DNA of 62,696 nucleotides, filler included, from Sluysia triapertura (Eukaryota): NCBI GenBank assembly GCA_046118255.1. It is 5 parts of 5 records of this genome, joined end to end, with 100 filler letters (N's around TTAATTAATTAA, not from the genome) between each part and the next. Parts side by side here need not be neighbours in the genome. Positions count along the whole stretch, not along the records: positions 1 to 13,630 come from JBJNIA010028389.1; 4 more parts are not named here. One strand, written 5' to 3'. The notes beneath the pieces are model-generated. The model searched no databases, had not been told where the DNA came from, and worked only from the letters and a program-made list of their open reading frames with translations. Every line of letters starts with the position of its first letter. Position 1 is the stretch's first letter. The translations under genes and the position numbers were made by a program. This document shows, one piece after another, positions 1 to 62,696 of the stretch.

Positions 1-139
1 GAATTTCAGTTTTTCATTATATGTTTTGAAATTTTACTTACTGTGTTTTGTTAACAATTTGATAGTGATTTATTCCTTGAATAAATCATGTTTCTTAAGT
101 GAACAAATCAATTTTTAATGCTAAATATTATTTGTTACA

Positions 140-206
140 TAGGGGGGTAAAAAAACTTTAGAAAGGTTAAAGTGGGGCATGGCACAAAAAAGGTCTGGAA
201 ACACTG
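140..206. mobile_element. Probable right end of a hAT (Charlie-like) DNA transposon
   Basis: The reverse complement of the end reads CAGTGTTTCCAGACCTTTT, resembling the CAGTGTTTCCCAA TIR of Charlie-type hATs. The partner TIR is not in the window. Confidence 0.4.
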
Positions 207-590
207 CTTTAAATCTTATCTATTACTTTACAAATCGAATATCATAGCAATGCAAAAATTTGTTTTATAGCACACATTTCTTTTACAAGAAAGACCTTAT
301 ATACTTTTCTGCGCATAGGCTAGCTCTGATTCTGATGTTGAATAAAATTTTATTATTCTAGCTTTACAGAATGTATAATTAAAAAGTTTTAATACATCCC
401 AATCACATTTCGCGTGCTTTGTTTTATAATTATTTGGTCTCTCTTGAATTAACTAAGATGACTATAATACATCATTTATATATTTTCTGACTGCAATTTT
501 CTTTCGTATCACACAAGCAGAAAGAAATCATTCACAGAAGGCAGGTCTAATAACCCTATGATATGTAATTTCTTAATTTTACACAAAATG

Positions 591-1331
591 TTATGCATTA
601 GCAAATAATATAGTTCTAAAATCTGTCATTAACGATAATATAAACAAAAGATAACAAGAATTGAATTTATACTTTAAAAACCACATTAAGGCAAACATAA
701 CGGTTCCACTTTTTTGCGTTTCTTCATTACTAAAGAAATGTTCAATGGAAGATCTAGGTAAATAATATAAATCAATTAATTCGCCTTCATCCACATTCCC
801 TCCACCACTTGCTACTTTATTTTTCGTAGTAACTGTTACATAAAACATTGTCATTGAAGTACCAGTTAATGCAACACTGGATCTTAATTTAGCTATAAAT
901 TCTAAATTACCATGATCCACTTCATAACCACATTCTTCCAGTACTTCTTCAGCAGCAATTTCAGCCAATGATTTATTTTTATCAACTATTCCTGCACAAA
1001 TTTCCAAGGTGATTCCATACTTACCTGGTATTAAATCTGAAGAACCAGATTCTTTCAAATTTGAATTATATACAACTAGACAAAAATTACCTAATCAAAA
1101 TATTAAAACCTGGTCGAAATTGCTTCACAAGAACTATACTGTCAAGAGACTTATCGTAAATTAGTATACCCACGCTATCGTGACTTTCAATAGCATCCCA
1201 TATTTTATCGCGTCCATCCTAAGCAATAAACTAAAAATAATTAAGTAAACTTGAGTATATAATATTCTATATGGTTTGACAAACTTTGATGATGTAAGTG
1301 GAACTATTTTAAAAGAAGTTATATTATCCAT
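591..1331 (-). CDS. NUDT14: Nudix hydrolase, UDP-glucose/ADP-sugar pyrophosphatase (NUDT14-like); 3 exons: 1331-1251, 1218-1110, 1075-591
   Basis: The spliced translation MDNITSFKIVPLTSSKFVKPYRILYTQ|DGRDKIWDAIESHDSVGILIYDKSLDSIVLVKQFRP|VVY...GITLEICAGIVDK...AAEEVLEECGY...GGGNVDEGELI has the Nudix box and the NUDT14-typical HDSV, KQFRP and ELCAG-like motifs. GT-AG introns of 32 nt (1219-1250) and 34 nt (1076-1109) keep the frame. Confidence 0.9.
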
Positions 1332-1743
1332 CAATCATTTTAAATTCATAATTATTTATTAATGTATTTAAACAAAACTGTTAATATTTAAGGTTTTTTA
1401 ATAAAATTAATAGTAATTTATTTAATTTAAATAAATAATTAATTTAATATATATATATATGTATATATTATAATATAAATTTTATTTCTTAGGTTTGTAT
1501 AATTTATTGTTTAAATAATATTTTTTTAATAAATTTGTATTAATAACATGTATATATAAGATTTCGAATAAACTTTTTTGAAAACAAATTTTATTTAATC
1601 ATACATTTTTATATTCAGGAAATTATATAAATATTTTTCAAACACCAATATATTATTTTTATCGGTTGACGATATATAAAATTTTTTGATTAAATCAAAG
1701 TAATTTTAAAGTAATTTTTTTTATTTGTGAATATGATGCAGCT

Positions 1744-2488
1744 ATGATATCCAAAGTGGCGAAGACAATTTATTTGTTAAATTCAAATGAAATAACTCCA
1801 ATTGAAGCTATACAAGTGAGTATTGAAGATGAATCACTATTTAGTTTTATTGAATTATTGGAAAATCCTAAGATAAAGATGCTCTCTCAAGATGAAAGTA
1901 CTAAACCATATTTTGATCTGTTAGAATTGTTTTGTTATGGTAATTATTCTGATTATAAAAAGTTGCAAAATCAATTACCAAAATTAACTCCAAAGCAATT
2001 GCGTAAATTGCATCAGTTAACAATTTTGTCTTTATCTATGACAAATGATGTTATTCTTTATGATGAAATGTATTATGCTCTAAATATGCATGATCAAACA
2101 GAATTAGAATCAATGATTCTTGATATGATTTATATGAATATGATTGATGGGTATTATGATCAAGAGCAACAAAATTTTCACGTAAAATCCAGCACTGGTC
2201 GGGATATTCCTACTAGTAAAGTAAGATAGAAATTATGCATGTTCATTTTATGTTTAAAAAGGCAACTTATTAATTTCGACATTTTTAGCAAGAACTTAAC
2301 ATATTTAGATTAAAGAAATTCGTCAAAAACTGATAAATTGGGGCTCTAAATGTAATGCTGTAATAGAAAAATTAAATCACGAATTTACGGTAGCGAATAA
2401 TAATAAAGCTCGATATAGAATGGAACAACAACAAAGTGCAATAAATCTTTCAAAGGCCCGTGAAGAAATTATACAAATGTTAAAAAAA
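1744..2488 (+). CDS. COPS7: COP9 signalosome subunit 7 (PCI domain); exons 1744-2220 and 2309-2488, 3' end uncertain
   Basis: Exon 1 has LLELFCYGNYSDY...LPKLTPKQLRKLHQLTILSL...ELESMILDMIY...GRDI. An 88-nt GTAAGA..TAG intron leads into IKEIRQKLINWGSKCNAVIEKLNHEFTVANNNK, the typical CSN7 C-terminal helices. A GTAAGT donor lies at 2489; otherwise the frame reads through to a stop near 2527. Confidence 0.88.
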
Positions 2489-3911
2489 GTAAGTAAATAT
2501 TGTATTCTTGGATTCTTATTATTGTAATTGGTCAAATAAAAGTACTTAATAATCAAATTTATTGATACATTCATTAATTTTGAAATTCCGAATACTATTT
2601 TTATAAACAATGAATGGAATTTAGCACTACATTTTATCTTGTTTGATAATTTTATAAAAGAAGCTAGTGCAACATTTAATATTGCTTTCAGTAATCATTT
2701 TAAAAATATCTGTGATGGTTTTTTGTGGTTATAAACCAGTTCTATCATTTTATATGACACTCAGAACTTCAATATTTAATTTCACTTTAATCTTAGTAAT
2801 TTTAAAATAATGCTTTCTTTTATTTTAACTTACTGGGTTCGTCTTATGGTTGTTACCCAGACGGGATTTTGTTAACAATTTAGAATTACTTTCATCATAC
2901 GAAGGTCCTTTATAATTTTTACATTATTAGTGCGTCATAACAAAATGAAACAAAAAATTCAACAAGAATTTTTTTTACGTTTTTCATTTCTTTCTACTTA
3001 GAAATGATACAACTAGACTTAGTATACTCGTTAAGCACAAAACTTAGAAATTGAATGTGGAATCCGTAGACGAAATTGAGATGTTTCTTACTACTTATAT
3101 TCTTGATATAAACTGCACCAATTGGGATTTTTTATTATGTTACAAGATTTAAATTCAAAAATTTGAAGTTATGTTCCTGTTACAGTTGAAATATAAATTA
3201 GACACATTTAAAATTGTCAATTCTATAAAATTAAAGTTTCATTCTTTGTTGTGTTGATGCTGAATTAATTCAACATTTTATATTTATTATAAATGTAGGC
3301 GTGATACTTGTTGCGCTCTTTTTACAATCAAAATTATTAGGCCACGCCTAAATTTTATAATAATTTTATTTATATTTATTATTATTATTATTATTAATAA
3401 TAATAATATTATCATTTATTACTATTACATTTTTGTTATTACTCAAAAATTATTACATTATTATTTTAGTAATTGCATTTATATTCTTGATTCGTAAAAT
3501 TGTTCCAGTGTTAAAAGTTTTTTTTGGAGGTGCCATATGTTTTGTTCACATTTACAACAGCAAACATGTATTCTTTATCAGTTATTAATTGCGTTTCTTC
3601 ATTAATATCAACATTTCCTTCACAACTTAACACTGTTTTTCTTATTGCTGATGCTGTTACTGTCGGTGATAATGATTATCTTGATATAATTTTCTTTCTA
3701 TGAACTTTTTTTTATGTAGATGTTGAACATTAATTTGCTTTTCATATACTGCTTAATTTCTTTCTTTAAAGCAGTGTACAAGTTCATGTAATAATATTTT
3801 GTTAAAATTTAACACCAAGCATTTATAAGCAACATTCACCCTATATATTAAGTAATTACCTTATGTTTTCATAGTAATCTTAATTCAATAATATATATTG
3901 ATAATTACTTA

Positions 3912-3940
3912 CAGTAGTGGCCAAATTATTAGACTAAAGA
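3912..3940 (+). mobile_element. Solo Tc1-family TIR
   Basis: TA-CAGTAGTGGCCAAATTATTAGACTAAAG is nearly identical to the reverse complement of the TIR at 35102-35129 that ends a Tc1 remnant. Confidence 0.55.
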
Positions 3941-6459
3941 GCATTATTTAGTCGAGGGAGTTTGTTTTAGTAGGAATCAAATATATTGAGATAAATCGGT
4001 AATTCAAACAAACTGAATAAAAATATAGTTATTAAAATAATCAGAATGATAGTTTATATTTTAAAATAATACACTGTATCAGGAATCATTGTCTCATAGT
4101 TTTATCCAATTTATTAGCTACCAAAAAGACCATAAATTGTAAAAATTAAATATTATTGTTTAGTAAATTATGATGCTGAATAAATGTTAATTATTAAATA
4201 TAAGATTTAATGTCTATTTATTCAAGTTATGATATTTTATTCACTGCCAATGAAAACTATTTTTAGAGACGAGTTCTGATTTAAAGTATGATGAAATTCG
4301 TTATTTTTATACGCCAGAGCTTAATGTTTTACATGAACATAATTCATTGTCATTATTGCGCAATATTGCGATTTTCTTACAATCATATTTTCTTCATGAT
4401 AGTTTGTATTTAGAAGATAAATTGATCTGTCGTTGCTGTACTAAGAAACCAATTTTTGAAAGAAAGTCTAGTTAAGGTTATCCACATTTTAAAGATTAAT
4501 AAACTAAGAATGCAAAATTTAAGATAAAGGTCAGAAAACACAGATAATTTTATAAATAAAATTACAATTATAGTTTCCAATTATTTTAAAAAAGACAATT
4601 AGGAGCAGAAAAATTAGAGTTTACAATGAAGCAAATACGTAAGCATCTCACAATGAAAAGTATAAAATTTAATACATTTAATGTCAACAATATCTGATAT
4701 TTTCATCGATTTTTTAAGTACTTCTGATGTTTCGTTAGCAAACATTTTTATATTCCTTATAAAATCTCGAAGCAGCGCCCCAAGATCTAATAAATTTGTA
4801 TTTAAAGTCATTATATTTATTTGAAAAAATGACACTGTTCACGAATTAAGAACAATAAGAAATTTGCAAGACGAAATAGATACTGCCAATGAGAATGCCG
4901 ATGTTTATAAATAAGAACTAAATAACCTAATAAAAAATGGAATCAACTGGCCGATAATGACAATGAAATTGAAGATTTAAGAATGACAAATGATAGAAAA
5001 TTGAAAAATATTGAATTAACAAGAGTTAACAAGAGAAAAACAATGAAACTAGTGTTATTAACCAAAGTTATCGTAAAAATTTGTACAATTATTCACTAAT
5101 TGCTGTGTTCCAATTACAAAATTCTGCTTTTTATGTATATTGTGTTTTTCGTGAGTCTATAACTAATAGTTATTTAATTTTCATCATATAAAGGTCCTCT
5201 CTAAAATCAACTTCCTCTTTCAATATTTTCGTATGAACTGGATCATATGTACTGCAAGTTTTTTTATATTAAATTAAAACTTAATCTTACAAAATAAACT
5301 GAAGGTCACGTCCACCTAAGAAGCACAATTTATATCAGCGTAGGGTTTACAATAAGTTGCAAAAATAACATTAGCTCAAATTAAAAAAATATTTTAACAT
5401 GGGTTAAACAAGTCGTTTTACGATAAAGTATATAAAGTTTATTTAAACCAGTCTTTGTACGGTGTAGTAACTGTTTAAATAAATTTTATTGTACCTTAAA
5501 AAGATTTAACTAAAAAAATTTATGGTCCAGTATATACTCCTATTATTTTTAATCATGATAATAACAACATAGAGATAATAATCCTACAAAATATATATTA
5601 ATTAAAATTTTTTACACGTAAAATAAACGAAAGGTTATACAAAAAATTATAATAACAATATATATAACAATATATAGTTAAAGTGATATTTTATAATCTC
5701 TTAAATTACAGTGAGATCTTAAGAACTTATTCACTTCTGAATGGAATTCTCAGCAAAATTGAAATTGATCTTGACAGTTGTAGTTGAAATGAAAATTGTG
5801 ATGGCGTCCAAATTTCGCTTTCTTTTTACACAGAAATCTGGACAGTCACATTGATTATCTTTCTATTTGATTTAACAAAACAAAGTTTAAAAATAATTAT
5901 ATTATTTTATTTCATTAAAATTAATAATTATATTATTTTAAAATAATAATTAATTTATTTTAAAATTTATTTGAAGTATTAATTATTTTATAATATCAAT
6001 AATGATTTTAACAAAATTTATAAAATAAAAATAGTTATAGTAAAAATCCAAGTTATAATAAAAATAATTCAGCGGTACTTTCGTCCGCCAACTGCTTCCT
6101 CTTGTAGTTCAGTTCTTATAGTTCAACCCTTTGTAAGGTTTTCTCTAGGTCGCCAATTGTGGTGCTTTACCTTGTGGCTTTACCTTGAAATGTGATGAAA
6201 CATCACAGCGTCTTCGCCACCAAATAGACATGTCAAGGGTATTAAATTTCTTGCCAAGGCTTAAAATTACTCGTTTATGGAAACGTAATTTTTTCTCTAA
6301 GGGAACATGTTTGTGACGTACCATTAAGGTGTTTCGTATTATATCAAGTTATTTTTGGAAATAAGTTTTATATTTGATTAGATTGTATTTGTATTGATAA
6401 GTATTATAACTATGATCTTAAATTTTAATTATATTTTGTTCAAAAGATAAGAGTTTGTT

Positions 6460-6896
6460 TGTCACAAAACTCATTATCTTTGGATAATTGCTAGATAATA
6501 TTAAGGCGGAAATTCTACGGAAATTTATGATCAAATATGATTAATAAAATTGGAACATAAAACCGACTCTAAGAAGTAAAGATGCCTTGTCGATATATAT
6601 TGTCTATTTGCATAAAATATTTGTCCAAATAAAATTAATGAATGAATTAATGAATTAATGACGAATTAATGAATGAAATTTCTCTGCGCTGACAGCGCTA
6701 TTTATAATTTATTTTAATTTATGACCTTATGGGGTCAATTGCGTGAATGGTAATATGCATATAGTTACTTTTATTTTTATGTAAAAATCTAGGCTATTAA
6801 ACCTAATGGAAAATTATTATTCTATTACATTATTAATTTCTAAAATTATAATTATCATTATAAATTGTGTCACTACCGTGACATAACTTTCCCCTT
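6460..6896 (-). mobile_element. Probable 3' LTR (about 424 bp) with polypurine tract of an LTR retrotransposon
   Basis: Termini are TGTCAC (6460) and GTGACA (6883). On the minus strand the purine tract AAGGGGAAAG-tta directly precedes the TG. A TATAAATAG box lies on minus near 6700. No recognisable pol sequence was found. Confidence 0.45.
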
Positions 6897-8731
6897 CGGA
6901 TAATTAGTCCTTAATTTTAAAGAATTTATTGCAAAAATCTTAGAAATATCATAAAAATGAAGCGCTAAAAATATAAAATGACAAAGACTGCAACATACAT
7001 TTAAATAACAATATTTTGTTATTTATTATTATTATTATTGTTATTAAACAATAATAATAATTATTAAATATAAAATAATTATAATTATTAATAGCTCTAA
7101 TTATAGATTATAAAATAATAAAATATAAAATATATAAAATTGACTGTAAAATCAATAAGTAAATCAATTACAATTAAATGAGTCTCTTCTCCGCACCCGA
7201 AAAATTCATCATCGGCCAATTCGGAGTCGTTTTCGTTGTCAAGATTGATTAACTTTCCTCTTACTTGGTAATCTTCTGTTTCCCTTGTTATGTTATTTTT
7301 TTTCATGAAAAAGGAATAGGGGTATCAAAATGGAATACTTGCATTTGTTACTTAAAATATGAAAATGCAGAGAAGATGGAAATAAAAAAGAAGGTAATTT
7401 AGACGATGAACTAGTACCTGAATTATTTATTATTTCATTAACTTCTGACAGAGGATGGATCTTCTTAAGTAAAAAGGTCAAACAGTCAAGAAAGATTCTT
7501 AGCCTGTTGTTCCCAGGAGTCGTGTGGTGGAAAAAGATAAAGAAGTTTCATCACCTTTCGCGCTCAGAGGATTGGGTTAAAAGAATTGTGGGATAACAAC
7601 TCCTCGCAACCAACCATATGGTATTTGAAATGCATTTATAATTAAATCTGGAAAGAAATCAGAGGTAAGCCAATATTGAAATTACTATAAATAGAAGTTT
7701 TTGATAGTGCCTTAGTATTAGATAGGTTGAGACATTGTTCAAATTATTATTTAACAAGTATTAAATATTATTTGGAATTTTATTGTTTAAATCGTTATTA
7801 AGTGCTGGAATGATATTTTTGTTTGAACATTTGATTGCTAAATCTAGTAAATATAAATTTAAATTAAATTAAAATAAATAATATATAAAATAAATAAAAA
7901 ACGTTTATTCCTTTTTACAGTTTTACTAATTGTGGTAAACTTATAGAATTTTGTGTTGTTAATAATGCGTCATAGACTTTAAGTCTTAAACATTTCACCA
8001 GGGAATAATTAGGAAAAATTATGTATGAAACATTTTAATTGAACTTCCATCTTTAACAGCAAAGACGAGTATTAACTCAACCTTCAGGATAAATTTATAT
8101 TTAGTCATTAAAGAAATTTAAGAGAAAAGGGTTACTAAATAAAATCTACGTTCTTAAAATATTCTTTACAATAATAATAATTCTAATTATTATAATGTGA
8201 AATAAATTTATAATTTAAAATAAGTCTTAATAAAATAAAACTAATTTCATTACTTCAAAGGAAACATATTAAAAGTTCTAAAATTAAGAAAGAAATATTT
8301 CAAAAATACACTTAATTTAGCAGCTAAACAAAAATAGATCGTAGGAAACCTTGAGTGGGACTTACCACACTCCAAAAATAAAATTTCCATGTAACAAAAT
8401 GCATAATAAAGCACATAAATTAAAACCGCATGACCTTAATATCTTTTATATAGTGTCATTGGAAAATACGAATAAAATATGGCCAATTGAAACTTGCTGT
8501 GGATTTAAATGATTTATTAATAAGTATGGAAATAGGTTCTTACAACCTTTTATTATCTTAAATTTTAAAATTAATGTTCAACGATCTTAAGTAGAAAGTT
8601 GAGTTTAGAGTTTATGATTGAAGAATGTAAATTTATAGACACTAAAGTTTTTATTCAAAACATAAAATTTAAAAATTTGGGTATTTAATAATTTCTTCGT
8701 GTCTTCGGTGCTCTTGATCATCCACATTTCG

Positions 8732-10660
8732 CTATCTAAAAAGAAAGTAGAAATCAAATTGTTTTGGTGTGATAATAAAAGAAATTACTTTCTTATAACC
8801 AATATAATTAACGTTATATATTTTCAAAGTTGTTATTTCAATACAATTCAACAAATTCGTCAGTCTGAACAAGTGATCCGTGCAAGAAAAACATTCGGCT
8901 CCATGATTCACCAACTGACGACCGCATGCGCATATACACAATTGGTTCCGAATTTCGTACGCCTACCATTTAGATCACTACTATATGGACAAAGTGCCAT
9001 TCTAATGCGTTGACTTGTAATTAATCCTTTATTGGAATATTTATGAAACATAGAATTGCTAGGAAACGACGGAATATATATTGTACTCTTGGATATATGG
9101 CTAAGACAATGACAATTAAAAGGAATAGTATTATGACATACAGAGAGTATTTTAGAATCTTCTCTATATTCCCTATATAATTTGGATATATTTATTAGTA
9201 GGAGTTTGTCTGAAATCATTGATCTTATAAACATTTTGATGGTATTTGTGTTTAGAAGATTATCCTCTTTAAATCGTATATCGGCCATAAGTATTCTTTT
9301 ACCATTGACGGAATAACTGTTAACTAGACAAACAATCATTGGTGCGAAGGCTACACCTGCTTCCATTCGGAAACTCAAAATTCCTTGGATCATCTCAAAT
9401 TCCTCTTTATAATTTTCAAATAGTTCTGCACTAATCGACATCGTAATTTCATAAAAGGCGTACTCTTTTACATTTTCATTTAATCTTGTCACCTTTATAT
9501 TCGAACACCATTGAAAAATATAATGATAGAGTTGTCCATGCTTAATCTCATTCTATTTCCGAAACTGATGATGAGAATTTTCGAATTACTAACTTTACTT
9601 TTGAATATATTTTCATAGGAATGTGTAGGAATAATGGTTTGTTCTATATTTTGATTAGCAATTTTTTTGAAAAATTAAGATCGAGCATAGAATGGAGGAC
9701 ATGCAAATAAATATTACAAATGAAAATTTCATTAAATTTTTCCGGAATACAAATGCATGAGTTTTTTCGTCGTTCATGACTATAATGTTCTTGATCATTG
9801 TTAGATGTATTTAATAAAATGCTTTTATTTATTCAGTTGTAGAAGTCATTCATATTCATAGGTCCGATTGTTCGAGAAGTATGATCTAGAGTTGATACTC
9901 GTTTTATGAATCGTTTGTCTATTATTAAATCTAAATAATCTATTGTCTTTAACGATGTGATAAAAATTGCATCGAAAATTGTACTTTTTCGTTTAATAAA
10001 TACAATATTAGCAATCATCTAATTTATTTATTAATTATAAAATATAAAAGTTATTTCATATAATTGTTTGCTGTAACTCTAATTTCTAATTTTTTAATTT
10101 TTTAAACATCAAATTGTTATCGTACGTTTCTCCAAAATAAGTGTATGAAACTTATGAAAAATAAATGTCAAATGAAATCTTTTTTAACTGTTCTGCGTAG
10201 TCGATTATTGTCTTTGTGATGATTTTCTATTGGCTGCTCAACCAAAGTAATAAAAATGAAGAGAGTCACTCTGGCTGGACAACCAGTAATAACATTATTT
10301 CTACGTTGAAAAGCCAACCACTATCAATGGTGACAAGAATTCACACGTGGCAATCAACAGTGTCACCATTGATAGTGATAAGCACTGATTAAATAACGAA
10401 ATTAAATTAAAAATGATAAAAGCAAAATGATAATAATAATAACAATGTTATTATTGCTATTATTATAATACATAAATTTTTTGAAATCTTACATGCACTT
10501 TCTTTATTTCTTTTATTTCTGGACATATTAAAAGTTGAAAATAATGAAAATTAAAAATGATAATAATAACAATGTTATCGTTATTATTATTGTTATAAAT
10601 ACATAGTCTTTATATTACTTAACACGAACTTTCCTTATACTCTTTAATATTTCTTGACAT
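8732..10660 (-). pseudogene. CCCH zinc-finger cassette, copy A (duplicated leader, hairpin, interrupted ORF)
   Basis: Leaders ATGTCCAGAAAT (10526) and ATGTCAAGAAAT (10660). Perfect 17-bp stem 10319-10335/10361-10377. ORF pieces 10018-9833, 9492-8908 and 8941-8732 include LCPYSSDLNGRRTKFGTNCVYAH. Aligns by eye to copy C (INISKL/INIYKL, HLFRL/HLNRI). Contains stops and frameshifts. Confidence 0.6.
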
Positions 10661-11195
10661 ATTTTGAGTCAGAAATTGTGTCCAAATTATAAAAATTTTC
10701 GTATTTTTAGTGTTTTTTAAAACCTCCATTTTTATTTACAAAAATTTATTTCGATTAAATAAATTATACATTTTTTCTAATTTAAATATTGATTTAAAAA
10801 TTGATTTAAATATTTCTTAACTAATATTTATCTTAACTCATATTTAAATTTAATTTATTATAATTTATAAAAATATTTTTATAATATTTATAAAAATAAA
10901 AAGATAATTATTAATGGTATTTACAAATAATACAAATAAAATAAAAATAATAATTAATGTTATTACATTTTATTACGATCACAATTGTTTTTATTATATT
11001 ATTACTCCACATATTATTAATTCCTCACAATAATAACGCATAATAATAACAATGAACATTAGTAATAATAATATTTTTAGTAATATGGTGTGATATCGTA
11101 TGATAATACATTATTGGCTGCTTAAAAATAGTACAAAGTGAATTGATAAATTAGTATCACAATATAAATAACATTTAAAGAGCTCAATATATAAA

Positions 11196-11230
<35 letters not shown>

Positions 11231-11821
11231 ACGCAAAAATTATATTTGTAACGAACAGTATGCATGTTCAAAAAGTACATCTAAAATAACAATCAAACAA
11301 CTTAGAAAATATAAACTAAACAAAGTACAATAGATACTTGACGTCATAAAATGCACAATTCTTTATGGGGAAATTTTCGGCCCTGTGCGGGTGCACCTGT
11401 TGTACCTCCATAGTTACGACTCAGGTGGTTGACAAATATAAGTAATAGAAATGTAATCGAAGAAATAAAGACATTAATACATATTCAACCGTCGGAAGAA
11501 TTTTGTGTTAATTCTGCTCAATTATACATAACATAATTTATAATGAAAATAGTAATTGGTTATTTTTTGATAAAGTACAATTAAAAGATGAAAATCAAAG
11601 AATTATTTAACTTTTGAAACCTGATGGCATCTTAGTTCAAGCGATACTAAATTCTATTACAAATAAAAGCAGCTCAGTTCAATGCAGCTATCAGCGGTTA
11701 CCAAAACTAATGATATATGGTCATATAATATAGGCCAAATTTAAGGATATTTAAAAAAATCTTGTGTTGGTATATTATAGATAACATTTGGAGTAGTGAA
11801 GTACTGTGAAATTTTAAATGA

Positions 11822-12481
11822 AATGTACTAAAAGAAGTTGGCGAAGTTAAAAGTAGAAAAGGCAGTTCGGTTGAAACAAATGGTGACAAGACATTAATAG
11901 TAGCAAGAAGTGCTACCTCAAATAGCAATCGAAAACATTGTGTGTCAAAGAAAAAGTCGAAGGTATACCATTAGAAAATTCGTGTGGTGAGACTTGCAGG
12001 TAAAGATATTGCAGATATGCATGCAGATAAATTTGTAAAATTCATTAATTCAACGTCGTTAATAACGATGAAAAACAATCTTATCTAGGATTTGGGAGTG
12101 ACATGTAAAATTTTATATTCAGTTAGAAATGCTGCTAGCGTACAATATTAAATTGTTCAAGTTTTATTAACTAAAACTAATGCGGTTCTTCAAAATGGTA
12201 CTAGATTGAGTTATAAAGGTTCATATGTAGCTAATACAAAAATGCTAGTACCTAATTGTAATAATATTACCATTGCTTCACCGTATGCAGTTGAGATAAC
12301 ACTTCGATTTCTAGAAACGCTTCGTGTTCACGAAGTCAGTGGAAAATATATGAATATTTTTGCATATTGCACATTACAGAGACGGCTTATATCTGACCGA
12401 AGGGGGTCTATTAGGTTTTTAAATATGTTTAAAGAACTAAGCTTATCTAACAAGAGTACGATCCTACTCTTAATCACTTAA
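11822..12481 (+). pseudogene. Decayed ORF of about 220 codons, possibly a non-LTR retrotransposon ORF1 remnant
   Basis: A single frame runs from NVLKEVGEVKSRKG... to ...LLLIT with three in-frame stops (TAG, TAG, TAA). It is followed by a hairpin triplet. The ORF1 assignment rests only on a weak resemblance. Confidence 0.3.
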
Positions 12482-12515
12482 CTAATGTATCAATTAAACT
12501 TAATCGATCGCGTTA

Positions 12516-12633
12516 AACTAGCCAAATTATGGTCTAGTTGTATTAGCAATTAAGCTAGCCGAATATGGTCTAGCAAATACAGAATGAATTTTATATAAAT
12601 TAAACTTTAAACTAGCCTTAGTAAGGTCTAGTT
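12516..12633 (+). repeat. Three bulged hairpins (A/G)CTAG-CC-N-GG-T-CTAG(T/C)
   Basis: 12516-12539 AACTAG CCA aatta TGG t CTAGTT; 12554-12574 GCTAG CCG aata TGG t CTAGC; 12610-12633 AACTAG CCTT agt AAGG t CTAGTT. Confidence 0.75.
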
Positions 12634-13630
12634 AAATCTTTAATGACTTTAACTTTTACTAAAAGGTAAAAATAAGACCCTTGTAAACTTAAATATTTAT
12701 TAAGAAAAATATTAAATTGAATGAACACAATATTTCAATAAGGTATAAAAATGATATCATAAAAATATTGATTTTAATTACTTAAGTTAAACTTAGTAAT
12801 TTATCTTTATTTTAGTTTGATCAATCTCACCTATCAATTTGATTTTAATCTACCTTGACCTCTTGTTAGTTTATCAAATATAAAATTTAATGAGTTTGAT
12901 ACTCGTCTCTGTTACAAAATAGAACAGTTTGAAATAAGTTAAGTTGTAATTTTGACCGTTATGTAAATATATATTACATATTTTGCGTTAAATTTTGATA
13001 GCTCTTTTAAAAATTCTAGAAAGTTAATTTAAAAAACTAACTAAACAATTAAACTGCTTTTTTCAAAAGTCTTCAAAATAAAAACTATAAATCTTTCTTA
13101 TAAATGTCGAAGAATAAAGATCGGAATAATTTGAGAAATATACAAACTTTTAAAATGCGTTTAACTTGAGAAAGTGTACACTGTAAACCTTTAACTTGTG
13201 AATGTGCTTATCAAGTTAGTGGCTTTTATAGCATTTTTATGCATTACTAGCTTCATATAAAAATTAATATAATCTAGTGTTTTCCGAACTTTTAAAATCT
13301 AAAAATTTAATTTGCAAATATTAAAATTTTTAATATTTATGTTTTCATATAGAACTAAAAAAATAAAATTTAAGATTAATACAATAATTAAATTAATACT
13401 AATAAAACTAATATTTACAATAAAACTAGTATTTATAATAATTAATTTTATAATAATTGTCGAACCCATATTTTACGTCACCCATATTTAAATTTAAAAT
13501 ATAATGGATAAAAATACAAGAGAAATTTTATAAATAAAAAAAACATTTAATAAAACGTTTAATTATATCTTTTTAAGACGATTTTTTGCTATTTTCTTAA
13601 TGTTGTTTTCTTCGTTTCCAAGTTCTGCAA

Positions 13631-13730
13631 NNNNNNNNNNNNNNNNNNNNNNNNNNNNNNNNNNNNNNNNNNNNTTAATTAATTAANNNNNNNNNNNNNN
13701 NNNNNNNNNNNNNNNNNNNNNNNNNNNNNN
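13631..13730. other. Artificial contig linker (N run containing TTAATTAATTAA)
   Basis: 100-bp gap with a six-frame-stop spacer in the middle. Confidence 0.95.
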
Positions 13731-15394
13731 GGATTTTTCGAGAAACTGTTAAAAGTTTCAAGTTGTTGTATTAAATGTATTTTGAGTGTATTTTACGGAG
13801 ATACTGTATTAGTATCGAGCCTTAAAACAAAATAAACTAATGTTACAAAATTAAATTATTGAAAAGCGAAGATTGGTTAAAGTCAATCTGAAATAATATA
13901 CGACAGCGTGCAATTGTATTAAGACTTGAGAGATCCATACAAATTCTGTACTTGTTTATGATAAAATATTTGTGTCACAATGTGAAAATGTGCGACGTTT
14001 TATACTTGTTTCAGATCGACCTTGGCTTTTAAATTTAAACAATTTAAACAAATAAGAATATAAAATTAAATTTAAATATTAAATTAAACGAATAAGAATA
14101 TTGAATAATACTGACATTTTTCTTTTTAAAATTTAAATTAGTTCCAAAATATTAATTGTAATAATTCCAAAATTGTTAATAATAATTGTAAATTCAAATA
14201 AAATAATAATTGTTGTAAATTCAGATAATAATTATATAAATCAATAATACTAATTATGTTATTCATAAATAAAATGAACACATCAATGTTTAATAAATCA
14301 ATATTTAATCAAAAAAATCAATATTTAATACACAATGTTATTTTGTATGTCATTCACAATGTTATTAGTTATTCATAGTGTTAATTTATTAGTCAAAATG
14401 TAAAAATTTTTAAACAGAAAAATTTTGTTTAAATATGTAATTAACCATTTTTACAATTTAATTTATTGTTCATTATAAGAAATTTGGAAATTAACGATGG
14501 TACATGTAATGTTTTTGATATGACATTGTTAGATTTATGTTTTTTATAAATGGATAATTTATACTTTATTAATTGAAACCTAACGAAGTCCTTAAGTAAT
14601 CTATTCGCTAATAGTTTTCTATATCGTGTCGTAAAGCTAATATTTATTTAACATATTTAGAGTTCTGATTTCGAATACTCGTTCCTATTAATTAATTACT
14701 GGAATTTACTCAAAATATTTTTCTTCAGTTAATGTTTAGTCTTCAATTTGGAATGTGTATATTTTATCTTGTATATATCTCTTTTCTCTTCTTTTAGGGC
14801 CCTACTCCCACCTCGGTTACAACAAAATGAAAATCGAATAATTTATTTATAAATCAACAGAAAACAAAAGCGTAGATACAAAATTTTATAAAATGTACAG
14901 TTTTAGCTTTAATATTAATGTTTATAAACAAAGAAAGGCAATAAAAATCACTTACGACGAATAATCTGAAATCTCGGTGTATTTGTTTATTGAATTGTTA
15001 GATTGAATCGCCTAGTCGGATCAGTAATTTGAATCGCTTTGTAAGTTTGGTAAATCAAAACGTCGGTGTATTGATTAAGTAGTTCTCAAAATCGACTTAT
15101 AACTCGTGTGATTCTCATGTGTGTTGAATTGCGTGTTTTTGCGTTTTTTTAAAATTATTATTTCCTTTTATACTATTTATGAATTTTCAATAATGTTTGA
15201 GTTATTTCCAATAATAAATTATTTCCAATACAATAAATATTATTTAAATGAATAATTCTTTGATAATATAATAGTAAATACAGAACGATAATGATAATTA
15301 TTTTCAATAATAAATTATTTCCAATTTAAATGATTAATTCGTTGATAATATAGTAGTAAATATTCAATAATATACATATAATAGTAGTCATAGT

Positions 15395-15545
15395 NNNNNN
15401 NNNNNNNNNNNNNNNNNNNNNNNNNNNNNNNNNNNNNNNNNNNNNNNNNNNNNNNNNNNNNNNNNNNNNNNNNNNNNNNNNNNNNNNNNNNNNNNNNNNN
15501 NNNNNNNNNNNNNNNNNNNNNNNNNNNNNNNNNNNNNNNNNNNNN
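15395..15545. other. Assembly gap
   Basis: Run of N with no linker. Confidence 0.98.
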
Positions 15546-15742
15546 TGTTCTATTGAATACTATTTATATTAAATTTCAATTTTAAGGTTAATTAAATTTT
15601 TGATTGCATAATAATTCTACACTCATAATTTTAATATAGAATCTCATTTTAAAATGATTATTTATTTTATTTCAATCTAAAATTAAGTGTTTTTTGCTGT
15701 TAAATTTTGAATTTATATCAACTCTATTAAATCTCATTTTAA

Positions 15743-16020
<278 letters not shown>

Positions 16021-17590
16021 GATTCATTAAGCTCGAACTTTTACCCAAGCAATTGAAGCCTGCAAGCTCATTCTGTTACTATTTATGCAACAACGAATTT
16101 TGTACAGAAAACGAAAATCTGTGGGCTCGGTCGGTATCACCAATTATGTGAAGAAATTTATCACGATGAGAGAATACCATATGAATTTAAAAAGGATGTA
16201 TGCTGTGTAAATTATTTAGATTGTGTTGGTGGGATTTCTTACGTTGTTCATGTTTTATTTTGTGTCATGGAACAATAATTTGTTACTCAATCACTCTACC
16301 TTTGATTATCATTTAATAAATCTTCTTCCGTATTACGTTAATTTCGATTTTAAGTTTAAATTTTACAATTTGAATAATACAACTAAAGAAACACTTTTTT
16401 CTTAAAATATTTGAAAAAATAGTGTTGTTACTCTATATATTCTTTCATTTTAACACTTTCTACCACGATTTTGTGTATACATATTTCGAGCAAAAAGTGT
16501 ATATTTGGATCTAAGATGAGCTGAAGGAAAATTATACCGCTACATTAATTTAACAATTATTATACGAAAAGTCAAAAGATAAATTAAGAAAAAACGGTTA
16601 AACTTTGAAAATAATTTTAAATTAAAATGTAAATAATAACAATTGACTATTGATTTTATTGATGTAAATAATAACCATTGATATTTGCTGATTGACTATT
16701 TATAAAACAATTATTTTATTGAATGTATAATTTTTGATATATGTCTGTATAATATTCCATTTTATTTTAATTTTGAATTTTGATACTTAAAGTAAGAATT
16801 TATTTTAATTTAATTTAATTCACTTTAATTTAATTTAATAAACGTGATTGCTAATTAACATAATTATTATTTAAAATTATTTTAACATTTTTACTAATTT
16901 GAAATTATTACAAAAACGCACAAATAAAATTTTTAAACTTCCAGCTATGAGTTTTTGGCTACAACTTTTCGGGAATCAGAATTTTTATTACTATCAATCA
17001 CGTTAGTTTAATTACAGTAAGATCGATATTTTTTAAAATATCATAAGTAAAATCCAGTTGAATTCATTTAATTCATTTGAATCATATAGTGGATCCATTG
17101 TAAAATATATTTTTAAAATTATTTTATTAGTTAACTAACTAAGATAGTTAGTTCTGTAATTTATTATTATATTATAATTGACAATTCTTATAAATTTTTT
17201 AAAATCTTTTGTATAAGTTTGATAATAAAGTTTTTCTTTATAATTATTTAGTCAATTAACTTGTATAGTTTTAAAATTTGTTAACACTTAAAATTACCGT
17301 TGCTTTCAAGGTGTTAGAATTTAACTCTAGCAAGTAAAATCTGTTATAACGATTCCATATAACGGAATCTACGCAAAATTGCTAAATAAATATTAATTCT
17401 ATTTATAATCAAAGTTTTCTAGATACTACTACAACACATAACCTTCAAATCTACTTACACCCTTGATAAGAAAACCTAAATTTGACAATTATCAGTAGAT
17501 CTTAATAGACATTAATAAATTTTAACTCCAGGTAGGATTGAGCATTAAGGTCTACTACTATATCTTTGATATTTATATTGATTTATAAAA

Positions 17591-17640
17591 TCCAACGGCT
17601 GGCCCTAACTGGGAAGCCCAGTAGGCTGGTGAACTCACTT
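17591..17640 (+). repeat. Dispersed GC-rich ~50-bp motif, copy 1
   Basis: TCCAACGGCTGGCCCTAACTGGGAAGCCCAGTAGGCTGGTGAACTCAC; related copies at 26631, 38972 and 60432 (minus). Confidence 0.8.
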
Positions 17641-17836
17641 CAAGTTAAGTTTTATTCTATTTACTTCACTTACCTTTCTCAGAAAAATTATAAAAATAGT
17701 GTTAATATCTAACTACTTTGTTGCCATTGTTATGACTCATCATCATATAAATGACAATACCGCATGTTAAAATATATTCATTTTAAATTGTAATACAGAT
17801 AAACGAAACACTAAATTTTCCCATTAAGTATTTTAA

Positions 17837-18136
17837 TAAGGTTACCATTTTTTTTCGCCAAACCGGGACGGTCAAAATTTTTTCAACACCCCTCCCCCCT
17901 CCCCCAAAAAAAATTTTTTGTTTTTCATTGTACATATAATTAATTAGTTACCTGTATACTAAAAAGTTCAAAGTTAGAGGCACACATACGTCACACATAT
18001 GCGTATGCGTTTGAGTCATACAGTATGACGCATCAAATATGTTTTCAAAATTTTTTTCTCAAGTTTATTGGCGCCGGATAAAAATATTTTGAATCAGTTG
18101 AAGAACATGGAAAAACCGGGACGGTTGGAAACCCTA
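17837..18136. mobile_element. hAT MITE (Blackjack/Tip100-like), 300 bp
   Basis: TIRs TAAGGTTACCA...TGGAAACCCTA, subterminal AAACCGGGACGGT repeats, and a perfect 8-bp TSD TATTTTAA (17829-17836 and 18137-18144). Confidence 0.88.
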
Positions 18137-19230
18137 TATTTTAATAAAAATATATCAAGTTATTTTATGACAGATAAATGTAATTTGTTAGTAATACAAT
18201 TTGATTATTATTAATCTATATTGTATTCAAATTGTTAATGTATGCTAATACTATTATATTCAAATATTGTGTGTATATAATTTTCACAAGTACAATTTTT
18301 TTGCAAGTAAGTTTTATATATGATTTGCAAAATATTATGATTCTATTGACTAAAAATAATACTTTCCAAAAAAAGAAAAAGAATTTTCTAGAATAATCTG
18401 GAAATTCCAAAAATACAAGCTTTTGATTGGCTGTTAGCTACTTTATAAAACTATAGTTAAATCATAATGCACATAAAGACTTTTACATATCACTGTTTGA
18501 TAATCTTGGTTGTCTTATTGCAAAATATTTGTTACCGATCAATTAATCTTTTAACTGCATCATTTATTCCATGTTATTTTGGTAAGTTATTTATTGTAAC
18601 TTGAAATTAACTCTAGAAGCCAATTTAAAATCCAATCTTAAATTTTGATCTCGATTTATAAAAGGATAAAATCCTTTGTAAAATTTATTACAAAATATAA
18701 AATATTAAAGACCTAAGCAGGTTTTGATTGTAAATTATCTATATTTTTATTACCACTTTATTTTGATATAATTCCTGTATCAATTTGTTTTATTTGTTAT
18801 GTAATAAACCTTATGTTTATAAATTTTTGTAAAGCATTATTGACTGTCATTTAATTTCTAACATGAAACTTTATTTTTAGTGAATTAAAAAGACGTTTTT
18901 TCACATTTTTACAGTTAAGATACGTCCACTTAAGTCACGTACTCTAGCCACACCCTATTCAATTTCATTTTGTTGTATGTTAAGAGTTAAGTATTAGAAA
19001 AAGCCACAAAAATATTTTTTTTCGTATTTTTTTGGTTAAAAGAAAATAATTAAAAGTAAACTAATTATTACATAATTTTAAAAAAATTAATTTTTTCTTA
19101 GTTTAACAACTTTTTTATGATTTCAAAAATTTTTAAACAATTTGATTTGCAGAAATATAAAACTAAATAAATAAATAAATCATAATTTTATTTAAATTTT
19201 GTTTTTTAGAAATAGATATAAGTTTTGTAT

Positions 19231-19254
19231 TATTAATATTATTAATATTATTAA

Positions 19255-19313
<59 letters not shown>
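19231..19313. repeat. (TAT)n microsatellite
   Basis: Direct reading of the sequence. Confidence 0.95.
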
Positions 19314-19314
<1 letters not shown>

Positions 19315-19929
19315 GTACACTATAATGAAACTAATAAAGTTTTCCTTTATTAAAGTCAAGTCATTTTAAAGTAACCACACCCTAAAAATGTAAAGATAGG
19401 TATAAGTAAAATAAATTCTTGATTAAGTACATGATTATCTTAAATTGTCTATATAATTCGCAATTTCTTTTTTTCTTGTATTCTATATCCTTTAATTTAA
19501 AATACTTCGAATTCTTCAATGTAACTGCTTAGTTCAAACGGTAAATGTTAAATCTAACATCATTCTACTTATAGATCTTAGTTTTCATGCTTGAATAACC
19601 AATTGTAAAGGATGATTTTGTCGATAAAACGAATCAGATTGTAGGATAACTTCTCGGATTAATTATCTTTTACATGAATTGTTTTAAAATAAGAAATAAT
19701 TCCCGGAACAATGATTAAACTTTGTCTAGTAATTAAATTTTGCAAGCAAATAATTATATTTATATTATAATTAAATAAAAAAATATTAATGTCGATTTTG
19801 TTTATCTTAACTTAATAATTCAATATTTTAATAATTTATCGGTAAATTTGATTAATTCTGTGTTATTATGTACTGATTTGATTTTGTTTTTGGAATATTT
19901 CTTTTAAATAAAGCAAAAATATCAAGATA

Positions 19930-20220
19930 AACAGATGCAGGATTCGTGAGGACACAGACATACAATTTTTGTAATAAATTTCCATTAGCTATTTGCAGTT
20001 ACATGCTTAAGCATTTTAACTTTCAGTTTGTTGTGACTTGTCGTCAAGTGTTTATCCAATTAGATGCTGCAGAGCATGTACCTAGGCTAATAAATCTACC
20101 TAAGAAACATAAAAAATGTTATCAGTGTCAATGAAGATGCGATAAAAAGGTGAACATGCAGTAACTGTAAAATATTTGTACGTGAAGTGCATAGAAAATT
20201 GCAGAAAATTGTTATACGTA
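19930..20220 (+). mobile_element. piggyBac transposase C-terminal cysteine-rich domain remnant
   Basis: LPKKHKKCYQCQ*RCDKK...TCSNCKIFVREVH resembles the piggyBac CxxC...K...CxxCxxxVCxxH tail; it contains a stop and a frameshift. Confidence 0.55.
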
Positions 20221-20867
20221 CAAATTTGTGTGTGTGTATGTATTAAAACGTTTATAACACCAAATCCAAATGATGTTACTAAGAAATAATAATCTTCAAT
20301 TAATTATCAAGTGCGGTATCTTAAATTGTTTAAACAATTAATGTGATAGAACAATAAACTTGATAGTAATAATTTTTGAAATTGTACTTATAGAATTTTT
20401 CCTGGCAACAACGATTAACACATAGAAAATTTCTCATTTTTTAATTTTGTTGGGAATCAATACCTAAAAATACTACTTTAGTTATTGTTTTTTTACATAG
20501 ACAATTACTTTTCTAAATTCATTTTACTAATTAATCTGTTCTTACAATGTTAATTCTACTATTTGATCAATTTCATTTTATAGTTAATTTACATTTGTAC
20601 CATTTTAACATAATGAGTGCCATTGTTTGATGCATGACATTTTCTTCTTGTTAATTAAGAATGTAACATTCTCAACTATATTTTCAACTATATTTTCTCA
20701 GCTATTTTCTTTTTTAAGATATGTTCTTTATTCAACATGTTTTGATCGTGTTTACTGAAACATTTTGAAATATTTTCAAGACATATATTTGTTCTTGGAT
20801 TATCAAAATAAAAAGGATATATTAAAGAGTAAATACTGTTTAATTTTTTTAATATATTGCAGTATTG

Positions 20868-20922
<55 letters not shown>

Positions 20923-20926
20923 CTAG

Positions 20927-20993
20927 AAAGCTGACTTCAGATGATATGAAGTATTTAGCTTGGCTAATAGATGGAGTTTTGCCTTTTTTAAAG

Positions 20994-21043
<50 letters not shown>

Positions 21044-24000
21044 GTTGTACATGAATTTATTTGAGATGATTAATTAAATTTTGTTAATCTAATTTTTATA
21101 AGAATTTCGACATTTTTAATTTTTATTAATTCTTACATTAAATTTCACTTAAGCGATATTTTTTAATGTAATTTTAACTTCTAAATAATCCGTAAAATTC
21201 GTAAAAAATTTGAAAATTTATATTTCTTATCTTAATCTAAACAAAAATTGAATTCCATGGTTCAATGAAGTTATTTATTAAGGTATTATTTCTTGTTAAG
21301 ATAAATAGCCCGGTTTTTTATTAGGTTATTCAACAAATCTCGAAAATAGAAATGAATTTAGTTTTTATGAACGAAAACTTCAGTCGCTGTGATTTCGGTT
21401 TGATTATTAGTTCATTCAAAATACTTGAATTCTCGCAATTATAATAATGCTTTATTAATTCACACTTGACCTTGTATTTAACTCGTCTTAAAATGTAATG
21501 AAATGTCTTAATAAATACAATTAATAAACCTAATTTTCTTTTATTCTTTATTTCTTTTATTTTAGTATATATACTGAAATGGTAAAACTATTATAGTAAT
21601 TTGCCAATAAGTCAAAAGATAAAGAGTAGGATGATAATTTATCATCATTTGATATTTCTGGATTAATCGTAAAATAATTATATCTTATTGTATCAGGAAA
21701 TAATTCGTATCAGATCTAGTAATCAAGATACAGCTAATCAAAGTCAACTGATGATAGATACTGTGAAAAGCGTATTAAATATGATGCAAATATTGACACC
21801 TCATATGTCATCATTTCATCAAATTCGTTTAGTTACCAACTATTTATTTTCTGCTGTACTATCGAATTATGCACGACATCAAAATCTGGAAAATATCTAT
21901 GCAAATCTTGGTTATTAATTTATTGTTATTAATATTATCATAATTATTAATATTTCTAGTAGCAGTAGTAATATTCATCAATTTATTTATTATAGGTGTG
22001 AATGTTCTAAACCAAAGCGAGCCTGAAAACTATTCAACAATGAAACAGGATTTATTATCCAAACATCGCGATGAACAAGATTTGAATTTAAAATTTAGGA
22101 TATTTGTCAATAACTGCATGCGATTACATCAAGGTGAAAATACTGTTACTGTTCAGTTAATTTATCCAAGTGTCGTTGAAGGTTATTAAGATTTTCATAT
22201 ATTTATGATGCTGCGTAATATTTATTTTATTAAATATTTTAAATAAAAGTGTAAAATAATTAAATATCAGAAGTATAATAGTGATACAACTAACCTACAA
22301 TCAATATGACCATGTAATAATAATATTAATATAAAAATTGATTACTAATTGAACAACGTAATGTTGTTTGGCTATCTTACAGATGACTACATATCTAAAT
22401 ATACTATAATATGGCCAAGCTAATTTGTAGGATATTGCACAGTAGGTGCTATCTACAATTATTTAAAACATGTAATAATAACACTAATTGTAGTACTAAT
22501 AATAATACTATTAACAATAACAATAGTAATAATATAATAATAATATTAACTGTTGTTTTGTAAATATATTTAAAGTATCAATAAATAATATAATAATTAT
22601 AATAGTAATTTAATTTAATATCCTGGCATGATCATTAAAATAACAAATGAAAATCTTAAAAGAAATAAGAGGTGATTTCCTTAGTAACACTTCACTTGCT
22701 CATTAATTATAAATCATCTTTGATAATTTTCAAACTTGTAGTACTAGTAGAATTATTTTATTTTTGTGTCAAATAATTTTTCATTCACAAAATTCAAATA
22801 TTTCAACCTGAGCGATTCACAGATAGATGTAATATATTTTACAGCACTTAAATTATAAATTATGTCTATCAATCACTGTTCTTATTTATTAATTATACAT
22901 ATTATTTTTTTTCTATTTGAAAAAATTTATATTTAATTCATTATGACTTATTTTATTAATTTATTTTATTTATTTAATGATTTAAAAATAAAAAATAAAT
23001 ATAATCACTTTGACACACCCAAAAGACTACATTAAATATTAAAAAGGTTACATTACAAGATGCATTTCTTTTGTTATAAATATATTTCTAAAAATAAAGT
23101 ATGTTTTAGTATAAAAATCTCTTTAATCACTGGAATATAATAAAATGTGTATCACGATGATAAAATAAAAATAACAAATATTTTTCTAATGTGTGATGTA
23201 AGAGAACTTGCAATATTCATTGACTAAGCGAAATAGTAAATACCGGAAAAGCGAAAATAAATAAAAACTGAAAATAAGATCGATGTAATATACTTTTGAT
23301 TTATAATTTTATTACATATTAAATTTATAAATCAAATTTTAAATTATTAATTTGTAAAAGAAATATGCTTATGTTAAGTGAGATAAATCATTTGAAATAA
23401 TTTAGTAAATTTTTTATTGTGTAAATACAAATTTTTGTACGTATTTATGACAAAAGCGTTTATTTTATAAATTATATGAAATTATCTTAGTGAATTTAGA
23501 AACAATAAATTATTTTGTAAATGCAAAATTTTATACATTAAATTATTAAACATATATATAAAAATACTACTTATAATTGGTCAAAAAAAATAGAAATTTT
23601 TAAAATTAAGTTGAAATAAAAAATTTACATTATTTTAGTCAATTCGGAAATTTGTCATTAAATTCACTTTGTAATAAAATATTTCTTTTAATTTATTAAA
23701 TTTGTTACGAAACGAGATTATTTTTTTTACGGACAATTTTTGTATATGGAAAATATTTTTATTATATGAATGCTTACAAATTTGTAATAATGCCTTAGAT
23801 TTTATTTATTGACTGGTCTTATTTTAATTAATGAAACCGCGATAAAAAATGTAAAGCTGGAAGTATATTTTCACAAATTTCCAAATTTGAATAAGTTACC
23901 AAAATTATTATTAATAAAGATAATGGAGTACGCCCAATTGTTATAAATTGATAGTAAATTTATTCGAAATTTCATTTAATGTTAAGTTTAATTTAAATTA

Positions 24001-25265
24001 TAAATTAGTGTAAATATTCAAATAAGTTACTTTTATATGATGGATTTGATTTGAAGTATATATGAATAATAACTTAAATTTAACCGAAAAAATGTAAAAA
24101 ATATCGGAGAAGAAATTGAATCAATGAATTACAAAATGTCAAAAATTATAAACAATCCGAATATTAATTAATTGTTTCTTTTTCTTGAGTTATTTTTCTT
24201 TTTTAATTTTCTCATATATTTAGTGTAATAAAAATATATGAAATTAAATCAATATTTTATTGACAAATTTAAAAGTAAAAAATAGAAAATAATAAAAAAT
24301 TATTTAGTTATAAAAATTCCATTGAATTTTAAGACATTAAATGATTTTTAGTTGTTGTTGTTGTTGTTGATAGTGCTAATGGTGATGTGATAATTTTTAT
24401 TCTATAATAATTATTAAATATAAAAATTTTTAACATATTTATTTATCAATTCCAGGATTTGATACCATGCATCAAAAAGGAAAAGATCAAGGTTAGAATG
24501 TTTAATAATTATAATAATAATGACGAAAATAATAATAATTTAGAAATATATACATCAACAAAAAATGTCGAAGAGTTACCTTTGGGATCGGAATTTCAAA
24601 GTTTGATGATGACATTTTTGAAATTAGACGAAGTAGTTCCTGAAAAACGATTTCAGAATTTACAATGTATCATACGTCATTTAAAGTTTGTTTACATTGT
24701 AACTTCATATAATAAATTAACAAATTAATTACTTACAAACAGATATTTGAGAATTTAGATATAAATAGAAGAATCTTTTGGTTTCCTATTTATTAATTTC
24801 TTAGTACTATGAAATTGTAGAAGGCAATAATAATTTGTACAGATATGTAGAATAAATGGAAAAGCTGGCATAAAATATATTTTTTCAAATTGTATTTTAT
24901 TGTTTTATTGTTCTATTCCAATTTATATTTCTAATTCCTGCTTTTATAGTCTAGTTGTTTCGAGACATCTTTATTTATTGCAATTTTTCGAAAGTATTTT
25001 CAAGTTGTTGATATTTTAGACGTATATCAGAATATTCTTTAAAATTCTTACAAATTAAAACATTAATTTAAACAAATTTATTTATTTAAAGGATGCCACC
25101 ACCAAGAACTACAGGACGTTCCAATGAAGCTGTGAAAAAACGAATTGAAGAGCAAGATTATGTAAACACAGTATGCTTTAAAATACTTCGAGCTATTTTA
25201 CATAACGAAATCTGTCGTCTTCCTACACAATGGCCATTGCATTTGCACGATGAACGCGTACTTGG
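20927..25265 (+). CDS. ITPR: Inositol 1,4,5-trisphosphate receptor-like channel, internal exons only: 20927-20993, 21697-21910, 21996-22181, 24456-24491, 24544-24685, 25092-25265
   Basis: Six GT-AG exons join with consistent phases (0,1,1,1,2): KLTSDDMKYLAWLIDGVLPFLK|EIIR...ANLG|VNV...GENTVTVQLIYPSVVE|GFDTMHQKGKDQ|EIY...EELPLGSEFQ...KRFQ...HLK|MPP...CFKILRAILHNEICRLPTQW. From memory, NTVxxQxxYPS, EELPLGxEFQ and LRAxxHNExxxLPxxW occur in invertebrate atypical ITPR-like proteins. The gene model is strong; the family call needs a search. Confidence 0.7.
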
Positions 25266-26051
25266 GTTTGTTTGAAATATTTTGATTTGTTTGTTTTGGG
25301 TATCAGTCATTTTTTTATAAAACAGAATAAACAATAAAACAATAAAAAGTCTTCTTATTGGCTATTACTGACTAATTATAAATGAATTAGTCTATAAGAC
25401 ATAACAATTTACATGAAATCTACAATGACAATAAGATAGGTTATAGGTTATATACCACCTATGTCTCAAAATTATATATACCGAGTTATCAGAGAATCTC
25501 AAATAAGTGGAAAATTGTGTAATATTTAAGACAACATTCTTTCTATTCAAGAAATATAATAATGAATTAAATTTTAAGAACTTTTGATTACTTATTTTCT
25601 AATAAATGCCAACGTAATATTATTATTATTTTGTTGCTACTGTTGTTGATGATAATGGTACAGGTTTTTACGTGAAACAAGAAAATATAGGTACTTTATG
25701 AAAACTATGTTCAAGCTTTTTTTCTTCATTTTATATTTACTTACTGCTTAGATGACTAGTGTATTCCTCCTGTGAAATCCTTATTTATTATTGTGCTGAA
25801 AACAATAGATAATTTTAAGGATCACAATAACTCTGTCATTCATACGTCTAAGTTCCTTTTCTTTAATCTATTTCAACATGCTTCAAATTAAAATTATCAA
25901 GCATATTGTAAATATATTGTAAGAATGTACATAGTTTTTAAAATTTTTATTTGTATGTTTTAAAAATTTTTTAATTTTTAAATTTATAAAAATATTATAA
26001 AATTTATTTAAAATTGTATATTATAAAAAATTACCAATTTAATTATATTAA

Positions 26052-26151
26052 NNNNNNNNNNNNNNNNNNNNNNNNNNNNNNNNNNNNNNNNNNNNTTAAT
26101 TAATTAANNNNNNNNNNNNNNNNNNNNNNNNNNNNNNNNNNNNNNNNNNNN
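26052..26151. other. Artificial contig linker
   Basis: 100-bp N gap containing TTAATTAATTAA. Confidence 0.95.
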
Positions 26152-26630
26152 TTCCTTCTGGAAGTTTCTTTTTTAGTAAAATTTAAATTATAATAAATAT
26201 AATAATTTTTAAAATAATAAATTTAATATATTTTTACAATAATTATAATTTTTAAAAAAATTTAAAATGTTACACATATTTTTTACAAGTCTTTACATTT
26301 CTATTAACGCATAGTTAATAACGAAACATATTATTATTATATAATTATCTCTTATGCAATTGATATAAATTTTTTTAATATACATTGATGATTTAATTTC
26401 TCTTTCAGTTTAACATTTTGTGATCAAAAAGATTCATATAACGAATCTATTGCAAAATCCAAAATTATTTTAAATAAAAAGTTTTCAGAATTTTATTCAG
26501 ACTCGCAAAATCATAATTAATTGCAAATCCTTTTAATAGGAATTTTGTATTCAATTAATCTGAGCAGTTAAGGCCTAGTGATTGCCTAAAAATAATTGTC
26601 ACCTCCATTTAAAGAATTTTTCATTCGAAT

Positions 26631-26680
26631 TCAACGACTATCCCTAACTGGTAAGCCTAGTACGTTTGGTGAACTCACTC
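26631..26680 (+). repeat. Dispersed GC-rich ~50-bp motif, copy 2
   Basis: TCAACGACTATCCCTAACTGGTAAGCCTAGTACGTTTGGTGAACTCAC. Confidence 0.75.
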
Positions 26681-40345: not shown

Positions 40346-43300
40346 AAAAGTCTTATTGTATGATATTTTAATAATATAGTACTTTAAATAACTTTTGATA
40401 TTTTAGTAAGCATTAAAAGTGTAGGTAACACTTAAGTCAATCTATATTAAATTTTATTACAATTTTAATAAATTACTTTATAATTAAAATAACTGTTGAT
40501 ATATTGATTACGACAAATAATATTTTTGTAACATGTTTTATAAATTTATAAAATTAATTGTTTTACTATTCAAAATTAAGTCGTGCGTAACAAATTCTTG
40601 CGTAGTTCCATCACGCTTTGCTACCTTTATTATTGCTAGGTTTTATTTTATTATTTTTTAATTATTTTATTAATTTATTTTAATTATTTATTATTTATTT
40701 AATTATTTAATTATTTATTTATTAAATTACCTTGTATGAGTTCATATAGAGTACACGATTTATATTTCTTCGAAAAGACATACCTTTGGGATTTTAAGAT
40801 CAATCTGCTAATTTCTTGAAGTGAGGTTTTCTTATGAGAGGCAAATATAAATAAACTTTATTATTTATTAATAATATCAAATAAAAGCTGCTAATTATGT
40901 CATGTCAAGCTAACAATATTTTAGTGCAAAAGTTTTATAACGTGTGAGTCTGATTTTCAATCAATTTAATCAATTTTCGTTTGTCAGATAACCAGTAATT
41001 TGCCTATTTACCAATATGACACGAACTCCTTTAAAATCGAGTCATTAATAAGATTGTTCAGGGTCGATATAATCATCTTTTAATTTTAATTTAATTTAAT
41101 TCAGTATAATTTGATTTATTACATTGTTGTGTTTTATTCGCCTATTTATATTCCCAAATTAAAGATCCATTAAGGAATCCATTAAATAAAAATCCATTAA
41201 TTTTTCGAAAAATTATTAATTATAAAATCCATTAAAACTTCAGTGAAATCCATCATTTCAAAAGCTAAATTAATAACTTTTCCATTAATGTTTTAATGAT
41301 TAAAAACTATTTTCTAATTAAAAATATTTACAAAAATTTTTTGTTTTCTATTTACTAATTTTTTAAATTCCCTATACAATTAATTCTAACATTTTCAAAC
41401 CTCTTTGTATCGATTGATCAGCTTTGTTATTAAATAGATCGGTTTTTATCACAAAGTAATTACATATGTCTAATATTAATTTTACAATTTATTACAAACT
41501 CTATTTGCAAACACACTCACATATATTTGTGATTGTAAATTATTAAGCTTATTTACAGAAAGATTTCATAAATTTTACAATTTTTTAATTTTAAACAAAT
41601 AATTTTTATTAGTTACTAAGTAATAGGTATAATTTTAAAAATATTAAAATAAGAATATCTTAAGACTTATTCCGGAAATAAAGTACGTTGATAAAATGAA
41701 TTATAAATAATTTTCTCTTGTGTTTTTATTTAAATTTGTTTTATTAATAAAGCAATGTAACTGTAAATTGATAGAAGCAACATTAAATAGTTTGGTTACA
41801 ATATTTGTTTTTCTTGTTATTGTTTGGTCGTTACAGAAATACCGTACATAACCTTAATTTGTCAAATCATGTTTTGGTGTTTTGCAATTAATGTAATTTA
41901 TCATTTTATGTGTAATAATTCTTTTAAAAAGTTTTTTTTTAATTTTGATGTTTAAAATTAAACCTTTACTCACTTTATTCCAATTTGCATGCGAGATTTA
42001 TTAATATTTCAAATTTATGACTATAATTATTATTATCATGAATACTTTTAACTACTCTTTTAATTGGCAGAGATAAAAGTTTCGTTTGTAGTTTCGGATC
42101 AAGATGTTTACCCATTTCGTAAAATGCAACTTTAGCCAAATTTTATTAATCAAAAATAAAAGTATTATTAAAGCATGCACTAAAATTAAAATTAAAATGT
42201 TTATTAATTTATTATAATTTAGTATTGTTAATATAAAAAGTCAAAACTTAATAAAAATTATATCGATAATATTGTTCAATAATTATGTATAATATTTATT
42301 TGTGCTCAATTTTTTTAAATTAAGATTTTCGTAGGATCATTAAAGTATTTTATTAAATGATTTTATTGCATATTAACTTCTAAATTTACTAAATGACAAT
42401 AAGTATATCTTGTTTCATAACTGTCCATAAATATTTAGTAGTAATTAATGTCTGGTGATATACGTTTTTCAATTTTAATGTTTTGTTCTTACGCCTGAAA
42501 AAACTTTTGAAAAGAATAATTTTTTTAAATATTTAAATCAAAATATAATTTTTATTGGCATAAAAAATTATAATATAAATTATTACTTTATAGCAATAAT
42601 TACTATAATTACATAATATTATCAATATTATAAAGTTTTTTCTAAATATTTACATTTAATTTTACATTTACATTAATTAATTTCACAATTTGATTTATTT
42701 ATTCTAATTTTAATTTATCTGATTGAAAATGCAAATCAACAGTGGTAACATGAAAATTATATTTAAAAATATTTCGTTATTAACGGATTAATACCTGCAT
42801 TTTGACTTACACTTTTAACTGTAGCCAAAATTGACAAAAATTGTTCTCTCTTGCCTATAATAACATATGATATTTTTATTACAGTAATTGTTTTTCCATA
42901 TATGATAGATTTCCATGGTGATTTAATAATAATGATTATTTTTCATAAATATTATACTTCATATTTAATTTATATTGTATATAAATTATATTATATATAT
43001 TTATACATTTATATATATTAAATATTTATATTGTATTTAATTTCTATTTTGTAATAAACAAAATTGGTTTTCTGATGTTATCAGAACAGTATAAAATCAA
43101 AACTTAAACATTTGAAAATAATCGCAGATTTAATTTTATAACTATTTACATTACAAGAATATGTATAAATGTTTATTGACCTAATACTTTCGCTAGAATA
43201 CACCTTATTGTAAATAACTAAGTCAATATTTTTCAGAAAGGTGCTCATTATAGCGAAATTCACATTATCTTTGCTTATATTTAATTAAACACATATTTAC

Positions 43301-44083
43301 ATAATCTTATATTGCAAAGATGTTTATTTTGTGTTTTTGTTGAATAAATTCAAATGCATATTAAATATTTCTTAAAAAACTATCTAAATTATTACAAAAT
43401 TAATTATCGTGATTTACAGAAATTTCAGTTACATTTAATTCAAAACAACTGCTAAAAGACACAAAAAATTGCCTTAAAATTTTACTAAAATTGATTTTAT
43501 TTAGCTACACTAATTTAAAGCGCGATATAATTGATAAAATTTAAACAAAACTAAAATTTAACCCCTTAAAATATTTTTAGATCTTAAGTAGCAAAGTAAT
43601 AATAATTTCTTTTTGTATTAAAATTAACTTAACACATATTTAATATTGCTTAATAATTTCACTAAATTATAACTAAATATTTATTTGAGTTAAAATTTGT
43701 TTTTCATTTATTTTTAATATGAATATAATGCATGATGATTAAGTAGTCATTTGTTCATGTCAATTAAAAATATTATCGTGATTTTTGATTTTTTCTAATG
43801 AGATACTGATTTGTACTTATAATGTATTCATAAAAATTCACAATATCACAAACAAAAAACAATAAAATGTATACAATATTAACTTTGTTAATTAATCCTC
43901 AATATTTAGAATAATTTAATATAAAATTTCTTATTATTTATTGTAGTTTGATTTTATAAAAATATTTTAATAAATTATTCAAAAATTATCAATAATAATT
44001 TAATAAATTATTCGAATAAGGTCCGGAGGCTAATTTACAATACTTGGACCATTGCATAAAGAATGTGAAGTGAGTAAGATAGA

Positions 44084-44132
<49 letters not shown>

Positions 44133-44166
44133 TAAATAATATTGCTCGTATACCTACTCCAAAGCG

Positions 44167-44660
44167 CTTAAAATAAATCATTCATTATAATATTTCTGAA
44201 ACAGAAAGAACTTTGCCTTTTTCTTAAATATTTCAGAAACTTCAATAATTTGACATTATCTGGTAACTTTTTGCATACATTATCACCTAGTTCATTATCA
44301 CCGTGGATTCTGTATAGATTATTATGTGTTAATGAAATATTCATCTGGGTTACCAAATTTTTATTATTTCTAAGAGATAATCAGGACTTCCGCAATGTAA
44401 ACATTTATGAATTATAGTCATGATTTTGAATTCTATTCTTGCTTTTATTGGCAACCAATGTAATTCCTTGAGATAAGATGTTACATGAGTTCTTCTTCCT
44501 CCTTGGAAAACAAGTCTTGTATTTGATTAATTATTAATTGTAATTTTTTCACTTTCCTATCTGAAATTGAGTGAAATAAACCATTCTTAAAATTTATGTT
44601 GCTGATTATCAATGAATGAACAATTAGTTTAATTTATTCGTTTCTTTATTAATAAATTTT
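44167..44660 (-). repeat. Unclassified dispersed repeat, copy 3 (inverted)
   Basis: The reverse complement matches 32720-33130; both translate to KYLRKRQSSFCFRNII. Confidence 0.8.
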
Positions 44661-46794
44661 AAAATATTTTCTTTAATTTATATTTAATAATAAAATTTAG
44701 AATATTTGATATTTACCATTTTTTATAATAAAATTAATACTTTCTTCCATGTTCATTTTTGATTAAATTGTTTTCGAATAAATTCTATAATATATCAGTC
44801 ACAACACTAAAATTAATGGACGAAAATATTGAAAGAGGTAACATATGACAATCTATAGATGAAAATATTAATTGCGTTTGGAAACATAAACTAAGTATAA
44901 TATTAAATATTAGAAAATGTATTAATAAAGATGCGTAAAAACTAATCATGCATTCATTGATAACAAATATTACAGATTTCAATTTCTTAAAGAAAATGTG
45001 CGAATTATTGCAACTTCTATTGAATTATTCAGCAAATGTAATTTTTCATGTAAAAAGAAAATAAATATAAGAATAATATAAAATAACAATATTATAATTT
45101 ATGAAAATATCAATACAACAGGAAACCCTTACTTATTTTGAAATTTCGTCAAAAAAACCTAAATAAATAAACATAAAAGTAGGGAAACAGATTAATGTGG
45201 CGGAAAATCAGTAATTTCTTATTCAGTAGTCAAACAAATTTAGCACCGAGAAAAATAATTAATCCATTAACTTTAGACACTGGATTGTAAAATAAGATTT
45301 AGAAATGCTAAAAATATTAATAAATAAAGAATTAATAGTATATAAAAATTAAATAATAAATACTCATGTAAAATAAAAATTATTTTAAATATTAAAAAAT
45401 AAAGAATACTTTGAGAGAGCTAGTTATAATAACATATTAAAAAGGATTTAAGGTATCAAATTTTCGATATATTGTTTAAGTGCATTAAACAAAAGACAAT
45501 AAAATAAAGAAAACCAATAGAAACATTTATAATTAAAGTAACATTATTTTACATTTAATTTTAACATGTTTAAAAATAAATTAATATTTTATAAAATATT
45601 TTAAACTTGACAAATTATTATCATTAAAAAACGTGAAGTAGCATTAATTTTTCTTTTTAAATAACATATTTTAGAAATATATAAAATTTTGTTTGATAAA
45701 CAAAAAATTGATATTTTAAAAGTATTTTGTATTTATGTTTTAGTTATTTATTAATCATTTTTTATTTGGTTACACAAAAACAATTCAAACCATAAAACTT
45801 ATTAACATTGTACGCTAAAACCAATCGATACTTTTAATCTATTCACCGTCCCACAAACATATATTCAGGATAACGTTTTGTAAATTACAAAAGATATTAT
45901 ATTTAAATTTATAAGTGATATTTAGAAATGATTTTAATTTAACAAAAGTAAAATTTGTCGTTTTTTAAATTAATTATTATTACTTTTAATATTAGCTTAA
46001 GAAACTTTGTAATTCGTTGTAATGAGCCTATTTTACACTTACAAATTTTCTTATTTTGGTTTCGAAAGCACTTGTAATTTTCTAATTATAAATTTAAAAC
46101 AAATTTATCAAAATCATATTTAAAATTTTTTATCTTGTCAAATCTTATTTTATATGGAAAAGTTTTAATTTCTTTTCTTATCCTTAATTTCTGATATATA
46201 TTTAGCGTAAAAGATACAATTTAAATTAATCATAAATCACTTTTCTTAATTGAGTTTAAATAAAATGTTCACAAAAAGTAAGAAAACTTGAAATATTACT
46301 CAAAAGGTAAAAATAATTTTTACCAAAACGTAATGCTTTAATGAAATAAATATTAAATAATAAATAAATATTAATAAATATTAAATATTAATAAATAAAT
46401 ATTGGTGTAGTGAACTCCATATTTTCACATCAAAATCACAAACACATTTCATCACACATGAACATTTCTCACGTAAACAAAACACTAAATAAATAACTCG
46501 ATTCATTCAAAACATAAACATAGTCATGTGTATTTATTGGTTATATTTATTGTTATCATAATTTCTATTACAATAATAATTCGCATAATAATTTAATATT
46601 CTCGTAACTCTATCAATATTATCACTTTTAAACTGTATAATAATTTTTTTTAAAAGTTTTAATCTCATAATTGTTATCATTATAATTTTATTTTTGTCGC
46701 ATCTCTTCTTGTTTGTATATGTGTGTATATGTAAATATGTACATATGGTTGCACTTTTGTATGTATATATATTCTAATGTACTTTTTCTTTTAG

Positions 46795-47600
46795 ACTCTA
46801 TCACTATTACTGTCTTTGTTTTTATAGTTTTATTACTACTCTATCAACTTCATTTATAATAAATTCAGTAATACAATCTCGTACTCGCGCAATTGGTGAA
46901 GTCAGTAGTAGTAATTCTAACATCAGTGCTCAACCATTATCCAGTCAATCAAGTATTGCAGATAGTTCTACGGTTACATTAAATCGTTTAGGTAGCAGAT
47001 TTTTCATTGAGTTACCACCACTGTATCCATATGTTTCTAACATAACCTCCAAAAGCCTAAATTGTGTTATTAATAGATCATCTGATTCTTCGGGAGTTAG
47101 CAAGCCAGCATGCACTATAAAATTTAAAAGGTTTAAAACATTTAATATGTGGAAATTTTGGGTTTTTTCCTTTTTTCTAATATTAACAAGTATAGTATCA
47201 GTTATTAATGAAAGTTTCGAATGTTCAACAGTATTAGTGAGAGTAATTTAAAGTATTATATCAGTATTTGCATTTATTTTGTGACTACATTATAAATATA
47301 ATATAGAAATGGCTGCATTCGAAACCAAGTTATTTATCTACTTTGCATTATGGATAACTGAAGAAGTATTTTTACAAAATAATCCCGGAATGCGGAAATA
47401 TCACGCTCAATTTGTATTTCGTGAATTAATAAATTTTCATCCAATTTTAAATCAGTTGATTTACTATAATGTGATTGGGATGATTCGTCTATGATAATAA
47501 CAATTAATTGCCAAGATAATGAATTTTCTGATAATATATCCCGTTCATGGGCTTGTACTGCATCGTCTTTCTTATTGAATAATCCCAGCATTTTTTATAT
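46795..47600. other. Coding-like region of uncertain strand and identity
   Basis: A plus frame is open for about 150 codons (46795-47251, Ser-rich). The minus strand gives a helical-looking L/E/D-rich reading (ORF 47591-47334, then ...NVLNLLNFIVHAGLLTPEESDDLL...) with several stops. One is probably the shadow of the other. Confidence 0.3.
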
Positions 47601-48989
47601 TGTAAATAATGTAAATTTAAATGAAAATGTGTAAAAAATTAATTGATTTAATGAAAATTTGTATTAAAATTCGATTAAAAAATTGTTAATTAAAAATATA
47701 TCTGAAAAAATAAATTATTATTAAAATTATTAATTAGTTTTAATTAAGTTTAAAGTTCAAAGGAAACTAAATATTTAGAAAGGAAATATAATTAATTAAA
47801 TATTTACATTACTTGCTGATTGAAAATTAAAATTGTTAATATTTACATTATTATTTGGTTAAAAGAGGCTATTTGATGAAGTATTCTTTATATTTGATTA
47901 AATATTTATATTATTTTATCAAAACTTAAATATGAATATTATTCATTAAAATAAACAAATTATTCATCATTGGCGAATACTACATGACAACGTTAATATC
48001 CACCGAAGAGTATCCTTTGAAAATTTTTGGAATTGTCAAATATTGTTTTGGAATCGTTAATATTTTATCGGAGTCGTCCATTTTCGATTGGAATTCGTCA
48101 ATACTAGATTGATAAGTAAAAATACTCTCATGGAACTGTCAGTGATCTATACCGAATACATCCAGAACTTACCAGTTGATCGAAACTATTAATATAGAAG
48201 AATCATAATATCCGGAATTTTAATGAATAAGTATGATATTTATTGTTAGGATTTGGCATTAATATTTTGCCTTAAAATCGACTTATACTAACTACTCAAG
48301 CATTCGCCTGAGTCAAAATCTTAATTAAAATACGACGTTTATTTATATTCAGGAAAAATCCTGAGTTTATTGTAATCCATTGTATAATTTATACGTTTGT
48401 TTATTTTGAAAGAATAGACATTTGTTTTTTGTGTTATAAATTCGGACATGGTAATAACTAATTTTGTAATTAATTTTTACATTGTTGATCGATTAATTTC
48501 TGAATAATTATTAAGCAATTTGAAGCATTTTGTAAAGTTCTAAAACTCATTAAGTTAAAATCATAAAATTGCAATTAATAAGGTGTTAAACATTACGAAA
48601 CGTAACTAGAGTATCAAAAAAGTAACTAAGAAGGTATTAGAAAATACCAAGTAGCATTTGTTTCACCAAAAATCATGTGAGTACGTATTTCACGTAATAT
48701 AAACTGTATGTCAGAGGCGGACCCGCAAATTTAACACTAGATTTATCAGGAATTTTCCATACCTATTTATACCTATTTTTTTAATATTATTTAATTAACA
48801 AAAAAATAAATACACTTGCGAAATTAGTGCATTTAGTTTGTGTGGTAAAAGTCAAATATTGGTTTTTAAAATAAACATACAAATTTATATAGAAATTTAA
48901 GTAATTTTTAATCAAACCAGTCAAAATGACTGGTTTGGTAAATCTAGTGTTAATAAACTCAATGGTTTCAAACTCAGAAAAGTTGAACA

Positions 48990-49630
48990 ATATCAATATC
49001 GACTATCATAGTTTAAATCTAGATTTAGCCAGTACAATCATGTCCAGATTTCTTCAATCTTGATCAAAAAAAGAAATATAGCAACAGACATTAGAGTCAA
49101 AATTCTTAAACATTTTTGTAATAGTACTAAAATCAATTTTCCGAATTCAGAATGTTTACGTTTCTTCGATTATACAGAATGTGTTTCAATTCCGTTAATA
49201 AATTTTACGAAATTTTTTATGTGTTCAGGATCGGAAATTTTAAACCAAGTCATTTCAAGAAGTTAACTGCGGCTTCTGTAATTATATATGTGATAAAATG
49301 AAGCAGTTGAACAGAATACATCTTCAGGACAGTGGCTGTTTAGCATTTTAAAAATCTACATTACACATTCTTAAAATTATGGAAAATATTAATGACAAAA
49401 ATAATCGAATTATAATACATTTTACATTCCAAAACTTGTCGAAGTTTTTAATATTGAAAAGGCAATAAATAAATGGTTAATGAGTAATGCGAAGAATAAT
49501 TTTTCTATATTTAATTATCCATTTTTGTTTGATGGAATATCAAAAGCTAAAATGTTACAAGATCATCCAAATTCATCATCACTATTGAAGTTACAACCTG
49601 AAATTATACAAAAACATGATAATAATTAAA
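48990..49630 (+). pseudogene. HERC3/4-like HECT E3 ligase fragment (region upstream of the HECT domain)
   Basis: HSLNLDLA...FPNSECLRFF...LKSTLHILKIMENIN.../YNTFYIPKLVEVFNI...KW...FSIFNYPFLFDGISKAKMLQ matches the small-HERC pattern PDVEALRIY...YDKFYI...YPFVFDAQAKTTLLQ. Frameshifted, and no HECT domain follows. Confidence 0.7.
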
Positions 49631-49703
49631 ATTAATAATAATTATTCATCAAGACTTTCATAAATAAAAAATCAATATGTATTTTAAAGTATTTGATGTG
49701 AAA

Positions 49704-50018
49704 ATGTTTTGGAAAATTATGTACATTATAACTTTATTTCATTTATTGAAATTAGCAGAATCATTTTTAGTAGATAATATTGAATATACTAATGCTTTGT
49801 CACCGTCTAACATTGTTACGAAATTATTTTTACACAATTTAACTCAAACTCCTAAATCTGCAACACTAAAATGTAATGAATTGAGATCTGATCGTTTTTG
49901 TTTAATAATCATTTGTGTTACAACTACAACTAGAAATTTAAAGGAATCTAACATGCACTACCAAGATTCGATTATGTTAAAACGCTGCACGAATTCAACG
50001 ACTATTTGTCAAATATAA
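49704..50018 (+). CDS. Possible small secreted protein or fragment
   Basis: MFWKIMYIITLFHLLKLAES resembles a signal peptide and is followed by about 85 aa with several Cys. No family recognised. Confidence 0.3.
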   Translation: MFWKIMYIITLFHLLKLAESFLVDNIEYTNALSPSNIVTKLFLHNLTQTPKSATLKCNELRSDRFCLIIICVTTTTRNLKESNMHYQDSIMLKRCTNSTTICQI

Positions 50019-51087
50019 CGAATTCTCTTACTTAAGTACGTTATTATATATAAATAAATATACTGTAATGAATACATTTTTATTAGTAACAGTTTCTATT
50101 ATTAATATCAAACTTTCAAAAGATTATATAACAATATATTACGATAAACGTTACCATATTTTATTTTGAAATAGTTTACAAAGTTTCTTAATCCCAAACG
50201 GAGAATGTTGTCTCTTCCGGAAATCAAATAAAACATATTAAAATCTTCTTAAAATTTTCACCAAAAATAGAACATTTATTAGAAACTTTGACATTACAAT
50301 TTTAGCATTTTTCCAAACTTCTGCAGGATTTATATCATTATCTGTAATATTATCTTGAGTATTTTTTGAATCAGGATCAATATCAAAGAAATCGCCATAA
50401 TTTTTAAATTTAATCATATATCATTTATGATCCAAAAATCTGTCACAATACACAATTTGAAACAAAAAAAATGTGAAACTAAACATACAATTTATGGTAA
50501 ACCTAATAGTAACTGGTTTTTCTACTTTGGAATTTGAAGCCTTACAAATTATATTATTAAAAATTTTACAACTTCATTTGCAAATAAATAATTAGTACTC
50601 AAGATTGTTAATAAATTTACCAGAAATAACATTATAGAATATTCATTTGTCTATTGACCAACATTAACTGACTGACTATGGATAACTTTCGACTTGTGCA
50701 TTCAAATTAATTTTGAAGTAATAAATAAAATAATGATAAATTTTCATCTTGATTCCCTCTAGAGTAGATGACAAATTTTCCTAATGTTTCTTCAAATTTA
50801 TAAGTGTATCTTTATCTAATAAAAATCATTTTAAATTTTCTCTAAACTTTTCATTCTCTTCAAACTTTCTCATTGAACTTGAAATATTTTACCTTCACTA
50901 TTTCTATTTGCTTTTTATGTAGAATTTTATCAGTAACACAAAAAATTCATTTTTTATTATCTAAAAGTAATAACAATATTACGAATTAGCAATAACAATA
51001 ATAATTCAATTTGATGAATTTCAAACTGTATTTAGTGAAGTTTTTCGGTAATTCGAGTTTTAAATAAAATTTAATCGTGAGCACATT

Positions 51088-51187
51088 NNNNNNNNNNNNN
51101 NNNNNNNNNNNNNNNNNNNNNNNNNNNNNNNTTAATTAATTAANNNNNNNNNNNNNNNNNNNNNNNNNNNNNNNNNNNNNNNNNNNN
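51088..51187. other. Artificial contig linker
   Basis: 100-bp N gap containing TTAATTAATTAA. Confidence 0.95.
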
Positions 51188-51337
51188 CCAAGTATATCTT
51201 GGTAAAATATGTTGCTTATATCTGTGCTTATAAAGTGATAAAAAGGTTTTTATGTCAGTGATAACGTTTTAAAGTTATTCACATTTTTCTTCCCATGGGG
51301 GGTAAAATTACCCCCCAGGTTGACTGACAAAGGTTAA
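51188..51337. mobile_element. piggyBac-like right end
   Basis: Subterminal palindrome GGGGGGTAAAATTACCCCCC, then ...ACAAAGG-TTAA. Confidence 0.55.
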
Positions 51338-51413
51338 ACATTTTAATTATCAATCAATTCCAAACATTTTAATCAAAATTTTATATAAATCTAAATTCAA
51401 GGATCTCAATAAT

Positions 51414-51492
51414 ATGTCAAGAAAATAGTAAAATTAAATTAAAGAAAGATCGTGTGGTAAAGGAAAAAGGTTTATGCATTTAATTTTTTGTA

Positions 51493-51529
<37 letters not shown>

Positions 51530-51830
51530 TTATTAAATTAGTTTATTATAATAATTATAATAATCATTTTAATTTTATCACTCAACAACCAATTTTAATT
51601 TATTTTCTGCCATCGGTAGACGGATTGATTAAAGCTAAATCAACATTTCGCGTTTGTTGTCTAACGATGACAGATACTAATCGAAATCATTTTGTGGTAG
51701 TTTGGTTTTTGTTTTTAAGATATCATAATCAATTATAACTACAAGTTTTTTGTCAAAATTATTAATAAATTTTCGTGAACTTTAAAACACAAATTTAAAA
51801 TTACTTTTTTTTCATCTTCTACTAAAAAAT
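51414..51830 (+). pseudogene. CCCH cassette, copy B (5' part only)
   Basis: ATGTCAAGAAAA leader with KERSC, a (TAT)n tract, a hairpin 51606-51621/51659-51674 (14 of 16 paired), then Y*SKSFCGSL and LSKLLINF (compare LSELLNNY in copy C). Confidence 0.55.
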
Positions 51831-51896
51831 CTATTACAAATTTTAATCTAGAGTTCTGAAAGTACAACAATGACAAAAAATAAGATCTAAACAAAT

Positions 51897-53473
51897 CTAT
51901 TTTTTTAAAGTAAATTCTAATTTGTTAATTATTTCCTGAATACACCTTGGCTTTTCTTTGATTAAACTTCTCAAAAGGTATAAACATAAAAGTTGACTTA
52001 TATCAAAAATAAAAGAAATAGCTTCTAAGATTACTGTAGAGTCCTCTTGAATCGCTGTGTCCAATGACATAGTAGCTTGACCGGTGTTGAAATCATTAAT
52101 GATACTAATAGTGGAATTTTCCATGTCAGCGAAGATCGACAAACTTGATTATACGTCATTGATCCTGTTCAGATGAGTGTCGAAATTAAATGTGGAACCA
52201 ATATCATATCTTATTTCATAAACGTGATGGCAATAATTACAAATTCTACTATATCTCGTGCATTCGCCAGCCGGAGTAGATTCATACAGGTAAATACTGT
52301 TCTTGTAGTATTGGTGTTCATTGGTGTTAGTTTGATTATTTATAGAAAAAGGATTGCTGTTTTCATTGAAGAATCTTGAATAGATATATCTCGATTTTAA
52401 TTTGAACATATACTTTACTACTGGTGTTGCTTTATTTGTCATGATACTCAAATCAATATCTACAATATTTGTACAAACTAATTTGTAAATATTAATAGCA
52501 ATTTCTAAAACTTAATCATGTATTTGCATACTTGATGTGTGAGCATCTTTATTTTTATTCACCATTTTACAGTACTGTAAACGAATATGATTAGAATTAA
52601 ACTGCTTATATTGAGTTGTAAAACATCGTTCATTTGAACTTGTAATCTTTTTATTCATCATCAACACTAAGTTGGGAAATTTTATAATTATTGAATATTT
52701 ATTCTGGTCTTTAAAGTATTTAGACATATCATATCGGTCTTCTAATCTAACATCGTTTTTTAAATAATCGTTCATTTGAATGTTGTATACAATATTTCCA
52801 TCATCATATTTGGATGAGATATGTGATAGAAGACTTCGTATATTAGATTCATTTAATGTGAGCATTAATTTTTACAATCGTCTAAAATTACTAAATAAAA
52901 CAAAACAATTTTTTGCCAAATTTATTAATTTTTCAAATGATTTGTAACAGTTATTGTTAGAAAATATTTGTCTCTTTTTTGCTGTTTTATTTTCTGTATT
53001 TTGGCTATAATTGTTCAATAACTCTGATAAAGTGTAATTATTTTTGTACACCATCTGTGAATTAACAACTATTGGAGAATAATAGTATTTAGCAATAGAG
53101 AACTGATTAGATGTCCAATTACACTGAAGTAAATGCAGATCGAACATCTGCACATGGTACCAGCCACTAGTTGACAATCATAGTGGAGAGTTATAAGTTT
53201 TTAATTTAAATCCGTCAACTAGTGGCAGATGCAGTAAAATAATAATAATAATAATAGTAATAGTAATAATAATAGAACAAAAATTATTTAATAAAAATAT
53301 TAATAATAATTGATAATAGAAATAATAATAAAAATGGTGATAATGAATACAATAATAGTAATACTAATAATAATAACAATAATAATAATGTAAAATAAAG
53401 ATAAAAAATTACATAAATCTTTCTTAATGTAATAAACACATTCTTTCTGCTTATATATCTTATTTCTAGACAT
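51897..53473 (-). pseudogene. CCCH cassette, copy C (best preserved)
   Basis: Leader MSRNKIYKQKECVYYIKKDLC (ATG 53473), (ATT)n tract, perfect 13-bp stem 53163-53175/53214-53226. Four ORF-track ORFs (53177 to 51897) lie in one frame separated by three TAA codons. Includes YYKNSIYLYESTPAGECTRYSRICNYCH. Confidence 0.65.
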
Positions 53474-53519
53474 TTATTTCGTTAATATTAGTATCTTTAA
53501 AAGTCTAAAAAGCTAAAAC

Positions 53520-53950
53520 TTATAATGTTTTAAGTTAATATGGTGCATTTTCGATAAACGTTTAAGGTGTTAATGTGATTCTAATGTTATAAAATAATGA
53601 GTGAATGTTTTAAATAATCATTGATGGTTTTGAATGTCGTTATGGTTTGGTAGTTGTAAGCTTGTGAATTAAAATGTTTTGAATAAACTTTAAATTGTAG
53701 ATTGATGATTTTAAAGGTAATTGTAATTCTGATGTTATGAATTATAGGTTAAAATGTTTTAATAAAATTTAAAGTGCGTTAATGATTTTGAATAGGGAAG
53801 TGATTTTGGTGTTGTAAAATTTTAACTTAAAAACGTATTAAGAATAGTTCTAGTGGACGTGATGCAATAAAATATTAAAAGTTTTTGATAGAAAAATAGT
53901 TAAAATGTTATGGAATATATGATATGTTGAATTCATTTGACATATTTCGA
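53520..53950. repeat. Degenerate ~80-bp tandem repeat upstream of cassette copy C
   Basis: TAAAATGTTTT-like anchors at about 53523, 53602, 53670, 53750, 53829 and 53901. Related sequence lies in opposite orientation upstream of copies B (51335-51400) and D (57900-58200). Confidence 0.5.
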
Positions 53951-54138
53951 TTAATTTTTAAGGTAATCTTTGATGATTTCCGATGCTGGTTAAGATCTTG
54001 ATACTCTGAAATTTTGTCTAAAGTGTTTGAAAGTATTAAGAATTATGAAATGTTCTGAAAAGTGATTTTGTTGTATGGTATTAAAATAAAATTTTAAAAT
54101 ATTGGGTTGGCCACCACACATTTCTTGGCTGTGGCCTG

Positions 54139-54200
54139 ATTGGACGCCCAATTAATGATAATCATGTACATACTATCTCACATCGTATTGGACGTCCAAT
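54139..54200. promoter_or_regulatory. Two palindromic double CCAAT boxes
   Basis: ATTGG-ACGC-CCAAT (54139-54152) and ATTGG-ACGT-CCAAT (54187-54200) in a GC-richer island between divergently oriented units. Confidence 0.45.
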
Positions 54201-54459
54201 CACAGAGCAAAACATAATATTAATAATGTTAATTGATTCCATGCATTATTTAAAAACTTTTTTAAATAATTTTTATTGAATTTTATTAGTAGTACGATCA
54301 TGGTAATAATAAAAGTTAATTGAATTTTAAATATCTATCTTTATAAGAGAATAATTGGTAAATTAAAAAAGTAGTTAACGTATAATAATTTATGTTTAAA
54401 AATTGTAATATTATGAAAAAATTATATTAGTGACAAAAGTTTACAAATCGTCTACAATT

Positions 54460-54960
54460 ATAATATCTCTAGCTAAATTACCCGGGATAATAGAGTACAT
54501 TTCAAATTTAAAATATTCAAAGTCGGCTCAATTTCAACTACAGGCTGTGCCATTAATACTAAAACGTAAAAATGATATGAATTTATCTAAAACCAGCAAG
54601 AAAAAAATTTTCCCTATGGTATTCCATTTATTCAACAATATGTAGTCAAAAATCAACGATTAATATATGTAATGATTTTGATTTCCACAGTTGAATTAGC
54701 AATACTAAAGTACTTTCAGTTAATAATAATGAAAAGATTAAATCTGAAATTAATGCGTCCATCTAGTGGTATATATTAACAGAGCTTGATATATTAGTCG
54801 ATAAATTACCGGAGCTTGATATATTAGTCGATAAATTAACGGAGCTTGATATTTTAGATGTCCACATTGTTGCAACAACTCAGTGTCGAATTTTGATGAT
54901 GCTCTATCATACGAATCAAATTAAAGAAATATATTATCCTATGCAACATTTAATAATGCG
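54460..54960 (+). pseudogene. Decayed DEAD-box RNA helicase N-terminal fragment
   Basis: LKYSKSAQFQLQAVPLILKRKNDMNLSKTSKKK (Q motif and decayed motif I AKTGSGKT), VMILISTVELAI (Ia PTRELA) and HIVATTQCRILMML (Ib TPGRL) appear in the correct order and spacing, with frameshifts. Confidence 0.6.
54781..54857 (+). repeat. 30-bp tandem repeat, about 2.6 copies
   Basis: GAGCTTGATATATTAGTCGATAAATTA(C/A)CG repeated. Confidence 0.92.
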
Positions 54961-55903
54961 TTATCAATTAGTTGAAAAGAGAGAAAGAGTTTTATGCATA
55001 TTACCATCAAAATTAAGTTATAAAATAAAACAGAGAAATAAAAAGATACTCGAAAGAATTCAAATCATACTACGTAATTAAACTATAACAACGTTTAAAT
55101 GTTATCTTAACTTTCATATTATAAATTTTAACATTCTAAAAGAAAAATGTATATTATGCAATTACTATTTGAAGTTAATCATGTTTTGTAGTACCACATC
55201 ACAATAAGTACATTTTTAGTTTTGTTTAATACAACTTTTGGTTAAGCTGTTTTAAAACTTGAATTCAATTAAGAATGAATACGATGATTATAAAACGATT
55301 TATTAATTGTACTGTGTTAAATTAAATAAGACTAGACGATTGGAAATTAATTAATTAATTTTTTATATCGTTTATTAATTTCAGAATTGGATTCAAGTGA
55401 AAAATTAATATATCATTTATCTGTATAAATCGACTTAATGAAAAATGAATATCAAATAATCACAAAAATTGTTTTTATATTGATTAATAAAAGTACATAT
55501 ATAAAAATCAGATGATAAATTCACAATTCGTGAAATATTCGGAATTTTCCTTCTATGACAATACTTCCATTGCTGATTTAAATAAAATTTATTAGAATAT
55601 TGTTTAATATACATTTTATAAAAACAGTTTTACTTATTTAAAAATTGAATGGCTCATATTTAACAATACATTGTTTAACTATTCTTTATAGTTACCTTAA
55701 GAAATCTTTAAGGTCACTTTATTTTATAATTATTTTTAGATGTTTTATGTAAGGTTCATATTCGACATTGCATATGAAGATTTTACTAAAATTTCAAAAA
55801 CATATCCAAATTCTTTAAGCCTTAGTTGATAGACAAATTGGACAAACTTCAGAAATGAATTTTTGAATCCATATCTTAAGGACTTATAAGTTGCTATGTT
55901 AAA

Positions 55904-56630
55904 CTAAAACAGCCACAAATCGTTTAAATTATTTAAAACTAATTGAAAAGTTACTAAATTGCCGTGCTTGGTTCCGCTTAATTTGCCATTGAAGCAGAGA
56001 CTTCTACAAGTCTCACATGTAACTACTTTATTATCAAGATTGAGTATTGAATATTTGTTGGATCGACTTGCTAGCGGACATGAAAAATACACATTTCTTT
56101 TAATAATTTTTCCAGTGTTTCATTGCAAATCAACCAGCTTAACCTATTTCTCATATGTGTTACTCGGAAGATTCTCCTGTGGGATATGACTAATTATAGT
56201 AATATAAATAGCAACGAAAAATTCTCACTAAAATCGTAGCCAATCTTTAAAATGTTAAATGGATTGAGCCAACATCTATTTCGCCATTCACCAATAAAGA
56301 TTTTAAATCTACGGGATTGTTCATTGACATTTAACTAATAAATGATGAGCACAGCACTGTTAGATTTCGATACGTTACCGTATCAATTAATTTATATAAT
56401 AGAATCGAGATATTAAAGTCACGACAATCTAATTTAATAATTTCATTAAATTTTGTAAGATAGATTTCAACTGGTTTGTTCCAACAATTTGCTACTTGAA
56501 TTACTTTAATAAAAACTAAATCAGCGGCAAGTTTCGTATCTGGATACTGATATGTTACCTTCCTAGAGAAATGAAAGCATCCGTTGACAAATATTTTTGT
56601 TATATGAGTTGTCATATGTGTGATTCTCAC
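55904..56630 (-). pseudogene. Degraded coding-like region, unassigned
   Basis: Largely open minus frames (56630-56331 and about 56330-55904, with one stop) and higher GC than the flanks. No family recognised. Confidence 0.25.
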
Positions 56631-58271
56631 ATAATGATGTCTAGAATTAAATCACGATAAAACGAGATTTTATTACATAAATGAAATCAACTTTTATTCA
56701 TCACCATTACATAGATCATTAGACGTAATTGGCGCTAGTGTAATGTAAGTTTTAACAAGATTTATTGCCAAATTTATTTCATCTTTATTCTATTCATGTT
56801 CTTTTCTGAATTTATTTTTGATATAGTAATAACAGTTTTGATCATATTCACAAGAGTAATTTTTATTCTAACAATTTTTAATAATCTCTTAATTACTAAA
56901 CTTTTTAGTTTTTCAATTTATAAATTTTTGCCCATCATTAAAATTGATTATTTCTTAAATTAATAGAATCTCTAGGTGGATTCTATATTACACCAAAAAT
57001 TATTATAATTATATTAATATTGGTATTGTTATTTTTTGGTATGAGAAATCAAGTTTTTCTTATCATGATTTTCGTATTAAACGTTTTTAAGTACTTAAAT
57101 AAACTTAGATGTTACAGATTGATGTTATATAACATAGAATAAAAAGATGTATGAAATATGGTCTGAGATAAAGAATGTTTTTTGTCTGCAGTGATTTAAT
57201 ATAAAACGTTATAAATGACTTACTTAAGACCAAAATGCAATGTGTCTAACAAATTACGACTGAAGATGCAATTAATGTCGAAGTAGATGGAAAAAGTAAT
57301 TCAGTAGTATATAGTTTTAGGAAGACTTAAGCATCGAAAAATATCGATTTAGAAGGGGATTTAAGTAATAATTACCACGTTTTAAGTTACAATTTAAGTG
57401 ATCAAGATATAAAATCAGCCTAACAAAATGGTAGTTAAGAAACAGTAAGTAGGAAACATTAAAATCTAGCCAGCAGATAAGGTCACAGTTAGTAATGATA
57501 GTGGAATTAAAGAATGGTACATAAGTAAACATACTAAAGTATGTGATAAATTTTCTAAGTTTCAATCAACGAAAACATGCAACTAAACAGAGTTAGATAA
57601 GGGTTGGGTTTTAGACTACATTTCAGAGATTTCTTTTATTATAAATTTTCAGACTAAACTTTTTTAGGTAATAAACCATAAACTAAGAAACCAGATATGT
57701 TAATATACGCTCAGAGTTATATTTTTTTATATAGTTTTTTTAGATAAAAGCGGTATAAATTCATGTTAGAAATTACATAGATATTTTTATTAATTCACTT
57801 ATAATGATTTTAAATTCCCCTTAACTAGATTTAATATATTTAAAATTGCACGATTAGATAACTTATAGATAAGTGTTTTTAAATATTGTGGAGAACAACC
57901 TTTTCATTCGAAATTTTAATTCAACATTACAAACGAAATATCACACTTTATAACATTTCACATTTTAATTGTACAGATCTATTAAAATTTTAGATACTTT
58001 AAAACATTTTAAATTCACAATTTCATAATATTAAAATTATATTCAACATCGAAAATCATCAAATGTATATTTCAAACATAATTCAAGTTCACAATTCTTC
58101 AACATTCACATCATTAATATTATTGAAAGACATTAAAATTACATTGTGAAACATCATTATAATCAAAATGGAATTTCTTTTAACATTTTCAGCTACGTTG
58201 TTACATTATTTTTATTATTACTGCATAAATTCTGTAGAAAAGACATTAATAATTTAAAGAAATCTAAAAGC

Positions 58272-59681
58272 ATTTCAAGAGTACAAGATATCAAATAAAC
58301 AGAATTATGTAAAGAAGAAATTTTTATGTTATTATTATTATTAATTCTTATTTTATTATTCATTATTATTTATTTTATTTTATATTTATTATTATTCTTA
58401 GTTTCATCATTACTAATATTATTACCTGCATTAATAATGTCATTATTAATTACTGTTATTAATTGATTTTTATTCTCAACATTTTGTCACAAAATTTGCG
58501 TTGTTCATTGTCATTATCTCCTGGTAACACCACCTTTAATTGAATTTTTAATTTTATGGTCACAGTAACTGTCATTGTGGACAGTATTTTGATAAGTTTA
58601 AATTAAATTTCATTACATTGATATAGCTACTAACAGTCATAATTTCCAATTGGACATCCAATCATTGCTAATCAATGGAAAAAAGCACTACTCGATTCAA
58701 TAAACAAAAAAACCAAAAACATTATTAAAAAAAACTTCTTGACAATCATTGTTGTTTTAATTTTATACTCAGTTAAAAAGACACAGTTTCTAGAATGAAA
58801 ATTTTATTAATGATTTTGTATATTTAATTAATTATCATGGATCATAACAATAACAGAAATGATAATGCAATTATTAGCTCTTTATCGAACAATCTAGTTC
58901 ATTTTAATCGTTGAAAATCAATTGAAAATAGTAAGAAAGTAGTATGTATCATAATATAAGATGTGGTTCTGTTGGACAGTTAAATCTTGATTTAGTACTA
59001 GAATATCAATTTTATAAGAGTGCAGCACTGTTTTATAGAAAAGGTTATATTGATTTAAAATTGTATGATGATTCTAACAATAATTATTTACCAAATAAAG
59101 ATTCTGATGAAATACGTTCTACAGAAAACATTTAAACTACAATTAATAGCGATTCAATTAACATCATCATGTAAATTGCAAAATCAGGAATGCTCAACAT
59201 TAAATGTATATCTTCGCATTATTAAACAAGATTTTAAAACAATCAAGTATTTCAAGATTCTAATTCTCCATGTTCCACAAAGAATATTTCAAGTAATCGG
59301 AACAAAGAATCTTTTGACGTGTTTAGTCCGAGTAATGATAAATTTGGCATTATGAATCACTCTCATGACAAATATAAGTTTCCAAAGTATGATCTCTGTC
59401 CATTTCCGGCTACTACATCGGGACTATGTGTAAAGTATGCCTATCTGTGTCCTTATGCCCATAGTTTCAACGAATTGACACCAATTTCTGAAAATTCAAT
59501 ACGGGCATCATATTTCAGTATCGAAAATTTTAATGAAGTAAATTTTTATTCTTTTGAAAATTGTTTTATTCTTGATTTTTATGTTCGTAATAATAATCTC
59601 ATAATTTTACTTTCAGGATATGACTCAATCGTTCTTTTTGTATGTTCGAGAAATAAAACAAAAAATTTTTATAACTTTTAG
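58272..59681 (+). pseudogene. CCCH cassette, copy D
   Basis: Leader SRVQDIK*TELCKEE, a (TAT)n tract and a weak stem. SNWTSNHC compares with CNWTSNQF in copy C, and KRHSF*NENFINDFVYLIN with KRQIFSNNNCYKSFEKLIN. The finger KYDLCPFPATTSGLCVKYAYLCPYAHSFNEL is intact. Frameshifted. Confidence 0.65.
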
Positions 59682-60019
59682 CAATGTTGTAAATAAATAT
59701 TAATAAATATTTAGCAATTAATTTTATGTTTTGTATTAACGAATTTTGTAAAGTTTTATCTATAAAGTCAATAATGCGTAAAGTTTTTTGAAGATCTAAT
59801 AACTTTTTTCGTTCATAGCAAAATTTTAATTAAAAATAACTAGTTTAAAAATATTATAACCCCAAAAATATAATGTTATTGATAAATACGATATCCATAA
59901 TAGGAACCTTGTTATATATTGATAAAACTGTATAAAAATAAGTGTAATACTGAAGTAATTAAATACTAATTAAAAAGTAATAAATAAATAATAGCAGCAG
60001 TAATATTTTCAAATGCCTT

Positions 60020-60340
60020 TTGTGATAATGAAGTATCTTATTCTCACTGATAAAAATTTGTGGTACAGATAGTATGAGACCTCATTTTTCTGTATCTGTT
60101 GCACTATAGCACATTCAGTTAATGCCTTTGATTGTTTCAGGACACAATTTTACATCATTAAGAACTTATTCTATATTTTCTAGTACACTTATCAAAATTT
60201 GAAATATATTTTCCATTGCAAATACAATAAATGGTAATATTTTACATATGGCTTCACATTTCATATCCAGGGTATTCCATTGGTCCTTTTGACAAAAAAT
60301 TCCATCTTGAATAAGTATAATCACGATACATAAGACCATA
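60020..60340 (-). pseudogene. Possible secreted Cys-containing (saposin-like?) gene remnant
   Basis: Signal-like MVLCIVIILIQDGIFC, then CEAICKIL...LCPETIKGIN*MC, with two in-frame stops. Confidence 0.25.
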
Positions 60341-60431
60341 AAGAACAAGTTTAATATATTACCGAATTCTTCTTTTTATCATATTGTGAGAATTTAGTGG
60401 AGATACGATAGAATAAAATAAGATTTTAACG

Positions 60432-60462
60432 TGAGTCCACCAACGTACTAGGCTTTGGATTT
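60432..60462 (-). repeat. Dispersed GC-rich motif, copy 4 (internally deleted)
   Basis: Reverse complement TCCAAAGCCTAGTACGTTGGTGGACTCAC. Confidence 0.65.
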
Positions 60463-62546
60463 GTAGATAAAATATTTTAAAATAAAGGGTAGAAAAATTG
60501 GCTAAAGCGTAGTTTTTTGCTAAGGTATTCCTTGCTTAATAACTTAACTGTTAATTTCAATTTAATTCGGGAAGTATCGTGTATGAACTATCTAAGGTAT
60601 GCGTGATTTTGCTATTATTACTTTTCGATTTTAGTAAGATCTGAAGGTATATAATATTAAGTGTTCGAAGTAATTAAATCAATAGTTTAGTAAGAATTTA
60701 CGATGGTTCTATGAAAAGGATCAATAAAAATGATTTTTCGAGATTATATTTAAATTCTAATCGTCGAAAACGTATTTGAAACTGAAATTTTAGAGAACAG
60801 TAAATAATTACTCAAATTTTTATTAAATACAAAAATATAATAATGGAATTTACAGTAAAATTATATGTTAGTTTGCGAGGAAAATAAATAAAATTAATTT
60901 CCTGAGTCAGTGGTAATTTAATAATGATTTTGCATCAGATCTATTATAACATCTGTTAAAGAAAAATTAATTAAAAATGATTTTTCGTGTATTTTGAATA
61001 TATTCTACCTTAACATAAATAAGCAAACTAATTATTAGTTTTTGTATAATTCGATAAAGAGTTCCACGTTCAGTTTCAAAACGAATTTTCTTGTCAAATT
61101 GATTATTAAATTACCAAATTGTGTGAAAAAGAATTGTGAAACTGTCTAAGAAATTTCAAGGCTATATATAATTGTTTTAGTCTGACCTCGACCAGACTAA
61201 AACAAATTATTTTATTTAATATATAAAAACAAAATGCGAATTTTCTTTTAAAATTTTGAAAAATGTATATTCAATTATCATTTGTCATTTAAAAATGAAT
61301 AATTTGACAATCAAAACTAATAAATTAATTAAAAACTAATTATTAATTAAAAACAATTACTTACATTAAAATTAAGATATGAATCCTAGAATTACAAAAT
61401 TACAAATAAATAATAAAAAGCATAAATATTAAAATCAATAATTTTGTACTATGTACACAGTTATATTATAATAAAAATCAATAATTTTGTAATATACAGT
61501 TATAATATAAATACATTATAGTATCTAGTCATAACACACATAATATTCATATCACAACAATATGGAAGAAGTGGTTCTGAGTTTTCTCTAATATTTACAT
61601 TTCGATTAAAAACAAGTTTCAATACGAATATATTTCAGTTTAGCAAATACGATTAGCCTTAGAGCTAAGGGATTTTGTGAATTAATTTTAATAATGTTTG
61701 TAGGATTTCGCTACCGTACATGTTTAAAACGATTTAGCTCATTAAATTTATGATTTTATTTAATAATGCTAATTAAGTGCAATTTTAGTATCGTATATTT
61801 AAAAACGATACATCTTACTTATTCCAGTTTTTTCGGTTGGATTCTAAGCTAGTTAATTTTAATTATAAAATTGAGGTTAAACTAAAAATCATACGACTTA
61901 AACTGCTTCTTAATGAATTTTAATCAGGTTCCTCTAAACAGAACCTACGAAATTAATCTTGTCTTAAGTAATTTGACTACCAGTTTGTTATGAATAAAAC
62001 CTATCATGAGTTAAGTAATTTATTCGTTTTGTTATATAATAAATTTTATTGAGATTTCCTGTAAATGGAACTTATTAATAATTAAGTGATTTTTTTGATA
62101 GTTTTTAAAAAGAACCTATGAAATAAGGAACTAGAAATTTAAGGCCCTGCACAAATATATAAAATACAAGTAATTAAGTCGAGAAAGTAGTAGCAGCAAC
62201 AGTAATAATAATCTTTATATTTTTTGTATAATATCAAATTAGTTTAGTTTTTTATCACAAAATTTAATGTTGAATGATTAAGCATTTCAAAAGTAGTACT
62301 AATAATAAAATGGTCAAATCATATTTTAAATGTAAATAAGTAATGCTACTTTGAATATTCAATTTAATAAACTTCAAAAATATGTTTTGTGACTACTAAT
62401 ATATATTCATTTAATGCTTTCGTAATTATATTAATTATATTTTTCCTATTAATTAAGAGAAAGTTATTAATTAATTTTAATTTAATTTGTTAAAATATGA
62501 CTGAAACAACAACAATAATAATGACACTATAGTAAAATTGTCAAAT

Positions 62547-62696
62547 TGTTGGGATTGCCCAACTTTAGATTAAGAGACGAGTAAAATAATATATAGAATT
62601 ACAAATGAAGGAAGAATTAATGAGAAGTAACAGATGAAGTATTATAAACTTCGTTGAAATAAGAATAATGAAAAAGAAAACATTTAAAATGATCCT
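62547..62696 (+). repeat. Dispersed repeat, possible LTR start, copy 2
   Basis: Matches 38466-38639. Confidence 0.7.

What the first reader, a model, noticed from the sequence alone, without database searches (positions are those of the whole stretch)
10319..10377. Hairpin conserved in position and pairing, not in sequence, across the cassette copies
Seen (sense strand): A has CACTATCAATGGTGACA-25nt-TGTCACCATTGATAGTG (17/17). C has GCCACTAGTTGAC-38nt-GTCAACTAGTGGC (13/13, 53163-53226). B has TCTGCCATCGGTAGAC-37nt-GTCTAACGATGACAGA (14/16, 51606-51674). D has only ATAATGTCA...TGTCATTAT (8/9, 58434-58517). Stems differ in sequence but stay complementary. All have TTGTC at the start of the 3' arm, and in B and C two extra G-U pairs form only on the sense strand. 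Inference: selection acted on an RNA structure. It could be an autoregulatory site for the encoded CCCH protein next to a UAU-rich tract, a recoding signal, a splicing aid or a small-RNA precursor.
Basis: partly seen in the sequence, partly recalled or inferred. Interest (0 to 1): 0.75.

Follow-up and report, generated by a model that had tools for sequence, protein, structure and literature searches.

The report
Conserved hairpin inside a genomic repeat
The 17-bp hairpin is real and its pairing has been kept through compensating changes, but it is one of several palindromes in the non-coding leader of a very abundant, mostly dead, lineage-specific repeat, and nothing yet shows whether it works as RNA.

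Summary
The inverted repeat at 10319-10335/10361-10377 is exact (17/17, 25-nt loop; 19 bp on the minus strand). It is far beyond chance.

It is not a feature of a single-copy gene. It sits in a dispersed repeat, window 8494-10664, sense on the minus strand, with more than 1000 candidate copies in a 619-Mb, 25 % GC eukaryote genome. Full copies are about 2.5 kb with sharp ends and no target duplication seen. They hold a 1-kb leader and one orphan ORF with a C-x9-C-x6-C-x3-H finger. The window copy is 5'-truncated and its ORF is broken.

Across 60 copies the stem is 88.6 % paired. Nine of 19 pairs show double, pair-keeping changes in at least five lineages. Thirty genomic places keep identical arms around several unrelated loop types. 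A second palindrome that ends in a CCAAT box lies about 30 nt downstream in the window copy and behaves the same way.

So constraint on pairing is supported. The RNA reading is not shown:
- G·U and A·C mismatches are equally common.
- Rfam has no match at gathering score.
- No RNA data exist.

Best guess (about 0.4): stem-loops in a long leader RNA of the repeat.

The parts
8494..10664 (-). One 5'-truncated, decayed copy of a high-copy dispersed repeat. Full copies are about 2.5 kb; this one lacks roughly the first 450 nt of the leader.
   Evidence: Homology to other genomic copies stops sharply at about 8494 and 10664. Other copies extend 650-750 nt upstream of the hairpin; this one extends 288 nt.
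10319..10377 (.). Palindrome P1, the finding. Arms are 10319-10335 and 10361-10377 (17/17); the loop is 10336-10360.
   Evidence: The exact pattern is also found at 29 other genomic places.
10317..10379 (-). P1 read on the sense strand: a 19-bp stem including one U·G. Most copies have C·G at that position.
   Evidence: fold; alignment A1.
10229..10287 (-). Palindrome P2: about 21-bp arms (ACTGGTTGTCCAGCCAGAGTGA ... TTACTTTGGTTGAGCAGCCAAT) and an AU-rich loop with the conserved core TCATTATTTTTAT. It is partly decayed in this copy.
10229..10233 (-). CCAAT box at the 3' edge of P2. It is nearly invariant across subfamilies, even where its pairing partner is mismatched.
   Evidence: Alignment A3; pair 8-76 is mostly unpaired.
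10400..10664 (-). Two tandem units of about 130 nt (10400-10533 and 10527-10664). Each holds an AT-rich palindrome (AATAATAACAATGTTATTATT type, P0).
   Evidence: (D6, I1, I7). TRF did not report the pair.
10056..10219 (-). Stretch between P2 and the start codon that does not align between subfamilies.
   Evidence: Gap in BLAST homology in most copies.
9833..10018 (-). Start of the repeat's ORF: a conserved Met followed by ...DYLDLIIDKRFIKRVST... The frame is broken after 61 codons in this copy.
8908..9492 (-). Longest open piece of the ORF (194 aa) in this copy.
8932..8997 (-). Remnant of the C-x9-C-x6-C-x3-H finger (CPYSSDLNGRRTKFGTNCVYAH). The second Cys is replaced by Arg here.
   Evidence: 13 of 28 distinct copies keep C,C,C,H. 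Pfam PF25427 is below its cut-off.
8494..8520 (-). 3' terminus of the repeat (...TTTAAATCCACAGCA in this copy; ...ATCCACAACA in most).

Best explanation
Shown. The hairpin is palindrome P1 of a series (an AT-rich P0 in each 130-nt unit, then P1, then P2). The series lies in the roughly 1-kb non-coding region upstream of the single ORF of a very abundant, lineage-specific dispersed repeat. The window holds one dead, 5'-truncated copy. In the lineages that kept making copies, the two arms stayed complementary through paired substitutions, while the loop changed freely in sequence and somewhat in length.

Inferred. P1 and P2 are cis-acting elements of the repeat itself, not of the host. They most likely act as stem-loops in a long leader RNA transcribed from near the element's 5' end. 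That leader would be a G-poor, probably unstructured stretch of about 500 nt, followed by two stable hairpins just before the ORF. The hairpins could then control translation or stability, or mark the RNA for binding by the element's own CCCH protein. The conserved AU-rich loop of P2 is the most obvious candidate site for a CCCH finger.

I put about 0.8 on 'a functional cis element of the repeat kept by selection on pairing'. I put about 0.4 on 'it acts as RNA on the sense strand'; the confidence below is for that narrower claim.
For: Pairing across copies:
- 88.6 % of 1131 cells are paired, against 24-61 % when the partner is slid by 1-3 columns.
- Nine of 19 pairs show double changes.
- 32 double-changed cells against 9.3 +/- 2.7 in shuffles, and covariation score 0.169 against 0.130 (both 0 of 500).
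- Read from alignment A1, the double changes fall in at least five lineages: L025/39/50/80/94 (three pairs); L048/76 (about three pairs); L051/57/78/108 (one pair); L043 (one pair); L017 (one pair).

Stems against loops:
- Divergence is 10-13 % in the arms, against 27 % in the loop and 22-34 % in the flanks.
- Thirty places keep identical 17+17 arms around several unrelated loop types of 21-26 nt; the reversed control gives 0.
- Variable spacing argues against two phased half-sites on B-DNA.
- From general knowledge, a spacer of about 25 nt disfavours cruciform extrusion.

P2 behaves alike: 82.7 % paired, 30 double-changed cells against 15.7 (3 of 500).

Strand-specific constraint nearby: the leader is 4-7 % G against 17-22 % C on the sense strand in nine copies.

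The hairpin never occurs without its flanks. The ORF start is conserved about 300 nt downstream of P1.
Against: There is no direct evidence of transcription. The only public run holding the sequence is DNA contigs.

Mismatch types are symmetric between strands: P1 has 59 G·U against 47 A·C (p 0.29), and P2 has 118 against 139 (p 0.21). Subfamily-wide A·C mismatches, which an RNA helix should disfavour, are present.

The two relatedness-robust measures are only marginal for P1 (34/500 and 15/500) and null for P2. RNAalifold on the raw alignment did not recover the long stem.

A nearly invariant CCAAT box at the edge of P2, about 205 nt before the ATG, fits a promoter whose start site lies downstream of both palindromes. 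In that case neither palindrome would be in the mRNA.

The stem sequence itself is strongly conserved, so sequence-specific recognition is also in play.
Confidence: 0.4

Rival explanations
1. DNA-level promoter or enhancer module. P1 and P2 are inverted repeats of protein-binding sites upstream of the transcription start. P2 is bracketed by CCAAT/ATTGG boxes. The arms change together because both half-sites must fit the same protein, possibly the element-encoded one that co-evolves with each subfamily.
For: - CCAAT is nearly invariant while its pairing partner is usually mismatched (36 A·C cells at pair 8-76).
- About 205 nt separate CCAAT from the ATG.
- Each P2 arm is itself a small palindrome of the TGGTTG-NN-CAACCA type.
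- G·U and A·C counts are symmetric.
- Arm sequences are strongly conserved.
Against: - Arm-to-arm spacing varies from 21 to 26 bp, and to 38-39 bp in the C-type. That would rotate the half-sites relative to each other.
- Nine of 19 positions changed on both arms, so much of the sequence is not itself recognised.
- The G-poor sense strand of the leader needs another explanation.
Confidence: 0.25
2. Hairpins in a single-stranded DNA intermediate of the element's own replication or transposition, of the rolling-circle or HUH type, or a replication-origin-like module.
For: - No target-site duplication in three copies with both ends.
- Sharp ends.
- Several palindromes in a row.
- Symmetric mismatch types.
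Against: - The palindromes are internal, about 730 nt from the 5' end and about 1700 nt from the 3' end, not subterminal.
- The termini do not match Helitron ends (5' TC, 3' CTRR).
- The only ORF has no detectable Rep, HUH or any other enzyme domain.
Confidence: 0.1
3. No function. The palindromes are created and re-symmetrised by template switching between arms during replication, and they hitch-hike in a successful repeat. Their conservation reflects the youth of the copies rather than selection.
For: - The region keeps spawning different, non-homologous palindromes: the extra one in L075, the C-type, and P0.
- Relatedness-robust covariation measures are marginal.
- Mismatch types are symmetric.
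Against: - The arms are much less diverged than the loop and flanks in the same copies.
- Identical arms sit around several unrelated loop types.
- P1 and P2 persist across subfamilies whose proteins are only 36-50 % identical.
Confidence: 0.2

Closest known systems
Cis-acting stem-loops in untranslated regions of retroelements (for example the 3' stem-loops that stringent-type LINE reverse transcriptases recognise, or structured retroviral leaders). From general knowledge.
   Same: A structure kept by compensating changes among subfamilies of a repeat. The stem is conserved and the loop is free. It serves the element, not the host.
   Different: No reverse transcriptase, poly(A) tail or target duplication was found here. 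The structure is upstream of the ORF, not at the 3' end. Transcription is unproven.
ORF1-only non-autonomous non-LTR elements (HAL1 in mammals, HeT-A in Drosophila). From general knowledge.
   Same: One ORF with a predicted long helical segment and a zinc finger. No enzyme domain. High copy number.
   Different: The finger is CCCH, not the CCHC knuckle. 5' ends are mostly full-length and sharp rather than truncated. No A-rich tail. There is no sequence or confident structural similarity to any ORF1p.
Baculovirus hr-type repeated palindromes (enhancer and origin elements). From general knowledge.
   Same: Tandem units carrying imperfect palindromes upstream of genes. Arm symmetry is maintained.
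   Different: The hr palindromes have no long spacer and lie in viral genomes. Here the unit is a 2.5-kb dispersed repeat with no viral gene.
Helitron 3' subterminal hairpin
   Same: A mobile element without target duplication that carries a conserved hairpin.
   Different: The ends are not 5' TC and 3' CTRR. The hairpin is internal, about 1.7 kb from the 3' end. There is no Rep/helicase.
TTP-type CCCH protein binding AU-rich elements in its own mRNA. From general knowledge.
   Same: A CCCH finger is encoded next to a conserved UAUUUUUAU-like tract (the P2 loop).
   Different: A single finger with unusual spacing, below the Pfam cut-off. Binding is untested. The tract is upstream of the ORF, not in a 3' UTR.

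Membership tests
Any Rfam RNA family | Score at or above the family's gathering threshold | tested here: not met
   No match with E<=1 in window 8000-11500. In five better-preserved copies, only P2 matched mir-2319 (26.3 and 25.7 bits on the plus and minus strands, against 89 needed) and mir-219 (22.6 bits against 54.5 needed).
microRNA precursor | Roughly 30 bp or more of near-continuous stem with a short terminal loop, and small RNA reads from one arm | tested here: not met
   The stem is 17-19 bp and the loop 25 nt. Small-RNA reads could not be tested because no RNA run exists.
MITE inserted independently into each copy | The hairpin occurs elsewhere without the surrounding repeat, with its own target duplication | tested here: not met
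   All 40 scored genomic hits to 10200-10500 span the flanks as well as the hairpin. The hairpin aligns in register in 60 copies.
Helitron | 5' TC and 3' CTRR termini, a hairpin 10-20 nt from the 3' end, Rep/helicase in autonomous copies | tested here: not met
   The termini are (T)GTGGTGGCC... and ...ATCCACAACA. The hairpin is internal. No Pfam domain other than a weak CCCH match.
LTR or solo LTR | TG...CA ends with a short inverted repeat, plus a 4-6 bp target duplication | tested here: inconclusive
   The ends read TGTGGTGG...CCACAACA, which fits TG...CA. No consistent duplication was seen in three copies with both ends: about 1-2 of 5, 0-1 of 5 and 4 of 5 bases match. No PBS- or PPT-like flanks were seen.
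Non-LTR retrotransposon or retroposon | Reverse transcriptase or a shared 3' tail with an RT-bearing partner, a poly(A) or simple-repeat tail, frequent 5' truncation, variable target duplication | tested here: not met
   No RT domain. No A-tail after the 3' end. In 15 of 18 copies homology reaches 530-880 nt upstream of the hairpin, against 182-289 nt in three truncated copies, and nearly all hits start at position 1.
CCCH zinc finger (Pfam PF25427, UNK-like) | Score at or above the 31.1-bit gathering cut-off, with three Cys and one His in register | tested here: inconclusive
   Scores are 27.9 bits for the best copy and 16.3 bits for the window copy, both below the cut-off. C-x9-C-x6-C-x3-H is kept in 13 of 28 distinct copies. 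The window copy has Arg at the second Cys.
Structured RNA under selection (covariation criterion) | Significant pair-keeping double substitutions beyond what phylogeny gives, with G·U tolerated more than A·C | tested here: inconclusive
   Double changes exceed shuffled and slid controls. The relatedness-robust measures are marginal, and G·U is about as common as A·C. R-scape is not available.

The most novel reading that the evidence does not exclude
The repeat is a previously undescribed kind of mobile element. Its only gene is an orphan coiled-coil/CCCH protein that recognises the element's own hairpins (P1/P2, as RNA or single-stranded DNA). Protein and hairpins would co-evolve subfamily by subfamily. 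That would make a self-recognising nucleic-acid/protein module spread by borrowed machinery, with no known transposase or reverse transcriptase of its own.
Probability: 0.12. Interest if true: 0.7.

Novelty: new member of a known kind. Interest (0 to 1): 0.38.

Why it matters
If the palindromes act as the repeat's own recognition or control signals, they would give a handle on how an unclassified, very successful element spreads and is expressed. This element has well over a thousand candidate copies (560-1693 in first-look scans) and no protein relative among 1.8 billion representative sequences.

For genome annotation the practical points are:
- The 'CCCH gene cassettes' in this genome are repeat copies, mostly pseudogenes.
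- Hairpins in them should not be read as host regulatory RNAs.
- 'Different stems at the same place' partly reflects several non-homologous palindromes in one palindrome-rich leader.

Tried and rejected
- Rfam, with permissive thresholds, on the window and on five better-preserved copies: nothing at gathering score.
- RNAalifold on the unfiltered 60-copy alignment: it returned only a 6-bp local helix, probably because many decayed copies break pairs. I relied on explicit pair counts instead.
- Strand test by G·U against A·C: no asymmetry for P1 or P2. Power is low because most mismatches arose after insertion.
- Expression: the single public run that holds the sequence is genomic contigs and gives no RNA information.
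- Protein identity:
  - Pfam gives only a sub-threshold CCCH match.
  - The word-indexed search gave 0 hits.
  - The exhaustive profile search gave 0 hits.
  - The ESM Atlas gave no usable hit.
  - The AlphaFold model has pLDDT 46.6, too poor for a fold search.
- Element class: no target duplication, only an 8-nt imperfect terminal inverted repeat, and no Helitron, LTR or LINE hallmarks.
- Organism: not identified. Neighbouring NUDIX and CSN7 exons show an intron-bearing eukaryote.
- One literature search found nothing relevant.
- TRF did not report the two-copy 130-nt unit.

Full report
**Observation.** The plus strand reads CACTATCAATGGTGACA at 10319-10335, a 25-nt spacer, then TGTCACCATTGATAGTG at 10361-10377. 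As RNA the minus strand folds into a 19-bp stem that includes one U·G (-35.5 kcal/mol, z -5.1). The plus strand forms a 17-bp stem (-28.4 kcal/mol, z -4.1). None of 200 shuffles folds as well. The coordinates and the 17/17 count are correct, and the repeat is far beyond chance.

**Context.** The window is 25 % GC. The 300 bases around the hairpin have 1128 first-look candidates in the window's own genome (619 Mb in 263,945 contigs). All 40 scored hits are 76-86 % identical and span the flanks as well as the hairpin. Homology to other copies ends sharply at about 8494 and 10664.

The sense strand is the minus strand. Translated copies share a long ORF, and a protein search gave 152 matches at 36-76 % identity, most with internal stops.

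In other copies the element continues 650-750 nt further upstream. It reaches a precise 5' end, (T)GTGGTGGCCAACC. Nearly all of 40 hits to that end begin at its first base, out of 1693 candidates. The 3' end is ...ATCCACAACA. Three copies with both ends show no consistent target duplication.

The window copy is therefore 5'-truncated. It is also coding-dead. Its frames are broken, and its zinc-finger motif reads C-R-C-H, where 13 of 28 distinct copies keep C-x9-C-x6-C-x3-H.

**The protein.** The ORF product has no relatives.
- Pfam gives only a sub-threshold UNK-like CCCH match.
- The word-indexed search and the exhaustive profile search both returned nothing.
- The AlphaFold model is poor (pLDDT 46.6), showing little beyond a long helical segment.

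**Layout of a full copy, sense strand.**
- About 500 nt of leader with 4-7 % G and 17-22 % C.
- One or more units of about 130 nt, each with an AT-rich palindrome P0.
- P1, the finding.
- About 30-40 nt further on, P2: arms of about 21 nt around a conserved AU-rich loop, ending in a nearly invariant CCAAT.
- About 160 nt that do not align between subfamilies.
- The conserved start codon (window 10018).
- An ORF that runs almost to the 3' end.

**Covariation in P1.** I aligned 60 non-identical copies with MAFFT, without using the structure.
- For the 19-pair stem, 88.6 % of 1131 cells are standard pairs, against 24-61 % when the 3' partner is slid by 1-3 columns.
- Nine pairs have changes on both sides.
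- Thirty-two cells carry such changes, against 9.3 +/- 2.7 in shuffles (0 of 500).
- The covariation score is 0.169 against 0.130 (0 of 500).
- The two measures least inflated by relatedness are marginal: 34/500 and 15/500.

Reading the alignment, the double changes fall in at least five lineages:

| Lineage | Pairs changed |
|---|---|
| L025/39/50/80/94 | three pairs (CACTATC...GATAGTG became CATCATC...GATGATG, and T·A became C·G further in) |
| L048/76 | about three pairs |
| L051/57/78/108 | one pair |
| L043 | one pair |
| L017 | one pair |

For the first lineage alone, three changes in one arm are matched at the same three positions, by the complementary bases, in the other arm. My estimate is that this is a 1e-4 to 1e-5 event without constraint.

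**Stems against loops.**
- The arms are the least diverged part of the region: 10-13 % against 27 % for the loop and 22-34 % for the flanks.
- A genome-wide pattern search found 30 places with exactly the window's 17+17 arms. Their loops are of several unrelated types and 21-26 nt long. The reversed control found none.
- P2 gives a similar but weaker picture: 82.7 % paired, 30 double-changed cells against 15.7 +/- 4.8 (3 of 500), and no excess in the robust measures.

**What is not supported.**
In P1, G·U cells number 59 and A·C cells 47 (p 0.29). In P2 the counts are 118 and 139 (p 0.21). Both kinds also occur as subfamily-wide states. One apparent compensation path goes through an A·C intermediate (L003, then L017).
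- *Structure prediction.* RNAalifold on the raw alignment did not recover the long stem.
- *Known RNA families.* Rfam has no family for either palindrome.
- *Expression.* No RNA run holds the sequence. The one run that does is genomic contigs.
- *Other readings.* A recoding signal is unlikely, because the hairpin lies about 300 nt upstream of the start codon. The stem is too short and the loop too long for a typical microRNA precursor.
The C-type pattern occurs at 8 genomic places, and its loop contains a motif that lies upstream of P1 in the main family. L075 carries an extra palindrome resembling B between its own P1 and P2. So part of 'same place, different sequence' comes from comparing different palindromes in a palindrome-rich leader. 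The true homologues of P1 are rather conserved in sequence.

**Mechanism.** It is shown that pairing between the arms was maintained in the propagating copies of a repeat family. The rest is inferred.
- Variable loop length argues against two phased half-sites on double-stranded DNA.
- From general knowledge, a spacer of about 25 nt makes cruciform extrusion unlikely. The stem would therefore form in a single strand.
- The strongly G-poor sense strand of the leader points to a strand-specific constraint, most simply a transcript.

On this basis I favour stem-loops in a long leader RNA of the element (about 0.4). They could control translation or serve as binding sites for the element's own CCCH protein. 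The main rivals are:
- a DNA-level promoter module, favoured by the invariant CCAAT at about 205 nt from the ATG and by symmetric mismatches (about 0.25);
- neutral palindromes renewed by template switching (about 0.2);
- hairpins of a single-stranded DNA intermediate (about 0.1).

**Comparison and novelty.** Conserved cis-acting hairpins in mobile elements are a known kind of thing. This one belongs to an element I could not place in any class, with an orphan protein. That is a modest novelty. It is not a new host RNA.

Noticed in passing
window 591-1058 (-) and 1744-2229 (+): Two host-gene exons: a NUDIX hydrolase-like exon (sub-threshold Pfam match) and a COP9 signalosome subunit 7 / PCI-domain exon that ends at a GTAAGA-type splice donor. 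They show the contig comes from an intron-bearing eukaryote. The organism was not identified.
   Followed up: partly
window 10670-11036: A different dispersed repeat abuts the truncated 5' end of the element. Hits on three other contigs are 74-75 % identical. The stretch is extremely AT-rich (14 % GC).
   Followed up: no
locus L075 878-946: An extra 15-bp perfect palindrome (GCCATCAGTCGACAG, 37 nt, CTGTCGACTGATGAC) sits between P1 and P2 in one subfamily.
   Followed up: partly
leader of full-length copies, e.g. L016 211-700: The sense strand of the roughly 500-nt leader is strongly G-depleted (4-7 % G against 17-22 % C). The window copy lacks this part.
   Followed up: partly
window 12513-12539 and 12607-12633: Two 27-nt direct repeats 94 nt apart. 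Each is internally palindromic (TTAAACTAGCC...GGTCTAGTT). They are unrelated to the element.
   Followed up: no
window 11195-11215 (-): A short (TG)n microsatellite follows a (TA)n run in the flank.
   Followed up: no
locus L059 1045-2409 (-): The longest open frame found (454 aa) owes its length to a deletion that fuses the region just after P1 to the middle of the ORF. No sampled copy has the whole ORF intact.
   Followed up: partly

What the first reader, a model, noticed from the sequence alone, without database searches (positions are those of the whole stretch)
51414..59681. Four-copy CCCH zinc-finger cassette with fixed architecture (also at 8732-10660)
Seen: copies A (10660-8732, -), B (51414-51830, +), C (53473-51897, -) and D (58272-59681, +) share the order: leader ATG TCN AGA AA (ATT in D), basic residues with Cys, (ATT)n tract, hairpin, a W-x-S-x-x-C-like motif, a long unique ORF, and (in A, C, D) a C-x9-C-x6-C-x3-H finger. 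The finger is intact in D and lacks one Cys in each of A and C. B, C and D share one contig and are preceded by related AT-rich repeats. Established: CCCH fingers with a YKTELC-like lead-in are RNA-binding modules of the TIS11/tristetraprolin type; the spacing here differs from canonical C-x8-C-x5-C-x3-H. Inference: this is a lineage-specific, fast-evolving RNA-binding family or an unclassified mobile element. The copies are very divergent yet keep the non-coding layout, and I see no transposase, RT, TIR or TSD.
Basis: partly seen in the sequence, partly recalled or inferred. Interest (0 to 1): 0.8.

Follow-up and report, generated by a model that had tools for sequence, protein, structure and literature searches.

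The report
Nested copies of an unclassified transposon
The repeated "zinc-finger cassettes" are decaying copies of a mobile DNA element present in tens to hundreds of copies in this AT-rich genome, one of them inserted inside another, so the shared layout is a transposon backbone and not a cellular RNA-binding gene family.

Summary
B, C and D share a G-poor 5' region with AAACATTTTAA motifs, a ~90-nt "leader", an (ATT)n tract and the palindrome ATTGGACRTCYAAT. C and D also carry a long broken ORF ending in a weak TIS11-like CCCH finger.

The copies are transposable elements. Contigs of the one public run holding this DNA pile up on 51188-55200 at 80-95% identity, about 15-30 copy-equivalents over the C ORF and hundreds over the 5' region. 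Six contigs join 51687 directly to 54119. C (51693-54118, minus strand, 2426 bp) is therefore an insertion into B. It is flanked by a 5-bp duplication (CATTT) and ends TGTGGTAG...CCACCACA. B resumes at 54124 and ends at 55198, where depth falls to single copy. D starts with a homologous terminus at 57887.

TGTNR/CA ends with a 5-bp duplication point to a retroviral-integrase-type enzyme. That fits a non-autonomous Ginger2/TDD-like element or a solo LTR, and I could not decide between them.

The ORFs are orphans: nothing real among 1.84 billion proteins, and no Pfam transposase, RT or integrase. Only the finger aligns between C and D. All in-frame stops are TAA, most simply decay.

It is an ordinary kind of thing in a new, unclassified family.

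The parts
51188..51687 (+). Copy B, 5' part. Holds AAACATTTTAA motifs at 51336 and 51362, the leader at 51414, the (ATT)n tract at 51491-51558 and the box CTGCCATCGGTAGACGGATT at 51607. It is cut on the left by the contig edge and on the right by the insertion of C.
   Evidence: joint 51687->54119
51688..51692 (.). Left copy of the 5-bp target-site duplication, CATTT.
   Evidence: table 5 (5 letters fit both sides of the joint)
51693..54118 (-). Copy C, a complete element of 2426 bp inserted into B. On the + strand its ends read TGTGGTAG...CCACCACA, a 7/8 terminal inverted repeat with TG..CA.
   Evidence: six contigs join 51687 to 54119, and 105 contigs end at 54118 and continue into unlike flanks. 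Also.
51897..53177 (-). C ORF of 427 codons in one frame. It has in-frame TAA codons at 52872, 52512 and 52149 and ends with TAG at 51897. It is an orphan.
52227..52286 (-). C degenerate finger, Y-x9-C-x6-C-x3-H. It also reads as C-x2-C, which gives a borderline zf-BED score.
   Evidence: (zf-CCCH_UNK 18.1 bits; zf-BED 20.1 bits against a cut-off of 20.6)
53095..53235 (-). C hairpin region. A 14-bp stem pairs GCCACTAGTTGAC with GTCAACTAGTGGC. A second hairpin has the palindrome ATTGGACATCTAAT (53106-53119) as its 3' arm.
   Evidence: (-41.2 kcal/mol, z -4.9)
53238..53389 (-). C (ATT)n microsatellite.
53400..53473 (-). C 'leader'. It contains TATATAAG, so it may be a core promoter rather than a coding start (inference).
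53480..54118 (-). C 5' subterminal region. It is G-poor on the sense strand and made of degenerate repeats of about 80 bp with AAACATTTTAA motifs. It ends at the terminus TGTGGTGGCCAACC.
   Evidence: repeat-number variants among the joints
54119..54123 (.). Right copy of the target-site duplication, CATTT.
54124..55198 (+). Copy B, 3' part. It holds a hairpin made of the palindromes at 54139-54152 and 54187-54200, a 30-bp x 2.9 tandem repeat at 54771-54857, and no intact ORF. It ends ...GTAGTACCACA.
   Evidence: Depth falls from 400 to 22 at about 55190.
57887..59866 (+). Copy D. Its 5' terminus TGTGGAGAACAACC is homologous to that of C. The 3' end, ...AACCCCAAA with AATAT on both flanks, is tentative.
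   Evidence: C versus D over the first 60 nt scores 14, and 0 of 284 controls reach it. The 3' ends are not significantly alike. Also.
58932..59681 (+). D ORF of 250 codons with 4 in-frame TAA. There is a frame change upstream and a possible 79-nt GT..AG intron at 59538-59616.
59397..59462 (+). D finger, C-x9-C-x6-C-x3-H, with a KYDLCPF lead-in.
   Evidence: zf-CCCH_UNK 22.6 bits against a cut-off of 31.1; TIS11d 1RGO, E 0.18

Best explanation
B, C and D are copies of one family of repetitive mobile elements, about 2.0-2.4 kb long.

Shown:
- The region is multi-copy in this genome.
- C (51693-54118, minus strand) sits inside B.
- Other B-like copies lack C and join 51687 directly to 54119.
- C is flanked by a 5-bp direct duplication (CATTT) and ends 5'-TGTGGTRG...CYACCACA-3'.
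- D begins with a homologous terminus at 57887.
- B ends with TACCACA at 55198, where read depth drops to single copy.

The 'fixed architecture' is the element's backbone, in this order: terminus, degenerate subterminal repeats of about 75-80 bp with AAACATTTTAA motifs (one orientation only), a TATA-containing 'leader', an (ATT)n microsatellite, hairpin-forming palindromes, an ORF, and a 3' tail of about 200 nt.

Inferred:
- TGTNR/CA termini with a 5-bp staggered-cut duplication are the signature of retroviral-type DDE integrases. The copies were therefore most likely integrated by such an enzyme supplied in trans, because no integrase is encoded here.
- The one-sided repeats and TATA-like leader act as the element's promoter.
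- The ORF, with its TIS11-like CCCH finger, is an element-borne accessory or captured gene that has diverged between subfamilies and is now inactivated by TAA nonsense codons in these copies.
For: -: 3416 contigs of run X1 lie on 51188-57187, most at 80-95% identity. Summed depth is 200-450 over the C ORF and 2300-9600 over 53588-54187, against about 16 for the exact single-copy contig covering 55102-57187.
- the joint 51687->54119 (skips 2431) is seen in 6 contigs, with variants, and 5 letters fit both sides.
- 105 contigs end at 54118 and run on into mutually unlike sequence (agreement 0.42).
- the flanks read GAAAT CATTT|TGTGGTAG...CCACCACA|CATTT CTTGG. The first 60 nt of C and D align better than 284 of 284 control slices.
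- the shared 5' module exceeds what composition gives.
- of 17 well-supported differences between C and its paralogues, 7, 6 and 4 fall on codon positions 1, 2 and 3, and 3 are synonymous. This is neutral decay of this copy.
- (PMC2836005): Gypsy LTRs, Ginger1 and Ginger2 share TGTNR termini, and TDD-4 and TDD-5 make 5-bp duplications.
Against: - No integrase, RT, RNase H or transposase was found on the contig (Pfam), so the mobilising enzyme is inferred only from the ends.
- The terminal inverted repeat is only 8 bp.
- The TSD rests firmly on one insertion (C). D's 3' end and its AATAT duplication are tentative, and the 3' ends of B, C and D are not significantly alike beyond TACCACA.
- Run X1 may be the data set the assembly came from. 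It shows copy number and empty sites within one genome but is not independent support.
- The ORF bodies of C and D do not align, so they may be unrelated cargo rather than one diverged gene.
Confidence: 0.85

Rival explanations
1. Each copy is a solo LTR of a large Gypsy/BEL-type retrotransposon, about 2-2.4 kb long, and not a self-contained element. The subterminal repeats are U3 enhancers, the TATA-containing leader is the promoter, and the ends are LTR att sites.
For: TGT...ACA ends, short inverted termini and a 5-bp duplication are the classical LTR signature. The repeats run in one direction and lie upstream of a TATA-like box. All three copies stand alone.
Against: A 427-codon ORF lies wholly inside the unit, downstream of the putative promoter. 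That would require an R-U5 of more than 1.5 kb. The sequence after B's end is single copy and has no TGG primer-binding site. The 105 flanks beyond terminus 54118 show no common internal (polypurine-tract) sequence, agreement 0.42. No gag or pol is on the contig.
Confidence: 0.3
2. The copies are tandemly or segmentally duplicated cellular genes of a lineage-specific CCCH RNA-binding family with a conserved promoter and 5' UTR.
For: The finger resembles TIS11d and Pfam zf-CCCH_UNK weakly. The ORF is long and gene-like, with a possible intron and AATAAA in D.
Against: There are tens to hundreds of copies. C has precise termini with a TSD and is nested inside B in the opposite orientation. 105 copies have unrelated flanks. 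All copies here are broken. There are no relatives in protein databases.
Confidence: 0.05
3. TAA is a sense codon in this organism, with TAG as the stop, so the ORFs of C, D and 56651-56190 are intact genes.
For: All 9 in-frame stops in the three long frames are TAA. There are no frameshifts inside them, and all three end in TAG.
Against: The frames were defined by TAG/TGA, so the pattern is partly circular. In 24% GC coding sequence most nonsense mutations give TAA. D changes frame upstream, and if its intron is real it ends in TAA next to AATAAA. C has an in-frame TGA at 53178 if the frame is extended. C differs from its paralogues neutrally.
Confidence: 0.07

Closest known systems
[quoted passage not shown]
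   Same: TGTNR termini, AT-rich targets, and a 5-bp target-site duplication as in TDD-4 and TDD-5. Non-autonomous copies that share only the ends are known for Ginger elements.
   Different: Ginger2 has terminal inverted repeats of 50-180 bp and encodes an H2C2-DDE integrase. Here the TIR is 8 bp and no integrase is present. Metazoan Ginger2 elements make 4-bp duplications.
Solo LTRs of Gypsy-like LTR retrotransposons
   Same: TG..CA ends with short inverted termini, a 5-bp duplication, one-directional repeats upstream of a TATA-like box, and nesting within their own kind.
   Different: The unit carries a complete 427-codon ORF. No primer-binding site, polypurine tract or gag-pol interior is seen beside any of the three copies.
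TIS11/tristetraprolin CCCH zinc fingers (TIS11d, PDB 1RGO)
   Same: D reads K-Y-D-L-C-P-F..S-G-L-C-x-K-Y..C-x-Y-A-H-x-F-x-E-L, which matches the KTELCRPF..SGxCKY..CxFAHGxxEL pattern.
   Different: There is one finger, not a tandem pair. Spacing is x9/x6/x3, not x8/x5/x3. Scores are below the Pfam cut-off and the PDB match is E 0.18. The first Cys is lost in C. The finger sits in a transposon ORF.

Membership tests
Transposable element (any class) | Multiple dispersed copies with the same termini and different flanks | tested here: met
   105 contigs end at 54118 and continue into unlike sequence. Depth is 13-600 times single copy.
Transposable element (any class) | An empty site that lacks the element, with a target-site duplication at the filled site | tested here: met
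   the joint 51687->54119 is seen in 6 contigs. CATTT lies at 51688-92 and 54119-23. The empty sites are paralogous, not allelic.
Integrase-type elements (LTR retrotransposons, Ginger) | Termini 5'-TGTNR...CA-3' | tested here: met
   C has TGTGG at both ends. D has TGTGG at its 5' end. B ends in CCACA. The pattern is from PMC2836005.
Integrase-type elements (LTR retrotransposons, Ginger) | Encodes a DDE integrase (rve) or lies next to gag-pol | tested here: not met
   Pfam on all ORF pieces of C and D and on 8 other ORFs found no rve, RVT, RNase H or gag. Mobilisation would have to be in trans.
Ginger2/TDD | Terminal inverted repeats of about 50-180 bp | tested here: not met
   Only 7 of 8 terminal bases are inverted-repeated in C.
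LTR retrotransposon (complete or TRIM/LARD) | Two direct LTRs, with a primer-binding site after the 5' LTR and a polypurine tract before the 3' LTR | tested here: not met
   There are no direct terminal repeats within C. B's 3' flank, TCACAATAAG, is single copy and has no TGG primer-binding site. Solo-LTR status cannot be excluded.
Transib | 5-bp TSD together with CACWRTG termini | tested here: not met
   The TSD length fits, but the termini are TGTGG, not CAC.
hAT | 8-bp TSD, BED finger and hAT dimerisation domain | tested here: not met
   The TSD is 5 bp. zf-BED scores 20.1 bits, below the cut-off of 20.6, in C only. There is no Dimer_Tnp_hAT.
TIS11/TTP tandem CCCH family | Two C-x8-C-x5-C-x3-H fingers, each with a (R/K)YKTELC lead-in, 18 residues apart | tested here: not met
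   There is one finger with x9/x6/x3 spacing. Pfam zf-CCCH did not hit and zf-CCCH_UNK is below its cut-off. The phmmer match to 1RGO is E 0.18.

The most novel reading that the evidence does not exclude
The element is a self-contained, gene-like transposon with its own promoter repeats, 5' hairpins, ORF and poly(A) signal between TGT...ACA ends. Its only protein is an orphan of about 430-490 residues with a TIS11-like CCCH finger. That protein would be either a previously unrecognised transposase or integration factor, or an RNA-binding protein the element uses on its own or the host's transcripts. Its rapid divergence between subfamilies (C versus D) would reflect conflict with the host.
Probability: 0.1. 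Interest if true: 0.7.

Novelty: new member of a known kind. Interest (0 to 1): 0.3.

Why it matters
The main value is for annotation. These cassettes should be masked as a repeat family and not called as CCCH RNA-binding genes. The in-frame TAA codons should not be taken as evidence for a variant genetic code. The family itself is unclassified: integrase-type ends, an orphan ORF and no enzyme. If intact copies exist elsewhere in this genome, they could show what mobilises it and whether a TIS11-like finger has been recruited by a transposon.

Tried and rejected
- Word-index protein search with the D finger piece: no hit.
- Exhaustive HMMER with the C central piece against 1.84 billion representatives: one hit, a 948-aa internally repetitive protein matched in 8 weak stretches, judged spurious.
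- ESM Atlas features with the C finger piece: recognition 1616 and best score 0.83, which is chance level.
- Exact-protein contig look-up: not on record.
- AlphaFold2 on single sequences: C central piece pLDDT 41.7, D piece pLDDT 35.2. These are too poor for fold searches, so none were run.
- Rfam and tRNA scans of the piece: nothing.
- Two exact-pattern scans of JGI metagenome contigs, with the B palindrome region and the C terminus: nothing.
- A literature search for transposons with CCCH ORFs: nothing relevant.
- No RNA run holds the stretch, so transcription, the putative intron in D and the start codon could not be tested.
- B's body in three frames against the C and D proteins: no similarity above shuffles.
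- A resemblance of the C 3' end (ACAAAAACC near the terminus) to an RSS nonamer was considered. I rejected it because the orientation and the heptamer do not fit.
- Covariation in hairpin 1 between B and C was considered. I did not claim it, because RNAfold prefers other pairings in B and D has no counterpart.
Full report
**What the piece is.** The piece 51188-62696 is 11.5 kb at 24% GC with no N and few long ORFs, which looks like a eukaryote with low coding density. Rfam and tRNA scans found nothing.

**Checking the observation: what holds.**
- The leader ATGTCNAGAAA occurs at 51414 (+) and 53473 (-), with ATT TCA AGA at 58272. About 90 nt around it align at 81% (B-C), 76% (C-D) and 67% (B-D).
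- Trinucleotide ATT/AAT arrays follow at 51491-51558, 53238-53389 and 58329-58424.
- The 'W-x-S-x-x-C' motif is a DNA palindrome, ATTGGACRTCYAAT, at 53106, 54139, 54187 and 58649. That is 8 strand-hits against 0.63 expected, and 0 of 100 shuffles reach it.
- The regions upstream of the leaders are G-poor on the sense strand. C versus D, upstream only, scores 69.7 bits against a maximum of 39.7 for 54 control slices.
- They share the motif AAACATTTTAA in one orientation. Seven of the nine AACATTTT on the contig lie there.
- Both show a weak 75-80 bp periodicity.

**Checking the observation: what is weaker.**
- The hairpin is strong in C (14-bp stem, -41.2 kcal/mol, z -4.9). It is weak in B (z -1.8) and absent in D (z 0.25).
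- C holds one minus-strand frame of 427 codons (53177-51897), broken by three TAA and ending in TAG. D holds 250 codons (58932-59681) with four TAA and a frame change upstream.
- D carries C-x9-C-x6-C-x3-H. C has Tyr at the first Cys.
- At protein level only the finger region aligns (BLASTP E 2e-5; Smith-Waterman z 3.6).

**The decisive result.** Only one public run holds this DNA, and it is kept as contigs. I laid those contigs on 51188-57187 at 80% likeness or more. In total 3416 contigs lay on it, most at 80-95% identity.
- An exact 2311-nt contig of depth 16 covers 55102-57187, which sets the single-copy level.
- Summed depth is 200-450 over the C ORF, 2300-9600 over 53588-54187, and 81,713 over 51188-51387.
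- Six contigs, plus variants, join 51687 directly to 54119, skipping 2431 bp. Five letters fit either side of the joint.
- The sequence reads GAAAT CATTT | TGTGGTAG ... GGCCACCACA | CATTT CTTGG.
- 105 contigs end at 54118 and continue into mutually unlike, AT-rich sequence (agreement 0.42).

Copy C (51693-54118, minus strand, 2426 bp) is therefore a discrete unit inserted into a B-like unit. It carries a 5-bp target-site duplication and TG..CA ends that form a 7/8 inverted repeat.

**Boundaries of B and D.**
- B's palindromes and the rest of its body lie at 54124-55198. It ends in ...GTAGTACCACA, where depth falls from 400 to 22.
- D begins at 57887 with TGTGGAGAACAACC. Its first 60 nt align to the 5' end of C better than any of 284 control slices.
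- D's 3' end is tentative: ...AACCCCAAA at 59866, with AATAT on both flanks.

**What it is.** The cassettes are copies of a repetitive mobile element, nested in its own kind. The 'fixed architecture' is the element's backbone.

**How it most likely moves (inferred).** PMC2836005 states that Gypsy LTRs, Ginger1 and Ginger2 all have TGTNR termini, and that TDD-4 and TDD-5 make 5-bp duplications. The ends here fit that pattern. I infer integration by a retroviral-type DDE integrase supplied in trans. No integrase, RT, RNase H, gag or transposase domain was found in any ORF piece of C or D, or in eight other ORFs of the contig.

**Non-autonomous element or solo LTR?** I could not decide between a non-autonomous Ginger2/TDD-like element and a solo LTR. 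Four points argue against the solo LTR:
- A complete 427-codon ORF lies downstream of the TATA-like leader.
- B's 3' flank is single copy and has no primer-binding site.
- The 105 flanks beyond terminus 54118 share no common internal sequence.
- There are no direct terminal repeats within C.

Against Ginger2, the TIR is only 8 bp and there is no enzyme.

**The ORFs.**
- They are orphans. The word search with the D piece found nothing.
- Exhaustive HMMER with the C central piece found only one repetitive, spurious protein.
- Atlas features are at chance level.
- Single-sequence AlphaFold models are unusable, with pLDDT 42 and 35.
- Pfam gives only sub-threshold zf-CCCH_UNK, 22.6 bits in D and 18.1 in C against a cut-off of 31.1. 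It also gives a borderline zf-BED in C, 20.1 against 20.6.
- The best solved relative of the D finger is TIS11d 1RGO at E 0.18, sharing ELC-PF, SG-C-KY and C-x-(F/Y)AH-x-F-x-EL.

The TIS11-like reading of the finger is a reasonable resemblance, but membership in the family fails.

**Decay of copy C.** Seventeen well-supported differences between C and the majority of its paralogues fall 7, 6 and 4 on codon positions 1, 2 and 3, and only 3 are synonymous. This is the pattern expected for a dead copy drifting neutrally.

**The TAA pattern.** All nine in-frame stops in the three long frames of the contig are TAA, and each frame ends in TAG. I considered a code in which TAA is a sense codon. I rate it unlikely (0.07) for four reasons:
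- The frames were defined by TAG and TGA, so the pattern is partly circular.
- TAA is the expected nonsense product in coding sequence this AT-rich.
- D changes frame upstream, and if spliced it ends in TAA beside AATAAA.
- These are transposon copies.

**Verdict.** It is explained by an ordinary kind of thing: a new, unclassified transposon family with integrase-type ends. It is not a cellular RNA-binding gene family. Confidence is 0.85 that these are nested transposon copies and about 0.5 that an integrase-type enzyme moves them. The superfamily remains unresolved.

Noticed in passing
window 51188-51387: The left edge of the contig has a summed contig depth of 81,713, several thousand times single copy. 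It contains a G6/C6 hairpin, GGGGGGTAAAATTACCCCCC, at 51297-51316. This is a very high-copy repeat, either part of B's 5' region or another insertion, and it probably broke the assembly.
   Followed up: no
window 56190-56651 (-): A third long frame of 154 codons with two in-frame TAA, ending in TAG, lies in low-copy DNA (depth 41-60). Its 99-aa standard ORF (56331-56630) has no Pfam match.
   Followed up: partly
window 59538-59616 (+): A textbook short intron, GTAAAT...TTTTACTTTCAG of 79 nt, lies in the D ORF. Spliced, the frame would end ...NVVNKY TAA at 59701-59703, within AATAAA signals. There was no RNA data to test it.
   Followed up: no
window 54771-54857: A 30-bp tandem repeat (2.9 copies, 91% matches; unit ATAAATTAACGGAGCTTGATATATTAGTCG) lies inside B's body. 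Contig joints show copy-number variants among paralogues.
   Followed up: no
window 60059 (+): TGTGGTACAG resembles the family's terminus. It could be the end of another, minus-strand copy to the right of D. No matching CCACA end or 5' module was found up to the contig end.
   Followed up: partly
window 54108-54200: B's two palindromes, ATTGGACGCCCAAT and ATTGGACGTCCAAT, pair into a 16-bp hairpin next to a GGCCAC...GTGGCC hairpin (-40.3 kcal/mol, z -4.1 on the minus strand). The 5' terminus of C abuts this GC-rich island.
   Followed up: partly
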